Below are positions 1 through 64,000 of a stretch of DNA of 64,000 nucleotides, one piece after another. The notes under the pieces are model-generated. The model did no database searches and had not been told where the DNA came from. It saw nothing but the letters and a program-made list of their open reading frames with translations. Within the stretch, counting starts at the first letter, position 1, and each line of letters begins with the position of its first letter. The position numbers and the translations under genes were made by a program. Source of the stretch: Octopus vulgaris (taxonomy: Eukaryota); the NCBI GenBank assembly GCA_951406725.2, contig OX597819.1, positions 64,356,001-64,420,000 of the forward strand, in the 5' to 3' direction.

Positions 1-374
1 CTTTGTAAGCCTAGTACTTATTCTATCGCTCACTTTTGCCGAACCGCAAAGTTACAGGAATGGAAACACACCAGCATCGGTTGTCAAGCGATGTTTGAGG
101 GGGGACAAGCAGACACACGCACACAAACACACACACACACACACACATACACACACACACACAGACACACACACACACATATATATATATATATTCATAT
201 ACATATATACGACGGGATTCGTTTCAGTTTCCGTCTATCAAATCCACTCACGAGTCTTTGATCGGCCCGAGGCTACAGTAGAAGACACTTGCCTGAGGTA
301 CCACGCAGTGGGATTGAAACCGGAAACATGTGGTTGGTAAGCAAGCAACTTACCACACAGCCATTCCTGCGCCT
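1..374 (-). mobile_element. SINE family A (tRNA head, CORE-like domain, internal (TG)n(TA)n, 3' domain), partial
   Basis: Minus strand has a pol III A box TGGCTGTGTGG and a B-box-like GGTTTCAATCCC; homologous to 30191-30700 and 47251-47715. Confidence 0.85.
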
Positions 375-1173
375 ATAAACATTAAAAAAGTATGGATCAC
401 TGTCTCAGCGAGGTTACGATATACAAATACATACAATGATGAAAATATGTTGCTAACATGGTAATATGTAACGTTTAGCACAGTTAAGTACACAACGTAT
501 TTTGAAGCTTGAGGTTGCAAATAGATGTACGAATATTACTGGTAAGTTCAGAGTTCTACGAAGATTATCTTATCCCAGCCTACTCGCAGTATTGCGTCTG
601 AATTATTTCTATAGTAAGTGGTATTAATATTTATGAAATGCAGAGCAGATACAGAAAAAAAAATTAAGAAAAACACAGGTTTTATTGATAGTTCCTACGT
701 CCGTTTTAACATTTTGGTTGCTTAGAACGCTGCATTGGACACTAATTCACTTTACATTAATGTAGTAAGGTATTCCCTGATGATCTACAATGATTAAGCA
801 CCCAAATGTCCTTGGGATACTCAAAACAGGTGTGAAAACAACGATAATGGTGAAATGTAGTAGAAACAACTTATATAGAATGGTGCTTATCTCTCCAATT
901 TATGTATACATGCATGTATGTATATATGTATGTATGTACGTACGTATATTTGTATGTATGTATGTCTGTATGTATGTATGCATGTATGTATGTATGTATG
1001 TATGTATGCATGTATGTGCGTATATTTGTATGTATGTATACCCCTATATATATATATCGTCACATATGTATAAGGATAATACTGTATACCTATCAATCTT
1101 TCATACACCTCTCTCATTCTCTATATAAGTGTATGTATGTGTGTATAGATACAAATATACCTACATATATGAA

Positions 1174-1212
<39 letters not shown>

Positions 1213-1246
1213 GTATATATATAACTATATATATTTATATCTATAG

Positions 1247-1302
<56 letters not shown>

Positions 1303-1955
1303 ACTGTGAATGTATTTAATTTACATATGTGCATAAATACATCCGCACATATGTTTTACTCGTTTAACAATTGTAATTCTACTAAAAAAGAAAATTAAAA
1401 ATTAAAAAAAATTACATTTCTTTTAAGAATGCGTTTACTCAATTTACATTACGTGAATAGCATTGTTTAGTCCAAAACACATTCTAAAACACTTTAAATT
1501 AGACAAACATTCAACACAATCGATCAGAACCCAACTGCCATGATTCTTTTTTTTTTTATTAATATTATTTTTCTTTAATGATTTGTATGTAATATATATT
1601 TTCTTTACTTTCTATCTGTAATTTCTTATTTTAGTTTTTTTCTACCTAATTTTATTTGGGTGGGTTCTTCAGATTTCCTACATTTTCAATGTACACATGT
1701 ACATATGGCTACTCTTCGAGTTACCATGTATTTTACTAATGAGGCATTTTACTCTTAAACGTTCATCGAAAACATTTTCAACTAGCAGCAAACTCTCGGT
1801 AAACTTTTTTTTGTCAACGTTTTAATTTTTGTCGTCGTGTTGTGTATAGTTTTCTTTTCATTCACGCACTTTACAATTCTCCCTTAGCCTATTATACTCT
1901 TCAATTTTTTCTTTCTCTCATTGTTATATATATATATACACATATATATGTATAC

Positions 1956-1991
<36 letters not shown>

Positions 1992-1992
1992 T

Positions 1993-2036
<44 letters not shown>

Positions 2037-2145
2037 TATACGTATATATATATATATACATATATATATATGTATATATAAATATATACATATATATATA
2101 TATACATATATATACATATATATATATATTAATGTATACGTATAC

Positions 2146-2194
<49 letters not shown>

Positions 2195-2384
2195 CCTACC
2201 TATCTTCCTACACATATACCTATACATACATACTCACACACATAGGCTATTCCTCAGTCACACCACTTCCTATACTTAAAAAATAAAATAGTGCATAATG
2301 CTTTTTACATTGAATTCACTAAGGATACGCAGAAAAGCACACACATCTACACACATCTACTTCTACTTGAAGATATATATATAT

Positions 2385-2500
<116 letters not shown>

Positions 2501-2769
2501 CATGTATGTATATATATTAGGGACGTGTTTATATGTGTGACTGAAAATGTATACGTGAATGAAGAAATGCATACAGCTTCGTTTGTTGCTATTCAAAAGT
2601 ATTTTGAAAACAGTAATTTACAACAAAGAGACAATATCGTGTTTCGAATACGAAGAAGAAATCAACAACGAAATGGAAATGTAAGAGTAGGAACAACAAT
2701 AACAGCAACAGCGACAATAATAATTCTTCACAATTGTAGGCACAAGACGTGGAATAGGTTTGTCGATTA

Positions 2770-2913
2770 GGTGAAGTCCAGTGCATGACTGGTACTCAAG
2801 TTAGCGACTCCGAAAGGATTAAAGGCAAAGTCGATCCCGCGGAATTTGAACTCAGGACATCTGGAAGGATGAAATGCCATTAAGCATTTTGCCGAGCGTG
2901 CTATCGATTCTGC
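2770..2913 (-). mobile_element. SINE family B, degenerate
   Basis: ccgaaaggattaaaggcaaagtcga..ggaatttgaactcag. Confidence 0.65.
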
Positions 2914-3269
2914 CACAACTACTACTACTGCTGCTGCTACTACTACTACTGCTGCTGCTGCTACTACTACTACTACTACTACTACAACTACTATTGTTAC
3001 TACCACTCCTACAAAACCACCACCACCACCACTGCTAGTACCAATAATAACAAAAATACTTGTTCCGAATTTTGTAACAATCAAGCGGTTTTAGTGCGAG
3101 TGGTTTTGCCTTGATCTTAGTTCTTGAGTTGCTCTTTACTTTAGCGGAGTAAAAATGCCAAAGGCCAACGTTGAATGCGGTGGGATTTAAACCCAGGACG
3201 TAATGAACAGGAAGTGATATCACAAACCATTTTCCCCGATCTACTCATGATTCTGCCAATCGAAGTTTC

Positions 3270-4482
3270 TTAAAAAACAGATATATAATAACTTTATTGA
3301 TAAAAAAATGCCATGAGGGTAAAAATAAACTTCCTTTTTTATAATGTTGTTCAATATATCCACTTTCAGCTACAACAACTGCTTCTATATGGCATCTAAA
3401 TCTTCTACATCCTGGAATCAAGGGATCCTGGTTCATTTTGGACATTACCCTGATTATGGGAGCTTTCAAAGAATCTTTGATATTATGGGCGTGTTCATTG
3501 ACCTCTCTCTCAACAACGCTCCACATTTAATAGGCTAATGGATTGAGATCTGAGGAATTAGGAGGCCAAATGTTAGGGGTTATGTTATCATGAAAATTTT
3601 CAGCCATCCATTCTTGTGTTACTAGAACGATATGCGATAGTGCAGATACTTATTGAAACCCATATATCCGTCCATTACATACAATCTATCCAGGCTTAAC
3701 AATTATTTCCAGGACTTCAATGTAGGCGGCAGAATTAACTCTAAGACCTTGTGGATCGAAGTAAGGAGGCATCACATGTCTTTCATTGCTGTCAACCCCT
3801 AAAACCATGACAGTTGCAGGAAATTGTGTATGCATAACACTTGGAACTTCAGAATGGCCTGCACATAACCATCTGTCATTTCTACGGTTAACTCTTTGAT
3901 TTGGTCGAAGCTTTTGTCGTTTGAGAAAAATCAAATCAGCTCTTATTCTGGATTTTTCAGTTTGTTTAAGAACCTTTTAGGTCTAATGTAGAGATTTTCT
4001 TTTGCTCTGTCTGACATATTATCATTTTCTCATCAGATAAGACTTATATCTGATGTCTTCGTGAAAAACATTTCTGACTGTTCCTTCGGACACATGGAGA
4101 GTTTTTGCAATTGAACTCATAGGCTTTCTGGGATTGTAATCAATAGTCTGTTGAACTTGGTAGTTGAATTCAGGTGCTCTGATGATTTGAGAGCGTTTAG
4201 AATGCTTTTTATGCTTTGATACTGGTGATACGTTTCCATCTCCAGTCTCTAGCTCCTTACAAACCTTGTAGACGAAAGATCTGCCAACTTTTAAAAATTG
4301 AGATATTTCTCAGTCGCTATGCTCAGACTTTATAACCACAATAATAGCATTCCTCTTCATTTCTTGAGTAAGCTGAGGGTCTGCCATTATTATTTTCTAC
4401 AACAAAGAGATTATACAGAGTTATCAAAAAATTGAGGCAATGACCCCTAAGATGTATGTCCTCAAATATCTTACGCACCCTG
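3270..4482 (-). mobile_element. decayed Tc1/mariner-superfamily transposon, DD37D (maT-like)
   Basis: Minus strand reads NRRNDRWL..TQFPATVMVLG..VMPPYF..GLRVNSAAY and WPPNSSDLNPL.Y. One TIR-like end (cagggtgcgtaagatatttgagga) lies next to TA at 4482. Confidence 0.8.
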
Positions 4483-4519
4483 TATATATATATATATATA
4501 TTTCTATGTCTGTGTTTGT

Positions 4520-4705
4520 CCACGATGATAGCTTGACAACCGATGTGTTTACATCCCCGTAACTTAGCGGCTCGGAAAAAGTGACCGATAAATTAAGTAT
4601 TAGGCTTACAAAGAATAAGTGCTGAGGTCGATTTGTTCGACTAAAGGCGGTGATCCAGCATGGCCGGAGTCAAATGACTGAAACAAGTAAAAAGTAAAAA
4701 GAAAT
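4520..4705 (+). mobile_element. SINE family A, 3' half
   Basis: ttgacaaccgatg..ccccgtaacttagcgg..aaatgactgaaacaagtaaaa. Confidence 0.75.
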
Positions 4706-5196
4706 AAAGGGATATGTAACAACAAACACCAAATGGGATGAATAGAGAAAAAAACCCTATAAATAATTGATAAAGCAAAGAAATGGTCAAACCAAAGCGA
4801 AGTAGAATAATGCATATAAAGCTTTTGATGAACTTCTCTGTCCACATTCTCCAAGTATTTTCTCGTAAATTTGTTAGTGAAGAGCATCAGTCGAATCCGA
4901 GTAGATGTATCGGTAACATACTCTCGCCTGTAACACCTTGCATTTCGCCACTCTCAGTCTCATCCTCTATCAATATACAGCACGTTAGTTATTTCTGTTC
5001 AAGTAATGCAAAGTATGAGCTTCGTTGAGGACATTTACATTTGCATCTCTACATCTTTCACTTTTCGCCTCTCAATCTTCCCTTGCTCCCCACAGCAATA
5101 TTCCAACATTGCTTTTCATCACTACATTACCAGATCATTACGAGAAGTTGCTTCACGTAGCATCTGGCCTGCTTTAATGTGGAAGAAGCAGAAGAA

Positions 5197-5610
5197 GGGG
5201 CGAGCTGGTAGAAACTTTAGCACGCCCGGTGAAATGCTTAGTGGTATTTCGTCTGCGGTTACGTTCTGAGTTCAAATTCCGCCGAGGACGACTTTGCCTT
5301 TCATCCTTTCGGGGTCGATTAAATAAGTACTAGTTACGCACTGGGGTCGATATAATCGACTTAATCCGTGTGTCTGTACTTGTTTGTCCTCTCTGTGTTT
5401 AGTCACCTGTGGGTAGTAAAGAAATAGGTATTTCGTCTGCCGTTACGTTCTGAGTTCAAGTTCCGCCGAGGTCGACTTTGCCTTTCATCCTTTCGGAGTC
5501 GATAAATTAAGTGCCAGTTACGCCCTGGGGTCTATATAATCGACTTAATCCGTTGGTCTGTCCTTGTTTATCCTCTTTATGTGTAACCCCTTGTGGATAG
5601 TAAATAAATA
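5197..5610 (+). mobile_element. SINE family B (tRNA-like head, conserved gtcgactttgcctttcatcctttcggggtcgataaa domain), dimeric
   Basis: Head ggcgagctggtagaa..gagttcaaattcc; body repeated twice. Confidence 0.85.
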
Positions 5611-6529
5611 ATACGCATCTCTTTATGAAGCTGAAGGATTTAATTTTCAAAAAAAGATATCTACTCACATAAAGATAAAAGTTTTAAACCTAAATAGATT
5701 AGACAAACACAAAAATGTATGTTTGTTCGATTTTTTCCTAAAGTTCTTTTGCTTCACGCTTCTCACGTATATAACTTAATCACTGAATATTCCGATCCAC
5801 GCTCTCTAAAAAGAATCTGAATACGAACAAATAGAGAAAACCCAAATAATATTTCAGAAACTGAACAAATGTTTAATATCTCTATGCTGCTCTTATATAT
5901 CAACATGCAATTTTAACATATCGAATGGAAACTCTGTCAACTTCCACAACAGTAGCGACACTGTCGCTGACAGTTAAATTTCGTCAAAGTACAGCATGTG
6001 TACCATTTCGCATAGCAATAGCACACACTTTAGAACTTTTAAAAATTACCGAAATTTCAACATGAATCTTATTGATGAAAAGCAAAAAAAAAAAAAAAAA
6101 AAATCAGGAAGGCATGTCTTCGTAAACAAAGTTTCTGTGCTGATATGTATTTACGTATAAAATCTGAGCCAAGAAAGAGTATATTTCTCTGTCTCCTACG
6201 ATACGGAAACTACGTTCAAATGTCTTCGAAAAAAGTAATTTGATTTGAATTGCGTTGAACATACAAAACCAAGGGAATAGAGTTGTTTCAGAAAGTGGAC
6301 AAAACGGCTTGATCTTTCATATCTGTAACATTTGTTCATAGAACAGCCGGATCACTAGAATAGGACGTGAGAAGAGGTAAATGTCGTCGCAAGAAATAAG
6401 TCCATATTTAGAAGCCCTCAAAAACGAACGGGACATATCAGAACTATACTAAATTGTGGGTGCTTTAACGGAAATCCTGAGATATCTGATATAGATAAAA
6501 AATATGCACGATACACTTAGTGTGTAATA

Positions 6530-6790
6530 ATGTGTAGGACAGTAGTTAGAGCAGTAGACTCGCGGTTTCGAATCTCAAGGCGGGCGATGTGTGTGTTTAT
6601 GAGCGAAACACTTAAGCTCCACGCGTCTCCGGTAGAAGGTAATGGCGAGCTTCTGCTGCCTCTTTCGCCACAACTTTCTCTCACTCTTTCCTCCTGCATC
6701 TTGCAGCTCACCTGCGACGGACCGGCGTCCCGTCCAGGTGGGGAACCTATACGCCAAGGAAACCGGCTCGGCTCGAGAAGGAACAAACAA
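6530..6790 (+). mobile_element. SINE family C (tRNA head, V-domain-like ctgcga(c/t)ggac(c/t)ggcgtcccgtccag)
   Basis: Homologous to 31259-31540, 37905-38206 and 49332-49545. Confidence 0.75.
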
Positions 6791-7633
6791 CAACAAATGA
6801 GTAGGCAGGCAATGAGTGCTCGTAGTTTGTAACGTATCAGGGGTCATTGATCCAGAGTTTTCTGAAGAACTTACTTTGAATACGGCCGCGAAATCAAATT
6901 AGCAGACGTAACAATTTTTGATCATAGACATTAGCATCTTCCTTTCATCGATTTTTCATTAGTTGGAGGGTATTTAGAGAACCATTAAGAGCAAATCCAC
7001 GCCGAAATATAACAAGTAGAAAGGAATAATGCCCTTCAAAAAATATGTGTACTCTTTACAAAGTTCAATGAAAAAGAATGCGGAGGCATCAATACCTAAA
7101 AAAAAAAAAAGAAAAGAAAAACAGCTTATGAATTTATTGCTGTTTAATACTTATGTGTGGAAGAATAACTTTCCATACCTTACCGTTTTTGAAACATACT
7201 TCATAGTTTGTTTTAGTTATTGTTCATTTTAAAATTATTATGTTTTTTTTTTTAAATTATCATGTTAAGTTATTGTTTTTTCTATAAAATTCTCATCCCT
7301 CTCCACGTTTTATAAAATAATGTTTACTAATCCCGAAAACTATTGCAAACCGCAATATGCTGAATGTACTTTATATCTTATTAGATATTTTGATCTCTTG
7401 TAGGTAATGAGAAAGTAGGTTCAGTACTGGAGGAAATGAATTGTGCTCTGTACTCTGGAATATTACATTCTAAAATCAAATTGCATGTTTGATTTTATCG
7501 TGTACAGACACACACACACAGACACGCACGTATATATATATATACATCTATCTATCTACATGTCTATGTACCTATGTATCTGTCTATCTCTCCCTACCTC
7601 TCTCTCTTTCTACACACACATATTTGTAAATAA

Positions 7634-7688
<55 letters not shown>

Positions 7689-7724
7689 CATATATATACA
7701 TATATGCATATATATACATATAAG

Positions 7725-7920
7725 TAATAAAATAGGGTAAATCTAATTAATTTGGAATAATCAATTAATTTCACCAAGTAGATTTCGGCATGTAAAAGCC
7801 TCGTTCGAGGAAAGTTTAAGTAATACTAAGTAATTAAGGGTTTAGCAACGATTTGCCTCACCACACACCGAATTTAGAAATAGCAGTCAAAGAGTTATAG
7901 CTATTCTTTCTACTTTTAAA
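7725..7920 (-). mobile_element. fragment related to the 3' part of the 563-bp unit
   Basis: agggtaaa..aatcaattaatttcaccaagt and tagaaatagcag are reverse complements of motifs in the array unit. Confidence 0.55.
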
Positions 7921-8124
7921 TATATATATATATATTCACTTACAAGCATAGACTGAGAAAGAAGAACGCACAAATATATAGTTGAGAGAGGATGGTTGAC
8001 TCATTTTAGAGACAGAAGCGTACGTATGTGTGCATTGGTGTGATAGAGTAATGCAATCGCAAGTTGATTTCAAAATATCAGCATAGCTTTTCTTTTTAGA
8101 ACAATTGGACGAATTATTTATTGA

Positions 8125-8193
<69 letters not shown>

Positions 8194-8194
8194 A

Positions 8195-10000
8195 GATCTC
8201 TTCCTCTTTCGTCTTCCTTTCGAGTGTAAAACACAACCATCGATAGGAACATGCTCAAAATAGGTAGTATAAATGTACCTGACTTGTGTTCCCCTTGGAA
8301 CCAAGGTTACCTGTTAAACGACGTCAAGTCATTAAATCTGCATATCATAGCCATCAGTGAGACAAGCCCCCACAGCCCGCATGCACTCCGGCACATGTTC
8401 GGCCAACATTTCGACATTTATTTTTCTCCGTGTCTGCCGAGAATGGGCGGAGGAGTCTGGACCTCAAATTAAGAGCAATTTTCCTAGACCCGTAGAGTAG
8501 GCTGGTCGTCTTGGATGTCGGTGGCAGCAATTGGTGTGCTTTTCGTCTAATAACAGTTTATGCAGTATCCTTAACAGGCCGGCCAGATTTCTTTCGACGT
8601 CTAGAGGTTTTCCTAAGAGTGTTTCGACCTTTACTTTTAGTAGGGGATTGGAACGCGAACCTGGACATGCATCTAGACTACCTGGGCAGAGATAGTAATA
8701 GGAGGGGATGCAAATATCTCAAAGACCTTCTCAGACGTCTCGAATGTGCCAATGTCGACATAGAGCAACCGAATCGGGTCGTCCAGATCGTACTTAGAGT
8801 ATTCTGTGGGACAGTAGACCACAAAATTGTGACTTGTACACTTGACTGAGGCAAAGTCCCGGTTACTGGAGGCTAAACGCGTCGTTCAAGGCACGACAGG
8901 CTTGCAGGGACGGGATTAGCACATTAGTTAAGAGAACTTTGATGGGTGCAATCATCAACAGCAGATGATGGTATGCCGTAAAGAAAGCAATTAACGCAGA
9001 ATCGATTAGATACAGTAAGTCCCTAGCATTAGACCGAAATAGAATAGAGGGAGACCTTTTTATGAAATGGGAAGAGGCGTTTTGAACTGTCATCGCGTCC
9101 AACTAACTGGCAGCGAGCTTGGCCCACGATCAACACCGGATTCGATGGGTGGCTGCGCGAGAGACAAGTCACCAGGCTTCGATGGTCTGCCCTAAGAACT
9201 TTATTGTCATATGCCAGACTTGTTTGGAGTCGGTTGGCAGCTGTCTATTGCAATTGGCGTCAAAACGGGAGGAAACCCGTCTTTGTAAAGCGAGTAGCAG
9301 TGGTACTGCTAAAGAAAGATCCACGGACGCGTGCAGTATTCAACCATCTCGGTCCTGTGGGATTATGCCGAACGGCTGCTGTCATGTATGGGACGAGTCC
9401 GTCTGTCGGCTGAGTCTATCGTGACAATTGCTCCGCCACCTTCCCTCAACTAGGAAGGCAACGTAGTCTTCATCCTACAGGTGGCCGTGGTGAAAGAATG
9501 TATGTGGTGAACTCGAGCGAAAGGTTTAGAGACAAACACTTACCTCTCTGGCCAATTGCTCATCAACTTTTTCAAGTACCACTTGAAAAGGAAGGTGCGA
9601 ATGGAGAGGCAGGTTTTGTCTCGTGAAAGTTTCACAAAAAAGATGGGTGAATGTTGCAAAGATGGTGCGTGCGAGTGACGAAATCACTCTGAGCATGATA
9701 CTATAAATTGAAGGGAGAGAGAGAGAGAAAGAGAGAGAGAGCACTTTGCTCTCATGCTTTTATTCCCTCCCTGACTGAGGCTACCGTGGTCTCTTCTGTA
9801 GGCTTTTCTTTCCACGGATAAATCTAATTTTAAACATTCTTCTGCAATACACGATCCCTTTTGATCGCCTTTTTTGTCTCCCGACCCCTTCTGATGGGAA
9901 TTTTCTTTTTTCCCTTTTTCTTTTTCATTTTTGAAAAGAAAAGCTCTACATTTGTATTTGTCCCCTCTATGTTCATGCCTGTGAGGTCAATAAAGAAAGT
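8195..10000 (+). mobile_element. decayed Tx1/L1-clade LINE (APE endonuclease plus deleted RT and 3' end)
   Basis: MLKIGSINV, IIAISET, FRLITVYA, LLVGDWNANLD, DHKIVTCTL and WRLNAS motifs; 3' RWVNVAKM-like segment; bounded by (TATC)n on both sides. Confidence 0.75.
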
Positions 10001-10016
10001 TATCTATCTATCTATT

Positions 10017-10095
<79 letters not shown>

Positions 10096-10118
10096 ATATA
10101 TATATATATATTTGTCTA

Positions 10119-10150
<32 letters not shown>

Positions 10151-10180
10151 ACTATCTATCTTTCGATATATCTACCTATG

Positions 10181-10215
<35 letters not shown>

Positions 10216-10892
10216 CTATATGTCTATGTGTCTGTCTGTCTATGTGTCTGTCTGTCTATCTATTTACGTATCTGCATATGCATATATACGTATATTTATA
10301 AATGTGTGTGTATGCATATATATATATATATATATATATTTAAATTCATATATCCATATATGTATACGTATATAGATATGCATAAACATATACATACTAA
10401 CTTATGCACGCTCACACACACATTCTCTCACACCATATTTGTACATAAATGTTTATGTGAATGGATGTGTAGTGTTATGTATATCCAAGTGCATATTAAT
10501 AAACAATAGATAGTAAATTTTTGGTAAGTTGTATTTATTTAAGTGTTCAAAATAATATTTTCAATACTACATTGTTTAAATGAGAGACTTGTTCATCTGA
10601 AAACTGTTCTTGAAGAACACTTGGTAACAATTTCCGTATATTGCTATTTACTGTTATACAAATAAACGTTGAATATGTTATTTCTCTTTGAAAAGAATAA
10701 TTATTAGTTCAATGCTTTTGCATTACTGGCGCAGAATGTATATTTGTCTCTGTGCAATTTGTTTTTCCCTTGAAGTAAATGTTATTACGATATTTATTTT
10801 GTGGATAAGTGACGAAGATATCTCTCCGTTGCCGGACAACAAATTCCATCTGACGTACGTTTGTTCGTTTTAAAAACATAACAGTCCTATTA

Positions 10893-11110
10893 AATATTCT
10901 TTTCTACTCTAGGCATAGGGCCTGAAATTTTTGAGGAGGAGACCAGTCGATTATTTCAACCTCAGTACGCAGCGGGTACTTAATTTATATACACCGAAAG
11001 AATGAAACGCAAAGTCGACCTTGGCGGAATTTTAACTCAGAATATAAAGATACGCGATACAGTGTTAAGCATTTCGCCCGGTGTGCTAACGATTCTGCCA
11101 GCTCGCCGCC
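10893..11110 (-). mobile_element. SINE family B
   Basis: Reverse complement of the family B head, body and alternative tail. Confidence 0.75.
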
Positions 11111-11374
11111 AAGGTAATACTGTTTATTGTCATACTAAATTCGTCATGTGTTTAGTTAGAACGTTTACTGTTATTACAAACGCGTATCTCACCAGAGAAC
11201 TTTCTATCTAATGTTTTTATTTCTGCAGAATTGTTAATATAGGCACATGCGTGGCTGTGTGATACGAATTTTGATTCCCACTGCGTGTCACCCTAAGTCT
11301 TTTTCTTTAACTTTACTCTCGGGGCTACGAAAGCTTTGTGAGAGGATAGCAGATTTCATATACGGTAACTGATA

Positions 11375-11617
11375 TATTTCTTTACTACCCACAAGGGGCT
11401 AAACACAGAGTGGACAAACAAGGACAGACAAACGGATTAAGTCGATTATATCGACCTCAATGCGCAACTGGTACTTAATTTATCGACCCCGAGAAGATGA
11501 AAGGCTAAGTCGACCTCGGCGGAATTTGAACCCAGGACGTAACGACAGACGAAATACGGCTACGCATTTCGCCCGGCTACGCATTTCGCCCGGCTAACGA
11601 TTCTACCAGCTCGCCAG
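11375..11617 (-). mobile_element. SINE family B
   Basis: Reverse complement of 5197-5430. Confidence 0.8.
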
Positions 11618-11640
11618 TCACACACACACACACACACATC

Positions 11641-12878
11641 ATGTTGATTAAAAAGTAAGCAACGTTTTGAAACATGAAATTCATCGCAATATATTTCAAC
11701 AATGCGGAAATTTTATTCATCAAAATATGTACAATTACAATCAACACATTTTTGTCACCGACTTAAAATTTCGTTTATTCTGATAACAAAAATTTGGGCT
11801 TCTGGAGTTGATGAACTCTTTGAACTTATTTTCAGCATAGGTTTGATGTTTGAACTCCTCTCGCAGGAAGCCATCAAGGTTTGCAGGAGAATGGCCTGGA
11901 AAATAAGCTAGGCGGGGAAGAATTTCATAGCCAAATTCCCTTAACTTTTGGAGCGTCATTAGTGAAGCGTGTGGTCGAGAATTGTCATGAAGAATGATTG
12001 GCTCTCTTCCGTTGCCCAGTCTGGGACGGAGAAGTAGCAGTTTTTCGTTCATTTTCGCAATTTCATGACAATATGTTTCTGCAGTAAAGTTTTTCCGGGT
12101 TTTAAGGTTATGGGTCGTCAAACAATCACCATACTCTTCTTTTTGAAGAGCTCGGGTTTAGGGAAGGCTTTTGCGTGCTTGATGTTGGTCCAAACACAGC
12201 AAAGAACATTATTTTTATTATTGTACAGAATCCACTTTTCATCGCAAGTTACAATACGGTCGAGAAATACATCGGTCTGGTTACAGAGAAGAAGCGACGA
12301 GCAAATTTCATATCTGCGCATTTTCTGATATTCATTCAAATCGTGTGGTACCAATTTGTCGAGCTTTTTTGATTTTCCCATCACATGCAAATGATTGCAG
12401 GCAGTTTTCTGGCTAACTTAAAATTCTTTTGCAAGTTCATGACTGGTTTTACGTGAATCTTTCTCAATGACGGTCTTTAACTGAACGTCATCGATGACAG
12501 ATGGGCTTCCACTTAGCTCACGAATTTCAAGGCTCAGATCTCCACTGCGAAATTCTTTAGACTATTTTCGAGCTAACAACTCATTGGTCATTTCCTCACC
12601 AAACGTTTTGTTGATATCGCGAATGGCTTCAACTGCTTTACGTCCTTTTTTGAAGTTGAATAGCAAAATTGCTCGAATACCGGGCTTTGTCAGTTCCATT
12701 TCAGATGATTGTAAGAACGGCAAAAAACAGCAATATCCATTTATCGATGCATTTCGGAATGCCTATGTCTCTATTATCAGACAATTACAAGCAATGTTCA
12801 AAACCATTTTAATCTCGGCCAAAAACTGAAACAAATTCTTCAGGGTTCAACAGTTTGCTTACTTTTTACTCAACCTTA
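11641..12878 (-). mobile_element. mariner (DD34D) transposon, near full length, transposase disrupted
   Basis: TIRs gttgattaaaaagtaagcaa and ttgcttactttttactcaac. Transposase starts at 12699 (MELTKPGIRAILLFNFKKG) and has VPHDL, DRIVTCDEKWILY and ILHDNSRPH motifs. Confidence 0.9.
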
Positions 12879-13613
12879 TATATATACATATAAGTGTGTG
12901 TGTGTACCCTCTTGCCATCCGGTGTTAGGTTGTTTTCCTCTCAAATAAGAGCAGCCCGGCAAAAGATATTGAGAGAATACGTACCAGGCTTTCAAAATAC
13001 ATACTGTGGTCCATTCATTCGACTAAATACTCTGCAAAGTAGCGCACCACCATGGCAACAGTCTGATGAATGTAACAATTAAGCAATAAATATTAAATGA
13101 TACCTAAATTCTGACAGAAAATCGCGTAAAATTCAGTAAAAATCATAACAGGTATTCTGAATTTTCCCCGCCTGTATGATAAGGTAGAATAAATATATCA
13201 TTCAAATCATTTTTCGTACGTCAGAATACATATATATATTTAAGAAACAAATCCCTCTTATAGCTATAAGTAACGGTTTATCACAAATAAACGGTTTCTG
13301 TAAATATGTTTAATGTATGTAACTATTCTTAAAATGATATTAACTGCTATACATACACAAGCGTGCAACAATAATATTTGTAAGTGGCTACCGAAAATCT
13401 TTGTTTTCATGTGTTGCATATAGATCAGGTGAAGTGTCATTTGCTTTTGGCAGTTTGTCATATGATAGAAGCATCTGTCATTCGCTCTCATTGTCTCTCT
13501 CTATTGCTTTCCATTAGCAATTACATGTTTGTACATATATGTATACGTGCATACGTATACATCGTCAGGAGTACTTATGTAAACTTATGCGTATATATAT
13601 ATATATACACACA

Positions 13614-13802
<189 letters not shown>

Positions 13803-13899
13803 CTTATGTATATGAAACAATATGATAGATAGTATTCAATTCTACGCATTGATATATGATACGCGCATACACGCGCACACGTAGATATACTTTTATATA

Positions 13900-15015
13900 T
13901 ATAACTCTTTAACCATTCAACCGGTTTCAGCACGAAAGCTGCGGTCAGGCTGGGGCACCAACGTTGGCTTTGCCACACCTTCATTATTTGAAACTTCCTT
14001 TCTTATGTGGTATGTAGTAAACGAGAGAGTTTGATGATGCTATTTTCATCTGTATTCCCTGAGGTAAGGTAGATTCACCCGGAACCCTTAAAAGAGGATA
14101 TCCAATTTTTCTTTAATGACACCTACATCCACAACATGCAGGTTGTGGAAATGCAGGCATTTGGAAAGTTATTGTAGATCTGTGACCCTTAGAAAACTTA
14201 GCTGTTGCGTAATAAGGTCCTGTATTTTGATGGTGATGTTGAGGTCTTTGGCACTATGAAGCCGCACTCCGTTCTGCTTTCTGCGTAACGTTTAGTAAAA
14301 GTTCGTCGAGGACCTTCAAGATGTGCATCACTGTATATTTCCAGCCTTTGTTTCAGGAAGTAGAATCTTAACTTTTCCAGTCTTTCCCACTAGCTGACAC
14401 TTTTTCATTGAGACGATTTTTTTTTGTGTAGCTCCGCTGGATTGCTTCGAGTTCATCGATTAATTGTATACTGTGTAGTAACCATCGTCAAGAGCAGTTG
14501 TCTAAGCGGCTGACAATACATGTCCTGCAAGGGACCATCGTGGTTTCCTCTTCTTTCATCCTGAAATTTCGGATGATCCATCCAACGAGCCGTTTGCATT
14601 TTACTGCCAAATTGGTAATATGCACTTTACATGATGCATCACTACTCATGACCATGCTCATCTCACGCACTGATTTTGATTGAGGGATTGCGATTCCTCC
14701 AGGGCTAGTGAATCCTGTCTGCATTTCGTTCGGGTTTGTGTGCTGCTGGCGTAGTACTTGGAATATTTCAGCATTAAACTGCATGTTATTGTTCTCAGCC
14801 CACCTGTATATTCCACTGCAGATGCACAATATTTCCAAGGTTCTGAAAACACTGAGAGACCTTTTGCATTAACTACTCAGTCAGTAATAGTGTGGCTAGC
14901 TCAACAGCCTAGGGCATGAATAACAGGGGACCTAAGAACGTCTCACGTGGAACCTACTATTCGTGTTTCCTTTCAGGTGGCTTCATTGGCCACCTCTTCT
15001 TGACTTCTATCTTTT
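13900..15015 (-). mobile_element. decayed CR1/Crack-like LINE, RT 3' fragment
   Basis: Minus-strand remnants LGPLLF, WAENNNMQFNAE.FQVL, GWIIRNFR, SRLDNCS, ELEAIQRSYT. Confidence 0.75.
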
Positions 15016-16375
15016 AGAAGGTATATATACATACATTTATATAATTAAGCACACAAACATATATGTATATACACACGACTGCTTAAAATTATGGAAACAA
15101 AGATAAAATGTGTATATACATATACAAATGTGTGTGTATATATATATACATATATACATTTGAACATGTATATATATAGGAATACAAAAAAATGGGAGAA
15201 GAATGCGGAACATTCAGGCAGTTAGATGATACAAAAAAGGGACATGAAAAAACAAGGTAATTCGGAGTTTTCTTTCCTCAGCCGAATTCCAGATTATCCT
15301 TGCAATTCCAGCTGGTTCCTCTGGTCACGTGTCAGCAACGAGAGGGAGGAGGAGTAAGAGAGAGAGAGAGAGAACGGCGAAAGAGAGATTAGAAGAATAG
15401 GGAAGGGCGGGAGAGAAAACCAGAAAGGATGAAGAATAAGAGAGGGAGAGAGACAGGCAGGGAGGAAGGAAAAGTAAAGTTAAGAGTTAAGAGTGCGCAT
15501 CATAATTATTAAGATAAAACGTGTCATACTTAACTAATATTTGGCGTTTCTTGCGACTCCGTGGATTCTTCAATCATGTGGATTAGGCTTCTCTTCGGTG
15601 TGAATCAATGTTGGATTACTGGAATTTGTACATAGGGCTAAGCATTTCTTTGTGTGAATCTTCCCAAATACAACAGACATCGTTAAATTTCTATCGCTAT
15701 AATACTCTTGCCCATCGAATAAGAAGTTTAACTAAGTGAATATGAACTGCTGACATACTTTCATTTTCCATGTTACGCAATGCAGAATGTCATAATAGCC
15801 AAACAATATGAATTTGTTGTCCGTGGTTTATGCTCGAGGCCCATTTTTAAAACTTTTAACCACAATGCACAGTTTGGAAGTAGAGAGCAAAAATAAATTT
15901 ATAGTTCTAGTCGAGTAAATGTCGTTACCGTTTTCTAATTTTAAATTTGCGAATTATTCTATATTTGTTACAATTTAGCTAGTTTTGATATGATTATCAA
16001 AATGCTTCCAAGTAAGTACAGACCCAAAATAGCTGCAATATGCCTCTGGCACATGATAAAATATACTTAAACCGAGCTAAAATACCAGGTAACGTAGATA
16101 AAATGAGATATTAATATTAGATACTACCCGTAGCTAATGACAATATACACACGATCTTGCATGCCAGGTTAATATGACAATATGGTATGGTGAAGTTTTA
16201 TTCTTAAATTCTAGAATGCGTTATTCGTTAGAACTTCTTCATGCATGCGAATTTTGCTTGGTAGAAGAAACAGCCATTCTCATGAGCATTAAAATATCTA
16301 TACAAGGTTTAAAAGTACACATTTCAGAAATCCAAGAAATGTCTGTTCAAAAAATCTTCCCGTGAATATTGTAAA

Positions 16376-16516
16376 TATTCTTTTCTGCTGTAGGCACAAG
16401 GCACAACATTTTGTTGGAGGGTGTCAGTCGATTAGATAGACTCCAATACGCAACTGGTACTTAATTTACCGATTCTGAAAGGATGAAAGGCAAAGTCGGT
16501 CTCGGCGGAATTTTGG
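16376..16516 (-). mobile_element. SINE family B fragment
   Basis: aactggtacttaattta..aaggatgaaaggcaaagtcg. Confidence 0.7.
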
Positions 16517-16879
16517 AAATATTGTATTATCATTGAATGGGCGCGTTGCCGTTTAATAATTTCCAGCATGTAGGCTTCAGTTGATTGGAGTCCACAAAAT
16601 AACGTAGATAGGTTGTTGTTCAGCAGATTTTTCATTTGGTTTGGTTGTTGCTGCTTTAATGTTGATTTTAATAGGATATTTGCTCTTTGTTGTGAGAATG
16701 TGAAGGATAAATCTTGGAGTTCAGTCCAGTCATCCAAAATTAGGTTACTTTACTGGGTTACCAGCTTTTAGGGGATTGGTGTTTAAGTGTTCACGAAAGA
16801 ATGTAAGTAGGTAATAAAGTTTATTTGGCAGGTTGATAATATTTATTTTTTTTGCACCAGCTTATATTCAGAGGGGGAG

Positions 16880-16939
16880 GTCGTTATCACTTAAGCATGT
16901 CGTTATCACTTAGGCATGTCGTTATCACAGAAGCATGTC
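16880..16939. repeat. 19-bp tandem repeat x3
   Basis: gtcgttatcacttaagcat variants. Confidence 0.85.
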
Positions 16940-17323
16940 ACAATGTTATTAGTATGGAAAATTTGTTGCTCTACTTTTGTTTCATATTCACGAGATTATT
17001 TTTGCAGGTTTGATAGTTGTTGGACAACATGTCTGATTCTTGGGAACCATTTGATTAACTTTGGAAAATATTTGGAACGCCGTTAATTCTTTCATGTTTG
17101 CATATAACTTGTAAATTTACAACACATAAACGAGAAAAAAAACCCCACAAACACATTCGTATGTATATGCGGGCATGTATATATTCCTGTGAGTATATTT
17201 GCGTTCTTAGACCTATCTGTCTATAAATATATATGCATATGTAAATATATGTATATATACACACGTGTATATATGTATATACGTATATATATATGTATGT
17301 ATTTAAATATGTATATCTGTATG

Positions 17324-17395
<72 letters not shown>

Positions 17396-17399
17396 TATT

Positions 17400-17430
<31 letters not shown>

Positions 17431-17508
17431 ATATGTGTGTGTGTGTTTGTGTGATTTCTAAATGTATGTATGCATGTATACATATGCACATCATATATAT
17501 ATATATGT

Positions 17509-17568
<60 letters not shown>

Positions 17569-18113
17569 GCACATAATATATTTCTGCTTACTATCATTTC
17601 AATGCAAACCTGAAGCACACATATTGCTTATGAACACGTGTCAGCATAAGAAAGATAAGACATAATTATGTCGAATCAAGAATGACGTGTTCCAACTCGT
17701 CGTGATTTGATGCATTTTACCAATACGTGAAAAATCAATAATCTTCAAACAAATGTCGGCATTTCTGAAGTACTATCGAAATATACTCTGCTCGTAAATA
17801 TATATTCATTTTTACCCCGTATATTACATACATAACCATTTGCAAATCCATTAGTATTATTAAAAAAAAATAAAAGAAAGAACTTCTTTAAACTTCTACA
17901 CGCATATACACACATACGCTCTCACATTAATTCCATATACACATATTACATTTGACTTTGAGAAGAAAAGATAAGGTTTGAAGTGATGATAATTACGAGA
18001 GAAAGGAGTACATTTTCACATGTCTTACTCCCAATTTGTTGAAATTATGTTCATGTTATCAAAACCTGCATAAATCTCTTTTTCCCCACATCGGTGCATT
18101 ATTTGAATACACG

Positions 18114-18153
<40 letters not shown>

Positions 18154-18532
18154 CGTATAAACTGTCTCTTACTCTCACTGGCCTCATACATATATATTCA
18201 TACATACTTATATACATATGTGTATTTATTTGTGTGTACACATGTATACGTATCTCTATGTTTATCCTGTAGTATGTGAGTGTTTGTACGTGTATGTGTG
18301 TATGTATGTGGGTGTGTGTGTGTGTGTGTGCACGCGTGATAGCTATAACGATGCCTGACATCTTCGAATTGGATGATAACTTTACCCTGACATATTTCTG
18401 GCTTCACAAACGTAACATACTTTAATATTTAAAATGCGGTTTGGAATTTTATCAAATATTTATTTTAAATTATCTGTTAAGTTAAGCGTAAAAGCGTATT
18501 GCGAATCCTACACATTTTATCGGCGATGATAA

Positions 18533-18583
<51 letters not shown>

Positions 18584-18704
18584 AGCTAAAACACCAGCAA
18601 CAACGATAATAATAATGATAGTAATAAGGATGATGATGATGGTGATGATGATGATGATGACGACGACGACGATGATAACAACAACATCAACAATAATATT
18701 GTTG

Positions 18705-20292
18705 GGGAAGCATTGTAGATAAAGTTCGTACTTTCTCTAATGATGTAAAAATGGAATGCAAACTGGAAAAGTTCGCTATTTTGATAATAGAATGAGAGTG
18801 TTTTGAAGAGAACCAGGTTAATGAAATGCCAAATGGGCAAATAATGTGTTCATTTGTGGAATAACAGTGGTATAAATGTTTGTGAATACTGGAGTCTGAT
18901 GAAGCAAATTACAAGCAGGTAAAGAGTGTGAAGAAATTATTACTGTCAATGTTGAATTCAAAGAATATTTTATTGAAGCAATTAATTCCAAACCAGCGAT
19001 GGTTATTAGATATTGAACTGCAATTGTTGACCTAACAAAAAAGGGAAATGCAGAAATTCGATAGATAATCTAGAAAGCTGTTGAGTATGGATGGAGCGGG
19101 TGTTCATGAACTGAAAAAGAGCCCAAGGTTGAAGAGGCTTAAATGGTGTGGAGGAAAGACGCAGAGGGAATGAAACAACTTATTAGTTTATATGCAGAGC
19201 AAACTATTAATCGCGTTGAATAAAGAACAGATTTTCAAGACTTGAAAAGGAGAAAAAGGCTAAGAATGAAATTCAAAGGGAACACGGACAAGAATGAAAT
19301 ACAGAGAAAACAAGGAGGCCTGATGGAATCATACAGGACAAAATGAATGGTGTGATCATAGACTTTTACAATACCCTGTGATAACAGAAAAGATTCCAAA
19401 ACAAAAAGGAATAGGAAAAAAAGACTGAGGTAGACTAATTGATGCACTTGGCACAACACACACCATATTTCCACTAAGCCTCAATGATATTCGAACTGAC
19501 ACTTACATTGTCGATTTGCAGGAAGTTGTGTCCTATATTCTGCAAAAATCCCAAGGAAGATACTTGATATTTGAGGATACTTCCTGTCATAAAATCTCTC
19601 AAGGTAATATTATTTTTGCAAATAAAATTTGTCCGTGGAAGCTAAAGGTACATAGTACGATCGTGGGGTAAAAAGAATGCTATAGATTTTCCTAACTAAA
19701 TTATAAGAATTTTGAAAATAATAAACAATGACAGACAAGGAAAAGCAAAATTGCTTACTAAACGGTCCTTCATATCCATTTTATTCAAGGGTTGTAAAGA
19801 AAGACGATGAAAATTTAAAAAGAAATACAAAACTTTAAAATTTATAATTGCAAGAATTTGGCGTTTAAAAGCTGTAAATGATGTGTCAGTAATAACAGGT
19901 AGTAAGTCACTACCCACATAAATTCTACCAGGAGCCTGAGTCTAATTAATAATTAACAACAATAATAAATAATAACGATGATAATAATTATGACGATTTG
20001 ACGAAACATCTATGCTGATTTGAAGTGAGAAATATGAAGGTTGTGGTCAATGAGGAGAGTAAACGCGATATCAAAGTAATTAGTGCACTTGGAAGTATCA
20101 GCACTCACTCAACTAGCAAAATTACTGAAAAAGATTGGTACAAATGTGAAAGTAAAAAACCTACAAAAATCGACACTTCTTGGAATTTCAAGAATTCTTC
20201 GCAGGTTTATTGAAGCATGATCAGTAAGCAAGTATCACTGCAAAATAAGCTGTGAGCTTCCATTACATAATAATAATAATAATAATAATAAC

Positions 20293-20363
<71 letters not shown>

Positions 20364-20372
20364 TTATAATAA
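18705..20372 (+). mobile_element. decayed R4/Dong-clade (REL endonuclease) LINE with (TAA)n tail and an internal foreign segment near 19450-19950
   Basis: Broken frames read FSNDVKMECKLEKFA, YKCL*ILESD, AINSKPAMVIRY, FDR*SRKLLSMDGA, YADLK*EI*RLW..VISALGSI and LQKSTLLGISRILR, in the R4/Dong order, followed by (TAA)n at 20268-20372. Confidence 0.7.
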
Positions 20373-21377
20373 TTTCGGGGTTAGAAGCAAACATATAAGA
20401 TATACAAGAACACAAAAGAGACCAAAATACGACCTGAAGACTCGTACTAAATTTTGTGAATAGTTACAATGGGTGATCGTTAATCATAACAATTACGGTG
20501 TGAATTTGATGGGAATTCTTGAATTTCGAACATGTTCATATTCCACAATATTTGGTTAAAATTTAGGAAGTGAGAGGAACTGAGAGCTCATTAACATATG
20601 AAAGCGAATAGTTCGTTTCGAATGACGGATTACAGAAATTTCGAGTGTTGGTAAAAGACATCCAGTTTGTCGTCGAGAGTAATTTTATGCAAACGTTTTA
20701 TTCTATAGTGTACTATCTTGAACGTTTTATGCAGTACAGAAGAGGTACAATCATATAGACTATACAAGGGGCTCCCTGTAGATGCAGTTCTTACTATTAC
20801 GGCTCTTTCTCATATTGATGTTATGCTTCAGTTCACTCTGACATCTTGTCTTTATAACACATACAAAAAATTTAATATTGTTGGCCAATCGTCAGGTCAC
20901 AACTTCTACCTGTTGGAAGCATACTCAGAATGCTTAAAAAATATCGTATTACTAATAGTCAAAATTTATTGTTAAGCTCAGATCTCGATCAATTGTGATA
21001 TAATTTCTTGTAGTTTGGCAATTATTTTTATCGTTTGTCTTCACTGGGGATGTTGATATATCTTTACATCTTGACTGATCGGTCGATCGTAAAATTTCAC
21101 ATTCTCTATACATGCAAACAGCAAAGATAGGGAGCGAGAAAGAGGGACAGAGAATGAGAGACGGAAAAAACGAAGAACAGTGAAAGAAAGGAAAGAAGTG
21201 GGTGTGGAATGAATCAATTCCGTTTGAAGCAGGATGAAATTATATAGGAAACTTACCAGTTGCATACTGGGGTCGATCTATAGGGAACAAAGCAGGAAGG
21301 TTTAGTATGTGTTTGTCGAGAGAAGTTGGTTAATTTCTATAGACCTATTGCCGTTTCATATTTCTTTATATCACTAA

Positions 21378-21550
21378 GGCAGCGAGCTGCCAGAATGGTT
21401 CGCACTCCAGGAAGAAAGTTTAACGGCATTTCGTCCATATTTGCTTTTTGAGTTCCAGTTCTGCTGGGGCCGACTTTTCTTTCATCCTTTTGGGAACGAT
21501 AAAATAAATATCAATTGAACCCTGACCTCGATGTAATCGATTTAGTCCCT
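21378..21550 (+). mobile_element. SINE family B, degenerate
   Basis: ggcagcgagctgccagaa..gacttttctttcatccttt. Confidence 0.6.
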
Positions 21551-22439
21551 CTCACAAACATGTTGATATTGTGTCAACATTTGAAGGCAAAACTTCATTG
21601 CTTTTTTAGCAGCATAAATTTCACCTAGACTCGTTTTAACTATAAATATAGTTTCATACAAGAAGAGAGGAATTCTTTTCAATATAGTGCTATTGTATTT
21701 TGAACTCCATACAAGAAAAAATAGAATAGCAATCGCAGTACAATATGAAGTTAGGGTCAATCTGCTACAAATAAAGCAACTAATGACTTTGCTTAATGCT
21801 TTTTCAATGTTAAATTTCCATCTTCATATTATTGATGACGCAATATTCAACATCCATTTCTGATATATACCTGCATCCTGATTTACATTCTTGTTTCTTT
21901 GGATATGCGTAATAACATTCTTTCTTTACACATGCACACACATTTATAAACTATATATGTATACATACATGTGCGTGTATGTGTGTATGTATATATATAT
22001 ATATATATGCGAGTGCATATATTGCTATCTCTTAGCATTCATTGGTCCTTCTTGGTCGATTCTATCACTGCTTCTATTGTTGTTCTATCTCTGTTTCTGT
22101 CAGCATTGTCCTCCTCTGGTACAGATAAAGAGAATGAATCTTACCAACAGGCAAAAGAGATAAGTAGGAACAAAACACACTCACACACACACGCACACAC
22201 ACGCACACACAGAGGCGCACGCAAACGTAAAATTTAAGAAAATAATAATCGCACATATACAGAGAGCAACACAGAAACACTCTCATATAACGACGACCGT
22301 TTGTAGAGTGGCACACGCAGAGAACCAATTAAAACGTACATACATGCGCAGCACGTATTGGACATCTGTACTCCATTATAATGTCTGATACCGTTTTAAT
22401 CTTAGAAGATTATACTTTGAATTGTTACATTTGGCACTC

Positions 22440-23440
22440 TCACCTCAATAACGATTCACAGAGCATTACCTACTTAAATACAATCCATTTTCACTATGTA
22501 TTAAAGATGGCTGTTGAAATTCTAAAGAATTAATTAAATCTCTCAACGAGTTCGATATCTGAGAATGGAAAGTTTTAAAAACACTACATGTATAATAGAA
22601 ATCATTTCTTGAAAAATCTCTGATTCGATAATTCTTTGCAACAAAAAAAAGAACAACAATCAGTAATGTGTTCTGGTACAAATGGATGTTGGGTTAGTTA
22701 TTGGTGGTGTGTATGTATCCGACATTGTAGTTTTGATCTATTTGGGATTATTGTTAGGAAGAAAATGAATCGTCTTGTTTAAATAACAAGTCATAAATAA
22801 TGAAATAATAATGTTAGCTGCTGAAAGGCATTTCCATGGGGCTAGTTGTTACACTATTTCTGTTACAGAAATCAAATGATAGATTAATGTATATGAGAAC
22901 ACCTTTTCGGAAACCTTTCCAGATCATCATCTATTTACATAGAATAGCATGAGAAGCAAGATAACTCCATACATTTTCTGTTGAAATATGGCTTCATACG
23001 ATATGCTTCAAGTATTCTGGTTCGTACCTGAATACACATCTTTAGGCTGTATTATCTAATGTTACATCTTTTGATTATGAATATGCAGATCCCATAATCA
23101 GTTTCCGTTGCCTTTTACAGACCGGTTTTCTGTGATTGGGGAAGAATCCTTCCATTTCCGCTCAATCCATTGAAACTGAAGCAAAATATCCGCCTTTAAC
23201 GATTGTTAGAGCTTACAGACGACAGGCTATTTGCCAACAATCTCATACACGTAGATAAACAACTAGAAACTATACGAGGAGAAATATTTACTGAATTGAA
23301 ATGACTATATAAGTTGAATTGAAGCTCAGTGCACTGACGTTTAATTGTCAGTAAATAAAGTGTTGGTCCCTTCATTTCATTAGTGTAATAGAGACGAATT
23401 CCTCTATATAACCAAGCTGACATAAATTATTGGTACATCC
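22440..23440 (-). mobile_element. probable Penelope-like element remnant
   Basis: Weak motifs (YSHFNS..SPRI..RLLANSLSSVSSN) resemble the Penelope post-RT region; heavily decayed. Confidence 0.35.
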
Positions 23441-23888
23441 AAACTTACTAAGATATACAGAGTGACCATAAAATATGTGGATATGTGGCGTTGGAATGAA
23501 CTTTGAATTAGTTCCTCGCTCACCAGGTTTTATTTCGCTTCACTTCTATTCCAGGTGTATGCAAAAGGAAGTACACTCAAGGACAAAAAATATATGAATC
23601 AGTTAAAGGAACGTACTGAGTATGATTGTGATGTAATTGGGGAAAACCTAGAGTTGCTGCATCAAATTTAACACGCAAACGCTTCATACTTCGCATCACC
23701 AGGGCAAACCATATTGAAAATGTTTTACTGTAAGTAAAATACAAATATTGAAAATATACAATTTCGCCTATATTTTCAAATTTTACTATCACCCTCTCTA
23801 ACTCAACCGCAACTGTTTACAATATTTGCGAAGAACACATCATTTAAGAGACTGCAACACACACGATATGAGGCAAGATTATAAAATA

Positions 23889-24143
23889 TTGTGTTGGTGC
23901 ATAATTATAGCGGCTTTTTTAAAACAAATTTTATTCAACAAAAACAATATCAGTATTTAACAAAACATATTTAAATGACGATCTGACCGTCTGCCAAGCA
24001 AATGGAAAGCAGTAACTGAAGTAGATGGTGAATATGCTCAGGAATAATCATTTAAATATGCTTTTGTTACGTGTTGTTACTGTTTTTGTTGAACAAAATT
24101 TGTTGAAAAAAAGCAGCTATAATTATGCAGCAGGCCACCCCAA
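23889..24143. mobile_element. mariner-derived MITE
   Basis: About 55-bp imperfect TIRs: ttgtgttggtgcataattatagcggcttttt...ttcaacaaaaaca and tgtttttgttgaa...aaaaagcagctataattatgca. Confidence 0.65.
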
Positions 24144-24340
24144 TTTTTTTTTTATATATCATTTGATTTGGTTACTTTTATAATTCCCCTCTCAGACTTA
24201 TAAATAAATAAATAAATAAATAAATAAGTAAATAAATAAATAAAAGATCGAAAGTATGCATTAAATAAATAATATGCAAGTCAAAATGAACAAAAAAGCA
24301 ACGAACAGAAAAAACTTGACATGAAGAAAAACAGACATAT

Positions 24341-24735
24341 AGCGGTGAGCTGGCAGAAACTTTAGCACACTGGGTGAAATTCTTAGCGGTATGTAATCTG
24401 CAGCTACTTCTGGGTTCAAATTCTGCCGAGGTCTACTTTGCCTTTCATCCTTTCGGGTCGATTAATTAAGTACCAGTTACGCACTGGGGTCGATATAATC
24501 GACTTAATCCGTTTGTCTGTCCTTGTTTGTCCTCTCTGTGTTTAGCCCCTTGTGGGTAGTAAAGAAATAGGTATTTAATCTGTCTTTATGTTCTGTGTTT
24601 AAATTCCGCCGAAGTCGACTTTGCCTTTCATCCTTTCAAGGTCAATAAATTAAGAACCAGTTGCATACTGAGGTCGATCTAATCGACTGGCCCCCTCCCC
24701 AAAATTTCAGGCCTTGTGTCTAGAGTAGAAAAGTA
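24341..24735 (+). mobile_element. SINE family B, dimeric with two different tails
   Basis: Head plus two body modules. Confidence 0.85.
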
Positions 24736-24853
24736 AAAAGGCATACACCTCACATTACATCCAAATTAGTCCTAGTACATCACAGAGATTAATTCAGTAT
24801 ATTTTCCATGTAAGATAGATTCTGTTACAAAACCGACCACTCCAACAATTATA

Positions 24854-25064
24854 CAGGGTGTCCACAAAGTCTGGGTACATGGCGAAAATAAAATCATAAC
24901 ATAAACAATTAAATGTAAGAAATGATAATTTCTTAAAGTATGCGTTAATCCCATGTGGGTACATGGAGTAAATAAAATCATAACATAAAGAACTAAATAG
25001 AAGAAATAATAATTTCTTAAAGTATATGTTAATCCCCATGTACCCATACTTTATAGACACACTG
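24854..25064. mobile_element. Tc1-like MITE with an internal ~75-bp duplication
   Basis: 29-bp TIR cagggtgtccacaaagtctgggtacatgg vs ccatgtacccatactttatagacacactg; TA at the left flank. Confidence 0.7.
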
Positions 25065-25746
25065 CACAAAAACAAGTTGACAAGGAAAGTCACAGAAGAA
25101 ACATGGATATGCTAGAAATAAAAGTTTAATGTCACCGAAATTACTAAAGTAACGCTTAAAATAAAGGCAGATCCAATAATAAAAATTCTACGCATAAGCT
25201 GACCTGAGCTGAATCGTTTTCTGGGCTTTGCAAGAGATCAAATATTGCAACTGGAACAAAAAACATTATTACCCACAACAATGTGAAAAATTCATCATGA
25301 ATATCCATAACTATATGAACAAAATAATCTCATTTACACTAAATTACAAAATTTAAACTACGTTTAAAATATTTCTTCCAAAATCAAAAGTGATGTTTAC
25401 TTAATTCATAGACGACAAAGGCACTATGGACCCTAGGAAATTATTATAAATGATGCCCTCATGCAATTAACTTTAAGCACAACAGAGACAAAAACCAACC
25501 CCGACTTACACTCCGAGAAAAATCAACATTGGAAAAACACAAAGGAAGCATTCTGAGGACAGAGAATAAATCTGAGTCCCAAAATTAGAATATTCCAGCA
25601 AGAAATCGCTGAGAAATGAAATCAGAATTAAGAAGACAGCGATTAATATTATTTGCCTTGAACTACACGACAATTGATAGCAACGTCAACAATATTAACA
25701 ATAGCAGCTACATCTTATCATAAAAATGACAATAGATTCTGCAAAA

Positions 25747-26352
25747 TATTCTTTTCTACTCTCGGCACTAGGCCCGAAATTTATGGGAATGGGACTAGTA
25801 GTTTAGATCGACCCCAGTATGGAACTGGTACTTAATTTATCGGCCCCGAAATGATGAAAGGCAAAGTAGACCTCGGCGGAATTAGAACTTAGAACGTAAA
25901 GACAGACGAAATACCGCTAAGCATTTTGCCCAGCATGATAGCGATTCTTATTTCTTTATTTCCTACAAGGGGCTAAACATAAGGACATAAAATAAGGACA
26001 TTAAGTCGATTACATCGACACCAATGCGTAACTGGTACTTGATTTATCGACCCCGAAAGGATAAAAGGAAAAGTCGACCTCGGTGGAACTTGAACTCAGA
26101 ACGTGAGGCAGACGAAATACCTATTTCTTTTACTACCCACCAGGGGCTAAACACAGAGAGGATAAACAAGGACAGACAAACGGATTAAGTCGATTATATC
26201 GACCCCAGTTCGTAACTGGTACTTAATTTATCGACCCCGAAAGGATGAAAGGCAAATCGACCTCGGCGGAATTTGAACTCAGAACGTAACGGCAGACGAA
26301 ATACCGCTAAGCATTTCGCCCGGCGTGCTAACGTTTCTGCCAGCTCGCCACC
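25747..26352 (-). mobile_element. SINE family B, three-module cluster
   Basis: Three body modules on the minus strand, head at about 26352. Confidence 0.85.
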
Positions 26353-28122
26353 TTACACACTGCAAAATATTGCATACGGTATGATTAGATATGTCTGACT
26401 ATCAGACGCAACAAATATAGGAGGAACACTGCAAATACTTTGCATTTTCCATTTGAACCCTTAACCAGATCGTTTCTTTCGTATCGAAATCATGAACTGA
26501 ATAGACAATTCGGGAAGCTCAAATTCTGCGTTCTTGACTCTTAGATGTGTTCTATGGTTTTTAAAGAGCTTAAGCGACACACGTGACGGAAAACCAGCCT
26601 CTTTCGGAGCTGCGTGTGCTGAAAAGTCTATTGCATCAACCTTGGTACTTCACTATCACTCTACTCTATCAAACTTGAAGGTTTCACAAGCAAAACTGAC
26701 CTCCGCTGTATTTGAACTCAGAACGTAAGTAGCCCGATGAAATGCCCTCAAGAATTTCGTCCCACGTGGTTGTCATTCTGCCAGATGACTGCCTTTTTTA
26801 TACCATTGATATGGACATGTATTCTTCTGTTCAATTTCAGTTGTATATACAAAAAAATTAATCAATGCTTCCGAGAGAGTAAGCAACGCATAATGTCGGC
26901 AAGTGGAAAAACCTCGTAAACATAAAAGCCTGTGATGTATCCTATTACTACACATCAAGAACCTTTAATTTTCCCATTGGACAGCTACAATATATTATAC
27001 TGTCACCAATCAATTTTAACCTGTACCCGTACGAACTTTCGACCTTTCATAAATTGCTCACAAAATAATACGGAAATGACATCAGAGCGGTATCGTAGCT
27101 CTTCAAAAGAGACACAGGTGCAGAATATCTACATACAAAAATAAAAAAGCTCACAGCTCACGCTCCCAATCAACATATTTTAGTTACATCTGCCAAATCA
27201 ATTTCCCACTTTTTATTAGTACAAGAAAAACGACAACAATAACAACAACAACAGCAATGACGAAATAACATTTATAGTAAAATATCTCAGCAACTAAAGC
27301 ATCATACAAGATCAAAAACATCACGAAATAGTAGTTCTGCAGAAACCACAATGTAGAAAAATATGTGGGGAAAAAACCCCATTTATCTCACAAGAATTTC
27401 ATTAAGCGAGGTCAAAGGAAAAGAACATTACCATACAAAAAATATATGTGATATACATTCTCCCTTAGCATCAGATTCTTCACCACGGAGCATAACTAGT
27501 TGCAAATAATACAACAGATTGAAATTTATAACATTAGTTCCTTGTATAAAAATGATACACATATTCAAGTAGAAAACGATACACATTTTCAAGTAGGACA
27601 TCTAAAAGGAACAGGACATTGAAAATTCTCTATAACCTGGGCATGCATACTTTGTTAGTTCAGCTATCTACCTCATGCAGAATTATGACGTTACGACATA
27701 AATATATGTCACTAACTGATACGAGTGTTAGGTACACATTCTCTGCAAATGCTATGGACACAGCCCCGAATGTACAGACACGCTGATACATAATCAACTG
27801 AGAAAAGTTTACTGAGAAGGTAGGAAAATTTCATTATATACAATTAATCTTTTGTGATGGAAATTTAAGAGATTTTCAGTAACTGCAAGAGCATGACTAT
27901 AGCTTAACTTTCGAATTTATCAATTGGAAAGAAGTGTTAGTCTGCGAAATTATGGATAGAGTATTTTTTGTTTCGATACCATCACAGGTTACAACATTTA
28001 ACTGTATATAGTTATATATATACACACACGCGCGCAGACACACACACGTATATATATATAGAATAATATCAGTACATCACTTCAAAATCTGTCTGTCTAT
28101 CTCTCTCCCTCTCTCTCCCTCA

Positions 28123-28186
<64 letters not shown>

Positions 28187-28474
28187 AGTAACGGTTTTTT
28201 GCCAACCTAACACGGCAGTCTCGTTTAGGGGGCGAATGCTTCAGTAGTTTAGACCCAGAAGACAGCCTCTCCAGCTGGCTATACGACACACGTTCTGTGT
28301 TCTTATATTTTCGAACGGGGGATGTTAGCATCCCCACACAACAGAAAGCAGTGTCTGTGAACGAGACAGATTCAAGTTTCTTTCCCTTCGTCGTCACAAA
28401 GTTGAGATGGCGTTGCTAAACGCCCGTCCGAAAATATATAAGTGATACTCAATGACTGATCTAATGAATAGAAA

Positions 28475-28633
28475 TATTGTTCATAAATCTCTCAGCAGCA
28501 GCAGATATTCAGCAGCAGCATTTTAAAGTAAAGATTATTTGCCAACCTAATGTGGCACATTAGGTTGGCAAATAATAGTTACTTTAAATTGCTGCTATTG
28601 AATACCTCGCGTTGGGAGATTTAGGAATAACAA

Positions 28634-28634
<1 letters not shown>
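28475..28634. repeat. ~160-bp imperfect palindrome with perfect 21-bp arms (28534-28576)
   Basis: attatttgccaacctaatgtg-g-cacattaggttggcaaataat. Confidence 0.85.
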
Positions 28635-28669
<35 letters not shown>

Positions 28670-29009
28670 TCGAAGTGTACAGTATTATATATCCATTTCG
28701 GCTGATCTCAGTAATCGGTTTCACTCTAGGGATTCAAGGGAGTGTTAACAGTTTGACTATGTAACCCTAGAGAGGAGTCGCTATGTTTCATTCCGTAAGG
28801 GTTACTTCTGATGAGCGCAAGGTGACATGCTCTAACTTTTGTCGACATTCTGTTGAATGTGTAGCACAAGACCAATTGCTAAGTTCGACCGTAATGGATA
28901 TATTATAGAGTACACTTCGATTATTATATCCGCTCTATTGACAGATATACGAGTGCATTTCTTCTGGATTCTTTGACGAATTACACACGCACACACACAC
29001 ACACACACA

Positions 29010-29387
29010 TCTATTATATAAAATCCGTTCTGTCTCTCTGCGCGTGTGTCTTCTAGGATCTCGGGCATCCTCCATCCGACTGCGCTGAAATTTGACATGT
29101 AGATACCGACGGTATCTGGGCGTGTATAAGTCTTGAAAAAATTACAAAAATCGATTGCAGGTGAGAATGCGATAGAGCCCTGGGAACATGCATTTGTAAA
29201 ATCGTTTACCATGGAATAGAAAAAAGACTATCTTTATTTCTTATTTTGTTGGTGTCTCAAATTTAGGTTAAATCAGTGTTTCTCAAAGAGGAGCCCTATG
29301 GGACGGTCGGACAAGTTGTTTTGAGAAAATTTGGTTTAAATGTTTGACAACTAAGTACTGTCAATTGGACGGGGGACGTTTTGCTTG
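29010..29387 (+). mobile_element. non-autonomous Helitron-like element
   Basis: 5' TC(tattatataaaa), 3' small hairpin (gtcaattggac) then CTTG, inserted between A and T with no TSD; second copy at about 41955-42326. Confidence 0.65.
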
Positions 29388-29418
<31 letters not shown>

Positions 29419-30190
29419 GGATAAATAGAAAGGCTAATATCTTCTTGTGTAGCCCTAGGCGAGCCAAAATATTGCGAGTGGTTTGGTGGACGGAAACTGA
29501 AAGATACTCGTCGTATATACATATATATATGTTACATATGCCTGTGCTTGTCAAGTCTGTAAGTGCGAAGGTTTCTCTGCGCATTGTGTGTGCGCATATG
29601 CTAGTACTTAGGTCGATTAATCATCTCAAGGTGGTGCCCCAGCATGACCATCATCTGTCTATGTATATACGTCGTTCATATTCCTGTTATCACCGTAATT
29701 GCCCTAAGCCTTAATCTCTTAATGACTTGCTGCGTGAAAAATACATTAGATACCGAAAGCATTTCCTCTGTACTAGGCCTGTCTGCTGTCTGTTTTTTAC
29801 CCGCAGCCATCCACATGCTTAGACCTGAATTCGTCATCTCTGATGTGAGGAATTAGACATTCCCAGCTGTTGCGATTAGAAGCGTGACTGCATAACAATC
29901 CGTGATATGTAATTCAGGCAGCATTAAATCTGTCAACACTTACTAGCCTATAAATCGTATATATACATAAATCACGATGCATAGAAGGCTATTTTAATAT
30001 ACATTGACTACCCTATCTTAACTGCAAATTATGCATTGGTAAAAAGGAAACAAACTTGGGAGAACGAAACAAGCTTGGACAAAGAAATGTTTTTTGCACG
30101 ACCATAGTATAAATTGTGAACTACACGTACAACTGTGACAGATGAATTTAACCTTATGAGGAAAGGATCTTCTAAAATTTTTTTTTTTTT

Positions 30191-30425
30191 TCTTTTACTT
30201 CTTTCAGTTATTTGACTGCGGCCATGCCGAAGCACCGCTTTTAGTTGAATCAACTCGACCCCAGGACTTATTCTTTTGTAAGCCTTGTACTTATTCTGTC
30301 GGTCTCTTTTCCCGAATCGCTAAGTTACGGGGACGTAAACACACCAGCATCGGTTGTCAAGCGATGCTGGTGTGACAAACAGATACACAACATACACGCA
30401 CAACATACACACACACTCACGCACG

Positions 30426-30461
<36 letters not shown>

Positions 30462-30476
30462 CATATACATATATAT

Positions 30477-30546
<70 letters not shown>

Positions 30547-30700
30547 GACGGACTTCTTTCAGTTTTCGTGCACCAAATCCACTCACAAGGCTTTGGTCGG
30601 CCCGATGCTATAGTAGAAGACACTTGCCCAATGTGCCACGCAGAGGGAATAAACCCGCAATCATGTCTTTGGTGAGCAAGCTACTTACCACACAGCCACT
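30191..30700 (-). mobile_element. SINE family A copy
   Basis: Homologous to 1-374 and 47251-47715. Confidence 0.85.
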
Positions 30701-31258
30701 TCTGGAAAAAATGCGGAAAAAGATATACGTGAAATGAATTCGAAACCTAACGGATCGGCAACTTAGGAATATTTTATTTCTGTCGATGATGATTTATAAT
30801 CTCAGATGCAATTTTATTGACGCAATCTGTTACTGACCGCAAATCAAAATAACTAGCGATGTCATAATCATGGAGATATTTGAAAACTTGATTTCGGAAT
30901 ATTTTAAATTCAAAGATATAATTTTTTGTAAAATGTCTCTTCGATGAGAAAAAAAAGATACCAAGATTTATACGTGTATGACCGCACGCAAATCGATACA
31001 CGTGCACGAATACATGCTGGTACCTACTTTGATACTACTTTCTATATATGCATCATTAAACATTAAACTGAAGCATTACCAGCTTTTTTTTAAATTTTTG
31101 CTGTTGGTTATTGTTAATAAATTTAATCAGGAAAAGGTCAACAATGATTCTTATGTTCGGTTTGCTGTTTCCATAAGAAGAAAATCTAAGGTCAATGTCA
31201 AACATTTAACTCGTATATATATATATATATATAATATAATATAATATAACGGTAAACG

Positions 31259-31540
31259 TCGCCCTTTTCAAGCTTAGCCAAGCTCATGGGCCCGGTTTCC
31301 CGGTTTCTGTTGCCTATGTGTTCCACCCAACTGGACGGGACGCCAGCCCATCGGAGCGTTACTCAAGAAACAGGAAGCGAGAGTGAGAGAAAGTTGTGTC
31401 GAAAGAGTACAACAGGGGTCGACCCCCCCCCCCTGCAGGAGCATCGTGGAGTTTTTAGGTGTTTTCGCTAAATAAACACACACAAAACCCGATCTGAGAA
31501 TCAGAACCACGATCTTCCGACCGCGAGTCCGCTGCCCTCC
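31259..31540 (-). mobile_element. SINE family C
   Basis: Reverse-complement homolog of 6530-6790. Confidence 0.75.
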
Positions 31541-31563
31541 ACACACACACACACACACACACT

Positions 31564-31645
<82 letters not shown>

Positions 31646-32190
31646 CATATATGCGCTTGTGTTTGTATGTAATTTCTTAGGGAAAAAAGGCTGTAGTGTT
31701 TATCTATATTTAATATATTTTATTACATGAAATGTTCTCGTCTTACGTAATTTTGCATATGTTTCTGTATGTTGAATATGAAATATGAGCATACGAACGC
31801 ATACTAGATTTTTGGGCAGTAAAATAAGGTCGACAATGCAACACAATAAATCCATTATCAGATGGCTAAATGACACGTAAAACGTTGTTCCCATCCTTTA
31901 TCAGCATTCAGTGTGGGCACAAGTTTCAAACAAGATCGTATGCAAAAGCACGTGAATGTCCTTCCGATTGTTTATTTTATATAAGTCTCTCAAGATGGAT
32001 ACAGATATTGAGGTGTGCAAGAATTACAGCACAGGTAACAAGATTTTAACACTAGATTTACATGATATGGAAGGCAACGAGAAAATTTTGGTATGTAAAC
32101 TTGATCTGTACATTCGATAATTCGTAAGAAAAAAAGATGACTGCATACTGATATGAATATAATGCGATATAATATTAGTGAACACGCAAA

Positions 32191-32800
32191 GCGGCGAGCT
32201 GGTACAATCGCTAGCTCGCCGAGCGAAATGCGTAGTTGTATTTCGTCTGCCGTTAGGTTCTGCGTTCAATTTCCGCCGAGGTCGACTTTGCCTTTCATCC
32301 TTTCGGGTTCAATAAATTAAGTACCAGTTACGTACTGGGGTCAATATAATCGACTTGGCCCCTTCCCCCAAAATTTTTAAGGCCTTGCACTCAGAGTAGA
32401 AATAACTATTTAAGGCGGCGAGCAGACAGAAACGTTAGCACGCCGGGCGAAATGCGTAGCCGTATTTCGTCTGCCGTTACGGTCTGTGTTCAAATTCCAC
32501 CGAAATCGAAAGAAATTGGTATTTCGTTTGCCTCTACGTTCTGAGTTCAAATTCTGCCGAGGTCGACTTTGCCTTCAATCCTTTCGGGGTCGATTAAATA
32601 AGTACCAGTTACGCACTGGGGTCGATATAATCGACTTAATCCGTTTGTCTCTCCTTGTTTGTCCTCTCTTTGTTTAGCTCCTTTTGGGTAGTAAAGAAAT
32701 AGGTATTTACTGTGCTGTCACGTTCTGCATTCAAATTCCGCCGAGGTCGACTTTTCTTTTCATCCTCTCAGAGTCGATAAATTAAGTACCAGTTACGTAC
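32191..32800 (+). mobile_element. SINE family B cluster (heads at about 32191 and 32413)
   Basis: Repeated tttcgtctgccgttacgttctgagttcaaattccgccgaggtcgac modules. Confidence 0.85.
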
Positions 32801-33682
32801 GGTCGTTGACAATGTAAAGAGATTAACACATCTGTAATTAGGCCGTACGTATGTATGGTGTTGCGCATTATATCATTGATATGTATGCAAGTCATTTCTC
32901 GTATACACACAAAAGCACACACACACACACACACACTCTCACACACACACACACACACACAGAGGAAGAGCAATATATGCGAGTGTATGTGTGTATTGGT
33001 TGGGGCAGGGGCGTATCGACATCTATTTATCCAATAGTATGTATATGTATTTGCATTCATGATAGGTTCCAGGGTGGCCTCTAGCACAGTAGCAGTGTCG
33101 GAAAATTATTTATATTAAAAATTAGAATATAATGGAATGCAATTATATATTATTAATAAATCACAGTCCTACTAACATACACTTGTATTCAAATAAAAAA
33201 GGGAAACCGTAGAAATGTATTATTACGAATGTGTTATTTATATTCGCATACATATGTGTTGAAACGAATTCTCTGAACCATATTGCCTTCAATAAATATT
33301 TGTAAATGTTTCTTTGAAACCGATTGGTGTTTTTTTTATCATTTATATTTCCTTAATTTATTTAAATTATTTAATTTGTTTTTTATCTTTTCAATAGATT
33401 TTTTTTTTTAATACGAAAAAATTGTCCGTCTAAAACCAATGATTTAATAGAAGTCTAATATTATTTCTATAAAGACGTATTCTTTTATATTGTGATTTTC
33501 ATCGAAGTGAAGGAAAATTAATAGCTTTAAGGAATTCTCGACTTCTTTCTTAATCTTGAGTACGTGATGATACTGTACAAGTGTCCACTGCTTTCTTTTA
33601 TTTTTTTCCATATATCTCTATTCATTATAAAGTTACTAAGAGAAAAGTAGCATACAATTCAGTGACGTGCAATGTGTACTAT

Positions 33683-33729
<47 letters not shown>

Positions 33730-33735
33730 CGTGTG

Positions 33736-33778
<43 letters not shown>

Positions 33779-33782
33779 ATAC

Positions 33783-33835
<53 letters not shown>

Positions 33836-33961
33836 CTTACCTACATGCAAGTGATTAGATAGATATATCTGAAAGTGTAATAAATGTCTAAACCTATTAA
33901 CGTGCATATATGTGTGCCACTCTCTCTCTCTTTATCTCTCACTCTCTCTCTCTCTCTCTCT

Positions 33962-34009
<48 letters not shown>

Positions 34010-34605
34010 AGAGAGAGAGAGAGAGAGAGAGATGCACCATCTACATATATCTATAAAAACCTACATGCACAGAAACGCATTTACACACATATACGCCCAT
34101 ACATATATACATATATACATATATAAGCATGTTTGTGTATATTATTTTTGTTTGTGCTTACAGAAAATATTTCCTATTATAAAAATGTCACTTTGCAGAA
34201 ATATATATATGTAAAAAATTTATCACATACACACATTTGTATCAAAAAATTATATGCTGTTTTCAACAACTTATCCGTATTTTATTTAGACAATAATCAC
34301 GTATATATGCGTGAGCATGAACATAAAAACTGTATGCCTGAAAAAAAAAATTAATAATAAAACGAACGTAAGAAATTTTACAATGATTTTGTCGTAAGTG
34401 GACAGCCAGAAATAATTTCATCAGATATTCCTAATTCACATTCGAAAGTAAGATAAAATTTAGACGTATGTGAGAGGATACTTTTACTTTTCTTTTTATT
34501 TTCATCCCGCCGCACACAACCCTATGCAGACATCTGTGTACAAATATGCAGACTCTTCGTCCTCATTATTAGTCCTCATTTTTTCCAGCGTTGTCTTTTC
34601 GAAGA

Positions 34606-34680
<75 letters not shown>

Positions 34681-34739
34681 GAGAATGAGATAACAAAGCC
34701 AAGACTGTGCGTAGTTTTCAGGACATTTATAGTGAAATA

Positions 34740-34787
34740 GTCTTACAGCTGTTTCTGGGATGTTATGGATATCGCTTCATCAGAGAC
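34740..34787 (-). ncRNA. minimal hammerhead ribozyme motif (stem II partly mutated)
   Basis: Reverse strand reads gtct-CTGATGA-agcgatatccataacatccca-GAAAC-agct-GTA-agac; stem I gtct/agac is intact. Confidence 0.7.
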
Positions 34788-35205
34788 GGTGTGAGAAAAC
34801 ATTTGAGTTCGAAATATAAGAATGTGATAGGGAATATAGAAGGAAATAAGAGAATGAATGTAGAAATAAGACATATAACATATTGTAGTTGCAGTTCCGT
34901 TATTTGGGGGAAATGGTGTATATAAATGGTAAAAACGTTTCCTGTACATGGTATGTAAGTTCCAACAGCAGTTCATGTTTAGTCATTTCAAAATACGGAG
35001 CCGTGGAATCAGCGTTGCTCGCTCGAAATGTTTTTGTGAAGTCAGAACAAAACATATCCTCTACAGGAAACTTTTTACCACTTCCACACACCATTTTCCT
35101 TGAATAATGACTTATCTTATTTCTACTTTCATACTCTTATTTCCCTCTATAATCCCTATCGCCTCTTTTTCCATAATAATTCGCACTCAAATGTTTTCTC
35201 ACAAA

Positions 35206-35253
35206 GTCTCTGATGAAGGGATATCCATAATATCCCAGAAACAGCTGTAATGG
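35206..35253 (+). ncRNA. minimal hammerhead ribozyme motif (stem I 3' strand mutated)
   Basis: gtct-CTGATGA-a[gggatat ccata atatccc]a-GAAA-C-agct-G-TA; perfect 7-bp stem II and palindromic ACAGCTGT helix III. Confidence 0.7.
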
Positions 35254-35307
35254 TATTTCATTATAAATATACTGAAAACTTCTCACAACCTTGGCTGTGT
35301 TATCTCA

Positions 35308-35365
<58 letters not shown>

Positions 35366-35397
35366 TTGAGTTGTGGGGTATCGCACGAGTGGGATTA

Positions 35398-37403
35398 TAT
35401 AAGAAAAAAGGTTTGAAAATGCAATTTAAACGATGTTTATTTACTTAACCGGTTTCACTCTTTGGTAAAAGATTGTCAAAAGTTACATTTAAGGAAACAT
35501 TGAATAATATGGGTTCAAAAAAAGTTTTTTACATAATTGTCACATTGAATATTATGCATTCAAAAAAGTTTTTTACATAATTGTCACATTGGATATTATG
35601 GGTTCAAAAAAGTTTTTTACATAATTGTCACATTGAATATTATGCATTCAAAAAAGTTTTTTACATAATTGTCACATTGGATATTATGAATTCAAAAATG
35701 TTTTTTTATACATAATTGTCACATTATTTGGGAAAATTTGGCAGAAAAGGATAAAACAAATATATTATTGGGAATTGGTTGCGTTAATTATTGGTTGTCG
35801 CAAATTGTCACATTACATGTATATATATACAATCTTTGGTATATATATACAGCGTTTTGACAGCAAAAATTAAAATGGATTTTTTGTCCATCTCAGAATA
35901 TTTTAAGTATGTTTTTACTGACCTGTTAGTATTAGCAGAAAGGCTGAACTGAGAGAACAGAAGTAGCCAATGTGGTGTATACTTCCCCTTTATGCATGAA
36001 TGATTTTGGGGTTATCAGGAGGTTAGTATGCGGGTGTGAATAGATGTGTCCGTGCCTGCTGGTCAGACAGCGTCTGTTTGTCACACACATATATATACAC
36101 ACAAACACACACACACACAACAACACACACACACACACACATAGTATACAAACACAAACCACATACAGACAACACACACACACACAGAACACACACACCC
36201 ACACACAACGCACCCACATATATCACATATATACACAGCACACAAATATAACATGTATCTATATATAATATACACAGATATATAACACACATACACACAC
36301 ACACACACAACACACGCACACATACATACATAATATAAATATCACACAAATACACCTAGCATATATATATACACACATACAATACACACATACAGCATGT
36401 AAGTAATATACATACACAATATATGCATGCAATATACATACGCAATACATACATACAATATATATATATATAGACAATGCATATACATATATACACATAT
36501 ACATATAAATAGTGTTTACATACACATACATAGATGTACCACATATACACACAACACACATACATACAATGCATACACATACACGTACGCATACATATAA
36601 TATATATATACACACACACACACATAACATACATACACACACAATGCATACATATATATACACGCAATGCATATACATGTATTCATGCACATATAGCACA
36701 CCTACAATATACATATATACAGTGCACACATACACACAAATATATACACTTAATTGTACACGTACATATACAATACACATACATACAATATACATATACA
36801 CAATGCGCATGCAAATAATGTACATGATTATACACACACAAACATGCAAATAAATATACACACACACACATACACACACACACATATATATACACATATA
36901 TATATATATATATACACACATACATACATACATACATGCACATACATATATTTTTTCACACACATACACACACACATATATATATAAAAAATTCACCACC
37001 CCCCACACACACAAATTACAATAGGTTTGTAATTCCCAATAATATATTTGTTTTATCCTTTTCTGCCAAATTTTCCCAAATAATGTGACAATTATGTATA
37101 AAAAAACATTTTTGAATTCATAATATCCAATGTGACAATTATGTAAAAAACTTTTTTGAATGCATAATATTCAATGTGACAATTATGTAAAAAACTTTTT
37201 TGAACCCATAATATCCAATGTGACAATTATGTAAAAAACTTTTTTGAATGCATAATATTCAATGTGACAATTATGTAAAAAACTTTTTTTGAACCCATAT
37301 TATTCAATGTTTCCTTAAATGTAACTTTTGACAATCTTTTACCAAAGAGTGAAACCGGTTAAGTAAATAAACATCGTTTAAATTGCATTTTCAAACCTTT
37401 TTT

Positions 37404-37410
<7 letters not shown>
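35398..37410. mobile_element. long foldback element: ~380-bp near-perfect inverted arms with internal ~38-bp subrepeats around a degenerate (CA/TA) tract
   Basis: About 35398-35776 is the reverse complement of about 37031-37410. The arms contain repeats of ttcaaaaaagttttttacataattgtcacattg(g/a)atattatg and a degenerate hammerhead at 37324-37364. Confidence 0.85.
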
Positions 37411-37492
<82 letters not shown>

Positions 37493-37657
37493 GCAGGCTA
37501 ATACAAGACCCACATTAGTCTCCTCACTCGAATCATTATCGAACCAAGAATTTAACTACGGTCTGTCCATAGCACTTACTTAGCGTTACCTGGCACTCTT
37601 TGGGTCTTCTAGATACCAATACCTCTTGTGTATATGTATATACATACATACATACAT

Positions 37658-37700
<43 letters not shown>

Positions 37701-37842
37701 TACACACACACAAACATATAGTACTGTTATAGCTACGGAACAGAAATGCAATTCTTATGCACATGAAATTATGACGAGAAGAGTAATACTCTTTACAATA
37801 TGCCTGAATTTTTCATTTTTGCGTATGCGTATGCTGATACAT

Positions 37843-37903
<61 letters not shown>

Positions 37904-37904
37904 C

Positions 37905-38206
37905 GTGATCACCGTGACCAAACAGGCAAGCAGGCTACACATCGCTGGTCACAATGCGCTTCGCATTGTTTTAGCCTTCAAATGACGCCACCCCGCAGGC
38001 TAAGCGGGCAGGGCAATAGAAGAAAGAGTGAGAGAAAGCTGTGGCGAAAGAGTACAGCCGAGATCGCTACCCCCACTTCCAGAGCCTTGTGGAGCTTTAA
38101 GAGTTTTCGCTCAATAATCACTCACAACGCCCGATGTGGGAATCGAAACCGCGATCCTACAACCTTGAGTTCGCTGCCCTAACAACTGGGCCATTGCGCC
38201 TCCACC
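37905..38206 (-). mobile_element. SINE family C with an alternative 3' part
   Basis: Head ggtggaggcgcaatggcccagttgttagg..ggtttcgattccc on the minus strand. Confidence 0.75.
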
Positions 38207-38915
38207 TCATCCCACATTTATTTTTTATTCTTTCTTTTATTCTTTCTTTTCTTATATATATAAATATATATATATAAATTAAATAATGAGGGTAGAAATT
38301 AATATTATTAATTAACATTAATGTAAACCAGTGGCTAGCATACTAAAGGAATTTCCGGGGACTATGAATTATATTACATAAATAAGTGGAATAGCCACCA
38401 AGATGGCTACCTAATATGGTAGATGTCGCCAAATTGCTTTTACAGCGAAGATTATCTCACAAAATTTAGCAAACGCCAGAATGTATGCGAGGAAGACAAA
38501 TGAAAGGAGACAAAATAGAGCAATTACCATCACACCCTAAGATTTCGCTATTAACGATCACTAACGCAATCATCTGTACCTCTTCAGTGAAGTCGTTTCA
38601 GGACACATAATCAGCGGAACCAGATACAAAACGTCCTCACGACAGAGAACATGCAAAAAGTTACACCAACTATGTATCGAAAATCTCTATCCAAATGTCT
38701 TCATCACGGTGCGCCAAGCCAGAGAGAACTCGGCAGTTAATAAACTTCCGCATGGCTATTTAAAAATTAAATAATGAGGGTAGAAATTAATGTTATTAAT
38801 TAAAGTTAACTTAATCCAATTATATATAAATGAAATAATTGAGATTCAGTAGAATTAGGTACTTAAACTGAGGCAATTAAAGTCCGCGTTGCTCGAAGTA
38901 GGTAAATAAAAAGCA

Positions 38916-39089
38916 AATAAGTATCAAGGGTATCTAGGTATCAGTATATTGCGGCTGTTTCAAGAGTCTCCATTTAATAGATCAATGCAAACATTACATC
39001 AATTGATGTAATGTTTGCATTGATCGATTAAATGCAGCCGCTTGAAACGTTTGTAATGCACTGACACTTGGACATCCTTGATACTTATT
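38916..39089. repeat. 174-bp imperfect palindrome with a perfect 46-bp core (38980-39025)
   Basis: gatcaatgcaaacattacatcaa|ttgatgtaatgtttgcattgatc; outer arms aataagtatcaagg / ccttgatacttatt. Confidence 0.9.
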
Positions 39090-39667
39090 ACCTTTCGTAA
39101 TATGTTTTCAACTCAGTTCTCAGTCATATCTGGCCTATTTTCTATTTTCGCCTCTTTTCCTCGCGCTTTCAAAATTTTGGTCATCCCTGACTCAGGATCT
39201 ATATAGTGAGACCTGGTACGTTAGCCAACCTGTTGCGACTTTTCACACCTGGATTATGTTAACAATTTTCTGTATCTTCTCCGCTTTTCTAGGATACGAT
39301 CTTTCGCTCTACGCGCCGCCCAACTGATACGTATCATTCGCGTGTCACACGTCAATTTAATCGCTCAGAGCAGCTTACTCTTAACTGATACATTATTTAT
39401 ATTTCGTTACTACAATTTGTCTTTCTTCATATTTTATATTAATTTACGCTTTCTTTCGTTATATATCTCTCGAAGGCCTGTCATAAACTCATGAATTTAC
39501 ATATAACCATTGACTTTTAATTTTTATATTTTTTATAATCTTCCATACGAGTTTTTCAATTCTATGTTTTGAACATATATCCATAGGTTTCCTCGAAGAC
39601 AATTATTTCCTAGTCTCTATCTTTAACTAACCTCTAGCCTCTAGATTAGCATATATCACAACACCGT

Positions 39668-39713
<46 letters not shown>

Positions 39714-40554
39714 TATATGAACCAGTAAGTATTTTGAAAAGTTTATCTACAAGTCTATTAGACCATTTACTTGATTCTCCTCCAGTACAGTACTATTTTC
39801 TCTTATCATAAAGCCCCTTAGTTATTTTTAACTCTTACCTTATTAATTTTCTAGTCACAATACGAAGCACCATCATTATAAATATGTCTAATGTCTTCTT
39901 TCTTCCATTTACGTTAATGTAAATAGCTCCCCTCTAGTTTTTATTGCTAAAGTGGTTTTATTTTTTGAATTGGAAGTCTCATTGAATGCAATTACCATAT
40001 ATTCACCCTCAGTCATGTGTCACACAGCTTATTATTAAACCAGTCTCACCGTTATACATATCACCAAGTTGCTTTTAAAATTTCAGAGACTGTGGAACAT
40101 TAATTCTTCCATCAGCACTTGGGCACTTACAGCAATCTGTGATTGTCACATTATATACATCTCTTACATGCGCGCACACACACGTACAAAGAGCGAGAGA
40201 GAGAGAGAGAGTGAGTGGGGATATACATAATTATCTCTTCTCTTCACAGTAACCTTTATACAATATTCAATATTGCCTTGTCAGCATTTCAAGCATTTAT
40301 TCCTTCATCACCAACAACCTTCCCATTCTAAAAAGAGAGAGTCCAAATTTATATTTTGGGCCGTATGTACTTTCCTCACCATTATGACTTTTCGACTCAT
40401 AATTTATTTCAAATACCACTAAAATAGGGTATTTATTGTTGTAGCTTTCCGTTTTTAACAACCGAAAATTTTCTATTATCCAAATCAAATTATTTACATC
40501 CCCACACGATAGCTGAAATAACTACGAAGCGATTTTAATAATAAATGCTTGCTT

Positions 40555-41525
40555 ATTGATCGTTCTTTAACCTATTCTTCAAATATTTTATTATAATTTT
40601 ACAAGAGATAATATTAATAATTTCAAGGCGGCCAGGCTTGCAGTGTGGGGTTTTAGGTGGCCAGATGTTAGGCGTGATGTCACGGCAGAAATTATCAGAC
40701 ATCCTTGACTGGTTTTCCTGCTTGTGTGGCACGGTGCAGAGTTCTGTTGCTAGGTATAGTGTCTTCCAGCAGGCACCCTCTTGACCTAGGGCAACATGAT
40801 CTACTGCAGGCACTTCATACAGACTTCCGTGTTGAACCTGTTCTCATGCTGGAAGCTGAATGGGTGTATAACGTCACCATCACTAGTGATCGCTCCATAC
40901 AAAATAATGTTGATTTGACTGGATATTTGATTTTTATCACTGTCGGTAAATGTTTTGGAGATACAGCAATTCAACGGTTGTTATGTGTGATCCTGGCAGA
41001 AAAGCATATTCGATAAAAGGGGTTGATTGAGATTGTTCAAAAGCTTCGTAGGGCGGTATTTCCTCTAGTTCTTGATGGTTTGGGATAAAATTTGGGCCCC
41101 TCTCATCTTTTATGAGGAATACAGAATACACTACCTGCCTGATAAGTTCCTCAGACACTCCATGTCCCGGAAAAGGGACCACATTGACTTGGATGAAGAA
41201 TGGTCTGGATCTCGCCCACAGATTCTTGAGTTCTTTTCTTATCGTAATCACAATTGGACTCATCCAGCTCTTTCCGAATCCTCTGCACTCTCTCCAGATT
41301 CACACCCAAACACTCTGAAATGTTCGTATTGAAACTTTCGGCACGAATGCCAAGCAGTTCAGCATGTCGTTTCCAAATTTCTGGCAGACTGAATTGGGTC
41401 ATGCTGTTTTTCTCACAAGCTGTGCCCAACTGATCCTACTATACTCTGTAGTAGTCTACAAAATAAAAAAAACAATCTGCATGCGCCAAATTAAGAAGAT
41501 GAAATAGCGACAAATTACCTATCAC
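40555..41525 (-). mobile_element. second decayed DD37D/maT-like transposon
   Basis: N-terminal WKRHAELLGIRAES..ISECL..RIRKEL and a NIWPPKTP motif; similar to the 3270-4482 element. Confidence 0.65.
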
Positions 41526-41954
41526 ATATATATATATATATATATGTGTGTGGGGGGGGGTGAGAGTGTGTTGAGTGTGTGTGTGTGTATGAATGTATAT
41601 ATATATGCAGTGGTATTTGTTAATCATTGATAATTTTTGGCAAATTTTCGAAGAAACGCCGGCATTATATTACTTGCCGAGAAAAGACCGCTCTTGCGCG
41701 GTTGATTTCAAAACTTATAATATATAAAAACGAGGCATATACTGCATTGCCACGTATTTATATGATGATCTTAGTGTACCTGCTGAGGAAAGCTCCGCGT
41801 AGCATATTATTTTATTTGCAAATTTAGAGCAAGTAACCATGGTCCAGGCGATAGATGGTAAATGTTATTATATTTTATTCCATTCGAAATTTATTCCTAA
41901 TAATGCTTTCGATTTGGCTACTCCTTCTAGCGTGTTAGGTGTCCTATGATGGTC

Positions 41955-42325
41955 ACCGTTCTGTCTGTGTATGTGTCTTCTAGGATCTCGGGTATCCTCC
42001 ATCCGATTGCGCTCAAATTTGATGTGTAGATACCGACGATATCAGGGCGTGTATTAATCTTGAAAAAGTGACAAAAATCGATTGCAGGTGAGAATGCGAT
42101 CGATAAAGTCGTGGGGAAGTGTATTTGTAAACTCATTTTTCTTGGAAATGGAAAAATATCTATCTTTATTTCTTCTTTTGGTGGTGTCTCAAACTTAGGT
42201 TAAATTAGTGTTTCTCAAACGGGAGGACTATGGGGCGATCGGACAAGTTGTTTTGAGAAAATTTGGTTTAAATGTTTGACAACTCCTCACCGTCCATTGG
42301 ACGTGGGGGGGGGGGCGTTTTGCTC

Positions 42326-42326
<1 letters not shown>
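41955..42326 (+). mobile_element. non-autonomous Helitron-like element, 5'-truncated copy
   Basis: High similarity to 29025-29387; hairpin cgtccattggacg precedes the CTCG end. Confidence 0.65.
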
Positions 42327-42387
<61 letters not shown>

Positions 42388-44477
42388 GTATGTATGTATG
42401 TATACATGTATGCACGTATGAATGTATGTATGTGTGTATGTGTGTGTTTGTGAATGTGTATGCACAATGTGTGCGTTTGGTTGTCTGTATTTCTGTCTAC
42501 ATATTTGGGTATGCTTCTCTTTTGGCTATTCTCTGTATGTTTAGCCACAAACGAAATAGCAATTCTTTAATTATTCATTAATGTGAAAACATACGTTCAA
42601 AGATAGCACTCCACTTAGGAAATATTTTCTTGTTCTCGGGTTAAATAATTTCCGCCGCTTTTTAATTTTCTGTAAATCAACAATTATATCGTCTCCATAT
42701 TTCGTACTAACGTGGTATGCACTTTCTATATTTCTTCTCTTTTTTTCTTTTTATATTTCATCTACATTGCGGCCAGATTCATTCTTTAGGCATCAGCAAA
42801 TTACATTCTATATTTACATAAAACGGCAGATCATTAATTTCTCTTTCTTGAATAACTTTTTGTAATCACTCTGTCAAAATTTTGCACTTCTCTCCAATGT
42901 ACAATTCATTTCTTTCACATCTCGTCATTTGCTGTGTATATGCCAGCGTTTCCAGTTAACATATATGCGGGTAATAAATTGTAATTTGCGCCAGAGCCTA
43001 TTATGTATTATCATATTGTTTTTTTATCAAAACATTTTCTGCCTTTTATGCGTAGCGTAAAACGTTGTTATACTTACCATCTATATACTACCCATATGAC
43101 TTAGATTTGGAATCTAACAGTTTATAATTTCTCTCAATTAATTAATAATCTCTGTCCTTTGAATGAGCTACGTTTCATAGAGAAGTTACACCAAGAAGCA
43201 TAATATATTTATCATAAACTTTTACACACGGTGAAGCACACGAAATGCCGGCGCAAATAAGCGTAGACATATATACTTGTATATGCGCATTCATATCTGC
43301 AATATATGAATATAAATGTATATATATATATATATATATATACTTGTATATGTGTGAGTCCATGCATGTGTGTCAGTGTTCACACACATTCGCAACCATA
43401 TCAATACTATCTCTCGAACAATTCCTCAACTTTATAAATTATACATACGTTATATACATACATAAATATATATTAATGTAAATTAGAATTACATCATGTA
43501 GTGTAGTGAATATATAATATGGCACATTACTACCAAATTATGCGAATCACTTGACATCAAAATATTTTCGAAATTCGATATTTAGTTTCATATGGTTTGT
43601 AGATTATGTACATTTCTCCTTCGAAGATTGTCACATTCCGTGGAATGATGTTCGTTTCTGTTTTAGTAGAAATACATGAATCATTGAATATTCCCATCCC
43701 CTCCTTCCTTGAATATTTTTGCAGCTACTGGAGTAAATTTTATACACTCTCTGTCGGTTAGCTATGACTTAGGGTCTAAAATCTTTCGCTCTAGTCTCAT
43801 TTATGTGTGGAAATAATACAGACGCCTCAAGACGAACAGATATGCTGACAGTTGATGCGTCATAAAGAAAATATACCCATCGTTATTGCACTATAAAATT
43901 GTAGATAGTTTCATTACCCTTAAGAATTGTTTCAATTATAATCAAGCAATATCGATTGAAGCTTAACACAGAGAAAATCAGATGAAATTGTTTAGAGTTA
44001 GATCATTTATTGAAGAAACCTCAAAAGATCTTACATATATTAAGCTATCAAATTATGCGCTACACTTAAGCAGCTGATCTGTAATATTGATTTAGGATGA
44101 AAGCTGTGATATCTTCTCCAAGAAGCAGTCAACGAACATATATCGGCCCGTCACATATCTCACATTTTCCTGTTATTCAGCAGCATAGGAAAATAAGTTT
44201 ACGCGCTCATTCACCCACAGCAAGGCATCTATAAAATTGATATTTTGGCCAGATGTGATGAGAATATTTTGAAAGGATATGCGCCCACATCCAATAAAAG
44301 GCAAATGAAATTAATGGACATTAAGAGAACGTGTGAAAGAAATGTATTAGCTTAACACTTGGTGAAAAGAGGGAGTATGAAGTTTCGAGAATAGCTCTTC
44401 ATCGAAAAGGAAAAGGGGAAATGCCCAAGAAGGAAAAGGAAGCGCCAACAGAACGTATATGGCTACATTGCTGGAAT

Positions 44478-44508
<31 letters not shown>

Positions 44509-44934
44509 TATATATATGCATACATACATATGTGTGTGTGCATATATATATATAAATTTATGTATGTATATATAATGTATATATATACATATATATATAT
44601 ATATATAAAATTAATAATTAATAATTATTAATTAATTATTATTATTATTAATTATTATTAATGATTATTATTAATGATTAATAATTAATTAATTTTACCC
44701 TCAATTGTTGAAATTATAATTAATCTCCCTCTAATTAATGCTTCGGATTTTACCGAAATAAGCATGGTGTTTGATGATTTTAGCCCACGCTGGTGGAAAG
44801 GGGAGAACAGAAATTCTTCGCTTGCTTATTTGAGTTTGTTGGCACTGTTAGTTACGAGCAGATCTTCGAGAGCGATGAGAAGCCGAAAGGGTATGTTCTT
44901 ACTTTCAGTGTTTCCAAATCCAAACCAAGGAGTT

Positions 44935-44990
44935 TTTGAGCTGATGATAGAAGTGTCGTTTTGACTAATCTTGAAACGTACGTTCTCAAA
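44935..44990 (+). ncRNA. minimal type I hammerhead ribozyme, copy 1
   Basis: tttgag-CTGATGA-t[aga agt gtc gtttt gac taa tct]t-GAAA-C-gtac-G-TT-ctcaaa. Stem I is tttgag/ctcaaa, the core is intact, helix III is the palindrome AACGTACGTT, and the GUU triplet predicts cleavage after 44984. Confidence 0.85.
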
Positions 44991-45497
44991 TAACCTTAGC
45001 ATTTGATTTTTTGATGTCCTTACCCCCAAACTTTTGTGAGTTGAATTAAGCAAACACTATATATGAGAGAGATTTTCTTTAAGTATTAGAAATAGCTTTA
45101 AAAAAGTTTTTTTAGCTGCTATTTCTAATGAGTTCAGTATGCGGCAAAGTAATTTATTTTACTAAGCCCTTTTATATAATGTAATAATTTGAATTCGCCT
45201 TAAATGGTCCCTTTGCATACTGAACACTTAGTGAAATTGATTAATAATTAATTAATTTTACCCTCAATTGTTGAAATTATAATTAATCTCCCTCTAATTA
45301 ATGCTTCGGATTTTACCGAAATAAGCATGGTGTTTGATGATTTTAGCCCACGCTGGTGGAAAGGGGAGAACAGAAATTCTTCGCTTGCTTATTTGAGTTT
45401 GTTGGCACTGTTAGTTACGAGCAGATCTTCGAGAGCGATGAGAAGCCGAAAGGGTATGTTCTTACTTTCAGTGTTTCTAAATCCAAACCAAGGAGTC

Positions 45498-45553
45498 TTT
45501 GAGCTGATGATAGAAGTGTCGTTTTGACTAATCTTGAAACGTACGTTCTCAAA
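45498..45553 (+). ncRNA. minimal type I hammerhead ribozyme, copy 2
   Basis: Identical to copy 1 at +563; predicted cut after 45547. Confidence 0.85.
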
Positions 45554-46060
45554 TAACCTTAGCATTTGATTTTTTGATGTCCTTACCCCCAAACTTTTGT
45601 GAGTTGAATTAAGCAAACACTATATATGAGAGAGATTTTCTTTAAGTATTAGAAATAGCTTTAAAAAAGTTTTTTTAGCTGCTATTTCTAATGAGTTCAG
45701 TATGCGGCAAAGTAATTTATTTTACTAAGCCCTTTTATATAATGTAATAATTTGAATTCGCCTTAAATGGTCCCTTTGCATAGTGAACACTTGGTGAAAT
45801 TGATTAATAATTAATTAATTTTACCCTCAATTGTTGAAATTATAATTAATCTCCCTCTAATTAATGCTTCGGATTTTACCGAAATAAGCATTGTGTTTGA
45901 TGATTTTAGCCCACGCTGGTGGAAAGGGGAGAACAGAAATTCTTCGCTTGCTTATTTGAGTTTGTTGGCACTGTTAGTTACGAGCAGATCTTCGAGAGCG
46001 ATGAGAAGCCGAAAGGGTATGTTCTTACTTTCAATGTTTCCAAATCCAAACCAAGGAGTC

Positions 46061-46116
46061 TTTGAGCTGATGATAGAAGTGTCGTTTTGACTAATCTTGA
46101 AACGTACGTTCTCAAA
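46061..46116 (+). ncRNA. minimal type I hammerhead ribozyme, copy 3
   Basis: Identical to copy 1 at +1126; predicted cut after 46110. Confidence 0.85.
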
Positions 46117-46399
46117 TAACCTTAGCATTTGATTTTTTGATGTCCTTACCCCCAAACTTTTGTGAGTTGAATTAAGCAAACACTATATATGAGAGAGATT
46201 TTCTTTAAGTATTAGAAATAGCTTTAAAAAAGTTTTTTTAGCTGCTATTTCTAATGAGTTCAGTATGCGGCAAAGTAATTTATTTTACTAAGCCCTTTTA
46301 TATAATGTAATAATTTGAATTCGCCTTAAATGGTCCCTTTGCATACTGAACACTTGGTGAAATTGATTAATAATTAATTAATTTTACCCTCAATTGTTG

Positions 46400-46434
<35 letters not shown>

Positions 46435-46436
<2 letters not shown>

Positions 46437-46488
46437 CCACTGATGAAGCAAATCATTTCTTGCAGAGTCAGGAATCCGCGATCTGGAA
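46435..46488 (+). ncRNA. degenerate hammerhead ribozyme relic
   Basis: ttcca-CTGATGA-...-GAATCCGCGATC-tggaa. Stem I is ttcca/tggaa. The 3' core is two substitutions from GAAAC-CGCG-GTC. Confidence 0.5.
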
Positions 46489-46713
46489 TTATCCAGTAAT
46501 TTTTTGCTACTTTATTATTTTGTCCTTTTGCCTTCTATCCTGGTGCTGTATGAACATTTAATGTGATTTTAGAGTCAAGTTTTGGCTGCTATTTCCAGCG
46601 TGGTGGTATCTCTTATATAATCTAAATTATAATTTTTATAATTATTACCTTTGAACGTTTGTATTCCCATGCTGGCCACTTGATAAGATCGATATTTAAA
46701 ATAACGATTTTAT

Positions 46714-46757
<44 letters not shown>

Positions 46758-47250
46758 TTATATGTAGAGGTAAAATCAAAGGTTCTAGGTGTAGGAATTT
46801 AGTAAGCTTCAGCAACTCCCTAGAAGGCATATAAATCAACTTTCAGGAACAAGAAAGGTTTATTGGCATAAAGTAGTTGTAAACATTCCACATATCGAAG
46901 TCTGATAAACTGAAAGAAAGTTATTTTAAAGTAAGCTGTTATGTGACTGGGGTTGCTTTGTATGTGAATAAGAGTCCAAATTTAGGGAACAGAGTCTAGC
47001 AGAACTTCGGAAATAGTTATAACTCCGTTAGTTACTCATTAGGCCTAAGATACTTTAGTCAAATAAAGGATACATTGTCCTGAAAGGGTCCCCTGTTAAC
47101 TCTCAGGAGACTTGATCGATTTGGCTTAATGAGTAGCTATCGAAGAACCTCCCGTTGAGTGTTTATACTTCTGAGCTTCTGCTAGGTAAGAAACATACGT
47201 AGCCTGGAATTTACCAGCTCCGTTCCTTAAATTTATATATATATATATAT

Positions 47251-47715
47251 ACTCTTTTACCCTTTTTACTCTTTTACTTGTTTCAGTCATTTGACTGCAA
47301 CCATGCTGGAGCACGGCCTATCGTCGAGCAAATCGCCCCCAGGACTTATTCTTAGGAAGCCTAGTACTTATTCTATCGGTGTACTTGCAGAACTGCTAGG
47401 TTTCGGGGACGTAAACACAACACCATCGTTTGTCAAGCGATGTTGGGCGGACAAACACAAATATATACACACACACACACATACACACACGCACACACAT
47501 ATACACACGCACACACACACACGCACATAAATAATATATATATATATATACGACGGGCCCTTTTCAGTTTCTGTCTACCAAATCCACTCACAAGGCTCTG
47601 GGTCGGTCCGAGGCTATAGTGGAAGACACTTGCCGAAGGTGCCACGCAGTGGGACTGAACCCGGCACCATGTGGTTGGTAAGCAAGCTACTTACCACTCA
47701 GCCACTCCTGCGCCT
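47251..47715 (-). mobile_element. SINE family A, full-length copy
   Basis: Head aggcgcaggagtggctgagtggtaag..gggttcagtccc, internal microsatellite, and a (gtaaaaga)-repeat tail. Confidence 0.85.
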
Positions 47716-48239
47716 ATATGTACGTAATATGAAACAAACATACACATAAACTTTAATTTGCATATGTACTTACACACACATGTACACAAGTTGAATACTA
47801 CACGTAAAAATTTCATACATATTGATCTCTGCAATAACACACCCTGGCATCAAGAAACTTAACTACACACCTACCCATCTGTTTCAAACTTAACATATAT
47901 GTGTGCGAGTGTGCTTGTATAACTGAATACATACATTTATTTACATGAATATACATACATATATATATGTGAATGCGCGTGTGGGTGTGAGTATGTATTT
48001 CTGTTTATATGTATAGGATGCTTTATTTATCTTAATATCGAATCACTTACAAAGTATGAAATGCATCTCTTCGTGTTTATTTGTGTTAATAGTCTCCACC
48101 GAATTTGAATGCGCGAATGCAGTTCTGAGAGGATATCTCTTTGTAAGGTATATTCACGACTAAGCAGCAATTTCAGTTAGTTTACACACACACACAGACA
48201 TACACACACACACACACACACACACTCACACACACACAC

Positions 48240-49250
48240 ACTTACACACACATACACACACATATACATTCACGCGTGTAAGTAAAAATGCACACGCACA
48301 GACACACACTTATACATACACGCATGTAAGTAGAAATACCCAAGCACACGCACAGACATAGACACACACGCTTATATATACACGCATGTGAGTGAAAATA
48401 AACACGCACACGGACACACATACATACACACGTGTAAGTAAAAATACTCACGCGTACACACAGACAGAGACACACATATATACATACACGCGTGTATGTA
48501 AAGATACATACGCACGCACACACACAGACACACACATATACATACACGCGTGTGAGTAAAATACACATGCACACGCACACACATTGATACACGCGTGTAA
48601 GTAAAGACACACATGCAAAGACACAGACACACAAAGACATACACAAACACATACATACACGCGTGTAAGTAAAGACACACATGCAAAGACACAGACACAC
48701 AAAGACACACACAAACACATACATACACGCGTGTAAGTAAAAATACACACATACAGATATACATATATGCATGTAAGTAAAAATACACATACACACGCAA
48801 ATATATAGACTATACACACATATATACATACACGCGCGTAAGTAAAAATAAACGCGCACACACGCACACGCCCATATACGTACGTGCGTGTAAATAAAAT
48901 ACACCCTCACACGCACACAAGCACATATATACATGCGTGTAAGTAAAAATACACGCTCACGCACAGATAGAGACCAAACACATATATACATGCGTGTAAG
49001 TAAAAGTGCATACGCATGCATACACACAAACATATACATACACGCGTGTAATTAAAAATACATGCACACACACACATATACATACACACATGCACATACA
49101 GATATACATACATGCGTGTAATTAAAAATACATACGCATGCACACACATATACACATTCACACACGTAAGTAAGAATACACGCACATCGCACACACATAT
49201 ACATACATTGGTGTAAGTAAAAGTACACACGCACATGCACAGACACACAC
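48240..49250. repeat. compound minisatellite: ~18 copies of cacgcgtgtaagtaaaaata separated by variable CA-rich spacers
   Basis: The motif recurs every ~40-70 nt. Confidence 0.85.
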
Positions 49251-49331
49251 ACATAGGGTAGTAACAATAAGTATCTGTATACAACGTAAAAATAGACCAT
49301 AGTGTAATATATGATTCGGTATATACCCATT

Positions 49332-49545
49332 TGGTGGAGGCACATGGCCTTGTGGTTAGAGCAGCGGACACGCGGTCAAGGGATCCGGGCTCGACTGTGC
49401 GACGTGTGTGTTTATGGGCGAAACACCTAAGATCCACGCAGCTTTGGCACAAGGTGATAGCAAACTTCTGCCGACTCTTTCGCCACAACTTTCTCACACT
49501 CCTGCATCTTGCAGCTCACACGCGACGGAAACCGGCCCTTATGAG
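49332..49545 (+). mobile_element. SINE family C
   Basis: tggtggaggcacatggccttgtggttagagcagcggac... Confidence 0.75.
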
Positions 49546-49610
49546 AATTTTTTTTTTATCATACGCAAATATATATATAATTACGTTTATTATATATATC
49601 ACGCTTCAAG

Positions 49611-49820
49611 ACGGTGAGCTGGCTGAAACGTTATCACACCGGGCGAAATGCGAAGCCGTATTTCGTCTGCCGTTACGTTCTGAGTTCAAATTCCTTTCAT
49701 CCTTTCGGGGTCGATTAGATAAGTACCAGTTACGCACTGGTGTCGATATAATCGACTTAATCCGTTTCTCTGTCCTTGTTTGTCCCCTCTGTGTGTAGCC
49801 CCTTGTGAATAGTAAACAAA
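49611..49820 (+). mobile_element. SINE family B
   Basis: Head, body and tail with a small internal deletion. Confidence 0.8.
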
Positions 49821-50895
49821 TATATATTAGATGGAATAAATGTAAACCATGCAAAGGTGTGTATATAGGCGTGAATATCATTCCTTGTTTTTCACAACCC
49901 CACTAATGCCCTCAGTTTGAACACCAATAGGCATTCGCCAACGTGCGTTCGAAACAGTGTCTGGTTTGCTAATTCGCCTTCATGTTGCATCTTTAGCTTC
50001 AGAAATTCAATGAAGAAATACTATTGCACTCACAAATGTGAAACCTATTCAATTCCTGAATCTATTCCTGCCTATAGATATCGTAATTTTCATGTTTCTT
50101 TGAAATGTATTACCGCGTTAATTATCTCAAATGTGGCGTTACTTCATGAGGTTATTTTTAATCAATACGTTGTTAAATAACATGTATTTATTATTACTGC
50201 GATTGTATCTCTTCTGTACCTTAATCTACTTAATCAATCGTAAAAGCATCTGTTTTATGTCCATCTGACCACATTTCTAAACTTCCTGCACACAGGCAGC
50301 CACAACCTGCTTTATAAACATTAACAATTGTATGCAAGAATCAGGACGGTTATTGTATGAAAGAATCAGCACGGTTGCAAAGAAGAAGATATAATCCGTT
50401 GTGATTTTTGTCAGGACTTTTATTATTCTCGCAACAGCATTCGAAGTGAGGCCAATTGTTGTTTATGTTTTCGTTGTTCGTCATTGTTCAATTGCCGTCA
50501 GTGTTTATCCACGTCTGATCGCGTCTCTTCGCCGCCCTTTGTCCATCTCGTCTATACTGTTTCTCAGTTCACTCAGTTAAGTAAGACTTTCTGAATATAC
50601 ACTGATGGATAGGCTCAGAGTAAAAGGTCCGAAAAGGATGGTATAGTTGCTGTGGTGATATCTAGCCGAAGTCGTGAAGTGTCAGGTTCGTTGGTCACGT
50701 TGGGAATAATCTAGGGATTCGCGACATCAAGTGTAGTGATCTGACTACAGAACATCCTAGCTACAGGCCTCCAGATAAATTTAAGTGGATGTTACGCCGG
50801 ATAAAATTTAACAAAACACTAGTATTCACGTTTTGGATGTATAGCAGCTATATCTCTTACCGGAAGAATAACATGAAAATAAAGCTAGAATTTTT

Positions 50896-51274
50896 GGATC
50901 TTTTCGGTTTGAACGGCAGTTTTTAACATAATGTCTATCTTTTTCTCTTGGTTTATTGAGAAAATTCTATAGCTTGCAATATATTTGTTGTGCCTTTTTT
51001 CTTCAATTTCTGCAATTTCAACAAATCAATGACGTCTATTGAGGTAAAAAAAACAACATTCTGTGCCGTATGAATAAGTCCCTCGTTTAAAAAACAGATT
51101 GGGTTCATTTACATTTGTGAAGAAAAAAATTATACCCTTCCCCCCACCCCTAACCCTAACCCTAACCAACCCTAAAACAGATTGAAATCCAATAGATCGA
51201 TACGAGGGTCATAATTATGGGTGACAATTTCATGACACCGCTAGAAAAAAATTCGCATCAAACCGAAAAGATCC
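50896..51274. mobile_element. MITE with 9-bp TSD (Mutator-like), internal (CCCTAA)n
   Basis: TIR ggatcttttcggtttga / tcaaaccgaaaagatcc; TSD agaattttt at 50887-50895 and 51275-51283. Confidence 0.85.
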
Positions 51275-51454
51275 AGAATTTTTTAATGCAAATATCTGAT
51301 AAAATTGAAAAGGTAAGAAGAATGATAATCTGATGAGAAGTGCTATCTAATGATATGTATACTATGTATACAAACATTAGATAGCACATCCGATGATAAG
51401 ATAGGTGATATACAAATCTCAACCAAACTCATTCGCTCATGCATTTTTTCTGTC

Positions 51455-51582
51455 TCAAACGAATCAACCACAGGACTATATTTGATAATGTGTGCTTATT
51501 TTATCGGTCTCTTTCAGAGAGTCACTAAGCTATAGGAATGTAAACAAACCAGCGAATAGAAAGGGGAAAGCACACGCATACC

Positions 51583-51643
<61 letters not shown>

Positions 51644-51785
51644 CAAGCTTCGTTCAGTTTTATTCAACAAAACTACTTAAAAGTCTTCGGTCGTCACGGA
51701 GATATAGTAGAAATACTTCCAGGACGGATAACAGAATTATGTTATTGTTAAGAAAACTGTTTACCAAATAGCAACACTAGCACTT
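51455..51785 (-). mobile_element. SINE family A, degenerate copy
   Basis: Diverged match to 30250-30700. Confidence 0.55.
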
Positions 51786-51959
51786 ACATGTGTGTGTGTA
51801 TGTGTATCTGTGAGTGTGTATATATATAGATATATTTATGAGTATAGGTGATTATGCGTGTGTGTATACACTTTTTACTTGCCTCAGATATTAGAGTGCA
51901 GCCATCCTGGGACACCACCTTGAATAATCTTTAGTCGAATGTATCGACCTCAGTAAAGG

Positions 51960-52722
51960 ATTTAATGGAAATTGAACCATTGACGAAGTGCTATTAAAAA
52001 GAAAATAAGTATGTTAAGTTGATAGGAAAAAAGAAAACGGAAAAAAAGAAATAACGAGGAAAAAAAGAAAGAATAAGGTGTTTATGTTATGTTTAAAAAG
52101 AAGTATTGAAAAATAGATGAACAATTGTAGATAATGTATATAACTGTTTAAATAATTGCAATGGTCTGTAACAAGAGAAGGCGGCGAGCTGCTAGAAACG
52201 TTAGCACGCCGGGCGAAATGCTTAGCGGTATTTCGTCTGCCGTTACGTTGTGAGTTCAAATTCCGCCGAGGTCGACTTTGCCTTTCATCCTTTCGGGGTC
52301 GATAAATTAAGTGCCAGTTACACACAGGAGTCGATATAATCGACTTAATACCTATGTGTGTCCTTGTTTGTCCCCTCTGTGTTTGGCCCCTTGTGGGTAA
52401 TAAAGAAATGGGTATTTCGTCTGCCGTTATGTCCTGTGTTCAAATTCAGCCAAGGTCGACTTTGCCTTTCATCCTTTTGGGGTCTATAAATTAAGTACCA
52501 GTTACGCACTGGGCTCGATATAATCGACTTAATCCGTTTGTCTGTCCTTTTGTCCCCTCTGTGTTTAGCCCCTTGTGGGTAGTAAAGAAATAGATTAATG
52601 GTACTGCATGTGATGAGGGACGCATGAAGCCATTGTTATATAATCATCTCATTCATATTCGTTTTATGTATTGTTCCTTCTGTGGTGTCCTGTCTGTTCT
52701 GTGGCTAATAAAGAAAGGAGTA
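51960..52722 (+). mobile_element. second copy of the gag-only element's 3' end, interrupted by a SINE
   Basis: gaaccattgacgaagtgctat... at about 51973 matches about 54253; 52600-52722 matches 54504-54666. Confidence 0.75.
52180..52592 (+). mobile_element. SINE family B, dimeric, nested in the gag-only element's 3' UTR copy
   Basis: Interrupts the homology between 51960-52722 and 54243-54666. Confidence 0.85.
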
Positions 52723-54666
52723 GCGGTGAAAGTTTGTAGTTGACAGGCGTTACTTTTGAAGTTGAGTCGTTGATGACGGCCGAGTCAATGCCGAGGATTT
52801 TTTATTAGATTTACGTGAGTTAATGCTGAAATATTTATTGAATTGTTGCCATTATTGTTCAAATTGTTACTATTGTTGATTCTGTAATTGTTGTTTTGTT
52901 CCCAACTGTGGGAAGATGGAGAAGGCAGAAGGAGGCCCAAGTTATGCGGACGTAACTGGCAAGGGAGGAGACGTACAAATGTTGGAGGTCCGCGAATTAC
53001 AAGTGCAACCTCGAAAGATGAAAGCGTGTGAAAATTTAATCAAAATGGAAGGAAGTACTCTAAAGCTGACGCCACCTGAGGAGTTATCCGCGAATGTGAC
53101 AAAAAGAACAGTGGTGTACAAAACCATGAAGGCAGCTACCAGAAAAATAGAGGTTGACACAACAGAGGCAATAGAAGAATGTATCAAAGATATAAAAATA
53201 TGCACAGCATTCGTAACAAGAGGAAAAAGATATGCCACTGTGGAGGTGCGCTTCGCAACGGTGGGGGAAGCAGTTAAATACTCTACGGAGGCTATACGGT
53301 CGGAGGAGTGGGTGTTCTTGCCTTCGTACGGTGTGGCCAGAGTGCGTGTGGGTAAGGTGCCACCCTAATTGAAGGCGGCATGGCTGATGACAGCCATAAC
53401 GTATAATATGAAAGAAGGAAAGATTTTGAAGGCCACGAGGACCCAGAAGGTCGGCTACTGTGTTTATGGAATTGAACTAAGTACACAGTGGAGGATTTGA
53501 ACAGTGTGGTGGATGATATTGTCCTCCAGAAGATGTGAGACTGAAAGTTACAGTGGAGGGTAGGCCGCCGATATATTTTTCATGTGGAGAAAAGGGCCAC
53601 ATGAAGGCATGATGCACCCAGAAAAAACAAGAAGCAGAGCAGGTGGAGATACAAGAGGGCGTGGACCAGGTGGAACAGGTCGAGACAAAGAAAAAAGAAA
53701 CAGAGGATGATTTTACTGTGGTAAAAAAGGAGGAACGGAGGGATATGTTCTCCGCCAGAGAAACAGAAAAAGAAGAGAGAAGAGATGAGAAAAAAAACTG
53801 TGAAGGAGGTCAGCAGGAAGGAAGACAAAAGGGTGACAGAGAAAGAAATTAAAAAGAAAGTGGAGTTACTAGTAAAAATACCAGTTGTTCCGATGGAAAA
53901 GTATTCGGAAATTCAACTGGCCGAAGAGGAGATGAAGAGACTATTTAGAGTGGAGGATGAAAAGAGAGAACAAAGAGTACAAAATAAAGGAAACCAAATA
54001 CAAGGAGGAAGTGGAGTATGGTATCACGTGACGTACCCAAAGAATGTAGAAACAGAGAAGAAGATAGCCAAGTTTAATCAAATAATAAGTATGAAAGTAC
54101 CATCATACATATAGGCAGAGGATATGAAGGCGATAGTGTTCAAAAAGGAAAATTACAAGAAACTGGAAGAAATGTGTGGAGATTGTATTGACCCACCAGG
54201 AGGGAGGGTGGAATTCAAAGAATTGCCACCAGTAGTGGATCTAATAGAATTTGAACCATTGACGAAGTGCTATCAAAATGTATGTTAAATTGACAGGAAA
54301 AAAAGAAAAGAAAAAAGAAAAAAGAAAACAAGAAAAAGGAGGAAAAAAAGAGTAAAGTGTTTTATGTTATTTAAAAAAAAAATATAAGAACAATTGTAGA
54401 TAATGTATATAACGGTTCAAATACTTGGAATGGTATGTAACACGATAATTAATTGTTATGTAGATACATGATAAAAATGGACAGTAATAAAAAAAGATTA
54501 ACGGTACTACTTGTGATGAGGGGCGCATGCAGCCATTCAAAACCTCATTGTTATATTATCACCTCATTAATATTCGTTTTGTGTATTGTCTCCTCTGTGG
54601 TGTCCTGTCTGTTCTTGTTTGTCCCGCTCTATGTTGGGCCTTTGTGGCTAATAGAGAAAAGAGTAG
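52723..54666 (+). mobile_element. gag/ORF1-only non-autonomous retroelement (Tx1/L1-like ORF1, HAL1-like), decayed
   Basis: ORF from 52916 with PSYADV and an RRM-like VEVRF segment; frameshifted VTVEGRPP..CGEKGHMKA*C knuckle near 53545-53620; K/E-rich tail. No RT before the 3' UTR. Confidence 0.65.
52916..54114 (+). pseudogene. ORF1/gag-like nucleic-acid-binding protein, fragmented
   Basis: ORF pieces 52916-53368, 53643-53852 and 53785-54114, plus a CCHC knuckle remnant. Confidence 0.6.
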
Positions 54667-54745
54667 AAGCAGAGAATAGAGTTGAGTAGTAGAGGCATCC
54701 GAACGTATGACATGACAATATATATATTGCTATGTATTGCAAGAA

Positions 54746-57700
54746 TACATAGCCTGCTGTGTGGCGCGACCGGGTGCTTGGCGGTATAACCAGGTGGGCA
54801 GACTGGGCTCGTTAGCCTTGGTTGGCAGCCAGTCTAGGAGAAGGAAAACTCTGACTCCAAACCCTCGCTCCGCTGCCTTGCGGATGCTCTTGGAAGAGGG
54901 AAAGGCTATGGGAGTAAACCCAGACAGAAAATCCGGAGTGGAGCCCCGAAGGCGGTAGGGTGTCGAATCTCGACTCTTTTCCGGCAACTCCTGCAGCCAA
55001 CCAGACTCCAAAGGTACTGCACTGCATTCCTTTGGATTATGTCTGTGGAGCCGAGAGGGAGATTCTGGTGTCTGGGCAGCCCAGTGTCTTCGTTCCTAGT
55101 TTCTCCAGGCTTGCGCCATGGAGAAACTACTCCATCGATGGAACAAGTTGAGATGGCAGTTACGAGTTTTAAGCCAGGGTGAATTGGCGTAATCCCGGGC
55201 GCTACGGGCCGTCTCTAACGGTGGGAGGGATCATTGAAGTCCCACTGGTCAGCCACCACCCGCCTTAAGCTGGGCAGCCCCCGGCCAATAATGGTGCTGA
55301 CCCGCCACAGACTGCCCGCTTCAATGGGTGCTTGGAGCTAGGACAAAATCTGAAAAGCAGACTGAAAACCCTGCACCAGCAAACAAAGGAAAAACAAATA
55401 CCCAGTCACCAGTCTTGCGACTGGCCACCTGGAATGTCAGGACCATGTGCTCTGGCATCATTGACGATTTACGACAGATGAACGACAGTAGGAAGACAGC
55501 AGTCATCAACACCGAATTGAAAAGGTTGAACATCGACATAGCGGCGCTGCAAGAGACCAGGCTCGCCGCCGACGGCATGCTACGGGAGAAGGGCTACACC
55601 TTCTACTGGCAGGGGAGACCCGTCGAGGAGGCCCGCCAGCATGGCGTGGGGTTTGCAGTGAGGAACAGCTTGCTCCCCATGGCGATCCCTCCTTCAAATG
55701 GCTCAGAGCGCATCCTCACTCTTGGCCTTTCAACATCAACGGGGAAGATAAACATAATTAGTGGTTATGCCCCAACACTCCACTCTCCTCAGGAAATAAG
55801 ACCGGTTCTATGAGGAGCTCGACGCCACCATCAGCCAGATACCAGGGTCGGAGCCCATCTTCCTTCTGGGCGACTTCAACGCAAGGGTGGGATCCGATCA
55901 TGGGGCATGGCCAGATTGCCTTGGACGCTTTGGCGTAGGGAAGATGAATGAGAATGGCCAGAGACTGTTGGAGCTTTGCTCTTACCGGAAACTCTGCGTT
56001 ACCAACACATTCTTCATGACTAAGCCACAACACCAGGTCTCATGGAGGCACCCAAGGTCCGGACACTGGCACCAACTGGACATGGTCATCACCCGGCGAG
56101 CCCACCTCGGCAGTGTGCTTCTCACACGCAGCTACCATGGTGCTGACTGTGATACAGACCACTCTCTGGTGTGCAGCAGGGTCCGACTGGCCCCAAAGAA
56201 AATCCGCCGTCCTGTAGGGAAAAGCCGCCCACGCATCAACACCGCCATGACAACCAACCCCGACCTCCGATCGGAATTCACCAACCGCATGGAGGAGGCC
56301 CTTAAAGATCACGCAGCCACGTCCATCGAGGAGAGATGGCAGCTTATTCGCGACACCACTTGCAGAATAGCCATGTCATCCCTAGGAAAGAGGGAGCGGA
56401 GAAATCAAGACTGGTTTGAAGCTCACCTGCCTGAGATGGAGCCTGTCATTGCTGCCAAGAGGGAAGCACTGGTCAACTATAAGCGCGACCCATCAGAAAA
56501 GAACCTGGCTACTCTGAGAACAGCCAGAAGCAACGCCCAGAGGACAGCCAGACGTTGCGCCAACATCTACTGGCAGAACTTATGCCAGAACATCCAGTGC
56601 TGTGCTGACAGTGGTAACGTGAAAGGGATGTACGAGGGGATGAAGAAAGCATTCGGGCCCCCTGTCAGCAAGGTTGCTCCACTGAAGTCCAGGGATGGCG
56701 AGGTCATCAAGGACCAAGCGAAGCAGATGGAGAGGTGGGTCGAGCATTACCAGAACCTCTACTTCACTGAGAATGTGGTCACCAGGTCTGCTCTCGCCGG
56801 CATTCCTGCTCTGCCTGTCATGGAGGAGCTTGAGCTGCCTCCAACAAAGGAAGAACTGAGCAAAGCAATTGACTCACTCGCTCGGGGCAAGGCACCAGGG
56901 CAAGACGGTATCCCCGCAGAAGTCATCCAGTGCGGGAAGCCAGCCCTTCTGGGCCATCTCCACGAGCTGCTCTGTCAGTGCTGGGAGGAGGGCTCTGTCC
57001 CTAAGGATATGCGTGACGCAAACATCATCACACTGTATAAAACAAAGGGGACAGAAGCGACTGTAATAATTACAGGGGCATATCACTGCTCAGTACTGTC
57101 GGTAAGGCATTTGCCAGGGTGATCCTGAAGAGGTTGCAAATGCTTGCAGAGCGTGTGTACCCCGAGTCTCAGTCTGGCTTTAGGGCAGAGAGGTCTACAA
57201 TCGACATGATCTTCTCACTCAGGCAGCTTCAAGAAAAGAGTCGAGAACAGAGACAGCCCCTATACGTGGCCTTCATCGACCTGGCTAAGGCGTTCGACTC
57301 AGTCAGCAGGGAGGGGCTGTTTGCGCTCCTGGGTAGGATAGGTTGCCCTCCCAGACTGCTGAAACACATCACCTCCTTTCACGACGGTATGCAGGGAACA
57401 GTGCAGTTTGACGGATCGCCCTCGGAGTCGTTCCCCATCCAGAGTGGAGTGAAACAGGGTTGCGTTCTGGCGCCGACGCTCTTCGGAATTTTCTTCTCCC
57501 TTGTCCTGTCCTATGCCTTCAGAACGACCGACGACGGAGTGTTCCTCCACACCAGGGCTGATGGTGGGTTGCTCAATCTTGCGCGCCTCAGAGCTAAGAC
57601 CAAAGTCCGTCAGGTGCTGATCAGAGAGATCCTCTTTGCTGACGATGCCGCCCTAACATCACACAACCAGCCGGGTCTCCAGAGGCTGGTCAGCTCCCTG

Positions 57701-58635
57701 ACGGATGCCTGGCAAGAGTTCGGCCTTACTATCGGCCTGAAAAAGACAGAGATCATGGGCCAGGAAGTCGGAGGGGTCCCCAGCATCAGTGTCGGCGACC
57801 ACAGCTTGCAGGTGGTGAACGAGTTCACTTACCTGGGATCGACGGTCTCCAGCAGCCTGTCCCTCGAGCCGGAGCTGAACAGACGGATTGGGAAGGCTGC
57901 TGCTGCCATGGCTAAGCTCTCCAGGAGAGTGTGGGAAAACAACATGCTCATAATAACCACCAAGATCGCAGTGTACCGAGCCTGCGTGCTGAGCACCCTA
58001 CTCTACGGCAGCGAGAGCTGGACAACATACACCCGGCAAGAATGCCGCCTCAGCGGCTTCCACATGCGGTGTCTTCGACGGATCCTTGGCATCTCCTGGA
58101 AGGACCGAGTACCAAACGGAGTCATCCTAGAACAGACTAATATGCCAAGCATGCATGTCCTCCTCGTGCGGAGACGACTGCGCTGGCTCGGACACGTCTG
58201 CCGCATGCAGGACGGTCGCATGCCTAAAGACATCCTGTACAGCGAACTCACCACGGGATCCCGACCCAAGGGACGTCCACAACTACGATACAGGGATGTG
58301 TGCAAGCGCGACCTGAGGACTGCCAACATCTGTGTGGACACGTGGGAGGTAACAGCTGCTGACCGCTCTGCCTGGCGTCGGACAGTGAGGAAAGGCGTTT
58401 CCATGGCTGAGGAAAGGAGAGCACAGCTGTGGTCGGACAGGCGGGACAGGAGGAGGACAACTGCAGCAACACCCCATACGTACCCATCGATGTTCGTGTG
58501 CAGCAACTGTACCAGGGACTGCCACTCTAGAATTGGACTGTTCAGTCACAGCAGACGCTGCTCATCATCAAAGTAGGCCCCACCCTTGGCGCGACCCATT
58601 GTCTAATCAAGACAGACGGGGGAAAGAGATAGAGA
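54746..58635 (+). mobile_element. full-length RTE-clade LINE retrotransposon
   Basis: 10-bp TSD attgcaagaa at 54736-54745 and 58636-58645; ~580-nt 5' UTR; single APE-RT ORF; short 3' UTR ending in an (AG)-rich tail; visibly GC-richer than its flanks. Confidence 0.95.
55328..58576 (+). CDS. RTE endonuclease/reverse transcriptase polyprotein, split by two frameshifts (near 55799 and 57040)
   Basis: APE motifs LATWNVRT, ALQETR, LGDFNARVG, HQLD, DTDH; RT motifs GKAPGQDGIP, YRGISLLS, QSGFR, FIDLAKAFDSV, GVKQGCVLAP, LFADD, FTYLGS; C-terminal CSNC..HSRRC zinc finger. No in-frame stops once the frames are joined. Confidence 0.93.
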
Positions 58636-59363
58636 ATTGCAAGAAACGACCAGTTTTCTTTCTCTAACATCTTACATAGTCCAAACAACACATGTTGCGG
58701 CATGGAAATCAAAATAGGAATTTTGAAACAAGTCTCTATAAAACTAGTTTTTAAATATCGAACTGCTATTGGGATCCACCAAAATAAAATAATAATCAAA
58801 GGGGTCCACAGGTAAAAAGTGCTTGAGTATCCTGTGTCTAAGAGGTGTAGTTGTCGTTAATGCAATCAAATACGGTATGCGAAACAATTCCTTCACATTA
58901 TCTGCAGATGGCCTAAAGAATATTTTCTTACTCATCTTCAAAATATTCACTCTGCAAATTTTACACAGAACATTCTGTCATGTCATATGTTCACAGGAAA
59001 TGTAAATATATAGAGACTTTTTAGTAATTAAATTACGTTAAATTTACTACGTTACATTAAACTAATAAATATTTGTTTAACATTTTCCAGATAAAAACAG
59101 AAATGTCTGGTGATTACAGAGTTTTAATAAACTAATTATGATCTTTCTCTATTTCAAATATAAAAGATCGACCAACAGCGATATATTTGGGGTATGTATG
59201 CGAGAAAATCTCAAATTCAACTGCTGAAAAATAAATACAAATCCAATTTTGTCAGTTCTATTTAACAAAATCATAATTTTTGAAAGAATAATTTACTAGT
59301 TATTATACATACAACTTGTATATTTGGCACGATTAAGTATTATCATTATTATTATTATTATTA

Positions 59364-59410
<47 letters not shown>

Positions 59411-59784
59411 TACACTATAATACATATCGGGAAAATTGAAATAAGTTGCGACAATATTTCATTTAGAATTGTATACGTAAGTCCTGTTATATAGGATTAT
59501 TAAATTTCTAGATTTTACAAAGATGGAGGATGTGAAATGTGCTAGGATAAGCAACTTGTATAATCACACAGACGCCATCACATATACACAGATACAGAAA
59601 ATAAGACAGCCACATACACACACACACACATATTCAAGGGAACATCTATTATATATATTCATATACTTAAATATACATATATATATATATTATATATATG
59701 TTAAATAAATGCACACACGCACACAAACACTCACATTGATATCTATACATATCTATACACACACGCACACATACACGCACACAT

Positions 59785-59843
<59 letters not shown>

Positions 59844-60448
59844 GAAGAGTGCATACATATATGTATGGGCGAATATGTGCATGTATAATATACATATATA
59901 CATAAGTATGTAACCAAAAAATACTACGTGTATGAATAAATATATCCTAATCATAGAGATTCCGCTGACCAAGAAAGACTAGACAGAGAGAATGGCAGAA
60001 GATTCGTGTAGATTTTAATTTACTCACTATTTACATATTCACAACATAGATGTAAACCATTTAAAAGCACTGCATTGAATCAAAATTCAATAGTTTGTGC
60101 CTGAATTAAGAATAGATTATAAATTTGTTCGTGACTGAATTCGTTAAATAATTCATCAGATTTGTACACATACGCACGCAAAAACACGCACAAACACGCA
60201 CATACACACACATACATACACACATACATACACACAGACACACACAGACACACACAAACACACACATACACACATACATGCACGCAAACATACACACGCA
60301 CGCACACACATGTATGTATGTATGAATATATTTATACATATCTAAAGATATATGCAAGCGTAAAATCTTATATACATTCTGATATATGTATGGTTATATC
60401 TACATTATATATCATATATAATATACAGCATATAATATAATTCATACA

Positions 60449-60509
<61 letters not shown>

Positions 60510-60526
60510 AGTTTATATATATGCAA

Positions 60527-60597
<71 letters not shown>

Positions 60598-61001
60598 AAT
60601 ATATATATATATGAATAGATATACTTATTTACGTACATATAAGTGTGTATAAATACGGTTACAGGCATGTTAGAAATTATTTGGAGATCGACAGTCAGAT
60701 AGTATGTGTGTAAGTATGTGCCCTTCTATAATTCTCTACAACGTGTAAGTATGCACAAACAGACACGCATACAGTCTTGTACACACAGACATACATTCAT
60801 ACATGCATACATACATACAGAGGTATATTTACAAACATATACATGCACACACAATACATACAGAGGTATGTATGTGTGTGTATATATATGTTTGTAAATA
60901 TACATTATTATCTATATAATTGTGTACATATATATGTGTCTGTACGTGTCTGTGTGTAATATATGTTTGATTACAGAAAGACCCAGATATGTACACACAC
61001 A

Positions 61002-61094
<93 letters not shown>

Positions 61095-61149
61095 TTATAT
61101 ATAATTGAATATATAACCTTGTACACACTAATATAAATATAAATATATC

Positions 61150-61184
<35 letters not shown>

Positions 61185-61239
61185 GTATATATAATTGAAT
61201 GTATAACCTTGTACACACTAATATAAATATAAATATATC

Positions 61240-61276
<37 letters not shown>

Positions 61277-61335
61277 GTATATATAATTGAATATATAACC
61301 TTGTACACACTAATATAAATATAAATATATCTGCA

Positions 61336-61345
<10 letters not shown>
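61095..61345. repeat. three-copy minisatellite with (TA)n spacer
   Basis: ataattgaat(a/g)tataaccttgtacacactaatataaatataaatatatctgc x3. Confidence 0.9.
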
Positions 61346-61393
<48 letters not shown>

Positions 61394-61988
61394 TATACAT
61401 AAATATAGGTATATTAGAGAGAGAGTGAGCGACTGAGAGAGAGAGAGAGAGAGACAGAGTGAGTGAGTTAGTGAGTGAGAGTGAGAGAGTAAAAGATAGA
61501 GTAAAAAAAAAAAAAGGTTTTATAAATTTCTCATATAATACGTGTTAATGGAGTAATTCACATAATGTGGAGAGGGAAATTTTCAGAATAAGTAACAATA
61601 CGTACATTCGAGATAGAAAGGTGAGAGCATAATATAGTGTCTGCGGTAGAGAAAAACCGGCAGGATGTGTGTATGAAGCGGGAAGGTGGAGGGGGAATTT
61701 TGAGCAAAGTATTGCGAAGGTAGTAGAAATTGACCCAGTGTCTCTTTGCGTTCGATATTCTCATGCAGAGAGTAGGAGTTAGAGACAGTAGATGAGGGTG
61801 TACTGCCGCGAATTTATATATATATTTATATATCTATATATATATATATATATATATTAAGGTATGTAGAAAAATACAACATGGACAAGAACGTATAACT
61901 CTTAGAAGACGATACAATAAACACGGACAGGACATTCGAAACCCTCAGTCTTCAGTCAAGAACCGGATCATCGTAGTAATTTCGGCTG

Positions 61989-62065
<77 letters not shown>

Positions 62066-62149
62066 GCGTATATATGTATATATATATATACATAAATATA
62101 TATGCATATATATATACATTTATATATACATATATATATATACACACAC

Positions 62150-62241
<92 letters not shown>

Positions 62242-62337
62242 GAGGGTTGTATATGTGTGTGCGTGTGTGTATGTGTACACATGATTTACCGGTACGCATG
62301 TATTGATATATATATATATACATACGTACATAAATAA

Positions 62338-62368
<31 letters not shown>

Positions 62369-62913
62369 CAGATGTAAAGGCATCCAGAGTTTCCAGTTAT
62401 ATGTACCGTTGTGTATATCAATCTGTAGGTCGTTTTGTGTTCGAATGAACTTGCTCTTGCATTAATAATATCTTATAATTTCTATATGATATTCAATAAG
62501 TTCGATAAATATTAATGGTGACTGAATTATCAAAATTTTACTCATATATGTTTGTAAATATACATTATTATCTATATAATTGTGTACATATATATGTATC
62601 CTCAATTCATGCAAACACATAAAATCATTGATACACGCATATATGTGTATATATACTTACATACATCCATATATAGGTGTAGACAGCCGAGCACTGGTAA
62701 AGTGTCGTTCTGTATGTTACTTTCTTATTTTCCATTTCGTTCGCTCGTTTTTGCGTATTGAACAAATTTATTTTCGTATTACATGTTGTTTTCTGTTGGT
62801 GACTTCCTGTACTCATATATGCATATGTGAGTGTCAGCATGGTCGCAGCTCTGAGCTGAAACTACAGAAAAAAAAATATATGTAGATATGTGTGTAGATA
62901 TGTGTGTACAAAA

Positions 62914-62951
62914 CTGTCCGAGGAACGGGAATGTGAAACTCCGAGTAGCAG
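62914..62951 (+). ncRNA. degenerate hammerhead-like motif at the start of a short Penelope-like terminus
   Basis: ctgt-CCGAGGA-acgggaatgt-GAAACTCCGAGTA-gcag; one core mismatch, stem I ctgt/gcag. Confidence 0.4.
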
Positions 62952-63270
62952 GTTTTGTAAAATTTCTGCTGCTTTTAAATAAAGCATATTACTCTACCTC
63001 TGGTATTTGAGTCCTCTTTTTTTCAACCTTGTTTCTCATTTATGTGTTTACTCTGGTATATATATATATATATATATACATTCCTGTCATAATATGAATA
63101 TACCTATTCCCACTCCTTTAGATTTTCCACGCCAGAAATTGTGTAAAATAGACACCTCTACAGAACCACTCACACGAAAAACAGGATGTGTCACACGCAT
63201 ACCAACTTCTGACAACTCGTCTGATACCTATCTCTATATTCTAATATATTCTGATACATTTATGGACATT

Positions 63271-63317
<47 letters not shown>

Positions 63318-63752
63318 ATATATTTCTGATATATATTCTGCTGGTGGTGGAGGAACCAGTGGTAGTAACTGCTGTTGAACTTATTAAATTTGTCGGTGTC
63401 AATGAGCCGCCGGAAGTAGGATGCTAGAAATTGCTATTTGGCTGGTGACAAGCCACCAGCCAAGAAACACAAGTATGGTAAGGGACAATGTGACATCAAC
63501 AACTACCACACTCTTCCAACTTTTTTATTTTCTTCTGAATATAATTTCGGCCACGTTCAGAAACCTTTTTAATATCCAAATTTTTATGCAAACTATGAGT
63601 AAATTGTACTATTTTACTTATTTTCTATACACTCTAAACGTCTGCATTCCTTGAAGGTTTCTTCAATCAACCATTGGTTAGAGATAAACAATTGCACTTT
63701 CTTTTGTATTTATACATACATTTAACTTCAAAAATACACCAACCCACACAAA

Positions 63753-63798
<46 letters not shown>

Positions 63799-64000
63799 TC
63801 TTACGATTTTACAATGGATTGTATACACACATACGAATATACACACCACACATGTCTGTTCATGTTAATGTCAATTTTGGATGCATATACTCTATGCATA
63901 TGTTCATCTATGTAAAATTATGAGTATATAAATCATGATGGTAAAAGGAAAAAAAACTTGTCTTATAGATTGTTTGCTGTTTTCATTTTTAATATATTGT

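Follow-up and report, generated by a model that had tools for sequence, protein, structure and literature searches.

The window analysed here, a 64,000-nt stretch of the Octopus vulgaris genome (contig OX597819.1, positions 64,356,001 to 64,420,000), carries hammerhead motifs in tandem with a palindrome in helix III. The question raised by this locus is whether such a palindrome makes cleavage depend on dimerisation between adjacent units, as an earlier note on this DNA had proposed, or serves another role. The motifs lie in one insertion of a young, non-coding tandem repeat with units of 545-563 bp and a type I hammerhead in each unit (Table 1). The array has a GC content of 33%, its units differ pairwise at 4 positions, and it contains no open reading frame longer than 91 codons from stop to stop. 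It stops at unit position 44, one of two fixed end points of the family. A second hammerhead-like string within the unit (44878-44895) was dropped, as it has neither core nor fold.

Table 1. Positions of the hammerhead motifs, the repeat array and related features, numbered from the first base of the window.
Feature	Position	Strand	Details
Single-armed retrozyme insertion	44675..46407	+	three 563-bp units plus 44 nt
Units 1, 2 and 3 of the array	44675-45237, 45238-45800, 45801-46363	+	
(TA)n and A/T low-complexity tract, 5' side of insertion	44542..44694	no strand	
(TA)n target tract, 3' end of insertion	46402..46433	no strand	
Hammerhead 1, type I	44936..44990	+	core CTGATGA 44941-44947; GAAA 44973-44976; N17 = U at 44984; predicted cut 44984/44985
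8-nt palindrome ACGTACGT, A15.1 to U16.1, loop GTAC	44976..44983	+	predicted shared helix of double hammerhead
Hammerhead 2	45499..45553	+	palindrome 45539-45546; predicted cut 45547/45548
Hammerhead 3	46062..46116	+	palindrome 46102-46109; predicted cut 46110/46111
Hammerhead of AGCT-loop family	35205..35255	+	3' strand of helix I damaged (lost)
Inverted partner hammerhead of AGCT-loop family	34739..34788	-	helix I intact, helix II damaged
Decayed hammerhead of another repeat family	46435..46488	+	motif at 46440; GGAA core
GAAACCGGTT	37351..37360	+	inside 381-bp inverted-repeat arm; not a hammerhead

The type I core elements CUGANGA and GAAA are present in all three units together with a UH cleavage site, the triplet being GUU. 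GUU is cleaved more slowly than GUC or GUA. It is among the cleavable NUH sites (PMC3138052). Three helices with open ends in helix I are predicted around the core, and across 37 distinct family variants 95.3% of cells were paired, compared to 28-50% in slid controls; double-sided changes were found in 2 of 20 pairs, a modest covariation. In every unit the motif is flanked by helix I (TTGAG/CTCAA), and its helix II has a basal U·U. An Rfam scan of the window produced no match at gathering scores, and free folding of the isolated motifs gave no z-score beyond 0.4, the hammerhead fold not being the minimum.

The 10-nt palindrome described previously, AACGTACGTT, is present at 44975-44984 and again at 45538-45547 and 46101-46110 (563 and 1,126 bases on), with CTGATGA cores upstream of the three copies at 44941, 45504 and 46067. 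While its letters stand in all three units, its two outermost bases serve other roles, the A as core A14 and the T as cleavage nucleotide N17, which leaves the 8-mer ACGTACGT as the helix-forming part. N17 is A in 6 of the 37 distinct variants, which breaks the 10-mer and leaves the 8-mer intact. The monomer helix III is indeed only 2 bp long, consisting of A15.1-U16.1 plus one C-G pair around GTAC. ACGTACGT therefore combines a helix III of no more than 2 bp with a palindromic loop, the combination expected of a double hammerhead.

Energies of the monomer and dimer folds were modelled, leaving out core and tertiary energies and folding during transcription. The palindrome duplex was modelled at -9.8 kcal/mol versus +2.4 kcal/mol for the 2-bp hairpin. 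In a two-unit RNA, the modelled cis dimer lay 6-12 kcal/mol below two monomer folds, and relative to one monomer fold it ranged from -0.2 to +6.0 kcal/mol. Active folds of both kinds were 12-18 kcal/mol above the free ensemble and thus rare at equilibrium, and palindrome-palindrome pairing reached ~5% when the model was left unconstrained. That only tandem copies would be active does not follow from these values, in which the cis dimer is level with or above a single monomer fold, nor from published kinetics. Similar invertebrate hammerheads, with two base pairs and a tetraloop in helix III, are reported to cleave efficiently from single-unit constructs, with rates of ~0.8 and ~0.1 per min given for coral and mussel retrozymes (PMC7229834).

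It is possible that the monomer cleaves adequately through an extended helix I and distal contacts, with the palindrome inherited and optional and the tandem arrangement only supplying two cuts. The single-unit rates and the absence of a modelled dimer advantage over one monomer fold fit this reading, as does the conservation in the family of the extended helix I and its internal loops, with one double-sided change in distal helix I. However, the basal U·U of helix II and the variable loop 2 are also found in the dimer-enhanced axolotl ribozyme HHR_Amex2, and the single-unit cleavage reported for coral and mussel may itself be dimeric. We consider cleavage by the monomer with an optional palindrome unlikely, also given the loop sequences described below.

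The palindrome does not imply adjacency either, because such a sequence could join separate transcripts just as it could join neighbouring units. Dimers might form mainly in trans, between two transcripts or one transcript and a cleaved monomer, and possibly with the aid of proteins, in which case the adjacency of units would be immaterial. In the two-strand model the dimer was at -20.6 kcal/mol compared to 2 x -3.0 kcal/mol, and the model indicates that folding of the 500-nt spacer works against the cis dimer. No more than one hammerhead per strand was present in 18 of the 33 insertions examined (some of these loci being cut at 3 kb), palindromic loops are equally common in dispersed families such as those with AGCT and GATC loops, and low activity even in dimers has led to host factors being proposed (PMC4209133). 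Single-hammerhead insertions may, however, be dead ends, and pairing in cis would have a concentration advantage during transcription. Two-unit constructs of axolotl HHR_Amex2 are also reported to cleave much better than one-unit constructs, the monomer cleaving 22% in 1 h (PMC7229834). A mainly trans dimer is, on balance, improbable.

The explanation that we favor, and hold to be fairly likely, is that the palindromic loop 3 lets two hammerheads swap strands into a double hammerhead, which would cut much faster than one alone and release unit-length RNA. Double-hammerhead cleavage, which the earlier note took as established, is a published mechanism and is plausible for this family. Dimerisation probably enhances cleavage without being strictly required for it, and it may take place in cis or in trans.

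The earlier note suggested selection for self-complementarity from three related motifs in the window with different palindromes, of which one held. AGCT at 35243 proved to be loop 3 of a separate hammerhead family, to which 23 of the 100 genomic copies tabulated below belong. The partner of the window copy lies on the opposite strand (34739-34788), so the pair could not pair within one transcript. The region 34634-35359 is a short inverted pair of AGCT-family hammerheads with (TA)n on both sides, a typical truncated Penelope-type insertion. The letters CGCG are found at 46477 but represent a private change in a decayed copy with GGAA in place of GAAA; by by-eye count, TCCGGGA is the commonest insert in that family (10 of 24 matches), and the window copy is the only one of the 24 with CGCG. 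Helix III inserts in this family have the odd-length form TCC-N-GGA, which in a dimer would give a central mismatch and in a monomer a 3-bp helix with a 3-nt loop. CCGG (37355-37358) does not belong to a hammerhead: no CTGANGA was found within 55 nt upstream with one mismatch allowed, and the combination of motifs had 1 match genome-wide and 1 in the control. The arm in which it lies is one of two perfect 381-bp inverted arms (35396-35776 and 37031-37411) with five 44-bp subterminal repeats and ~1.25 kb of CA/TA microsatellite between them, a structure that looks like a foldback or MITE-type element. A further inverted structure, at 38910-39095, has 93-nt arms without spacer that are 81% complementary.

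Better evidence for selection than these examples came from the genome-wide tabulation of loop 3. An evenly spaced 400-kb sample plus the window gave 8 descriptor matches, 3 of them from the window, which was too few, so whole-genome pattern counts were used instead. A free-tetraloop pattern with a C-NNNN-G helix III had 11,727 matches compared to 1,255 in the reversed control, and the first 100 matches listed were all fetched and scored for loop palindromes. Among these 100, 75 tetraloops were palindromic, where 7.6% are expected by chance. Where helix I is intact, 38 of 44 loops were palindromic, compared to 37 of the remaining 56, and five of the six non-palindromic loops among the 44 still pair with G·U. 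The 100 rows contain 11 different palindromes, and all four self-complementary inner dinucleotides are represented among them. These rows cannot be treated as independent, because 66 of them fall into three families by by-eye grouping; outside these large families, 17 of 34 rows were palindromic. Loops with a W-S inner pair, which are incompatible with a palindrome, made up 7.1% of the excess over control versus 27.2% of the control. Within a monomer loop the two inner bases are unable to pair with each other; that they are complementary suggests, as far as can be judged from sequence, that one ribozyme pairs with another. The outer loop pair could matter in the monomer as well. If the palindrome were optional in a cleaving monomer, the 11 different palindromes across families and the scarcity of mismatch loops would be left unexplained.

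A related pattern with G-C at the base of helix II had 32,737 matches (control, 4,144), which by eye are mostly minimal hammerheads with a CG insert or decay products. Another hammerhead family has an ATGT loop in the copies seen, which is self-complementary only via tandem G·U pairs.

A lineage with CCAC/GTG in helix I comprises 3,811 copies with GATC, GATT and AATT loops; by-eye counts in the first 100 listed were 35, 28 and 36, respectively, with a single AATC. Genome-wide, the lineage has 904 copies of GATT, which gives a G·U in the dimer, versus 23 of AATC, which gives an A·C mismatch, and the duplexes were modelled at -5.8 and +0.3 kcal/mol, respectively. Two amplified subfamilies supply most of the GATT copies, so the 904:23 ratio reflects few independent events. 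Both steps of the GATC-AATT series are CpG-type changes. CpG decay alone can turn GATC into AATT, and the palindromes might therefore be a chance or DNA-level by-product of common ancestry, such decay or a protein-binding palindrome, with no role in RNA pairing. A chance palindromic tetraloop is expected in about 1 in 13 cases, and two of the three examples in the earlier note were false. This account does not explain why half of the rows outside the three large families are palindromic, nor why G·U-compatible loops amplify while mismatch loops are sporadic, an asymmetry that exists in RNA and not in double-stranded DNA. We regard a by-product without RNA pairing as very improbable.

The window array belongs to a dispersed family. 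The 2.8-Gb genome has 1,555 candidate places for the unit, and the 40 that were scored gave 202 matches on many contigs. Hammerheads matching the family pattern number 2,103 genome-wide with 0 in the reversed control, and CGTACG is kept in 2,049 of them; positions that differ between subfamilies are N7, N17, loop 2 and the helix II base. A relative at 72-81% identity also keeps CGTACG. Clusters of units are 85-96% identical, and some of them are junction chimeras. Taken by itself, the constancy of the loop within the family counts for little, because 209 of 553 six-column windows are likewise invariant between clusters, and we rejected it as a stand-alone argument for selection.

Insertions of the family are partial tandems, often with an inverted arm, and the ends inspected adjoin TA-rich tracts. 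In a by-eye count of 23 two-armed insertions, 22 had one arm ending at unit position 44 and the other at ~504-521. Neither of these fixed ends coincides with the predicted cut (unit position 310), and the arms reach ~9-12 units. The two fixed ends suggest that copying may be primed internally, at a pair of A/T-rich sites in an RNA that is either circular or multimeric. Its sequence places the element among the non-LTR retrozymes, and its insertions are of the Penelope type: hammerheads occur in consecutive units (three here and up to 11 per strand elsewhere), the family is low in GC, multicopy and dispersed, and the partial tandems with an inverted 5'-truncated arm lie in microsatellites as do those of Penelope-like elements.

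No reverse transcriptase (RT) or GIY-YIG open frame joined to a unit, and no autonomous partner, was found among the loci fetched. Open frames for RT near four arrays or in the window were rejected as partners, being other retroelements or separated from the array by microsatellite. The window itself has a frameshifted LINE at 55800-58573 (+ strand), with endonuclease and reverse-transcriptase domains in two overlapping open frames, as well as two tandem dimers of one 184-bp SINE-like repeat (5243-5610 and 52227-52591). At one fetched locus (367-1386, - strand), a GIY-YIG fragment with Cys/His motifs is located ~870 bp from a retrozyme array and may belong to a Penelope-like element with which the retrozyme shares target tracts. 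No RNA run was listed among the sequencing runs that contain the family, which were available as assembled contigs in which ends and circles are not visible. One contig that starts exactly after the predicted cut was rejected as a cleavage product: two other contigs of the same run overlap there by ~30 nt, so its start was attributed to a branch of the assembly graph at N17, which varies. The assembled contigs of four more runs gave no end signal at the predicted cut.

In the double-hammerhead mechanism that we favor, read-through transcription would produce a multimer RNA in which the 8-nt palindromes of two units pair, 8 bp replacing the 2-bp hairpin with helix I crossed. Cleavage at both sites would release a 563-nt monomer. 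Following the schemes outlined in PMC7229834 and PMC4209133, a host ligase would close this monomer into a circle, and the lone hammerhead in the circle would cut slowly, allowing the circle to persist. A Penelope-like RT/endonuclease would then copy the circle, for more than one turn, into (TA)n. A more far-reaching version, which is speculative and in our judgment rather unlikely, is that loop 3 acts together with helix I as a pairing code specific to each family, such that every one of the genome's many hammerhead families cuts only its own RNA and only when two copies meet. The ribozyme would then act as a copy-counting switch guarding the unit circle, and the GATC-GATT-AATT series would be a record of a ribozyme-ribozyme helix evolving via a G·U intermediate, selected in each round of retrotransposition.

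As far as they are described in PMC7229834 (Cervera and de la Pena 2020) and 10.64898/2026.07.22.740005 (Li, Clavereau and Pollet 2026), metazoan non-LTR retrozymes resemble the octopus family in being non-coding, low-GC tandem repeats with a type I hammerhead per unit, dispersed as arrays that range from monomers to multimers. The octopus unit is longer than the coral, mussel and axolotl units of 220-390 bp and falls within the 51-972 bp range given in 10.64898/2026.07.22.740005. The octopus family differs in its two-armed insertions with two fixed end points. Non-LTR retrozymes have been argued to derive from Penelope-like elements (10.64898/2026.07.22.740005), and according to PMC8557442 tandem copies, inverted 5'-truncated copies and a bias for microsatellites are features of the latter. 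Hammerheads of Penelope-like elements (Cervera and de la Pena 2014, PMC4209133) share the palindromic 15.2-16.2 and loop 3, but the octopus motif is not minimal, with a 6-nt insert rather than 0-2 nt, and its unit is without an RT/GIY-YIG open frame.

Axolotl HHR_Amex2 comes closest among published architectures: as described in PMC7229834, its helix III has two pairs and ends in a tetraloop, and its helix II has a basal U·U mismatch. The octopus motif differs in a longer helix II with an internal loop and in having U or A at N17. Newt satellite 2 and avocado sunblotch viroid have double hammerheads in which an unstable helix III is likewise rescued by merging two ribozymes, and this merging was proposed to spare the monomeric circle (Forster et al. 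1988, as cited in PMC4209133 and PMC6466107). Helix III of the newt and Amex1 type has one base pair, whereas the octopus motif has two. Double-hammerhead cleavage of a palindromic helix III has been proposed or shown (PMC4209133; Lunse et al., as cited in PMC6765202 and PMC6466107).

No published account of this octopus family was found in a literature search that was not designed to prove absence. Palindromic-loop double hammerheads are already published (PMC4209133; reviewed in PMC6765202 and PMC6466107); the mechanism is thus already known, and the family is a further instance of palindromic-loop retrozyme hammerheads. The octopus genome contributes numbers: its young copies run to thousands, the loops include at least 11 different palindromes, and there is a natural series of G-C, G·U and A-U pairs. 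Together they form a ready-made panel for determining if invertebrate retrozyme hammerheads with a 2-bp helix III cut as monomers or as dimers, on which the papers cited here differ, and the same panel bears on whether dimer gating keeps retrozyme circles intact.
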